From Psychrobacter cryohalolentis K5 (GTDB lineage: Bacteria > Pseudomonadota > Gammaproteobacteria > Pseudomonadales > Moraxellaceae), in NCBI RefSeq assembly GCF_000013905.1, contig NC_007969.1, positions 2,310,001 to 2,342,000 of the forward strand: a stretch of 32,000 nt of DNA, written 5' to 3'. Under the pieces are notes generated by a model. It made no database searches. It saw only the letters and a list, made by a program, of their open reading frames with translations, and had not been told where the DNA came from. The position numbers and the translations under genes were made by a program. Below are positions 1 through 32,000 of the stretch, piece by piece (the first letter of the stretch is position 1; each line of letters opens with the position of its first letter).

Positions 1-314
<314 letters not shown>

Positions 315-612
315 TCATGCCAAGTTTATGAGATAAATAACGGCAACTAGAATACAAAAAAGATAAAGCAGAATATCGTATAGTAATGCGCAAAAAAAGC
401 TTTAGTGATTAATACAATCGGCTCATTTTAAACGTAATCAAAGATTTATTTCATCCCTTAACCATTAGCTATAGTGCTTGGTATCATAGCATAAATTTTG
501 CCAAACTTCCCTTATCTTAAAGCAACGGACGGTCATAAAATCGCCAATCAATAGTCAAATGAGCCACTATCAATTTATCTCAGTACCTATGATATCAAAC
601 GTTATATAACTC

Positions 613-2973
613 TTACGCTTTTGTTAGACGATCTGCTTTAGTGTGGGAGTCTGATACGGTATTATTCAGCTCAACCTTTGTCTTAAAACGCGTTAAACGC
701 AGCGCATTCATCAATACAGAAATTGAGCTAAGCGCCATAGCGGCAGCGGCAATCATAGGATTCAAAAAGCCAAAAGCAGCGAGCGGAATACCAAGGCAAT
801 TATAAATAAAGGCAAAAAACAGATTTTGTTTGATATTACGCAGCGTGGCATTCGCAATTTTTTGCGCTGCGTCGATATGCATCAGCGACTCACCCATCAA
901 GCGCGCAGAGGCACTATGTTGGGCGACATCCGTGCCTTCAAACATGGCAAAGCTGGCATCGGCAGTTGCCATCGCTGGTGCATCATTGACCCCATCTCCT
1001 GCCATAGCGACTTTATGACCCGCTGTTTGCAGTAGAGCAATTTGGCTGGCCTTGTCACGTGGACTCATCTTTCCATACGCTTTTTCGATACCAAGCTGTC
1101 CGGCAACGTGATCGACGACAGATTGTTTGTCACCACTCATCAAAATAACATTAATACCCGCATCTTGTAGCGCAGTAATTGCCTGCGGCGTATCTGATTT
1201 TAAGTCATCCGCTAAAGCAAATGCGCCTAGTGCTTCATCGTTAATACTAATCGCAACAGTACTGGCAATTTGCCATACCTTTGGCATCAATTTAGGCAAT
1301 ACAAGATTGGCAAACTCTGCTGTGCCAACCTTTACCACACCTAAGCCTTCAATATTTGCCTGTATACCTGCGCCTTTGATAACGCTGATATCAGACACAT
1401 CGAATAAGGATAAACCACGTGCTGTCGCTGCATTGACCAAAGCAGTTGCAAGCGGATGACTGGCATGTACTTCAATACTTGCGGCAATCTGTAGTACATC
1501 ATCAACCGCTATTGATTTATCAACCATAACTTCATCGACGATGGTCGGTTTGCCAATGGTTAAGGTACCCGTCTTATCGAGCACTACTATATCGATATTG
1601 CCTGCCGCTTCTAGGCTTTGCGCATCTTTAAACCAAACACCGTGACGCGCAGCCACGCCCATACCTGCCATGATTGCGGCTGGTGTCGCCAAACCAAGCG
1701 CACATGGACAAGCAATGACCAATACAGATACTGCGTGCATCAAAGCCGTATCGAGCATACCGGTTAGCCACCACGTCACACCAAAGGCAACCAGTGCAAT
1801 TACTACCACAACGGGCACAAAGACCGCAGTGACTCTATCAGCAAGGCGTGCCAAATTGGCTTTTGAGCCTTGGGCATCGCTGAGGGCTTGTACCATATCA
1901 CCAAGTTTAGTATCGCTACCCTTGGCATTGACGCGGTATAACAAGCTACCGTTTTCGACCAAGGCACCCGCTAATAATCCATCGCCTACTTCTTTCTTAA
2001 GCGGTACTGACTCACCGGTTAAATGACTTTCGACACACCAGCCAGCACCATCGATGACCGTACCATCGGTTGCAACGCGGCTTCCTTGCTTAGCACGCAA
2101 GATATCACCCACTTGTACCTCTTTGAGAGCGATATTTTTAAACTCACCATTTGGCTGCTGTTGCTCAACTTCGTCTGGTGTCAGCGATAATAGTAAATCA
2201 ATACTATTCAGACTGTGCTTTTTAGTGCGCTCTTCAAGGTATTTACCCGTGCGCACAAAAGCAATAACCATCACACCTGCTTCAAAATATACCGCAGGAC
2301 TGCCACTCGCACCATGACCGCCAGTATGCCCACTTTGCAACAGACTATTTAAGCTACCATCACCATGGGTCAGCCAAAGATACGTTGAATATGCCCAAAT
2401 GGTTACCGTACCGATGACGACCAATACGTCCATATTGGCAAGACCGCCTCTAATAGACGCCCAAGCACTTTTATAAAATGGTAAAGCAAATCCAAACTGT
2501 ACAATGGTCGCTAATATGAATTGCATCCAAACCGGTGGCATCCATGCCATACCCTGCCCAAAGAGCATACCTGCCATACCAATTAAAAACGGCACCAAAC
2601 AGACCCATAGTCCAATCAAACGCCATGGATACTGAGTGCTTGCATCCTCACCTTTTTGAGCAAACAAGCTATCAGCCGCCTGCAAATTGGCGACAAAACC
2701 CGTTTTGTTGACCCATTCCGTCACCTGCTCTGCCGTCGTCTGTGTCGGATCATAATCCACATTGGCGGTCTCGCCTGCGAAGTTCACGCTGACCTCATAG
2801 ACTGATGGCTTTTTATTCAAAACCTTTTCAATCCGTGATGCACAGGCCTGACACGTCATACCCTCTATCGCCAGCTGCAAGTGCGCACGCTGCGGCGTAA
2901 GCGGGGTATTAGACTGAATATCAGTCTCTACATCATAAGAATTATGGGTATCGGTATGGGTAGAATCATTCAT
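613..2973 (-). CDS. copA: Copper-translocating P1B-type ATPase
   Basis: 786-aa ORF with one N-terminal HMA domain (GMTCQACASRIE), a CPC transmembrane metal site (ACPCALGLATP), the DKTGT phosphorylation motif (LDKTGTLT) and the GDGVNDAP hinge. A His/Thr/Asp-rich leader (MNDSTHTDTHNSY) precedes the HMA domain. Confidence 0.95.
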   Translation of the reverse strand: MNDSTHTDTHNSYDVETDIQSNTPLTPQRAHLQLAIEGMTCQACASRIEKVLNKKPSVYEVSVNFAGETANVDYDPTQTTAEQVTEWVNKTGFVANLQAADSLFAQKGEDASTQYPWRLIGLWVCLVPFLIGMAGMLFGQGMAWMPPVWMQFILATIVQFGFALPFYKSAWASIRGGLANMDVLVVIGTVTIWAYSTYLWLTHGDGSLNSLLQSGHTGGHGASGSPAVYFEAGVMVIAFVRTGKYLEERTKKHSLNSIDLLLSLTPDEVEQQQPNGEFKNIALKEVQVGDILRAKQGSRVATDGTVIDGAGWCVESHLTGESVPLKKEVGDGLLAGALVENGSLLYRVNAKGSDTKLGDMVQALSDAQGSKANLARLADRVTAVFVPVVVVIALVAFGVTWWLTGMLDTALMHAVSVLVIACPCALGLATPAAIMAGMGVAARHGVWFKDAQSLEAAGNIDIVVLDKTGTLTIGKPTIVDEVMVDKSIAVDDVLQIAASIEVHASHPLATALVNAATARGLSLFDVSDISVIKGAGIQANIEGLGVVKVGTAEFANLVLPKLMPKVWQIASTVAISINDEALGAFALADDLKSDTPQAITALQDAGINVILMSGDKQSVVDHVAGQLGIEKAYGKMSPRDKASQIALLQTAGHKVAMAGDGVNDAPAMATADASFAMFEGTDVAQHSASARLMGESLMHIDAAQKIANATLRNIKQNLFFAFIYNCLGIPLAAFGFLNPMIAAAAMALSSISVLMNALRLTRFKTKVELNNTVSDSHTKADRLTKA

Positions 2974-3261
2974 AAATAAAACTCGTTATGGCGTTTATAA
3001 ATTTGTATGAGCTATAAAAATCTATCAGTGGAGGAATAAAAATCCAAATCAAACAAGCAGTACATTCTAAAGATTAATATCATATTGTTGTTCAGAGCAT
3101 CTAAATAGTAGTCATCTTAGTGTATCAACCTATATATTAAATGGTCATGATTAGCGCCAATTCAACTATTTCAGCCGGCCAATTATTTCAGATTAAAAGA
3201 ACATGTTGCAGAAATAAGAGAGCTGAGAACACTACTCTGATAGCCATGGTTTTTAACCATT

Positions 3262-3287
3262 AAAAAACCAGCCATGATAGCTGGTTT
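3262..3287 (-). terminator. Rho-independent terminator downstream of copZ
   Basis: Read on the minus strand: stem AAACCAGC, loop TATCATG, stem GCTGGTTT, followed by a T-run. It starts about 20 nt after the copZ stop. Confidence 0.6.
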
Positions 3288-3307
3288 GTTTATAACAAAG
3301 CATAAAA

Positions 3308-3532
3308 TTAAGCGTTGGTAACAGTGGCATCAAAGCCTGCGTCATCAATAGCAGCAGCAATCGTCTCTGCACTGGTTTTGCTATCATCAAAGGTGACTGT
3401 CGCTTGATTGTCTGCAAGCTCGATACTGATGTCATCTAAACCATCGATATCAGCGGTGGCGTTATGGACGCTTGCCACACAGCCACCACAAGTCATGCCA
3501 TCAATTTTAATGATACGGGTTTGGTTTCCCAT
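3308..3532 (-). CDS. copZ: Copper chaperone, single HMA domain (CopZ-like)
   Basis: 74 aa with GMTCGGCVASV (MxCxxC) at the expected position of a beta-alpha-beta-beta-alpha-beta HMA fold. GGAG Shine-Dalgarno 5 nt upstream of the ATG. Adjacent to copA. Confidence 0.9.
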   Translation of the reverse strand: MGNQTRIIKIDGMTCGGCVASVHNATADIDGLDDISIELADNQATVTFDDSKTSAETIAAAIDDAGFDATVTNA

Positions 3533-3667
3533 GAGAGGCTCCTTATTTTTATCTGTGAATAAATGGTTTGTATACTTTAATGGTATAAGACTTTATTAAA
3601 ATAGCCAAGACCAGCATAAGAGCTATTGCCGTTGACCACAAGTCAGTTTGGTTATACTTTTATAAAT

Positions 3668-3922
3668 CTAATCATGATAACGTGGATTTTGCGGGGCATC
3701 GATAGGAAATGGCTGAGTGACATAATCGACCATACTAATCGCAGCAGTAAAGGCATGGATACTGGTTTTGGTATCATCATAACGCACCAACGCCATATGA
3801 CTGTTAGCATCTAACTCAATAGCGGTGACGCCCGTTATATTCTTCAAAGCGGTCATGACGCTATCTAAACCTTCTGAATCATTGATATTTTCAATGCTTA
3901 CTTGTGCCACTTTAATCGCCAC
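3668..3922 (-). CDS. HMA-fold paralogue of CopZ lacking the CxxC metal site; function unknown
   Basis: 84 aa with a GTG start and a strong GAGGA SD 7 nt upstream. Aligns without gaps to CopZ over IENINDSEGLDSV versus IDGMTCGGCVASV. Shares DD(T/S)KTS and (T/A)AAI further on. No cysteine anywhere in the protein. Begins 27 nt after the kdsA stop with no terminator between. Confidence 0.75.
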   Translation of the reverse strand: MAIKVAQVSIENINDSEGLDSVMTALKNITGVTAIELDANSHMALVRYDDTKTSIHAFTAAISMVDYVTQPFPIDAPQNPRYHD

Positions 3923-3949
3923 TGTCTTATCCTCACATTACTTATGATA

Positions 3950-4912
<963 letters not shown>

Positions 4913-4953
4913 TTAGAAAAATCAGCATGCAAACCACTGCCAAAAAATCAGCC

Positions 4954-4987
4954 AAAAAAAAAGACCAATCCGAAGATCAGTCTTTTT
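4954..4987 (-). terminator. Rho-independent terminator downstream of pyrG
   Basis: Minus-strand read: GACTGATC-TTCG-GATTGGTC hairpin (includes G-U pairs and a TTCG tetraloop) followed by 9 T. A short T-run on the other side as well. Confidence 0.6.
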
Positions 4988-5014
4988 ATATCAAAAGCAC
5001 TTATAACTTAACCA

Positions 5015-6724
<1,710 letters not shown>

Positions 6725-6812
6725 CTATTAAATTATTAAATTTCAGCAATATTATAAGCTTGTAAAATTTTGCTATATTTAGCTGAATGATACAAAATTA
6801 TTGAAACAATCT

Positions 6813-7595
6813 TTAATGGGACTTAGCACTGGCTCTATGTTTAAACACTACCAGACAAAAAATAATAAAGACGAGCAATACTGCTGACGCTCCAAAACGG
6901 CTTAATGCTAGACCGCCGTGATCAATAGGTTTGTCCAAAAAATCTCCTAACACTGCTCCTAATGGTCTAGTAAGAATAAAAGCTGACCAAAACAGTAGTG
7001 TTCTAGATATATTTGTCCAAAAATATGCTCCTGCAATTATGGCCAATAAGCTTCCAAATATGATCGCGCTCGTAGTATAGCCCATGCCTTTGCTATCTGC
7101 TACCCAATCTCCAAGTGCGGTACCTAGTGTTTGAGAGAACATAATTGTTGTCCAATAAAACATCTCAGCCTTAGATGACACAATACTATCAACACTGATA
7201 CTGCCCATAGTTTTTCGCCAAACTACTAAGCATACAATTAACATTGCAAATAATAGTGATGTTCCACCAGCATAGCCAATCCCTAAAGAGCGATCAACAA
7301 AATCTGCAATAGTAGTCCCAAGGGTCGTTGTCGCAACGATAGTACCCCAATAAAGCCATTTATTGAACTGTTTTGCTTTGATTTGTGTGGCGACTGCAAC
7401 AGCAAATATGACGGCAAATATTGCTGTACTTACAATGTACCCTAAGTTCAACGACATAGATAATGCATCGCCTGCTGTTTCTCCTAAGGTAGTGGCGGCT
7501 ACTTTAATTATCCAAAATAATAAGGTGACCTCAGGTACTTTCACTAATGCTTGTTTTACAGTAGCCATGTGATTATCTAATATGAGTTTGTCCAT
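6813..7595 (-). CDS. Polytopic inner-membrane protein with a 4-fold internal repeat; function unknown (resembles the uncharacterised membrane-protein group I remember as COG4705, from memory only)
   Basis: 260 aa with about 8 hydrophobic segments. Four repeat units each carry (F/Y)W...(T)LGxxxGD: FWIIKVAATTLGETAGDAL, YWGTIVATTTLGTTIADFV, YWTTIMFSQTLGTALGDWV, FWSAFILTRPLGAVLGDFL. AGGGG SD 7 nt upstream. Confidence 0.8.
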   Translation of the reverse strand: MDKLILDNHMATVKQALVKVPEVTLLFWIIKVAATTLGETAGDALSMSLNLGYIVSTAIFAVIFAVAVATQIKAKQFNKWLYWGTIVATTTLGTTIADFVDRSLGIGYAGGTSLLFAMLIVCLVVWRKTMGSISVDSIVSSKAEMFYWTTIMFSQTLGTALGDWVADSKGMGYTTSAIIFGSLLAIIAGAYFWTNISRTLLFWSAFILTRPLGAVLGDFLDKPIDHGGLALSRFGASAVLLVFIIFCLVVFKHRASAKSH

Positions 7596-7731
7596 TTTTA
7601 TACCCCTTTAAGTCATTACTTTAGTTTAATCAACTTAATTAATAAGTTTACTTTACAAGCAACACTGATATTAGAAAAGCTAATCCATAAAACAATGACA
7701 CTAAGGCCGTTAAGAAAGCATTAAGATGCAC

Positions 7732-7767
7732 AAAAAAAGGCCTATCAATTTTGATAGGCCTTTTTTT
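7732..7767. terminator. Bidirectional rho-independent terminator downstream of the porin gene
   Basis: A7-AGGCCTATC-aatttt-GATAGGCCT-T7. Perfect 9-bp stem flanked by an A-run and a T-run. Confidence 0.75.
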
Positions 7768-7792
7768 ATGTTCTTACTTTATAATGATAGAT

Positions 7793-8878
7793 TTAGAATT
7801 TGTATTCTAGACCAGTACCGATAACGAATACTTCTGCATCACCACGTACATTAGTATATGAAGTAGCATTTGGAGTAGCTTTATATGCATAGTTAACATT
7901 ATCAGCTTTGTTCATACCAGCATAGGCATGAGCAATGATGTTGTCTTTATACATGTATTTGCCACCAACAACGATTTGATCTGAATCAGCATTATCAAAA
8001 CCATTTAAATTGTCAGTTTTGTTATACTGAGTATAGATAGACGCTGGGCGAGCAAAGTTAGCTAAAGGCATCTCAGCACTAATTACTAAGCCTTTTTCTT
8101 TCTCAGCACCTGTTATCTTGCCATTTCTATCAAGACCATCGTAATCAGCTACTTGATATAGCGCGCCTAGTGTTACAGGAGCAGCGATAAACTTGCTTAG
8201 ATCTACAGTAGCAGTACCACGGATGATATCACCGAGGATGTTTTGATCTTTATCATAAGCAACACCAGCAGTGAAGCCAGTACCTTGATCAAACAACATT
8301 GCTACGCCAAAGCCAGAGTTATCGTTACCATTTACATCATCAGAGCTATACATAGCAGATAATTGTAATGGTAGACCGTTATACTTAGGTGCAGTCCAGA
8401 TGATTGAACTTGCGATACGGTTACTATCAGCCATGTTTAATGCTTCAACAACTTCATTCTCATTTTGAGTAGTACCTAAGTTATCAAAATAACCTTGGTT
8501 AACAACAACGTTATCAATACGAGCAAGCGTTGATTGGTTTTTACCAACACGGAACTCACCAAATTGTTTGTTGTTTACACCAAGGAATGTATCACGGTTA
8601 GTAAAACCATTTTTATCACCATCAACCTTTGTGCCATACTCTAACTGATAGATAACATCAGTGTTAGCAGTCATAGCTTCAGAACCTTTAAAGCCTAAAC
8701 GTGAAGCATGAGAGTTGATCTCTACTGTATCTTCATCATACATGTTGCCAGCAGGGCCATCAAATTCAGCATTAACATAGTCCATAGCAACGAAAGCTTT
8801 ACCATAAACAGTTGGTGCTGCATTGGCTGCAGATACAGATAGGGCAGCGATTGCTGTAGCTAAAAGTAGTTTTTTCAT
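7793..8878 (-). CDS. Outer-membrane general porin (Gram-negative porin family)
   Basis: 361 aa. Signal peptide MKKLLLATAIAALSVSAANA-AP. Alternating beta-strand pattern rich in G/Y/N/D. C-terminal GLEYKF with terminal Phe. GGAG SD. Confidence 0.9.
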   Translation of the reverse strand: MKKLLLATAIAALSVSAANAAPTVYGKAFVAMDYVNAEFDGPAGNMYDEDTVEINSHASRLGFKGSEAMTANTDVIYQLEYGTKVDGDKNGFTNRDTFLGVNNKQFGEFRVGKNQSTLARIDNVVVNQGYFDNLGTTQNENEVVEALNMADSNRIASSIIWTAPKYNGLPLQLSAMYSSDDVNGNDNSGFGVAMLFDQGTGFTAGVAYDKDQNILGDIIRGTATVDLSKFIAAPVTLGALYQVADYDGLDRNGKITGAEKEKGLVISAEMPLANFARPASIYTQYNKTDNLNGFDNADSDQIVVGGKYMYKDNIIAHAYAGMNKADNVNYAYKATPNATSYTNVRGDAEVFVIGTGLEYKF

Positions 8879-9249
8879 GGGGGTATCTCCACTTTACAAT
8901 TTTAGTAATGAGCGAGCTATTATTAGCCGTTGCCCAAATGGTATCGTCACAAATCCTCAAAGATATAATGTGTAACTGGCTACCGAGATTAGTCAGAAAC
9001 AAGTGTGGCGAAGTTCTATTACCGTAAGATGAAAAAAACCATGACTTACATAACTGGGATTAAAAAAGTAACTGCCATGTAAACTTTGGTCTTTATCGCT
9101 CTGTTGCGTAACATCCGTTACCAAACTCATACTTCAGCTACAAGCATAACAACTTTGACATAATTTGCAACATTTTTTTGAAGCTTCAGTTGGGAAAAAC
9201 TTTCAAACCCACCCTCTGTATAAGGTTTTACCTTAAAGAAAATTTTGAC

Positions 9250-9286
9250 AAAAAACACCCCTACTCGTTTAAAACGAATAAGGGTG
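9250..9286 (-). terminator. Probable rho-independent terminator downstream of malate synthase G
   Basis: Minus-strand read: CACCCTTATTCG-TTTTAAA-CGAGTAGGGGTG (10 of 12 pairs) followed by TTTTTTG, about 140 nt after the glcB stop. Confidence 0.55.
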
Positions 9287-9427
9287 AGAATTACAAAGGA
9301 AATCAGAAACGCTAAAAATTTTGGCAATTAAAAGTGCTAAAACTTGACAGGTACTTACCTCTTTTATTGGCAGTCACTGACCTCGCTTAAAGGGTGCTTA
9401 TTGCTAAATTCAGTCTTGTTTTAACTT

Positions 9428-11632
9428 TTAGCAGCCAACACTGGCTTTTAGATCTAGACGTGCTTGATGCAATAATGGCTCAGTATAACCACTTGGCTGC
9501 TCGCGACCTTTAAATACCAAATCACAAGCGGCTTTGAAAGCATAGGAGTTGTCCAAGTCAGTCGCCATTGGTTGATAATCAGCATCACCAGCGTTTTGCT
9601 CATCGACGATTTTAGCCATACGTTTCATAGCGTCCATCACTTGCTGCTCGCTGACAACATTATGGTGTAACCAATTGGCAATATGCTGACTTGAGATACG
9701 CAATGTCGCACGATCTTCCATCAAGCCGACGTCATTGATGTCAGGTACTTTAGAGCAACCAACGCCTTGGTTTACCCAACGTACGACATAGCCTAGGATA
9801 CCTTGAGCATTATTATCAATCTCTTGCTGTTTTTCTTCTTCAGTCCAATTGGTGTTTTTTGCCAATGGAATGGTTAAGATATCATCTACGCTAGCGCGCG
9901 CACGTGATTTCAGGCTGTCTTGAACCTCAGCAACATTGACTTTATGATAGTGCATGCTGTGTAAGGTAGCACCCGTTGGAGATGGCACCCACGCCGTATT
10001 AGCACCTGCCTGTGGATGGGCAATTTTGGTGTCCATCATCTCTTGCATTTCATCAGGTTTTGCCCACATGCCTTTACCAATCTGCGCGTGACCTTGTAAG
10101 CCTACTTCAAGACCGATATCGACGTTCCATTGCTCATAAGCAGGCAGCCACGTTTGCGACTTCATATCGCCTTTGCGGACAAATGGACCTGCATTCATAC
10201 TGGTGTGCATCTCATCACCTGTGCGATCTAAGAAGCCGGTATTGATGAAAATAACACGCTCTTTTGCTTGGCGAATGGCTTCTTTTAAGTTGACCGTCAT
10301 ACGGCGTTCTTCATCCATAATGCCGATCTTTATCGTATAACGCTCTAAGCCCAGTAGGTCTTCTGAGGCGTTAAATAAGTCATTCGCCATCTTCACCTCA
10401 TCAGGACCATGCATTTTTGGTTTAACAATATACATTGAACCTTTACGTGAGTTTGATAGCTCGGTTTTACCTTTTAAATCATTCAATGATAATAAAGGCG
10501 TAATCAAACCATCCATTAAACCTTCGAAAACCTCTTCTTGACCATTGCCTAAATCTACCAAAATCGATGGATTTTGCATGAGATGTCCGACGTTACGTAG
10601 CAATAAAAGTGAGCGACCTGGCAAGGTCAGCGTATCACCCTCTGGCGTAGTATATTCGCGATCAGGATTCTGTTTACGCGTACGGGTCTTGCCGCCTTTC
10701 TCAAAGGTTTCTTGCAAATCGCCATTCATCAAGCCAAACCAATTGCGATACGCTTCAACCTTCTCTTCTGCATCAACAGCAGCGATGGAGTCTTCACAAT
10801 CTTGTATCGCAGTCAGCGCCGACTCTAATAACACGTCTTTGATATGTGCAGGATCATCTTTGCCAATGGGATGATTGCCATCAACTTGAATCTCAGCATG
10901 CAAGTTATTGTTCTTTAATAACACAGCGCTAGGACTATCAGCGTCGCCTACGAAACCTGCAAACTGTGCGGCATCTTTTAGTTGCGTGCTGCTATCGCCT
11001 TGCGCAATTTCAAGCTTACCATCAACGACTCTAAAACCTGTTACATCGCTATAGGAGCCTGATGCTAAGGCAAAATTTTCATCTAGGAATTTTTTGGCAT
11101 AAGCGACGACGGCTGCGCCACGTGTTGGATTGTAGCCACCTTTTGCTTCTTGACCATTTTCATCACTGATAACATTGGTGCCATATAAAGCATCATATAA
11201 GCTGCCCCAACGCGCATTATTGGCGTTCAACGCATAGCGAGCATTACGTACTGGTACTACCAGCTGAGGTCCTGCAATACGGGCAATCTCATCATCGACG
11301 TTTTCTGTGCTGACACTGAACGCTTCGCCTTCTGGTAATAGGTAGCCAATTTCTTGTAAAAATGCTTTGTACGCTGGATAATCAATGTCGCCATTTTTGG
11401 TAGGATGTTGCAGGTGCCATTGGTCAATCTGTCCTTGAATCTTAGCACGCGTTGCAAGCAGTGCTTTATTACGTGGCGTAAACTCTTTGATGACCTTTTC
11501 GAAACCTGACCAGTAACCGTCTGAATCAATACCGACTTTCGGCAGCACTTCATTTTCGATAAAATCGAACAGCTGCTGATCAATGGCAAGAATGCCTTTT
11601 TGAACACGATTGGCATTAGAAGACTGGCTCAT
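9428..11632 (-). CDS. glcB: Malate synthase G
   Basis: 734 aa, the size of G-type malate synthases. Motifs [16 protein letters not shown] and [18 protein letters not shown] match the GlcB active-site region as I recall it. AGGA SD 7 nt upstream. Confidence 0.95.
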
Positions 11633-12252
11633 ACTGTTATCCTTATCTGTTTGTTAGATTTGTTGATACTGGGCTGCTAAAACATACCTCGTCCATGTAC
11701 ACAGTCATGCAAAAGGGCGCATAAAGCAGAGTTGTAAAGTAATAAATAAGCTACAAGCCAAGTAAATTTACTGCTGCATTACCTCGGCTGTCATTATTTG
11801 AGCGGTATTTAACGTTGTATTATCTAGATAGGTTTTACATAAAGATAGGCTATAAACCTTAGATTTTGAGACGCGATTGATAGTTGATATACTATTGGCT
11901 ACCTGCTATCAGTTGACAAGCAATAGTAAGACAAAATACGTTAAAAGCAAAATATTATCCTACTACCAAATAAGGCAATAAACAAGGAAACCCCATTTAG
12001 TAACTAAATGCTTGTGCTGTAGATAAATGATAGTCTATATACCATATGCGCCAGCAACGATTATCTTGCTATCCTATCCTATTAAATCACTCATAAGTAT
12101 AAACTGTAAGTAATCATTACGATATTAATTTATGCGTAACGGTTATCTATCATATCAAAGTAGTCTGAAGAGTTTAAATACATATCGCGCGTATATATCT
12201 ACTTTTTTTCATTATTTTATTCATCCACTCATCGATAAAGTCTAAGCAAACC

Positions 12253-13026
12253 ATGACCATAAACCAAGAAAATACATCCATACCTAAAACTACTTCTAAT
12301 TTGCAATCTGAGCCTTCAACTACAGTAGGGAGTCAATCTGTAATAGATTCTGAAAATAGCAGTAGTAATGATAGCGTTGATATCATTTCTATCACCCAAC
12401 TCAGCACGCCACTAAAGGTAGATTTATCGCCTATTTTTGATTTCTTGGGCGCACGAACCTCACAAGCTTGGGTCAACGCCGCTGTTAATAACTTACCACT
12501 GATTATTCAAGACCATGCCAATTGTGAAAAAAAGGCCGCCGGTACCGCGATGAATCTCATCTTTCGCTATGAGTTCTCTTATGATTTACAGCGTAAATTG
12601 GCACAATTGATACGTGAAGAAATGCTGCACTATGAGCAAGTGCTCGGCATTATGAATGAGCGCGGGCAAGCATGGAAATATCTAAGTGCTGGACGCTATG
12701 CCAAAGGGATGCTAAAACACAAGCGTACTTATGAACCCGCTGCAATGGTAGATGTGCTGATTATTGGTGCATTTATCGAGGCACGTTCTTGTGAGCGTTT
12801 TGCGGCACTTTCTGAGGTTATCAATGATGAGCGTTTGGCAAAATACTATCGTTATTTATTAAAATCAGAAAGCCGTCATTTTGAAGATTATTTGGCACTA
12901 GCGCAGTCATTGTCTGATGACAGTATCGATGAGCGTGTGGCATTCTTTAAAGAAGTAGAAGCAGAGCTGATATCAACTCCAGATACTGAGCTGCGCTTTC
13001 ATAGCGGCGACCCTATTGCTCTCTAA
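12253..13026 (+). CDS. miaE: tRNA-(ms2io6A37)-hydroxylase, with a polar N-terminal extension of about 55 aa
   Basis: Di-iron ferritin-like motifs: HANCEKKAAGTAM, REEMLHYEQV, IEARSCERFAAL, SESRHFEDYLALA. These are collinear with Salmonella MiaE as I recall it. The start is uncertain because the SD is weak, but there is no internal Met before the conserved core. Confidence 0.85.
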   Translation: MTINQENTSIPKTTSNLQSEPSTTVGSQSVIDSENSSSNDSVDIISITQLSTPLKVDLSPIFDFLGARTSQAWVNAAVNNLPLIIQDHANCEKKAAGTAMNLIFRYEFSYDLQRKLAQLIREEMLHYEQVLGIMNERGQAWKYLSAGRYAKGMLKHKRTYEPAAMVDVLIIGAFIEARSCERFAALSEVINDERLAKYYRYLLKSESRHFEDYLALAQSLSDDSIDERVAFFKEVEAELISTPDTELRFHSGDPIAL

Positions 13027-13081
13027 TTTATTAAATCTATAGTGAGTTCAATATAAAAGAGTTACGCTCAGAATAGCATTA

Positions 13082-13151
13082 TGCTGGGATAAATTTCTCT
13101 CGCTTGCTATGCGCTTCGCACTCCAGAGGCTTCGAAAAATTTATCCCAGCA
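13082..13151. repeat. 70-bp element with perfect 15-bp terminal inverted repeats (REP/MITE-like or structured 3' UTR)
   Basis: TGCTGGGATAAATTT (13082-13096) and AAATTTATCCCAGCA (13137-13151) flank a 40-nt G+C-richer core. It lies between the miaE stop and the terminator. Confidence 0.5.
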
Positions 13152-13197
13152 GTACGGTGTTCTTTTCAAATTGAATCGACTATGTTATCAATAAAAC

Positions 13198-13251
13198 AAA
13201 AAAAGGTGCTGCAAGCGACATATCATACGTCATTACTTGCAGCACCTTTTT
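13198..13251. terminator. Bidirectional terminator between convergent miaE and the 168-aa gene
   Basis: A-run, AAAGGTGCTGCAAG, 20-nt loop, CTTGCAGCACCTTT, T-run. Perfect 14-bp stem. Confidence 0.7.
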
Positions 13252-13277
13252 CAATTTATCTGAATTGTCTAAATGTT

Positions 13278-13784
13278 TTAAAAATCTTTTTCATCTGGAT
13301 TTAACACACGGGTTTGAGCGTTATCAATATTTGCATAGCGATTTAAATCGTTTATGCCTTCGCTTTTAGCCCCTTTATCAATAGTAGTATGTTCATTGAT
13401 ACCATCATCAAAAGCATTGCCCTCTTGATCACGGCGGTCTGGCTGACGGGCAGCATTATCGCCATCATTGACATGTTCTGAGCCTACCACACTTTCTTGG
13501 AACGTATCTGTTCCTTTATTGATAGTGGTATGATTTTCAATACTATCATCGGTAGACATCACGTTATGACTATTATGATGAATGTCTGCATGTCTATGGT
13601 CACCATGCTCGATATCATCGCTCGCATATCTAGTACCAATGACTGTTTCTTGAAATGTCTCGGTGCTTTTTTCCGTATTATCATGAGCGGCGCTGGTGTC
13701 GACCGTGCGCGCAGGCATATTATCGATATGACCATCATTACTGTTGAGAAGCGTTTTGGTTAATGCCGGATCTTTCGTTTCCAT
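13278..13784 (-). CDS. Hydrophilic His/Asp/Asn-rich protein with internal repeats; unknown function, probably intrinsically disordered
   Basis: 168 aa. AGGA SD 7 nt upstream of the ATG. No Cys or Trp, no hydrophobic segment. Repeats NTEKSTETFQETVIGT / HTTINKGTDTFQESVVGS / EHTTIDKGAK. His block EHGDHRHADIHHNSH. Confidence 0.7.
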   Translation of the reverse strand: METKDPALTKTLLNSNDGHIDNMPARTVDTSAAHDNTEKSTETFQETVIGTRYASDDIEHGDHRHADIHHNSHNVMSTDDSIENHTTINKGTDTFQESVVGSEHVNDGDNAARQPDRRDQEGNAFDDGINEHTTIDKGAKSEGINDLNRYANIDNAQTRVLNPDEKDF

Positions 13785-13889
13785 CGTAATATCCTTATTT
13801 TTAATTTATCTTTCTTGTTATTTCTTCATTACCAGACATCTGACAATGATCATTTATATGAGAGTTTAGATAGTCACGACGATGAAAAA

Positions 13890-14171
13890 CTATTCATTGC
13901 CTTTTTGCGATAAATCATAGGCGTTTAGATCGCCAACATTTTTTCCACCTGGAGGCAGATTTTCTTCTTTGCGTGGGTCAGCGTATATCTCATCCGTCTC
14001 CTGCGACTCCTGCTGAGGTCCATCAATTTCGGGTTCGTGCTTACGACCTTCATAACTGTCCGATGGATTATCTGGATGCAGCTTCGCTGGGTCGTTGACG
14101 GATACGGGCTTTTCATTATTTGGGTGCATGTTGTTAGTTTGAATATTGTCTGACTGACTATCATGTGACAT
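13890..14171 (-). CDS. Small hydrophilic acidic protein; unknown function; paralogue-like to its neighbours
   Basis: 93 aa. GAGGGA SD 6 nt upstream of the ATG. Composition D/E/N/P/S/Q-rich, no Cys or Trp. Starts MSH like the next gene. C-terminal NVGDLNAYDL resembles GINDLNRYAN of the 168-aa protein. Confidence 0.65.
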   Translation of the reverse strand: MSHDSQSDNIQTNNMHPNNEKPVSVNDPAKLHPDNPSDSYEGRKHEPEIDGPQQESQETDEIYADPRKEENLPPGGKNVGDLNAYDLSQKGNE

Positions 14172-14219
14172 GGCATTTCCCTCGCTTTAGTAGTATGGAG
14201 TTCAATAATTTTTTGCTAA

Positions 14220-14405
14220 CTATTTGTCTGTACGCAAATCATCGTTGATAAAAGAAGTTTGCTCTTCTTCTGTTAATAATTCTGGTGCATCAACTGGCTT
14301 GCCATTTTCTAAATTTCTCTCAATCTGCTGGCTGTCTGCTTGCTCAGCGGCTTTTTTGATATCTGAGCTATTATTATCTGAGCTATTATTGTTGGGGTGA
14401 CTCAT
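14220..14405 (-). CDS. Small hydrophilic acidic protein; unknown function
   Basis: 61 aa. AGGA SD 7 nt upstream of the ATG. MSHPNNNSSDNNSSD low-complexity start. NGKPVDAPELL resembles NEKPVSVNDPAKL in the 93-aa protein. Confidence 0.6.
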   Translation of the reverse strand: MSHPNNNSSDNNSSDIKKAAEQADSQQIERNLENGKPVDAPELLTEEEQTSFINDDLRTDK

Positions 14406-14588
14406 GGTGAAATCCTGTTTTCTTAGTGAGATACGTTATAAGAGTAAATGTTTATATCTATATAATTATTTATATCTACCTAATTATAAGAATAAATTTG
14501 ATACGCTCACCAGTGTACTGCCGTATAAATATGTGAATAAGTGTGAGCTTACCAGACAGTTTGTAACCAGAAAGTAGGGTTGGTAGGC

Positions 14589-14625
14589 AAAAAAAAACCA
14601 AGCACAGAGTAATCCCTATGCTTGG
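14589..14625 (-). terminator. Rho-independent terminator downstream of ppk
   Basis: Minus-strand read: CCAAGCA, 14-nt loop, TGCTTGG, followed by 9 T. About 85 nt after the ppk stop. Confidence 0.7.
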
Positions 14626-14709
14626 CTGTTATATTGTTGAAAAGAGTGGATAACATTAAAAATACTAAATGAGATTAATCAACTTAATAACCGCTAATAA
14701 ACAAGACAG

Positions 14710-16998
14710 TTATACTGGCTCGCCAACACGATTAATCACCTTTAATAAATGCTCTTGAGCAATGTGAGGCGCTTCATCCGCCGCTGGCTTGGTTCGTTGC
14801 CAGTTACCGTCACCGCTAAGTGTCCACGCTTGCTTATTGTCTTGGAGGTAACTCAACAGTCCATCTTGATAAATTTGCTTAGACAATTTTTTATCTTCAA
14901 TCGGAAACGCTACCTCTACACGGTGGAACAAATTACGATCCATCCAATCGGCGCTGCCACAGTACAAGCGCTCATCACCATCATTATAGAAGTAATAAAT
15001 GCGAGTATGCTCCAAAAAACGACCGATAACAGAACGTACGGTGATATTCTCAGACAGACCCTTCACTTGCGGAAGCAGACAGCATATGGAGCGCAAAATC
15101 AGTTCAATTTTGACCCCTGCTTGTGACGCATCATATAGTTTATCAATCAAACGACGTTCGGTTAAGGCGTTTACTTTAACAATAATATGAGCGCGCTTGC
15201 CCGCCTTGGCATGAGTAATCTCATCATCGATAAAGCTCATCAATTTATCATGCAAGGTAAATGGTGCATGCAATAGTTTTTTAAGATTAGCAGGTTTACC
15301 CATGCCGGTCAGCTCTTGGAATATCTTGTGGACGTCTTCTGAGATATCAGGATCCGCGCTGAATAATCCATAATCGGTATAGACTTTAGCATTTGCTGCG
15401 TGATAATTACCCGTGCCTAAATGCACATAACGGCGCATTTTCCCCTCTTCGCGGCGCACGATGAGCATGAGTTTAGCGTGGGTTTTGTAGCCAACAATAC
15501 CGTAGACCACTACCGCCCCTGCCTCTTGCAGATAGTTGGCAACAGCAATATTAGACGCTTCATCAAAACGGGCGCGTAACTCAATGACTGCTGTCACTTC
15601 TTTACCATTACGTGCTGCTGCGGCTAGCGCTTTGACAATTTCTGAATTGGTACCTGAACGATAAAGCGTTTGCTTAATCGCTAATACTTTTGGATCACTG
15701 GCAGCTTGCCAAAGTAAATTAATAATCGGCGAAAACGCATGGAACGGATGATGCGCCAATACATCGCCTTTACGCATGGCAGCAAACATACTGGTTGCTT
15801 TATCAAGCTTGTCGACTTCGCGGCGAAACGGTTTTGGTATCACATGCGTAAAGGGCTGATAACGCAAGGATGGGATATTAAAATCAAACAGCAAACGCGT
15901 TAAGTTGACAGGTCCATTGACGCGGTATAATTGATTGTCATGCAACTCAAACTCATTAAGCAAATAATCACTAATTGGCGTTGGGCATTCAGTAGTGACT
16001 TCAAGGCGCACTTTATCACCAAAGCGGCGGTTTTCAAGCTCACCTTCTAAGGCTTTGGCAATGTCATCAACATCATCTGCCAAGTCCAAATCCGCATTAC
16101 GCGTCAGTCTAAATTGATGACAGCCCGTGACATTCATACCAGGGAATAGCTCACCAATATGCTCATGGATAATCGCTGATAACATCACATGGTGCTCTTT
16201 GCCACCAGTCAATTCATCAGGCAGACGAATCACGCGCGGCAAGCTACGCGGCGCGGGTACGATTGCCAAATTAATATCGCGACCAAAGGCGTCTTTGCCC
16301 TCTAACGTCGCAATAAAGTTCAAGCTTTTATTCACCAAGCGCGGGAATGGATGCGCAGGATCAATGCTAATAGGTGTCAATACCGGCGATACTTGCTCAG
16401 TAAAATAGCGCTTCATCCATGCGGATTGCTCGGCATTCAACTCATCACGCTTTAAATAACGAATATCCTCAAGCGCCAGTGCTGGCAAGATATCTTCATT
16501 TAAAATACGGTATTGCTCAGCGATGGCATCATGAGTCACCGCTGATATTTCATTAAGAATTTCACTAGGACGCATACCATGTACACTGGTCGACACATCT
16601 CCCAGATTGAGCTTTTGCATGATACCAGCAACGCGAATCTCAAAAAACTCATCGATATTGGATGAAAAAATCATTAAAAAGAATAAACGCTCAAGCAAAG
16701 GATGGTGGGGATCTGCCGCTTGTGCTAAGACCCGCAGATGAAACTGCAATAAAGACAAGTCACGATTGATATAGCTGCTGGGTGAATAATTGCCATCTTC
16801 CGAGCGTTGCCAATCAATCTCGGTTAAAACTTGGTTGCCATACGGATTAATAAGGCTTTCATCGGTAGGAGGATTGCTGGTATTAATGGCACCGTCTACT
16901 TTAACTGTGTCACTCTCTCTATTGACATCATTATTCGCATCAATATATGTCTCAATAACATCAGCGGTCTTATCACTATTACTGTGCTTATTATCCAT
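14710..16998 (-). CDS. ppk: Polyphosphate kinase 1, with a polar N-terminal extension of about 70 aa
   Basis: The conserved PPK1 core starts at [19 protein letters not shown]. Contains [15 protein letters not shown] (catalytic His region) and [11 protein letters not shown]. The ORF track starts at GTG 17007. I prefer the ATG at 16996-16998 (MDNKHSN...) because a GGAG lies 10 nt upstream of it. Confidence 0.93.
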
Positions 16999-17127
16999 CT
17001 CTACCACGCTCCACTCCTATGACTGTTATCAAACTGCTATCATTTTTATATCAATCTTATCCTATCAGCATTTTTATACTATACTTTTTAAGTATTATTC
17101 TATTGTTACCGTTAATTCTAGCTACAT

Positions 17128-17814
17128 TTAAGCAGACTGTGGCAATACAGCATTTTTCATACGCTTTTTAATGATACGTTGTTTATTACGCAGGCGTTTA
17201 TCGCTTTGATGACTTTCATAGTATTTTGGATTGGTTAGCATGGCAATCAATAAGGCTGACTGATCACGATTGAGATTAGCCGCTGATTTATCAAAATAAT
17301 ACTGCGCTGCCGCTTCAACACCATAAATACCATTGCCAAACTCTGCTACATTCAAATACGCGGTCAAAATCCGCTGCTTATCCCACAATGTCTCAATCAT
17401 TATGGTGAGAACAGCCTCTTCAGCTTTACGGGTATAAGAGCGATGCGAAGTCAAAAACAGATTTTTAGCCAATTGCTGAGTGATGGTTGAGCCGCCTGCC
17501 GACATCTTGCCAGTCGCTTCATTCTTTTTCTGTGCCGCCTTAATGCCTTTCATATCAAAGCCGTTATGCTGGCTAAACGTCGAATCCTCACTGACAATCG
17601 CCGCTTGCTTCGCAGATTTGGCAATCGCGTCATATTCAACCCAAGTTTGGCTAACATCACCGCCCATAATGCGATGGGTGAGCATAAACATGCTGTTATT
17701 AATCGGCTGCGTTTTCCAAATTAATAGCAGTCCTGCAACCAACACATGGAATGCGACGACCAACACCATCAATGCCAATAAGAGTCGTTTGATAAATTTG
17801 CCAAAACTTGTCAT
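17128..17814 (-). CDS. mtgA: Monofunctional biosynthetic peptidoglycan transglycosylase
   Basis: 228 aa. N-terminal membrane anchor. GT51 motifs SEDSTFSQHNGFD and GGSTITQQLAKNLF. Confidence 0.92.
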   Translation of the reverse strand: MTSFGKFIKRLLLALMVLVVAFHVLVAGLLLIWKTQPINNSMFMLTHRIMGGDVSQTWVEYDAIAKSAKQAAIVSEDSTFSQHNGFDMKGIKAAQKKNEATGKMSAGGSTITQQLAKNLFLTSHRSYTRKAEEAVLTIMIETLWDKQRILTAYLNVAEFGNGIYGVEAAAQYYFDKSAANLNRDQSALLIAMLTNPKYYESHQSDKRLRNKQRIIKKRMKNAVLPQSA

Positions 17815-18041
17815 GCGTGTTGTCCAAGTGATTGAAAAGATAGTTAGAGGAAGTAAGGAGCGCTTAGCCTAGCAATATAGGTCAGCAATTATAAATAGCA
17901 GCTCATCTTACCTAATCTCACAATCGCTGTCATTATTTACCCCACTTCTTTATCATGTCACATGAGTACACGTAAAAAATCAGCAAAAATGAACGTTGAA
18001 TTTGTAAGCTTTGCCTTTAGGATTAATATAAGAGAGTAGCT

Positions 18042-18350
18042 ATGTACGAGAATAATAATGTAAGCACATTGCGTGCTCATATGATTGAAGAAAAACCTGA
18101 GCTTGGCAGTTCTGAAAATTTTGCTAAATGGTGGTTGCTTGGTACTTCAGGCTGTCATTTATGTGATATTGCTGAACAGCTGATAACACAGCTACAAGTG
18201 GTGCAACGCGTTACTTACGAGCCTGTCGATATTGCCGATTTCTCTGAGCCGCTTATGATGGCCTTTGCGACGACTATTCCCGTCGTCTTGACACCGACAA
18301 AACGCTTAGATTATCCATTTTCAGTACTGGATTTACAGCGTTTATTGTAA
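18042..18350 (+). CDS. Glutaredoxin-like thioredoxin-fold protein (DUF836-like)
   Basis: 102 aa. WWLLGTSGCHLCDIAEQL places a CxxC at the position expected after beta-1 of a thioredoxin fold. The size fits the small glutaredoxin-2-like family. Confidence 0.7.
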   Translation: MYENNNVSTLRAHMIEEKPELGSSENFAKWWLLGTSGCHLCDIAEQLITQLQVVQRVTYEPVDIADFSEPLMMAFATTIPVVLTPTKRLDYPFSVLDLQRLL

Positions 18351-18452
18351 CCCTGCCAGCCCCTGCTCGCTTATTCAATACAGTCGCAAACAAGCTTAAT
18401 TCTTACTAATTCAAAACATTACATATCATTTTATTCAGTTTTAGCTAATATA

Positions 18453-18481
18453 TTGATAGCTAATCTTTCCCTTTTTATTAT
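18453..18481 (+). promoter_or_regulatory. Candidate sigma70 promoter for glcDEF
   Basis: TTGATA (18453-18458), 17-nt spacer, TATTAT (18476-18481). A second TATAAT lies at 18499-18504. Sequence resemblance only. Confidence 0.3.
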
Positions 18482-18548
18482 AAGCTTAAGGTCATCTGTA
18501 TAATAATGCAGTGAGTGTCGACAATTTAGTGAGCAAAGGAATGCCACC

Positions 18549-20027
18549 ATGAATCAGAGCCAAAGACCTGATAAAGCTGCTTTAGTAGAGCTATTTCGCG
18601 ATTTTATTGAGCCTCAGTACGTGATCAATGATGAGGAGACTCAAAAGCCTTTTGAGTGTGATGGCTTATCGGTATATTGCGATATGCCACTCATTACGGT
18701 GCTCCCAAAAACCGTTGAGCAAGTTTGTGAGGTCATGCGAATCTGTTATCGCTATCAAATCCCTGTGGTCGCACGCGGTGCCGGTACGGGTTTGTGTGCA
18801 GGTGCAATGCCCAACCCTGATGGCGTCTTATTGGTGTTGTCACGATTCAAACATATCCTTGATATTGATCCACTTGCCCGTAGCGCACGTTTGCAGCCAG
18901 GTGTCCGTAACCTTGCTATTAGTGAGGCAGCTAGACAATATGGCTTGTATTATGGCCCAGACCCCTCCTCACAGATTGCCTGCTCCATCGGTGGCAACGT
19001 CGCCGAAAACTCAGGCGGCGTCCATTGTCTCAAATATGGTCTGACCACTCACAATTTATTAAAAGTTGAGATGGTCACAGTCGAGGGGGATCTCATTACT
19101 ATTGGTAGTGAAGGTCTTGATAGCAACGGCTTTGATTTGATGGCTTTGATTACTGGCTCTGAGGGTCTACTTGGGGTGATTACTGAAGTGACGGTCAAGC
19201 TGCTACCTAGCCCTGAAAAGGCTCAGGTCATTATGGCCGCTTTTGATAATGTCCAGACTGCAGGGGATGCGGTCGGCGGCGTGATTGCCAAAGGTATTAT
19301 TCCAGCCGGACTTGAGATGATGGACAGCCCTGCCATCATAGCCGCCGAAGCATTTGCTCATGCAGGCTATCCAATTGACGCCCAAGCTTTGCTGCTGTGT
19401 GAGTTAGATGGTAGCGAGGCGGAAGTTCAAGAACAGATTGCAGAGGTTGAGCAGCTGTTTATCGAGCTTGGCGCAACCACAACACGTGTCTCACAAAGTG
19501 AGGCGGAGCGCGCCTTATTGTGGAAAGGTCGAAAATCTGCATTCCCCGCTGTCGGACGAATATCCCCTGACTACTACTGCATGGATGGCACCATTCCGCG
19601 TAGCCAACTTGCCCATGTCTTAACCGAAATGCAAAAACTCTCAGATGAATACGGTCTGCGCGTCGCCAACGTGTTTCATGCTGGGGACGGCAATTTGCAC
19701 CCGCTTATCTTATTTGATGCCAATGTCCCAGGAGAGCTTGAGCGCACTGAAGAGTTCGGTAGCCGGATTTTAGAGCTTTGCGTCAAGGTGGGCGGCTGCA
19801 TAACTGGTGAGCATGGGGTTGGGGTCGAAAAAATCCGCCAAATGACGATTCAGTTTAACGATCAAGAGCTGACACAATTTCATGCAATCAAGCACGCCTT
19901 TGACCCAATCGGTACGCTAAATCCAGGTAAGGGCATTCCAGTGCTCAAGCGCTGTCAAGAGTACCGTACCCTTGACAGAACGCAACACAACCATGACTCT
20001 CAACCACAGCAAGGAGATCTGGCATGA
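18549..20027 (+). CDS. glcD: Glycolate (or D-2-hydroxyacid) oxidase, FAD-linked subunit GlcD
   Basis: 492 aa. FAD-binding PCMH-type domain (VVARGAGTGLCAGA, GGNVAENSGG). C-terminal GEHGVG. AGGA SD. Confidence 0.92.
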   Translation: MNQSQRPDKAALVELFRDFIEPQYVINDEETQKPFECDGLSVYCDMPLITVLPKTVEQVCEVMRICYRYQIPVVARGAGTGLCAGAMPNPDGVLLVLSRFKHILDIDPLARSARLQPGVRNLAISEAARQYGLYYGPDPSSQIACSIGGNVAENSGGVHCLKYGLTTHNLLKVEMVTVEGDLITIGSEGLDSNGFDLMALITGSEGLLGVITEVTVKLLPSPEKAQVIMAAFDNVQTAGDAVGGVIAKGIIPAGLEMMDSPAIIAAEAFAHAGYPIDAQALLLCELDGSEAEVQEQIAEVEQLFIELGATTTRVSQSEAERALLWKGRKSAFPAVGRISPDYYCMDGTIPRSQLAHVLTEMQKLSDEYGLRVANVFHAGDGNLHPLILFDANVPGELERTEEFGSRILELCVKVGGCITGEHGVGVEKIRQMTIQFNDQELTQFHAIKHAFDPIGTLNPGKGIPVLKRCQEYRTLDRTQHNHDSQPQQGDLA

Positions 20028-21082
20028 CAGACATCAGTCAAGAGCTGATTGCGCGAGTAATGCAAGCCAGCCATGACGGCACAGCCCTACAAATCATGGG
20101 CGGGGGCAGTAAGCAGTTTATGGGACGTGAGCCAATAGGCGACCCCATCAGTCTTAGCGAGCACAAAGGTATTCTCAGTTATGAGCCGATCGAATTGGTG
20201 CTGACTGCTCGTGCTGGAACCTCAATTACTGAGATTAATAGCGCCTTAGCAGAACACAATCAGTGCTTAGCATTTGAACCACCGACATTTGACGGACAAG
20301 CAACCTTGGGCGGTACATTGGCTTGCCACTTATCAGGCCCAGCAAGACCTTGGAGCGGTTCAATAAGAGACCATGTCTTAGGCATTCGCCTGATTAATGG
20401 CCATGCAGACGAACTGCGCTTTGGCGGTCAGGTAATGAAAAACGTCGCCGGTTATGATGTCTCACGGATGCAAGCAGGCGCTATGGGCACGTTGGGTATC
20501 ATCACTGAAGTCAGTCTAAAAGTCATGCCTAAGCCTGCCGCCACTGTGACTATTAAGCAGGAAATGGACGCTGCAAAGGCTATTGAGACTATGAACCGTC
20601 TCTCAGGAAAATCCAAACCCTTGACAGGGGCTTGTTGGTTTGACAATCATTTGTATTTGCGCTTGGCCGGCGCGCGAAGTGCTGTAGACAGTACTGTCAA
20701 CCAGTGGCAAGGCGCAATATTAGAGGATACAAATACGTTTTGGTCAATGCTTCGTGAGCAGCAATTGGATTATTTTTTAAACGCGTCCTCATTGTGGCGG
20801 TTTTCTGTAAAAAGTAGCGCGGCGCATATGCTACCAGAGGAAGATTGGCTGATTGATTGGGGAGGATCACAGCGCTGGCTTCGTGGCGAATTTACCGCGG
20901 ACAAATTAGAAGCGCTCGCTGAGGCTGCAGGTGGTCAGGTCAGCCTTTATCGCGGTGGTGACAGGAGTCAGGAGGTCTTTCATACTCAGTCTGAGGCGCT
21001 CCAAAAGCTCCACCAACGCCTCAAACACGCCTTTGATCCGAATGGTGTTTTCAATCCCAATCGTTTATACAGCTGGATGTAA
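20024..21082 (+). CDS. glcE: Glycolate oxidase FAD-binding subunit GlcE
   Basis: 352 aa. The start overlaps the glcD stop (ATGA at 20024-20027), suggesting translational coupling. FAD-binding-domain pattern GGGSKQFMG...NVAGYD. Confidence 0.9.
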   Translation: MTDISQELIARVMQASHDGTALQIMGGGSKQFMGREPIGDPISLSEHKGILSYEPIELVLTARAGTSITEINSALAEHNQCLAFEPPTFDGQATLGGTLACHLSGPARPWSGSIRDHVLGIRLINGHADELRFGGQVMKNVAGYDVSRMQAGAMGTLGIITEVSLKVMPKPAATVTIKQEMDAAKAIETMNRLSGKSKPLTGACWFDNHLYLRLAGARSAVDSTVNQWQGAILEDTNTFWSMLREQQLDYFLNASSLWRFSVKSSAAHMLPEEDWLIDWGGSQRWLRGEFTADKLEALAEAAGGQVSLYRGGDRSQEVFHTQSEALQKLHQRLKHAFDPNGVFNPNRLYSWM

Positions 21083-21108
21083 ATTAGCTCGATGACAAGG
21101 AAGTCGTA

Positions 21109-22320
21109 ATGCGAACTCAAATCAATATAAAATATCTGGATCACCCAGATATTCAAGAAGCCGACGATATTTTGCGCACTTGCGTTCACTGTGGATTTTG
21201 TAATGCCACGTGCCCCACGTATCAAGAGCTTGGCGATGAGCGTGACGGCCCTCGTGGTCGTATTTATTTACTAAAACAAATGCTTGAAACTGGTGATGTT
21301 AGCGAAAAATCCCAACTTCATTTAGACCGTTGTTTAACTTGTCGTAGCTGCGAAACCACTTGCCCCTCTGGGGTAAAATATGGCCGCTTGGCTGAAATCG
21401 GCCGCGATATTATGGAAGAACAGCTGTCGCGACCTGCCGATCAAAGACTTAAACGCTGGCTTATCAGAAAGGTGTTGCCCTATCCGCACCGATTTGGGTT
21501 TATCTTAAGACTCGGACAACTGTTTCGCTCCTTTTTGCCTCGCGACTTAAAAGCCCAAGTCCCTGTTAAGCAAATCACCCGCCCGCGACCCTCACAGCAA
21601 CACTCGCGTCAAATGCTCGTGCTAGAGGGCTGCGCCCAACCTTCTGCCACTCCCAATACCAACAATGCCGCCGCCCGAGTACTTGATAGGCTAGGCATTA
21701 GCTTGATTGCTGCACCAGATGCCGGATGTTGCGGCGCTGTGAGCTATCACATACCAGCCCATGAAGAAGGGCTTGCGTTTATGCGGCGCAATATCGATGC
21801 GTGGTGGCCATATATTGAGGCTGGGGCTGAAGCCATTGTTATCAGCGCTTCAGGCTGCGGCTCGATGGTCAAGGAGTACGGCGAAAAACTCAAACATGAC
21901 AACGCTTATGCAGCTAAAGCCAAGCGTATCAGTGCACTGACCCGAGACCTGAGTGAAATTTTGATCAAAGAGGACCTAGAGAAGTTGGTAGTAAAACAGA
22001 CGAATCGCAAGACCGCTGTCCACTGCCCATGCTCGCTACAGCACGCTCAGCAGTTAGGCGGTCATGTTGAGCAGATATTGCAACGCGCTGGGATTGAGCT
22101 CTCTAAAACCCAAAACGGACATTTATGCTGCGGCTCTGCTGGTACTTACTCGCTCCTTCAGCCTACGCTTAGCCAGCAACTACTCACCAATAAAATCAAC
22201 GATCTTACCATCGATAACCCAGATCAGATTGTGACAGCCAATATCGGATGCCAATTGCATTTAGGCAGCCATGCGTCCGTCCCAGTCAAGCATTGGATCG
22301 AATTGTTAGACCCACAATAA
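21109..22320 (+). CDS. glcF: Glycolate oxidase iron-sulfur subunit GlcF
   Basis: 403 aa. Two 4Fe-4S motifs (CVHCGFCNATCP, CLTCRSCETTCP). Two CCG-type Cys-rich repeats (GCCGAVSY, LCCGSAGTY). AGGAAG SD. Confidence 0.92.
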   Translation: MRTQINIKYLDHPDIQEADDILRTCVHCGFCNATCPTYQELGDERDGPRGRIYLLKQMLETGDVSEKSQLHLDRCLTCRSCETTCPSGVKYGRLAEIGRDIMEEQLSRPADQRLKRWLIRKVLPYPHRFGFILRLGQLFRSFLPRDLKAQVPVKQITRPRPSQQHSRQMLVLEGCAQPSATPNTNNAAARVLDRLGISLIAAPDAGCCGAVSYHIPAHEEGLAFMRRNIDAWWPYIEAGAEAIVISASGCGSMVKEYGEKLKHDNAYAAKAKRISALTRDLSEILIKEDLEKLVVKQTNRKTAVHCPCSLQHAQQLGGHVEQILQRAGIELSKTQNGHLCCGSAGTYSLLQPTLSQQLLTNKINDLTIDNPDQIVTANIGCQLHLGSHASVPVKHWIELLDPQ

Positions 22321-22501
22321 AACCAACTATAATGAGTTAAGCGGATTGTAAAGGACAATCATAATCAGCTCTTAACTACTTTAACAAAGAATACAAGGTC
22401 TCAGCTAATTTTTGAAATAAGTTCTTTACTGCCATTTGAATGACGCCCGCAGCACCAAAAAACTACGGGCTTCTTTTGGCTTAATACTGATAAACAAAAA
22501 A

Positions 22502-22524
22502 GAAATATCATTCAATGATATTTC
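22502..22524. promoter_or_regulatory. Perfect 23-bp palindrome upstream of the lactate permease gene; candidate operator
   Basis: GAAATATCATT-C-AATGATATTTC, with 11-bp perfect arms. It ends 39 nt upstream of the permease ATG. Confidence 0.4.
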
Positions 22525-22563
22525 AAAGATGACTTCAACTACATATACCAAGGACGGTTTATT

Positions 22564-24321
22564 ATGTACACTTTTTTGGCCTTAGCGCCTATTCTGGTAG
22601 TACTCGTTTTGCTTGTAATGTTGCGGCTCCCTGCCAAGATTTCTATGGGCGTTGCCTATTTAGTAACCGCGCTATTAGCGTTGTTCGTTTGGCAAGCCAG
22701 TGGCGCCCAAGTCGCAGCCGCGACTGTAAACGGCATCATCGTCGCACTCACGCTTTTATTTATTGTATTTGCGGCTATTTTATTGCTGAATACTTTGAAG
22801 GAAGGGGGCGCTATTGTCGCTATTCGTAAAGGCTTTATGGATATCTCGCCCGATAGACGCGTTCAAGTTATCATTGTGGCGTGGTTATTCGGCTCGCTGA
22901 TAGAAGGCTCATCAGGATTTGGTACGCCATCTGCTATCGGTGCACCGTTGTTGTTGGCTTTAGGTTTCCCAGCGATGGCATCAGTTATGGCTATGTTAAT
23001 TATTCAGTCGACGCCCGTATCATTTGGTGCCGTTGGTACGCCAGTATTACTTGGCGTTTGGACTGGTATCAATGATAAGCCAGATATAACGCAAGCGATT
23101 GCGCCACTCTCAACTGAAAACTATCTATTACAAATCGCGGGTAACATCGGTCTGATACATGCGCTGGTGGGTTTTCTAATTCCGTTACTTTTGAGTGGAT
23201 TTTTGACTCGGTTCTTTGGTAAAAATCGCTCCTTCGTTGAAGGGCTCAAAGTATGGCCTTTTGCAATTTTTGCTGGTCTCTGCTTTACCGTTCCTTATTA
23301 TTTAGTGGCTAGATACCTAGGTCCTGAGTTCCCATCATTGGTCGGCGGTTTTATCGGTCTTATGATTGTGCTTCCTGCAGCAAAGCGCGGCTTCTTGATG
23401 CCTAAAGAGATTTTTGATTTTGCGCCACGCGCTAAATGGGATAAAGACTGGCTAGGCTCGTTACCTGAAGAAAAGTTTGATGATTCCATTGCACCAAGAT
23501 TTTCTTTGGTTCGGGCATTTTCTCCTTATCTCATCGTTATTGGTCTACTAATCATCACTCGAGTCATTGCACCACTGAAGGCATTTTTGACTGGAGATTT
23601 GACCACTATACAATTTACCAATCTTTTTGGTACAACTATTTCTAGTAAAATCCAACTTGCCTATTCTCCAGGTATCATTCTAATTATTGTTGCCTTAATC
23701 TCTATCTTGTTGTTCAAAATGAACGGACAAGCCGTCAAACGTAGTTGGAGTAGTTCTGCAAAAACCATGGTAGCCGCCGCACCAGCCTTGCTGTTTTCGG
23801 TACCGATGGTACAAGTATTCATCAACTCCGGGTCAGCTGCTGAAGTCGCAAATTCGCTACCCGCTATGCCCATCTTACTGGCTGAGAGTGCCGCTGGTGC
23901 ATTTCAAAATGCATGGCCACTCGTGTCTCCGTGGATTGGCGCGCTGGGTGCGTTCATTGCAGGCTCAAATACCGTCAGTAATATGATGTTCGCTTACTTT
24001 CAGTGGTCAACCGCCAGTCAAATTGGCTTAGATGTCAATCTTGCTGCACAAGTAGTAGCACTGCAAGCGGTCGGTGGCGCAGCGGGTAATATGATTGCGG
24101 TACATAACGTCGTTGCTGCTTGCGCGGTGGTTGGTCTAATGGATAAAGAAGGCTATGTTATTCGCAAAACCTTAGTCGCAATGACATACTATGTGATTCA
24201 GGCAGGATTGATCGGTATGGGTATTATTTTCGGTCAAATGTGGTGGTGGATATTGGCTGTCATTTGGCCAATCGCATTTTTTGGCATCATGGCAATGACG
24301 AGTAAAAAAACCGTTGCTTAA
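22564..24321 (+). CDS. lldP: L-lactate/glycolate permease (LctP family)
   Basis: 585 aa, highly hydrophobic polytopic protein. EGSSGFGTPSAIGAPLL and GALGAFIAGSNTVSNMMF resemble conserved LctP-family segments. Genomic context with lldD and glcDEF. Confidence 0.9.
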   Translation: MYTFLALAPILVVLVLLVMLRLPAKISMGVAYLVTALLALFVWQASGAQVAAATVNGIIVALTLLFIVFAAILLLNTLKEGGAIVAIRKGFMDISPDRRVQVIIVAWLFGSLIEGSSGFGTPSAIGAPLLLALGFPAMASVMAMLIIQSTPVSFGAVGTPVLLGVWTGINDKPDITQAIAPLSTENYLLQIAGNIGLIHALVGFLIPLLLSGFLTRFFGKNRSFVEGLKVWPFAIFAGLCFTVPYYLVARYLGPEFPSLVGGFIGLMIVLPAAKRGFLMPKEIFDFAPRAKWDKDWLGSLPEEKFDDSIAPRFSLVRAFSPYLIVIGLLIITRVIAPLKAFLTGDLTTIQFTNLFGTTISSKIQLAYSPGIILIIVALISILLFKMNGQAVKRSWSSSAKTMVAAAPALLFSVPMVQVFINSGSAAEVANSLPAMPILLAESAAGAFQNAWPLVSPWIGALGAFIAGSNTVSNMMFAYFQWSTASQIGLDVNLAAQVVALQAVGGAAGNMIAVHNVVAACAVVGLMDKEGYVIRKTLVAMTYYVIQAGLIGMGIIFGQMWWWILAVIWPIAFFGIMAMTSKKTVA

Positions 24322-24370
24322 CATGAGTTAGCTGTACTAGTAAATCTGTGAATCTGCACTCAGTACTTGA

Positions 24371-24409
24371 ACTGACGCTATTATACTAACTATGATAGCG
24401 TCAGTTTTA
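24371..24409 (+). terminator. Rho-independent terminator or attenuator between the permease and lldD
   Basis: ACTGACGCTAT, 13-nt loop, ATAGCGTCAGT, then TTTAT. Perfect 11-bp stem. Confidence 0.6.
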
Positions 24410-24513
24410 TGTCACGGTTAAGATAATATTTTCTGATAATTAACGACAAAAAATGAATGACCGCAGCATCATAATTAATAAACGGTTACCAAATAAGCAA
24501 CAAGGAAGACCTT

Positions 24514-25722
24514 ATGAAAAATTTGAGCAAAATTACTGAAATTGAAGACTTACGACGGGTTGCTGAGCGCAAAGTGCCTCGCATGTTTTATGATTATGTC
24601 GACTCAGGCTCATGGACTGAGACCACCTATCGTAATAATGAAACTGACTTTGATCGTATCAAATTACGTCAGCGGGTATTGGTCAATATGGAAGGACGCT
24701 CGCTTGCCACCGAAATGCTGGGCACGCCAGTAAAAATGCCAGTTGCGATTGCGCCAACAGGCTTTACTGGCATGATGTGGGCAGACGGAGAAATCCTCGC
24801 GGCACAGGCAGCAGAAAATTTTGGCGTACCGTTTTCCCTATCGACCATGAGTATTTGCTCTATCGAAGATGTCGCCACCCATACCAGCCAGCCATTTTGG
24901 TTTCAGCTATATATGATGCGCGATATGGACTTTATCGCCAATTTGATTCGCCGTGCCAAAGAAGCCAATTGCTCAGCGCTCATCCTGACCGCCGATTTAC
25001 AAGTACTCGGTCAACGTCATAAAGACATCAAAAATGGTCTATCTGCGCCGCCAAAACCAACGCTTGCCAATATCTTAAATCTGATGACCAAGCCAGAATG
25101 GTGTATGAATATGCTCCAAACCCGCCGCCGCACCTTTGGTAATATCGTCGGTCATGCTAAAAACGTCGAGGATATCTCATCGCTATCAGCATGGACAGCT
25201 GAGCAGTTCGATCCGGCGCTGAGCTGGGATGATGTCGCTCGTATTAAAGACATGTGGGGTGGCAAGCTGATTATCAAAGGCATTATGGAGCCAGAAGATG
25301 CCATCATGGCAGCTCGTAGCGGTGCCGATGCGCTAGTGGTCTCCAATCATGGTGGACGCCAATTGGATGGTGCACCCTCTTCCATTTCATCTCTATCCGA
25401 TATTGTACAAGCCGTGCGTGCTGAAGACAGTCAGATTGAAGTTTGGCTCGATAGCGGTATTCGTTCTGGGCAAGATGTACTCAAAGCGATGGCATTAGGA
25501 GCCAATGGCACGATGATTGGTCGCGCTTTTCTTTATGGTCTTGGCGCGTATGGCGAAGATGGTGTCCGCCGAGCGCTTGAACTGATTTATAACGAATGTG
25601 ATATCAGCATGGCGTTTTGCGGTCATACCGATATCAATGAAGTGCGCGATGATATCTTAGTCAAAGGTACCTACGAGCATCTCAAAACTGCCTTGCCTTA
25701 CGTAGCGCCAATGCGCTGGTAA
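24514..25722 (+). CDS. lldD: FMN-dependent L-lactate dehydrogenase (alpha-hydroxy-acid oxidising enzyme)
   Basis: 402 aa, collinear with E. coli LldD as I recall it: PFSLSTMS, WFQLYMMRD, ISWDD..IKDMW, VVSNHGGRQLDG, DSGIRSG.DV.KA.ALGA. AGGAAG SD. Confidence 0.92.
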   Translation: MKNLSKITEIEDLRRVAERKVPRMFYDYVDSGSWTETTYRNNETDFDRIKLRQRVLVNMEGRSLATEMLGTPVKMPVAIAPTGFTGMMWADGEILAAQAAENFGVPFSLSTMSICSIEDVATHTSQPFWFQLYMMRDMDFIANLIRRAKEANCSALILTADLQVLGQRHKDIKNGLSAPPKPTLANILNLMTKPEWCMNMLQTRRRTFGNIVGHAKNVEDISSLSAWTAEQFDPALSWDDVARIKDMWGGKLIIKGIMEPEDAIMAARSGADALVVSNHGGRQLDGAPSSISSLSDIVQAVRAEDSQIEVWLDSGIRSGQDVLKAMALGANGTMIGRAFLYGLGAYGEDGVRRALELIYNECDISMAFCGHTDINEVRDDILVKGTYEHLKTALPYVAPMRW

Positions 25723-25821
25723 GTGTAGACGATATAACTACTTAGACTTGTTGGTCGCTTTCTTTATACTATCTATACCCTTTATACTGTACTGATAATT
25801 TTTTATTGATAATTAGATGTT

Positions 25822-26868
25822 ATGACCATTCAACAATTATTAAAGACAGCGCCTGTTACCACCTTGTTATTAGTCAGCTTTATCGGGCTATTTATCATGC
25901 AGGTATTAACGGGTGTCGATGCCAATAATCCTTCAACTGAAGCGCTGATAAAATGGGGTGCCAATGCCTTGCCTTTTACTATGGATAATGAGCCATGGCG
26001 CTTGGTGAGCAGTGCGTTTTTGCATATTGGGCTGATGCATTTATTGTTTAATGGTTTTGCCATGTATTTTTTTGGGCAAATCGCCGAGCCGATGTTTGGC
26101 TCCGCGAAGTTTTTGGCGCTATTTTTACTGGCAGCAATCGGTGGCAACTTACTGAATAATTACGTCACATGGCAAGGTATTGTGGACGGGACAGGACAAG
26201 CCGGATTATCTGCGGGCGCATCGGGCGGTATCATGGGTATTGGCGCAGCGTTATTAATCGCCGCGCTGTTTAAGATATCAGTCAATGGTATGGTGCTGAA
26301 TCTTAAAAGCCTGATATTTATTATGGGCATCAACCTAGTCTATGGTTTTGCGGTGCCGGGTATCGACAATGCTGGTCACATTGGCGGTGCGATTACCGGT
26401 CTTATCATTTCACTACCTTTTGCGATTGCCTATCGTCAACGTATGGCAGCTGTCATACAGAATATTGCCACTTACGAGAATGATTATTTACCCCATTATC
26501 AAAGTGAGCAACAAAACGAATATCATACCACTTATATTAATACGCCAGTGAATAGCGGCACTGACTTTGATAATAATGCACACTTAAATAATACTCATTT
26601 AAATAACGCCAGTTTGCATAATGAGAGTCATGTAGATAATAATAGTGGTGTAAACTCAAACGTAACTGTTAACCCTACCAATCCTATTCGCCCTACTCTT
26701 AACGAAACTCTGAATGAAAAAAGCACAGCCATTAAACCTGCGCTTATTTGGCAATTGCTGCCATGGATTGTAATGTTATTTATTATCATTGGCTTTATGT
26801 GGTGGTGGCAAGATATTCATCAGCAATTAATAGAAGTGCTCAATGCCATTGAGCAAAGCACTGTTTAA
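25822..26868 (+). CDS. Rhomboid-family intramembrane serine protease with an Asn-rich linker and an extra C-terminal TM helix
   Basis: WRLVSSAFLHIGLMHLLFNG (H..xH..xN), catalytic GASGGIMG (GxSG) and AGHIGGAITG (catalytic His). A polar linker of about 90 aa is followed by the hydrophobic segment LIWQLLPWIVMLFIIIGFMWWW. Confidence 0.88.
   Translation: MTIQQLLKTAPVTTLLLVSFIGLFIMQVLTGVDANNPSTEALIKWGANALPFTMDNEPWRLVSSAFLHIGLMHLLFNGFAMYFFGQIAEPMFGSAKFLALFLLAAIGGNLLNNYVTWQGIVDGTGQAGLSAGASGGIMGIGAALLIAALFKISVNGMVLNLKSLIFIMGINLVYGFAVPGIDNAGHIGGAITGLIISLPFAIAYRQRMAAVIQNIATYENDYLPHYQSEQQNEYHTTYINTPVNSGTDFDNNAHLNNTHLNNASLHNESHVDNNSGVNSNVTVNPTNPIRPTLNETLNEKSTAIKPALIWQLLPWIVMLFIIIGFMWWWQDIHQQLIEVLNAIEQSTV
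26572..26646 (+). repeat. In-frame imperfect 15-bp tandem repeat (3 good units plus 2 degenerate) inside the rhomboid linker
   Basis: aataatgcacactta / aataatactcattta / aataacgccagtttg / cataatgagagtcat / gtagataataatagt, encoding NNAHL NNTHL NNASL HNESH VDNNS. Confidence 0.6.
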
Positions 26869-26966
26869 CCTATATCTCTTTTAGTTTTACCTGATTCCAA
26901 TGTACAAAATCCTTACGAGTTTTACTATTTTTATCCCTTTGTTTCACCCACTTATGAGAGCAAATC

Positions 26967-27779
26967 ATGTCTACATCATCATCGCTATCCCCTACTTTTA
27001 AGCGTGCTTTGCTTAACACGTTGACAGCTACTGCCATGCTTGGCGCAGCTAGCCTATCTAATGCAGCACTCTTCAATAAAAACCTACCGAAAGATCCTGA
27101 TGCTGAGTTAAGCGTCGGCGTCAACGTCATGGCAGTCAAATCTGCTTATGATTTGGAAGAAAGCACCGAGATAAAAGTATTGCCAGGCGTATTCTATGAC
27201 AATAATAAAATCTACGCACGCGGTGCTCAAGCGGGTGTATACCTTATCAATGACGGCAGCAATCAGCTAGCTGCTTATGCTCAGCTTGCTGGCAATTCAT
27301 TTGATCCTGATGATGCTACTGGCGCACTAAAAGGACTTGATGAGCGTAAAGCCTCTGCTGCTGCAGGCTTAAGCTATACGCGTCTGACGCCGGTTGGTGG
27401 CTTTCGTGCTCAATACGCAACAGATATCTTAGATCGTAGCGGCGGTAATACTGCCCGCTTAAGCTATATTGGTAAAATTAGCAAAAACAAGCTAACGGTC
27501 TATCCAAGCGTTGGATTTGAGTACAATGATGCCGACTACAATGAATACTATTATGGGGTAAGTGATACAGAGTCAACTAGAACTGGCGTCGCTGCTTATA
27601 CCGCCAACTCAAGCTTGAATCCTTATATTAATGTTAGTGCCAACTATGATTTCAGTAAGCGCTGGGCGGGCTTTGCCAATCAAAGCTTAAGCTATCTGCC
27701 AAATGAGCAATATGACAGTCCAATGGTTGACTCGCGTACTGATGCTACGACGACGCTTGGTTTGCTTTATAAGTTTTAA
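26967..27779 (+). CDS. mipA: MipA/OmpV-family outer-membrane protein (MltA-interacting scaffold family)
   Basis: 270 aa. Signal-like N-terminus (...ATAMLGAASLSNAA). VLPGVFYDNNKIYARGAQAGVYL is typical of MipA-family beta-barrels. C-terminal LLYKF. Confidence 0.85.
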   Translation: MSTSSSLSPTFKRALLNTLTATAMLGAASLSNAALFNKNLPKDPDAELSVGVNVMAVKSAYDLEESTEIKVLPGVFYDNNKIYARGAQAGVYLINDGSNQLAAYAQLAGNSFDPDDATGALKGLDERKASAAAGLSYTRLTPVGGFRAQYATDILDRSGGNTARLSYIGKISKNKLTVYPSVGFEYNDADYNEYYYGVSDTESTRTGVAAYTANSSLNPYINVSANYDFSKRWAGFANQSLSYLPNEQYDSPMVDSRTDATTTLGLLYKF

Positions 27780-27798
27780 TTAAGCACGTATATGAAAT

Positions 27799-27838
27799 AA
27801 AAAAAGACCTTGTCGCTTAATGTGGTAAGGTCTTTTTT
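27799..27838. terminator. Bidirectional terminator hairpin, copy A of a three-member family
   Basis: A7-AGACCTTGTCGC-ttaat-GTGGTAAGGTCT-T6. 12-bp stem including 3 G-U pairs. Serves convergent mipA (+) and the orphan gene (-). Confidence 0.75.
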
Positions 27839-27931
27839 ATTCTGTAATAGATACGAAACCTTAAACTTTCAACGCATTAAATCCTTCTAACTCAATCAAT
27901 ATATGCTCTTAAATTCATTAGTAGTAAAAAT

Positions 27932-28720
27932 TTAAGCAAGTTCCATATTTGTGGATCTTTTCAATAATTCTAAAATATCTGGACGATTTTCTAGAAGAAT
28001 TTTATTTAACATCTCTTGAATAAACGGAGCTACCCAGTACTGACTATTTTCAGGTGGCGTCATACCCATTTCTAAATGTTCTAAATAATCTGAAGAGACC
28101 ATGTAATGTTCATTAATTATAAAGATGTATGAAATATTAAGTATGAATACATTTCTAACATCTTTTCGCAATTGTTCAAGATGCTGAGAACGCTCTTTCA
28201 AATATATTCTGCCATCATTAAGCAATACTAAGGAAAAGAAATTGTAGTGCATATTATCATTGCAACGATTTCTAATACCTTCATAGCGCTGATTCAAGTC
28301 AATTAACTCATTAACTTCAGATAGAAACAAAGAGTTCTTTAAATATTTTGCCATCTTAGACATTCTTGGCAATGGCTTTTTACCATGCAGCCAATCATTG
28401 ATCTCAGCAACATAAAAATCTGCTATTTCTGAATTTTGATTGATATATAAATTTGTGTACGCATTGATCATGACAGAATCATAATATTTTCTTAATAACG
28501 CATAACCATCATTTAGATTACCATTTTTTAAAACTAAATCTATAGACTCTAAGGTGCCTCTCATGGACATATAAACATAAGTATCCATATTAGCAATTGC
28601 TGACGTACCTTTAGTCGAGAAGCTCATGACAGAGTTGGATAAAGACTCATAAAAGCTAGCATAATAATTAAGTTCTTCAAATATTTTATGGTCAGTATAT
28701 TCGGCATCCGTTGAATTCAT
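27932..28720 (-). CDS. Orphan low-G+C protein with a HEPN-like R-x3-N-x3-H motif; function unknown, possibly an Abi/toxin-type effector
   Basis: The ORF-track ORF (264 aa) starts at TTG 28726. The first ATG is at 28718-28720 (MNSTDAEY...). No signal peptide or TM segment, and a helix-like sequence pattern. IRNRCNDNMH is encoded at 28247-28273. Hand-counted G+C is about 27-32% on the two 60-nt lines counted, against about 55% on a mipA line. Confidence 0.8.
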   Translation of the reverse strand: MNSTDAEYTDHKIFEELNYYASFYESLSNSVMSFSTKGTSAIANMDTYVYMSMRGTLESIDLVLKNGNLNDGYALLRKYYDSVMINAYTNLYINQNSEIADFYVAEINDWLHGKKPLPRMSKMAKYLKNSLFLSEVNELIDLNQRYEGIRNRCNDNMHYNFFSLVLLNDGRIYLKERSQHLEQLRKDVRNVFILNISYIFIINEHYMVSSDYLEHLEMGMTPPENSQYWVAPFIQEMLNKILLENRPDILELLKRSTNMELA

Positions 28721-28870
28721 ATTCAAGTACTCTGTAGATATGGTAGTTTACTATCTTTTGATATTATTACTTATATCATAAATTGAAGAGATAAATAATG
28801 TCACAGAGTAGCGCAAAACTTTACCTACCTATTGAGGCTTTGCAAACTCTTAGCTCCAAAAATTTAACCG

Positions 28871-28910
28871 AAAAAAAGACCTTGCCACATAACGTGACAA
28901 GGTCTTTTTT
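28871..28910. terminator. Bidirectional terminator hairpin, copy B
   Basis: A7-GACCTTGCCAC-ataac-GTGACAAGGTC-T6, with one C-A mismatch. Lies downstream of the peroxiredoxin gene. Confidence 0.75.
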
Positions 28911-28932
28911 ATTTCTAACTTCTCAATAGAAC

Positions 28933-29460
28933 CTAAGCATTACTTTTTAAATACGCTAACATAGTGTCTGCATCTGATACTTCAAATGGGTCTATTGGAC
29001 AGTTGTCGCCAAAATCAGCTTCCTTAAACACTTTTTTAACTTCTTTATTGTCGACAACCATCGAATAACGCCATGAGCGCATACCAAAGCCAACATTACT
29101 CTTATCAACAAGCATCCCCATTTTACGAGTGAACTCACCATTACCATCAGGCAGTAAGAAAACATTTTCACGGTTTTGCTTCAGACCCCATTGGTACATG
29201 ACGAACGCATCATTAACAGAAATGCAAACTATTTCATCTATGCCTAATGCCTTAAACTCATTATAAAGCGCTTCATAACGAGGGAGATGGCTGGTCGAAC
29301 AAGTTGGCGTAAACGCACCTGGTAGAGAAAACACAACCACTTTTTTATTGGCAAATAACTCATCTGTGGTTAGATCATACCATGTGAACGGGTTGTCTCC
29401 TCCAATAGAGTCATCACGAACACGAGTTTTAAAAGTCATATCAGGTATATGGGTAATCAT
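28933..29460 (-). CDS. Prx5-type (atypical 2-Cys) peroxiredoxin
   Basis: 175 aa. VVVFSLPGAFTPTCS peroxidatic-Cys motif characteristic of the Prx5 subfamily. GGAG SD 6 nt upstream. Confidence 0.9.
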   Translation of the reverse strand: MITHIPDMTFKTRVRDDSIGGDNPFTWYDLTTDELFANKKVVVFSLPGAFTPTCSTSHLPRYEALYNEFKALGIDEIVCISVNDAFVMYQWGLKQNRENVFLLPDGNGEFTRKMGMLVDKSNVGFGMRSWRYSMVVDNKEVKKVFKEADFGDNCPIDPFEVSDADTMLAYLKSNA

Positions 29461-29596
29461 TGTTTACTCCGATTTAGGTTATTGTCTTTTTTTCCAAAAT
29501 TCTGCATGTATATGATAATAGTTATAGTAGTCCATAAGCAATCTTTGAGATTACATTCACTATATAAGATGTAGATCTAGCCTTAAAAATATAAAC

Positions 29597-29645
29597 AAAA
29601 AAAACCTTGCCACATTCTCATATAAGAAGTGACAAGGTCTTTTTA
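29597..29645. terminator. Bidirectional terminator hairpin, copy C
   Basis: A8-CCTTGCCAC, 15-nt loop, GTGACAAGG-TCTTTTT. Lies downstream of fumC. Confidence 0.7.
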
Positions 29646-29755
29646 TTCTAAATTTTTAGTGGAACAAATATGATGCTGCTACTAGCAGTACAAATGGTAC
29701 CTATCGTACATTAAGCAAGTCTGACACCGTAGCAGGTCATTATTTGGTCTACTGC

Positions 29756-31159
29756 TTATCTAGGATTTACCATATCAGCAGGAATTACCCACTCATCAAA
29801 CTGTGCTTCAGTTAATAGCTCTAACTCAACCGCAACTTGCTTCAAGGTTTTGTTTTCTTTATAAGCAGTCTTAGCGATTTTTGCGGCATTCTCATAACCA
29901 ACATGACGGTTAAGCGCAGTCACTAGCATCAATGAGTTGTGCAAGAAGTCATCGATTTTGTCTTTTACTGGCTGGATACCAACAGCACAGTTTTCATTAA
30001 AGCTATTGCACGCATCGCCAAGCAGTTTGATAGATTGCAACAAGTTAAACGCGATAACTGGCTTATAAACGTTTAGCTCAAAGTTACCTGACGCGCCTGC
30101 CATGCTGATAGTGACATCGTTACCCATGACTTGCGCCACAACCATGGTCATTGCTTCTGACTGCGTTGGGTTTACTTTGCCCGGCATGATAGAAGAGCCT
30201 GGCTCATTCTCAGGAATCGTCAACTCGCCCAAACCACAACGAGGACCTGATGCCAACCAACGTACGTCGTTAGCGATTTTATTCAAGCTACTTGCTAGCG
30301 TTTTTAATGCGCCTGACGCAAATACTTCGGCATCACGAGCAGCTAGTGCTTCAAATTTATTCGGTGACGTCACAAATGGAAGACCAGACAATGTCGCCAA
30401 TTGCTCAGCTGATTTTACTGCATAATCAGGATGGGCGTTTAGACCTGTACCAACCGCCGTACCGCCTAATGGCAATTCATACAAGCCTTGTAGCGCATTA
30501 TCAATACGTACCAATGAATGATCAAGTTGGCTAACATAGCCGCTAAACTCTTGACCTAAAGTCAAAGGCGTGGCGTCTTGTAAATGCGTACGACCGATTT
30601 TCACGATGCTATCGAATTCTTTTGCTTTAGCATCTAGCGTATCACGCAGGGCTTTTACCGCTGGAATCAATAAGCCGTTGATTTCACGAGCAGCGGCAAC
30701 ACGAATCGCCGTTGGGAAGCTATCATTGGTAGATTGAGCATGATTTACATGGTCATTTGGGTGAATCGGCGTATAGCTGCCGCGCGCGTTCCCTGCGATT
30801 TCATTGGCACGATTCGCTAATACTTCATTCATATTCATGTTTGATTGAGTACCAGAACCGGTCTGCCAAACGACTAGCGGAAACTGATCGGTTAGACCAC
30901 CGTTGATAACTTCATCAGCAGCTTGTACGATTAAATCGCGCTTATCATCTTCGATACGCTCAAGGCTCGCATTGGTAATCGCAGCGGCTTTTTTGACCAG
31001 TGCCATCGCTTCAATCATCGGACGCGGCAAGGTCTCGCCACCGATTTTAAAGTTTTCGCGGCTACGTTGGGTTTGTGCACCCCAATAAGCGTCAGCTGGG
31101 ACTTCTACATTGCCCATGGTGTCTTTTTCGGTACGAGTTGCCTGATTCTGTGTTGACAT
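29756..31159 (-). CDS. fumC: Class II fumarate hydratase
   Basis: The ORF-track ORF extends to 31285, but the conserved N-terminus [33 protein letters not shown] begins at the internal ATG (complement of 31157-31159). Signature [16 protein letters not shown]. About 467 aa. Confidence 0.95.
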
Positions 31160-31302
31160 AACTACCCTCTTTGATGGTTTGGTAATGAATGGTTTGTCAT
31201 AAAAAGTGCAACAGCTGCTGCACACAAAGAAAAATACGCTGTAAAGTGGCGTTATGATAGCATGACTTATCACAAATTTCTCCACGTCCGTGAGGGTAAC
31301 TG

Positions 31303-32000
31303 ATGTCTAAGAGCACCAGCCAACAACAATCTACCAGTTCGCTACCTGAGTTATCTACCGTGAGCAGTCAAGCTACTAATAATGTGCAAATAGCTGATAC
31401 CATTAGCAACCCACCCAGACGCCATTTCACTCGCCAGCGTCGTAGGCTCTTGGATAATGAGCGTAAACAATACGCACGCATGGCAAGCTTGCATTTAATC
31501 AAGCTACAGCAACGCTTACCGCCGAATGCACGTATCGGCTTATATTATGATGGCTTTGGTGAGCTACCCACTCAGCCAATTTTGGATTGGTGTCAACGCT
31601 TAGGCTATTTGCCGTATTTGCCGGTGGTCGGCTCATTTGGTCGTACTAGCAATGGCTTGGAAGATAAACGATTGCGCTTTGTGCCTATTTATCATGCAAA
31701 GTTATTAAATGTACCGACACGCATTCATAGCTTAGGCATGAAGCAAAACCATCATCGCCGATTGCTATGGGCAGCAGAATTAGATGTGATTATTTGTCCG
31801 TTAGTGGCGGTCGATAAAAATGGCAATCGTATGGGTATGGGTGGTGGCTTTTATGACACAACTCTAGGTAATAGCTATCGGTCTGGCGCTGAAAAACCGC
31901 TAAAGATAGGCTGGTGCTATGACTTTCAAGTGGTTGAGCAACTAGAGCGTCAATCATGGGATGTGCCGTTAGATGCCATAATTACGCCAAGTGGCTTGAG
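31303..32000 (+). CDS. 5-formyltetrahydrofolate cyclo-ligase family protein, 5' part; continues past the right window edge
   Basis: Not in the ORF track because there is no stop inside the window. My translation from ATG 31303 gives [29 protein letters not shown]...RQRRRLL...[16 protein letters not shown]...[29 protein letters not shown]...[14 protein letters not shown]. It is collinear with E. coli YgfA as I recall it, including the G(M)GGG(F)YD motif. Confidence 0.85.

Follow-up and report, generated by a model that had tools for sequence, protein, structure and literature searches.

What are the three very hydrophilic small proteins encoded beside the polyphosphate kinase gene (ppk) of Psychrobacter cryohalolentis K5, and do they serve polyphosphate metabolism, the survival of stress or something else? 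Life in permafrost, sea ice and brines is studied in Psychrobacter as a model, and survival on dry surfaces in households and on skin is studied in M. osloensis. To our knowledge, the molecules that let these non-sporulating Gram-negatives outlive the loss of liquid water are largely unknown. We analyzed a window of 32,000 nucleotides (contig NC_007969.1, positions 2,310,001 to 2,342,000 of the forward strand), in whose coordinates positions are given below unless marked as genome positions. The original prediction had proposed for this locus a tandemly amplified family of disordered, hydrophilin-like proteins that might protect against desiccation, cold or osmotic stress, or bind cations or polyphosphate. 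The three consecutive minus-strand ORFs on which it was based were verified, each with a Shine-Dalgarno sequence (AGGA or GAGGGA) 6-7 nt ahead of its ATG:

14220 to 14405, minus strand: gene A, 61 aa in this strain (55-56 aa in most species), pI 4.3, GRAVY -1.42 (ORF with Shine-Dalgarno sequence; alignment of 19 orthologues).
13890 to 14171, minus strand: gene B, 93 aa, pI 4.5, GRAVY -1.66 (ORF with Shine-Dalgarno sequence; orthologue alignment).
13278 to 13784, minus strand: gene C, 168 aa, pI 4.6, net charge -20, GRAVY -1.19 (ORF with Shine-Dalgarno sequence; orthologue alignment).

A, B and C are real genes under purifying selection and not chance ORFs. Their order and reading frames are kept in 19-21 of the 22 genomes of the genus, the Shine-Dalgarno sequences are conserved among orthologous loci, and dN/dS (NG86) is 0.13-0.15 for the trio (0.146 for gene A), so that substitutions are biased to synonymous sites. 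Further, each of the 20 genus loci compared has the arrangement mtgA-ppk-A-B-C facing a convergent miaE, as does the M. osloensis group. Codon usage of the trio is average (66th percentile of CAI, with rpsL-rpoC/tuf/dnaK as reference). Given that hpf is equally average against the same reference set, codon adaptation is uninformative for the abundance of the trio proteins.

Our profile searches did not link these proteins to any characterized family. Pfam and NCBIfam scans of A, B and C at E <= 10 returned nothing but a chance match to ZNF380_CC (E = 0.16), and the KGG (PF10685), LEA_1-6, dehydrin and CsbD profiles gave no match for any of the three even at this threshold. Profile searches against PDB sequences found nothing relevant, and searches of PHROGs and PADLOC with the trio gave no match, bearing out the earlier impression that no KGG/YciG, CsbD, LEA or other named signature is present. 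Every named homologue of the trio is labelled 'hypothetical protein [Psychrobacter]', including all 274 database matches of gene A, and a deep HMM search with C reached only 30 clusters among 1.84e9 representatives. Our literature search found no paper mentioning A, B or C.

The distribution of the genes is narrow and uneven. Gene A was found in 25 of 28 g1 genomes and 15 of 20 g25 genomes and in no other genus sampled, gene B in 27 of 28 g1 genomes and none of the 20 g25 genomes, and both g1 and the M. osloensis group retain the core of C (residues 79-168). These searches suggest that families A and C are confined to Psychrobacter and the M. osloensis group. The linkage to ppk, which the original prediction had proposed to check across Psychrobacter and Acinetobacter, holds in Psychrobacter, in both gene order and synteny, and does not extend to Acinetobacter, which is presumably among the 19 other genera of Moraxellaceae in which no trio family was found. 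Within the range of the trio, gene A is missing in three genomes (G229, G193 and G003) and fused to B in a fourth (G095), and G223 has kept ppk and lost the whole operon together with its promoter. An unrelated gene takes the middle position in the M. osloensis group; we considered this gene as a B homologue and rejected it (hhalign probability 0.1%). The piecemeal loss of trio genes in some lineages indicates that none of them is indispensable. M. osloensis is itself known for its tolerance of desiccation (PMC7022543).

All three proteins are strongly acidic (pI 4.3-4.6, net charges -8 to -20) and, as had been noticed from their composition, extremely hydrophilic: the GRAVY values given above all fall below the 0.1st percentile (-1.08) among the 2163 ORFs of at least 150 aa in the same genome. 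Cys and Trp are absent, and the maximum 9-residue Kyte-Doolittle window is 0.16-0.40, leaving all three without a hydrophobic segment. The product of gene A has a helix-prone segment, SDIKKAAEQAD.QQIEKNL, a variable linker and, at its C-terminus, a near-invariant T(P/S)FI....RTDK (19 orthologues aligned). In B, the N-terminal residues 1-37 are variable among orthologues and residues 38-93 (nt 13893-14060) are highly constrained, with the pattern DSYEGRKHEP.IDGPQQ.SQETDEIYADPRKEE.LP.GGKN..DL.A.DLSQ; the B orthologue alignment has 23 invariant columns. C combines a conserved N-terminus, M.TKDPALTKT, with a variable, indel-rich middle that carries a strain-variable His block, and with its core (nt 13281-13550), in which HV..D..A...DRR.Q.G..FD...N..T ... 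S...N.Y....NAQ.R....D. is invariant. In the M. osloensis group, C consists of this core alone (79-103 aa). C also contains an internal repeat:

13464 to 13670, minus strand: internal repeat of C, with the unit K(S/G)T(E/D)TFQE(T/S)V(I/V)G at residues 39-56 (nt 13617-13670) and 90-107 (nt 13464-13517).

BLASTP of the two halves against each other gave E = 2e-6. The His-rich stretch EHGDHRHADIHHNSHN sits between the two repeat units; the copy number of the repeat varies from 1 to 3 across species, and the His block is present in some species only and missing in most.

The mean identity of B residues 38-93 is 79%, with a pN/pS of 0.13, as compared with 83% and 0.15 for miaE, and that of C residues 104-126 is 85%, with a pN/pS of 0.12 and an invariant run ARQPDRRDQ. 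Constraint of this kind, like that on enzymes, is unusual for purely bulk protectants. AlphaFold gave a pLDDT of 61 and a pTM of 0.16 for B, and 56.5 and 0.16 for the C core; both are predicted to be disordered with no autonomous fold, in agreement with the intrinsic disorder originally proposed.

The expectation that the trio has its own promoter beyond the ppk terminator found support in the non-coding sequence around the genes, where the following features were predicted:

14596 to 14627, minus strand: intrinsic ppk terminator, made of a 14-bp stem and a T7 run after it, between ppk and the operon.
14508 to 14567, minus strand: near-invariant non-coding promoter/operator block of about 60 nt, GTTACAAACTGTCTGGTAAG CTCACACTTA TTCACATATT TATACGGCAG TACACTGGTG (footprint over 19 loci and deep g1 lineages).
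14532 to 14546, minus strand: 15-bp direct repeat TCACActtatTCACA (TCACA-N5-TCACA) of the BfmR/OmpR/RstA class, half-sites invariant and spacer variable.
14483 to 14488, minus strand: conserved -10 hexamer TATAAT, with no good -35 (TGGTGA, 3/6), followed by a non-conserved leader of about 70 nt.
13198 to 13252, no strand assigned: strong hairpin with a U-run after C, the putative operon terminator common to the convergent miaE (RNA fold).

These elements suggest that A-B-C is one operon, with its promoter at about 14480-14567 and its terminator at about 13198-13252. The hairpin after C folds with -34.2 kcal/mol (z = -7.2; 0 of 200 shuffles fold as well). Conserved non-coding sequence is found only upstream of the first gene, the intergenic spacers being unconserved except for the Shine-Dalgarno sequences. 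The block lies immediately upstream of B where A has been lost (G229, G193 and G003), precedes the A-B fusion of G095 and is gone in G223. As it follows whichever gene comes first and is absent without the operon, the control region belongs to the operon, and the full block occurs nowhere else in the genome. A sigma-70 consensus scan did not call the trio promoter, which is consistent with its poor -35 and with activator dependence.

The spacing within the control region is strict. The exact T(C)ACA-N5-T(C)ACA arrangement is present in 24 of 27 g1 loci, and its distance to TATAAT/TATACT is exactly 43 nt in 22 of these and 41 nt in the other 2; the distance from the repeat to the ATG ranges between 101 and 254 nt. 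Two helical turns farther upstream of the TCACA repeat there is a perfect TTACA, and between the repeat and the -10 lies further invariant sequence, GATACGGCAGTACACTGG, which the motif leaves unexplained. The upstream element of the M. osloensis group has related half-sites whose spacing varies from 5 to 7. Several other readings of the block were set aside. As a small ORF it was rejected since the 41-aa frame gains a TAG in L034, a 57-aa ORF on the opposite strand was rejected since it enters the indel-rich leader, and Rfam gave no match over 13000-14800, so that the block is not a known RNA. As the key operator, the palindrome GTTACAA-N6-TTGTAAC was rejected, being not enriched in the genome (5 sites versus 25 for the control) and having a right arm that is degenerate here and varies in other strains. 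A Pho-box reading, CTGTCTT-N4-CCTCACA-N4-TTCACAT, was judged by inspection to be weaker than the 10-bp phasing of TNACA.

We found the same type of element at other genes. Upstream of hpf, of a 1-Cys peroxiredoxin gene (prx) and of a GSP26-like gene, TTACA-N5-T(T/C)ACA is conserved (6/6); its half-sites are invariant and its spacer varies. At hpf the match to TTACA-N5-TTACA is perfect, and the motif is rare genome-wide and mostly intergenic (16 of 21 sites). By this comparison the trio appears to share a stress-regulon cis-element with hpf, prx and the GSP26-like gene. In A. baumannii, TTACA-N5-TTACA is the BfmR~P motif, and where a promoter is activated it lies upstream of the -35 (PMC11806355); each TCACA half-site of the trio has one mismatch to the published TTACA and was counted as a motif match. 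The genome encodes a BfmR orthologue at genome positions 2,855,007-2,855,705, which matches PDB entry 5HM6, 'BfmR' (3.6e-67). Its DNA-binding domain matches 2NAZ (1.6e-59) and is residue-identical to it over the last ~78 residues, from ELVDFTSAEYDLL through ...SKGYLFVKE. No RpoS was found above the cut-off in this genome. A CsbD-like ORF at genome positions 195,015-195,218 lacks the motif. The BfmR orthologue is, on these sequence comparisons, the most likely regulator of the trio.

We judge it somewhat better than an even chance that the trio encodes hydrophilin-like effectors within a general stress regulon of the BfmR type; the regulator's identity, the conditions of induction and a protective function are our inference here. 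An activator of the OmpR/PhoB family would bind the 10-bp-phased T(T/C)ACA half-sites of a promoter that has a good -10 and no usable -35, and this would place the operon within an RpoS-independent general-stress or stationary-phase regulon together with hpf, the 1-Cys peroxiredoxin and the GSP26-like protein. When water becomes limiting through drying, freezing, high salt or starvation, the trio proteins would accumulate as hydrophilin-like protectants. Their flexible acidic N-terminal parts may provide solvation and prevent aggregation, and their conserved, enzyme-grade C-terminal segments may make sequence-specific contacts with conserved cellular targets, folding on binding. The disordered, hydrophilin-like stress protectants of the original prediction are retained as regards hydrophilicity, the disorder of B and the C core and a stress cis-element, with the protective role as a best guess; the amplified family is not.

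The A. baumannii hydrophilins DtpA (AbsA) and DtpB and a BfmR-dependent desiccation cluster were reportedly the subject of Green 2022. In that organism, which has no RpoS, BfmR drives stationary-phase stress proteins that include DtpA/AbsA and DtpB, in a lineage-restricted cluster (PMC6181384, PMC13232832), and descriptions of these hydrophilins and the BfmR-dependent desiccation cluster are found in PMC6181384, PMC13232832 and PMC13552118. The trio resembles this system in that both belong to RpoS-less Moraxellaceae and comprise small or medium-sized, hydrophilic, disordered proteins in a lineage-restricted cluster. Expression of DtpA/DtpB depends on BfmR and peaks in stationary phase, and the trio promoter carries a direct repeat of the BfmR type. 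However, there is no sequence relationship: AbsA/DtpA is described as an acidophilic-repeat (KGG-type) protein, whereas neither the trio nor any other protein of this genome matched KGG, and the trio locus lacks a catalase or DtpC partner.

Hydrophilins are reportedly defined (Garay-Arroyo 2000) by more than 6% Gly and a hydrophilicity index above 1. A, B and C all have an index above 1 (GRAVY < -1), and their Gly contents are 1.6% (A, too low), 6.5% (B, sufficient) and 6.0% (C, borderline), so that only B qualifies formally. The trio shares with hydrophilins and LEA proteins its extreme hydrophilicity, predicted disorder, lack of Cys and Trp, short conserved motifs in variable sequence and, in C, a repeat, but differs in being strongly acidic, in its enzyme-like constrained segments and in having no LEA, dehydrin, CsbD or KGG Pfam match at E <= 10. 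Like the BfmR~P promoters of omp25 and slt (PMC11806355), the trio promoter has a TTACA-like direct repeat with a 5-bp spacer upstream of a poor -35, several phased half-sites and, in the same genome, a regulator with an identical recognition domain. It differs in its TCACA half-sites and in the extra invariant sequence between repeat and -10, and binding is putative. The small, hydrophilic stationary-phase and stress-regulon proteins of the E. coli RpoS regulon (YciG/KGG, YjbJ/CsbD, RMF and Sra) offer another parallel, as the trio would be co-regulated with a ribosome hibernation factor gene, although there is no homology and a two-component response regulator would here stand in place of a sigma factor.

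The constrained segments also invite a different reading, to which we give clearly less credence: the trio proteins could be specific regulators or adaptors, disordered proteins whose short linear motifs modulate a defined, conserved target under stress from the same promoter. Such a target could be the ribosome, RNA polymerase, a protease or a chaperone, and the proteins would act much as anti-adaptors, anti-sigma factors or helpers of hibernation factors do. B residues 38-93 and C residues 104-126 are constrained like folded enzymes and yet have no autonomous fold by AlphaFold, a typical signature of folding on binding. The profile searches, however, found no domain common to known regulators. 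The motif shared with hpf would suit such a role, but the independent losses and the unrelated middle gene of the M. osloensis group fit interchangeable protectants better than a fixed circuit. The average codon usage, unlike that of very abundant proteins, might also speak for regulators, except that abundant hpf has the same average codon usage.

It is unlikely, in our view, that the operon is driven by OmpR or another regulator of that family, and not by BfmR, as a dedicated osmotic-stress output. A true OmpR is encoded (429 bits versus a cut-off of 331) and fits the trio half-sites about as well as BfmR, and the 10-mers GTTACAAACT, CTCACATTTA and TTCACATATT, which we take to resemble the E. 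coli OmpR half-sites of ompF/ompC, were counted in its favor. Further, the BfmR motif has been noted to resemble OmpR and RstA sites (PMC11806355), and the bfmR promoter of this genome has no clear TTACA cluster, in contrast to the autoregulatory cluster of the A. baumannii bfmR promoter, so that an internal positive control for the motif failed. Against OmpR, the hpf site reproduces the BfmR consensus exactly, BfmR here has the same DNA-binding domain, residue for residue, as its A. baumannii counterpart, and the set of hpf, prx and the GSP26-like gene has the look of general stress and not of an osmotic response.

We regard it as very improbable that the trio is kept beside ppk for polyphosphate metabolism, with acidic, His-containing proteins that buffer Mg, Ca or Zn counter-ions or associate with granules. 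Two genera keep the trio directly behind ppk, but inherited synteny within a single clade accounts for this adjacency, which thus adds no independent weight; G223 retains ppk but neither the operon nor its promoter, and ppk-bearing genera elsewhere in the family have no trio. All three proteins are strongly acidic, as a role in binding counter-ions would have it, yet net charges of -8 to -20 would repel polyphosphate, and the His-rich block that C has in this strain lies in a variable, indel-prone part and is missing in most species. A strong ppk terminator and a separate predicted regulated promoter intervene, and inspection of the block revealed no convincing Pho box. The polyphosphate or cation binding once suggested for these proteins therefore has nothing beyond adjacency behind it; we found no functional link to ppk, and the trio does not appear to be a member of a ppk operon.

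Finally, the tandemly amplified, paralogous hydrophilin family suggested by adjacency, alike composition and superficial MSH, KPV and DLN.Y resemblances in one strain is hardly credible, because BLASTP among A, B and C gave E = 1.1-11, hhalign among the three orthologue alignments gave probabilities of 0.1-1.1%, no paralogue or A-like small ORF was found elsewhere in the genome (next-best match E >= 0.8), only C has an internal repeat, and the resemblances are lost in orthologues or fall on differently constrained positions. The shared MSH start is found in this strain only, orthologues beginning MSxTNND, MT... or MP..., and the DLN.Y tail is invariant at N and Y in C but at L, A and L in B, which makes the likeness no more than composition would give. 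By sequence, A, B and C appear to be three mutually unrelated, single-copy families.

Taken as hydrophilin-like effectors, the trio proteins are good candidates for new protectants against drying and freezing, and they are short, easily synthesized, lineage-specific and accompanied by a compact 60-bp control region. If they do protect, they would be candidates for stabilizing dried or frozen biologics. The locus also hints that a general stress regulon of the BfmR type, independent of RpoS, exists beyond Acinetobacter, and its conserved motif would tie the trio to ribosome hibernation and peroxide defense. More tentatively, Psychrobacter and the M. osloensis group may possess an unrecognized module for anhydrobiosis and cryo-survival, in which three conditionally folding acidic families, switched by BfmR~P together with hpf and peroxide defense, dock on specific machines such as hibernating ribosomes. 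Such a module, if real, would represent targeted protection in the dried or frozen state, as opposed to the bulk mode of the classical hydrophilins.

Three consecutive minus-strand open reading frames, here called A, B and C, lie between ppk and a MiaE gene in Psychrobacter cryohalolentis K5. They exist as the original prediction had described them, each with an AGGA or GAGGGA Shine-Dalgarno sequence 6-7 nt ahead of its ATG. The features of this region are as follows (window positions).

13278-13784, minus strand: C, ORF of 168 aa with Shine-Dalgarno
13890-14171, minus strand: B, ORF of 93 aa with Shine-Dalgarno
14220-14405, minus strand: A, ORF of 61 aa with Shine-Dalgarno
14483-14488: conserved -10 element TATAAT, ~19 nt after the block
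14508-14567: the block, ~60 nt upstream of A, the sole conserved non-coding sequence
14532-14546: direct repeat TCACA-N5-TCACA inside the block, exact in 24/27 loci of the Psychrobacter genus group
14596-14627: ppk terminator, separating ppk from the trio
14710-17007: ppk, flanking gene, with a Transgly/mtgA-like gene before it
Other flank of the trio: MiaE gene (PF06175), convergent

The extreme hydrophilicity reported for these proteins was borne out. GRAVY values are -1.42 (A), -1.66 (B) and -1.19 (C), all below the 0.1st percentile (-1.08) of the 2163 ORFs of at least 150 aa in the same genome, and Cys, Trp and hydrophobic segments are absent from all three. Net charges are -8, -12 and -20, respectively, with pI values of 4.3-4.6. 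The proposed intrinsic disorder holds as a prediction for B and the C core, although both carry invariant residues, because AlphaFold models from the shallow orthologue alignments reached a pLDDT of only 61.3 (B) and 56.5 (C core), each with a pTM of 0.16, and contained only helical turns of 3-7 residues. The trio thus resembles hydrophilins in physico-chemistry, and both formal hydrophilin criteria hold for B only. Other very hydrophilic ORFs with good Shine-Dalgarno sequences occur in the same chromosome (G000:C1: 89963-90121, 1748810-1748971, 191240-191635, 1608342-1609004 and 195015-195218), four of them acidic (52, 53, 67 and 220 aa, the 67-aa one CsbD-like) and one of 131 aa near-neutral (pI 7.8) with DNK repeats. 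None of these five matched an A, B or C profile, and the 260 nt ahead of each contain no copy of the direct repeat.

The three genes had been proposed to be tandem paralogs, and this common descent is rejected. Pairwise BLASTP among A, B and C found no relationship (E = 1.1-11) and hhalign of their orthologue alignments gave probabilities of 0.1-1.1%, while the likenesses cited are not conserved: the 'MSH' start is peculiar to this strain, and the invariant positions of the 'DLN.Y' tail differ between the B and C families. No second copies of A, B or C were found in the genome (next-best six-frame HMM match E of at least 0.8). On these comparisons, A, B and C are three unrelated families, each single-copy. 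C alone is internally repetitive: the unit K(S/G)T(E/D)TFQE.V.G (E = 2e-6) is present in 1 to 3 copies depending on species; the His-rich stretch between the copies is not conserved.

The claim that the trio lacks KGG, CsbD, LEA or other named signatures was upheld, as Pfam and NCBIfam scans (E ≤ 10), PDB profile searches, PHROGs and PADLOC all returned nothing. A collection of 5.8 billion proteins yielded 616 hits for C, 301 for B and 274 for A, and all named hits were hypothetical Psychrobacter proteins without a Pfam domain. When 1.84 billion representatives were scanned in full with a C-core profile (HMMER), no more than 30 clusters were recovered (29 with E ≤ 1e-10), and no tail of distant matches followed. 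Judged by sequence, we regard the trio as three new conserved families that fit none yet described and are unrelated to DtpA/DtpB, KGG, CsbD and LEA proteins. One copy of the Moraxella osloensis-type C gene (97% identical) occurs in a record labelled Streptomyces cinereus JCM 3040 (BMPS01000004.1); contamination or mislabelling of that assembly is the most likely cause.

Searches with each of the three proteins matched 19-21 of 22 genomes of the genus, and 17 other genera of the order gave no match. In a set of 200 genomes from the family, A and C were present in 25/28 genomes of the Psychrobacter group and 15/20 of the M. osloensis/Enhydrobacter group, B is restricted to the former (27/28), and none was found in 19 other sampled genera. 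Within Psychrobacter the reading frames are kept and the order mtgA-ppk-A-B-C><miaE-734-aa gene is identical in 20/20 fetched loci. In many species, tblastn matches to the flanking proteins do not start before roughly residue 25-60 of PPK (whose N-terminus is at window 16830-17007) and 13-57 of MiaE (N-terminus at window 12253-12420), so the polar N-terminal extensions of both enzymes are poorly conserved.

The trio is under purifying selection that is looser than that on its neighbors, with a median Nei-Gojobori dN/dS of 0.146 for A, 0.131 for B and 0.153 for C versus 0.041-0.063. This relaxation is regional: in the N-termini and linkers identity is 43-48% and pN/pS 0.40-0.58, while B residues 38-93 (79%, 0.13) and C residues 104-126 (85%, 0.12) compare with miaE (83%, 0.15) and ppk (89%, 0.10). 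Such enzyme-grade constraint on C-terminal segments argues for at least partly sequence-specific binding, and this is the main rival to a purely protective role. The best-supported reading is that the operon encodes three unrelated, lineage-restricted, acidic, disordered proteins with a presumed hydrophilin-like protective role.

Gene content varies among relatives. Three genomes (G229, G193 and G003) lack A and have the block directly ahead of B; two (G008 and G220) lack C and carry A together with a variant B of 112 aa. In G095, a close relative, an in-frame fusion joins A residues 1-20 to B, which starts at roughly its residue 10, in a 104-aa protein (L058, G095:C1:2034500-2040000; ~1639-1950, minus). 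The fusion removes the conserved C-terminal motif of A and keeps the A promoter and Shine-Dalgarno. The M. osloensis group has A', an unrelated hydrophilic middle gene in the B slot (B'; hhalign against B, 0.1%) and a short C' consisting of the C core alone. In the deep-branching G223 (L057, G223:C33:6500-13000; 5190-5352) the ppk-miaE gap is ~160 nt, and trio and block are absent. An obligate three-part A-B-C complex would be hard to reconcile with this modular gain and loss (ABC, BC, AB, AB-fusion + C, A-B'-C' and none).

The block is assigned to the trio operon and not to ppk, since it precedes B where A is missing, drives the G095 fusion and is gone in G223. It has no second copy in the genome and no Rfam match, and a stop in one locus (L034) rules it out as coding sequence. 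The operon was expected to have its own promoter after the ppk terminator, and the conserved block and TATAAT point to one; the functional link to ppk or polyphosphate proposed with it is contradicted by the intervening terminator and separate promoter, by G223, which keeps ppk with the trio operon deleted, and by the charge of the proteins, the adjacency being explained by inherited synteny. Among species the leader after TATAAT varies freely in sequence and length and the spacers range over 46-139 nt (A-B) and 54-169 nt (B-C), with the Shine-Dalgarno sequences alone conserved; C is followed by a hairpin and U-run (-34.2 kcal/mol, z = -7.2). The sequence 17 nt ahead of the -10 is TGGTGA, a poor -35, and a sigma-70 scan did not call this promoter, as is typical where transcription depends on an activator. 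A 10-bp direct repeat within the leader (TTTATATCTA, twice; window 14451-14478) lies downstream of the -10 in this variable region and is unsupported as a regulator site.

The TCACA-N5-TCACA repeat lies upstream of TATAAT/TATACT at a distance of exactly 43 nt in 22 loci and 41 nt in 2, whereas anything from 101 to 254 nt separates it from the start codon. A further, perfect TTACA is found 20 nt ahead of the repeat. The M. osloensis element has related half-sites at variable spacing. Genome-wide, TYACA-N5-TYACA is rare, with 21 sites, 16 of them intergenic, versus 12 and 5 for a composition-matched control motif (intergenic DNA = 16% of the genome). Gene-facing sites outside the window include the following.

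G000:C1:245627-245641: GSP26-like Pyrid_ox_like protein gene
G000:C1:269109-269123: hpf (HPF/RaiA, Ribosomal_S30AE)
G000:C1:790480-790494: 1-Cys peroxiredoxin gene (prx)

Sites also precede dnaK (3035702), a topoisomerase-IB-like gene (989769) and serine dehydratase sdaA (1449112), names read from translated sequences. Conservation was checked at the GSP26-like, hpf and prx sites in K5 and five other species, and TTACA-N5-T(T/C)ACA was kept in 6/6 before all three (TTACAtttaaTTACA, TTACAatccgTCACA, TTACAaacNcTCACA). At both the trio and GSP26-like promoters only the spacer varies, the half-sites being invariant. These data provide a solid sequence-level tie, through a conserved stress promoter motif, between the trio and hpf, prx and the GSP26-like gene. 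The GSP26-like gene itself has a tandem second copy in several relatives (52-57% identity; G007:C1:282270-283603, with equivalents in G003, G017 and G020), interrupted by a TAG stop in G003.

The phosphorylated Acinetobacter baumannii response regulator BfmR binds TTACA-N5-TTACA, a direct repeat of 15 bp that resembles OmpR and RstA sites and, at promoters that are activated, lies ahead of the -35 (PMC11806355). In this RpoS-less species BfmR is needed for desiccation tolerance and for stationary-phase stress proteins including KatE and the KGG-type hydrophilin AbsA/DtpA (PMC6181384), and the lineage-restricted dtpA-dtpB-dtpC-katE cluster depends strongly on it (PMC13232832). The K5 genome encodes seven OmpR-family regulators, among them a BfmR ortholog (2,855,007-2,855,705) whose receiver domain matches BfmR structures 5HM6/6BR7 (3.6e-67) and whose DNA-binding domain matches 2NAZ (1.6e-59; residue-identical ELVDFTSAEYDLL to ...SKGYLFVKE). 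The genome yielded neither an RpoS scoring above the curated cut-off nor a KGG protein, and its bfmR promoter has no clear motif cluster. A true OmpR is encoded too, and the trio half-sites fit it about as well as BfmR; we consider the BfmR ortholog the likely regulator.

On the best-supported reading, a BfmR-class response regulator would turn on the trio operon within a general stress regulon that does not depend on RpoS, for which the motif-sharing genes are candidates in this RpoS-less genus. Psychrobacter is noted for survival in permafrost and brine. M. osloensis has a noted desiccation tolerance (PMC7022543), and the ecology of the two groups is no more than circumstantial backing for the protectant reading. 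What is new here is three conserved protein families and a well-defined promoter motif that they have in common with hpf, prx and a GSP26-like gene.

Follow-up and report, generated by a model that had tools for sequence, protein, structure and literature searches.

The gene for the hypothetical protein WP_011514212.1 of Psychrobacter cryohalolentis K5 lies alone in a defence hotspot, a strain-variable interval between mipA and fumC that holds established defence systems in other strains, and we consider it rather probable that the gene itself serves in defence. It is a conserved gene that is under purifying selection and has spread horizontally. Taken as a whole, our reading that it is a cargo cassette of this hotspot, encoding a stand-alone anti-phage protein of 262 aa that is predicted to be all-helical and belongs to an unnamed family, has in our estimation about an even chance of being right.

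Anatomy of the cassette

The window, that is, the whole stretch of 32,000 nucleotides that was analysed, contains a minus-strand ORF that a mechanical call extends to a TTG codon. Since the homologues are all about 262 aa long and begin with MNSTD or MQSTD, the true start is the ATG at 28720 (Table 1), and the protein read from it is identical to WP_011514212.1 (UniProt Q1Q9I4), which carries the label "hypothetical protein". The low G+C that an earlier note had reported for this ORF of 262 to 264 aa is real: it amounts to 0.307 (GC3 0.287), and to 0.304 over the whole insert between the flanking hairpins, against 0.427 for the window, 0.448 for mipA, 0.482 for lldD and a span of 0.39 to 0.48 among the neighbouring genes. 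Within Psychrobacter the gene is under purifying selection, with dN/dS values of 0.09 to 0.14 against three orthologues, compared with 0.12 for mipA. Given that these values resemble those of mipA and that the distribution of the gene is horizontal (below), we take it to be a working gene that spreads horizontally.

Table 1. Positions of the cassette, its conserved elements and its flanking features in the window
Feature	Position	Strand	Basis or remark
mipA, conserved left flank of the hotspot	26967..27779	+	
Hairpin H1, bidirectional terminator-type palindrome, left cassette boundary, between mipA and the gene	27799..27841	.	Palindrome, fold
WP_011514212.1 coding sequence, 262 aa, stop included	27932..28720	-	Homologue starts, dN/dS, AF2
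Mechanical ORF, 264 aa from TTG	27932..28726	-	ORF call
Signature helix, codons R152-N-R-C-N156-D-N-M-H160 (R-x3-N-x3-H, then N162)	28247..28273	-	
Second conserved polar helix, codons D73-G-Y-A-L-L-R79-K-Y-Y-D83	28478..28510	-	
Promoter-like site GTGACA-18-TATGAT	28775..28804	-	Consensus match and conservation; candidate only
Hairpin H2, right cassette boundary	28871..28913	.	Palindrome, fold; virtually identical to the hairpin of the empty site (L130)
prx, 175-aa peroxiredoxin-like	28933..29460	-	Named by eye and after the earlier note
Hairpin H3, third copy, same stem and longer loop, between prx and fumC	~29588..29645	.	Fold
fumC, class II fumarase-like ORF, conserved right flank	29756..31285	-	Named by eye

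The margins of the cassette are narrow, with about 145 bp on the 5' side of the gene and about 90 bp on the 3' side, and the hairpins fill much of both. The -10 block of the promoter-like site upstream of the gene is conserved at four orthologous loci, and the RBS-proximal sequence is likewise conserved across orthologous loci. With its flanking hairpins, its own promoter-like site, no conserved small ORF and no match to Rfam, the cassette has the monocistronic layout that had been described for it.

The two near-identical bidirectional terminator hairpins that the earlier note saw on either side of the gene were recovered, together with a third copy (H3) that it had missed. H1 and H2 share 86% identity over 43 nt and are both palindromic, with a chance expectation in the window of 0.00; both fold on either strand (-12.5 to -23.7 kcal/mol, z -5.5 to -8.8) and are bordered by U-runs on each side. 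Because of this stable folding on both strands and the U-runs on either side, we regard them as bidirectional terminator-type hairpins. Their left arms come in two variants, GTCGC in the mipA-proximal copies and GCCAC in the internal and fumC-proximal ones. No such brackets surround the homologues in Shewanella and Photobacterium, so that the hairpins belong to the Psychrobacter locus and are not a trait of the gene family. Inspected by eye, they show no core sequence that would fit integron attC or Xer/dif sites, and there is no integrase in the interval.

A strain-variable interval between mipA and fumC

To describe the locus across the genus, we mapped mipA, the WP_011514212.1 gene, prx and fumC on 80 metagenomic loci encoding MipA relatives. 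The interval between mipA and fumC, two genes that converge on each other, ranges from empty to about 5 kb of cargo and holds some 60 distinct cargo protein clusters. At the empty site (L130), only 97 bp with a single hairpin nearly identical to H2 separate the two genes, and every cargo brings a further copy of the hairpin. The peroxiredoxin-like gene forms another cassette of the hotspot, which varies independently of the first: it occurs without other cargo at four loci (L102, L106, L110 and L112) and is absent from two others (L005 and L012). No integrase and no transposase were found in the interval.

The slot occupied by the WP_011514212.1 gene in strain K5 contains it at a single locus among the 80 (L094, 100% identical); other searches placed it in the same slot at L005, L011 and, in P. 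immobilis, L012. With empty and alternative sites among its relatives and a G+C well away from that of its surroundings, the gene is thus clearly neither conserved at this locus in all relatives nor of native composition. The presence/absence comparison that the earlier note had proposed finds it strain-variable, with known defence systems in its slot in sister strains. Three loci of essentially the same species (L160, L093 and L092), whose mipA genes are 97 to 100% and whose prx genes are 99 to 100% identical, carry other genes there: L160 encodes Lamassu LmuA and LmuB (PADLOC E 1e-141 and 1e-214), L093 an Mrr_cat+AAA protein together with an AAA_35/TPR protein, and L092 small unknown proteins. 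The cargo of further loci includes an OLD/AriA/GajA-like ATPase, NsnA with HEPN_RiboL-PSP, a DUF4145 protein, a DUF4238 protein and HigBA-like pairs. By eye only, we also noted a C5-methyltransferase with a restriction enzyme and a TnpB-like gene. Cargo unrelated to defence is present too, namely the peroxiredoxin-like gene, transporter-like and Hsp20-like genes (both recognized by eye) and REP-like repeats, so that location alone is not proof of a defence role.

A widespread family of solitary genes

In the earlier note the gene had been called an orphan, in the sense of having no relatives, which proved wrong. A first search returned at least 322 homologues, nearly all of 262 aa, all named hypothetical and devoid of Pfam domains, and when 1.84 billion cluster representatives were searched with a profile, 618 matched at E≤1e-3 (clusters at 50% identity), with lengths concentrated tightly around 262 aa. 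Of 185,579 species genomes (one genome per species), at least 144, from many phyla, carry relatives; the hosts include Psychrobacter, Shewanella, Photobacterium and Aeromonas and, at 42 to 52% identity, Bacteroidota, Planctomycetota, Verrucomicrobiota, Chloroflexota, Desulfobacterota, Patescibacteria and a few archaeal metagenome bins. In 77 of 80 genomes the family gene falls below its flanks in G+C, the mean gap being 0.113. Carriage by phages or plasmids was ruled out as a general habit of the family, which is found in none of 50,697 phage records, in one of 2.9 million IMG/VR contigs and on two of 72,556 plasmids.

The earlier observation that the protein resembles no housekeeping family agrees with our searches of Pfam, NCBIfam and PDB sequences, all of which stayed below threshold, as did those of PHROGs and PADLOC, and by-eye inspection of the N-terminal extensions that a few members carry revealed no recognizable fused domain. 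The sequence is public yet unnamed and unstudied, and the family is without a Pfam model or a recognizable fold relative.

In the 80 genomes compared, the homologues share no conserved neighbour. Even the most common cluster of neighbours is present at just 6 of the 80 loci and, to judge by Phage_integrase genes that adjoin one member locus, is probably made up of integrases. Nonetheless, the 148 immediate neighbours sampled across phyla include Abi_C/AbiJ (three to four cases), TIR (three) and Mrr (three), as well as HamA, DRT reverse transcriptases, ThsB, bSEFIR, nSTAND3, BrxH and many PADLOC candidates, intermixed with housekeeping genes. By our own conservative raw count, made without a matched background, at least about 17 of the 148 give strong matches to defence models. 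Together with the hotspot and the low G+C, neighbours such as AbiJ, TIR, Mrr, HamA, DRT and ThsB bear out the view that the gene is horizontally acquired single-gene cargo of the defence, abortive-infection or toxin type.

Conserved residues and predicted fold

The AF2 model, built on a 34-sequence alignment, is a confident, soluble-looking all-helical bundle (pLDDT 88, pTM 0.89). The motif IRNRCNDNMHYN lies exactly where the earlier note had placed it. Among 34 relatives of 46 to 92% identity, R152, R154, C155, H160, Y161 and N162 are invariant, and in close relatives this holds for the entire block R152-x-R154-C-N-D-x-x-H160-Y-N162. In a wider set of 79 diverse members, the most distant at 26% identity, 82% retain R152, 85% N156, 99% H160 and 92% N162, and only 51% R154; D73, L77 and R79 are each kept in 97%. 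Near-invariant positions in this wider set are Y26, S61, D73, L77, R79, W112, H160, N162, N170 and H197. Position 197 is a histidine in 91% of the family, an asparagine in WP_011514212.1, and an asparagine or serine in its nearest subclade. Since R152 and N156 are well kept and R154 is not, the family signature comprises R-x3-N-x3-H-x-N and, upstream of it, a D-x3-L-x-R-K helix.

It follows from the same loss of R154 that the inner R-x5-H, which the earlier note had taken as a match to the general HEPN rule, is not kept throughout the family: R154-x5-H160 fits Rx4-6H and is invariant in close relatives, yet only about half of the wider family retains it. The conserved arginine/histidine pair is R152-x7-H160, which lies outside the canonical Rx4-6H and has the same spacing as in DUF4145.

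Relationship to DUF4145 and the HEPN clan

The likeness to DUF4145-type HEPN domains that the earlier note had seen in R-x3-N-x3-H stood up in part. The motif spacing and the "ALLR" helix that precedes it are shared, whereas homology at the level of profile and fold was not found. As a reference we used a real DUF4145 protein from the same Psychrobacter hotspot (Pfam E 3.5e-15), whose motif reads VRITGNNAVHPG and for which a family alignment of its own was built. Some divergent members of the WP_011514212.1 family look still more DUF4145-like, reading LRQFCNNNVHYN and RKLCNNNVHYN. However, none of the 79 members matches a HEPN-clan Pfam model (HEPN, DUF4145, HEPN_AbiV, Abi_2, Abi_C and others) at E≤0.1, and WP_011514212.1 itself matches none even at E≤10; the profile search suggested in the earlier note for HEPN, DUF4145, AbiV and Abi_2 thus speaks against the HEPN identity that it proposed. 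Weak PADLOC matches to Csx1/Csm6 (CARF+HEPN) appear in one to three members, the best at E 1e-4.

Full-length hhalign comparisons of the two families, local and global, gave probabilities of 0.07 to 0.2% and aligned only 8 columns, RCNDNMHY against TGNNAVHP. Once the variable insert had been cut out, two motif pairs emerged from the sub-alignments, co-linear in both families: DAYALLR with GAAALLR at P 0.016, and one R-x3-N-x3-H helix with the other at P 0.048; these sub-regions were chosen post hoc with the data already seen, and the matches are short and individually weak. Homology to DUF4145 was accordingly rejected as an explanation at the profile level, the local, global, low-MAC and insert-removed runs all pairing motifs only. 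Foldseek told the same story for the predicted structure: searched against the PDB, the model had no HEPN chain among its first 50 matches, the best of which had an E of 0.44, and nothing in it was found to superpose on the four-helix up-down bundle of solved HEPN structures. A positive control, the AF2 model of the real DUF4145 protein with a pLDDT of only 73, found the HEPN toxins 7ae6, 5yep, 6m6w, 7bxo, 1wwp, 1wty and 1ylm in its top 50. Because the weaker control model retrieves HEPN, the negative Foldseek result for WP_011514212.1 carries some weight, and it too goes against the HEPN assignment of the earlier note. As far as sequence profiles and predicted models can tell, then, the motif-level resemblance to DUF4145 is real, and membership in HEPN or DUF4145 is not supported.

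Other nearest families

At the sequence level, sub-threshold similarity to DUF5677 (PF18928) is the only recurring family signal. At E≤0.1 it is seen in 28 of 79 members, the highest-scoring of which reaches 26.6 bits where the gathering cut-off is 27.1, and it places member residues 42 to 150, approximately, on profile positions 4 to 111 of 166, the first two thirds of the profile; WP_011514212.1 itself gives no DUF5677 match. In the supplement of the DefensePredictor paper, DUF5677 is the C-terminal domain of DitA from the two-gene Aditi system (PMC13092281), and in Enterococcus a tested DUF5677 gene was not among the protective ORFs (PMC12632615). Like DUF5677, which occurs in a known defence system, the family is all-helical. 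The matches are sub-threshold, though, and WP_011514212.1 stands alone, without a DitB-like partner. The PADLOC model of DitA matches no family member. We know of no mechanism described for Aditi itself.

The sole Pfam match of WP_011514212.1 is to DUF6988 (PF22491; E 1.4e-3, residues 60 to 141, 18.9 bits against a cut-off of 27), and similarly weak matches occur in 8 of the 34 close relatives and 5 of the 79 diverse members. DUF6988 is listed as having a new link to defence, by way of gene 3 in a system of three genes (PMC13092281). Kinship to the DUF6988-like third gene ("AAA1") of the validated system DS-15 was considered and rejected, the hhalign probabilities being 0.7% with the single sequence and 0.9% with the family profile; DS-15 also differs in being a three-gene system with an ATPase, whereas WP_011514212.1 stands by itself. 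Neither PADLOC nor the DS-15 comparison gave an above-threshold match of the family to a validated defence protein. PADLOC PDC-S52 gave no significant match either (E 0.03 for WP_011514212.1, with 3 of 79 members matching, the best at 1.2e-3); the PDC systems are untested "guilt-by-embedding" candidates (bioRxiv 10.1101/2024.01.29.577857). The stretch that yields these sub-threshold DUF6988, DUF5677 and PDC-S52 matches contains the D73-D83 helix.

Discussion

Single-gene cargo in defence hotspots is well known as a kind, with hundreds of similar candidates, and extreme patchiness, low G+C and a lone state are typical of such cargo. They weigh against the alternative that the protein is a non-immune accessory enzyme or regulator, for instance a stress-related one like the peroxiredoxin-like cassette, that merely rides in a recombination-prone interval. 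We place this alternative on the unlikely side. It draws strength from the non-defence cargo of the hotspot (prx, the transporter-like and Hsp20-like genes named by eye, and repeat elements), from the many housekeeping genes beside homologues elsewhere and from the failure of any validated defence family to match above threshold; yet most of the identifiable hotspot cargo is of the defence or toxin-antitoxin type, and the strong defence-model matches among the 148 immediate neighbours point the same way. Another reading makes the protein the toxin of a toxin-antitoxin pair whose antitoxin has gone unrecognized, be it a small RNA, a tiny peptide or a gene elsewhere. Toxin-antitoxin pairs do occur in the same hotspot (clusters C3 and C7), and a divergent 43-aa ORF exists on the plus strand at 28798-28929. 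This ORF, however, is not conserved at the orthologous loci L012 and L011 and was ruled out as a hidden partner on that ground; no Rfam family matches the cassette, where only sub-threshold, hairpin-driven matches appear; and the roughly 145 bp upstream and 90 bp downstream are largely taken up by hairpins. The adjacent, co-conserved partner that marks type II systems was not found in 80 genomes. In agreement with the remark of the earlier note that no partner gene is visible, the lack of a conserved neighbour, ORF or RNA makes a classical two-gene toxin-antitoxin arrangement unlikely, and we consider a cryptic pair very improbable.

The third alternative concerns what kind of effector the protein might be. 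If it were a true, highly diverged HEPN protein of the DUF4145 type, it would be a metal-independent RNase toxin whose dimer forms a composite arginine/histidine site. The R152-x3-N156-x3-H160 spacing it shares with VRITGNNAVHPG, the still closer divergent members, the pairing of both motifs in the same order by hhalign, the similar helix order of the two AF2 models and the few weak Csx1/Csm6 matches would all fit. The two are alike in other respects as well: single-gene defence proteins of the DUF4145/HEPN clan (e.g., of the PD-T7-4 type) also carry R-x3-N-x3-H where a helix reaches its C-terminal end, the genes of both kinds are solitary cargo of low G+C, and the DUF4145 gene shares with our family the Psychrobacter hotspot and a similar distribution over Psychrobacter, Vibrio and Shewanella. 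Nevertheless, no profile-level or fold-level similarity accompanies these traits: all 79 members fail to match the HEPN-clan models, the full-length hhalign probabilities are minute and the better sub-alignments were picked after seeing the data, Foldseek lists no HEPN chain for a model better than the control that finds seven, and R-x7-H exceeds the canonical spacing, with the in-range R154 unconserved. With its 262 aa, WP_011514212.1 is also built differently from the hotspot DUF4145 protein: it has additional helices and an insert of 50 residues, and the zinc-ribbon-like beta domain at the N-terminus is missing. Moreover, the supplementary table of PMC13092281 gives no clan for DUF5677, the nearest Pfam family, but places DUF4145 and HEPN_AbiV in CL0291. 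On balance, we consider a diverged HEPN unlikely.

Returning to the reading of a stand-alone anti-phage cassette, we suggest that the product is most likely a self-contained protein of the abortive-infection type, which would both detect infection and act on it. Its active or ligand-binding site may be formed by two polar helices, one with D73, R79 and D83 and the other with R152, N156, H160 and N162, together with N170. It is tempting to speculate that the R152/N156/H160 helix, with D73 and R79, cleaves nucleic acid, probably RNA, by HEPN-like arginine/histidine chemistry, a doubtful proposal for which a short motif is the guide; the asparagine that WP_011514212.1 has in place of H197 counts against our reading. 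D73, R79, R152, N156, H160 and N162 are the obvious targets for mutation, and the DUF4145 gene in the same slot of sister strains is the natural comparison. If the defence role is true, it adds an uncharacterized and widespread single-gene family, with 618 clusters in many phyla, to the bacterial immune repertoire.

As to how such genes come and go, the gene appears to be one interchangeable cassette between convergent core genes, and it probably arrived by inter-strain exchange of the interval, via either the conserved flanks or the repeated terminator hairpin. The "minimal mobile elements" of Neisseria are a comparable arrangement. Defence hotspots flanked by core genes, with no obvious mobilizing mechanism, have been described in Pseudomonas aeruginosa and Acinetobacter (PMC11723918). 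Like these hotspots and the Neisseria elements, the mipA-fumC interval is variable and carries strain-specific defence cargo without integrase or transposase. It differs in that each Psychrobacter cassette is bracketed by a native bidirectional terminator hairpin, of which the empty site keeps exactly one copy. To our knowledge, such bracketing of cassettes does not feature in descriptions of the P. aeruginosa and Acinetobacter hotspots or of the Neisseria elements. That the locus might combine a new, fold-distinct single-protein anti-phage system, able to sense and kill within 262 residues and with an R-x3-N-x3-H helix that is independent of HEPN or diverged from it beyond recognition, and a hairpin-recombined, integron-like but integrase-less cassette array is an attractive idea that we judge quite improbable; were the exchange by hairpins true, a terminator would double as a portable recombination site. 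Lacking mobility genes and built simply from core gene, hairpin, cargo, hairpin and core gene, the hotspot is a tractable place for studying the swapping of immune cassettes in naturally competent bacteria, and its approximately 60 cargo clusters, many of them unannotated, offer a search window for further unknown defence genes.

Hairpin-bounded cassettes of the mipA-fumC hotspot

In Psychrobacter, the variable interval between the convergent core genes mipA and fumC (the hotspot) carries one type of bidirectional terminator hairpin, with the arm AAGACCTTGNCAC, a copy of which brackets every cargo segment. The copies are concentrated at this interval rather than scattered over the window, with six of the eight matches to the hairpin arm in the window falling at the hotspot against a chance expectation of 0.36. 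The peroxiredoxin-like gene prx, which adjoins the low-G+C cargo gene, likewise has hairpins at its bounds and is itself a variable cassette, being missing from L005 and L012 and forming the sole hotspot cargo in L102, L106, L110 and L112. Some strains have the hotspot filled by G+C-rich REP-like palindromic repeats (e.g., GGGTGCGCCCAGCGCACC) in place of genes, and at L134 nothing but these repeats lies between two hairpin copies.

Locations of the compared features (L-numbers, other loci compared)
Feature	Location	Remark
Hairpin copies, window	27799-27841; 28871-28913; ~29588-29645	three copies
Hairpin copy, L130	L130:5738-5777	empty site, single copy
Hairpin copies, L012	L012:9843-9880; L012:10910-10947	
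prx	window 28933-29460	
REP-like repeats	L134:5800-6120; L139:4400-4900; L011:1107-1443	
Lamassu	L160:256-3658	slot of cargo gene
Mrr+AAA with AAA_35/TPR	L093:3743-6274	slot of cargo gene
NsnA with RiboL-PSP HEPN; OLD-family ATPase; DUF4145; DUF4238	L149:650-2867; L164:378-2180; L157:444-1115; L116:5944-7044	
Low-G+C patches	window 7601-8000; 12001-12400	G+C 0.315 and 0.320
Codon of residue 197	window 28136-28138	
Viral-contig relative	L172:4898-5665	50% identity

In other strains, the slot of the cargo gene is taken by known or candidate defence systems, namely Lamassu, Mrr+AAA with AAA_35/TPR, NsnA with RiboL-PSP HEPN, an OLD-family ATPase, DUF4145 and DUF4238. Many other cargo proteins, without an assigned family, occur at the hotspot (e.g., 709 aa in L101, 430 aa in L151, 292 aa in L167, 266 aa in L161 and 277 aa in L113), and HEPN-like R-x4-H strings (YELRCRIVH and LRDFRNYIH) were seen by eye in two of them.

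When window positions 26967-28720 were compared with the Psychrobacter locus L011 (316-2297), the cargo gene had diverged less than mipA, the core gene beside it, both in amino acid identity (75% versus 58%) and in dS (1.6 versus 2.6), a pattern consistent with Psychrobacter species having exchanged the cassette at a later stage. Elsewhere in the window, two patches lie below the mean G+C of 0.427 and could be further acquired segments.

Variation and neighbors of the cargo family

Residue 197 is a histidine in 91% of the wider family, whereas N or S stands there in the window protein and in the subclade from Psychrobacter, Shewanella and Vibrio to which it belongs, a substitution that may mark a functional shift of this subclade. 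Four loci with family homologues, three from Planctomycetota and one from Bacteroidota, encode related proteins in the position just upstream of the homologue and in its orientation; the protein has 436 aa in L047 and ~300 aa in both L072 and L073, and it is split in L070. This upstream gene is the only adjacent one seen recurrently beside homologues, and its product may be a lineage-specific partner. A family relative, which may be a copy carried by a prophage or stem from mis-binning, is also encoded on a viral contig, the sole such contig among 2.9 million (IMG/VR).
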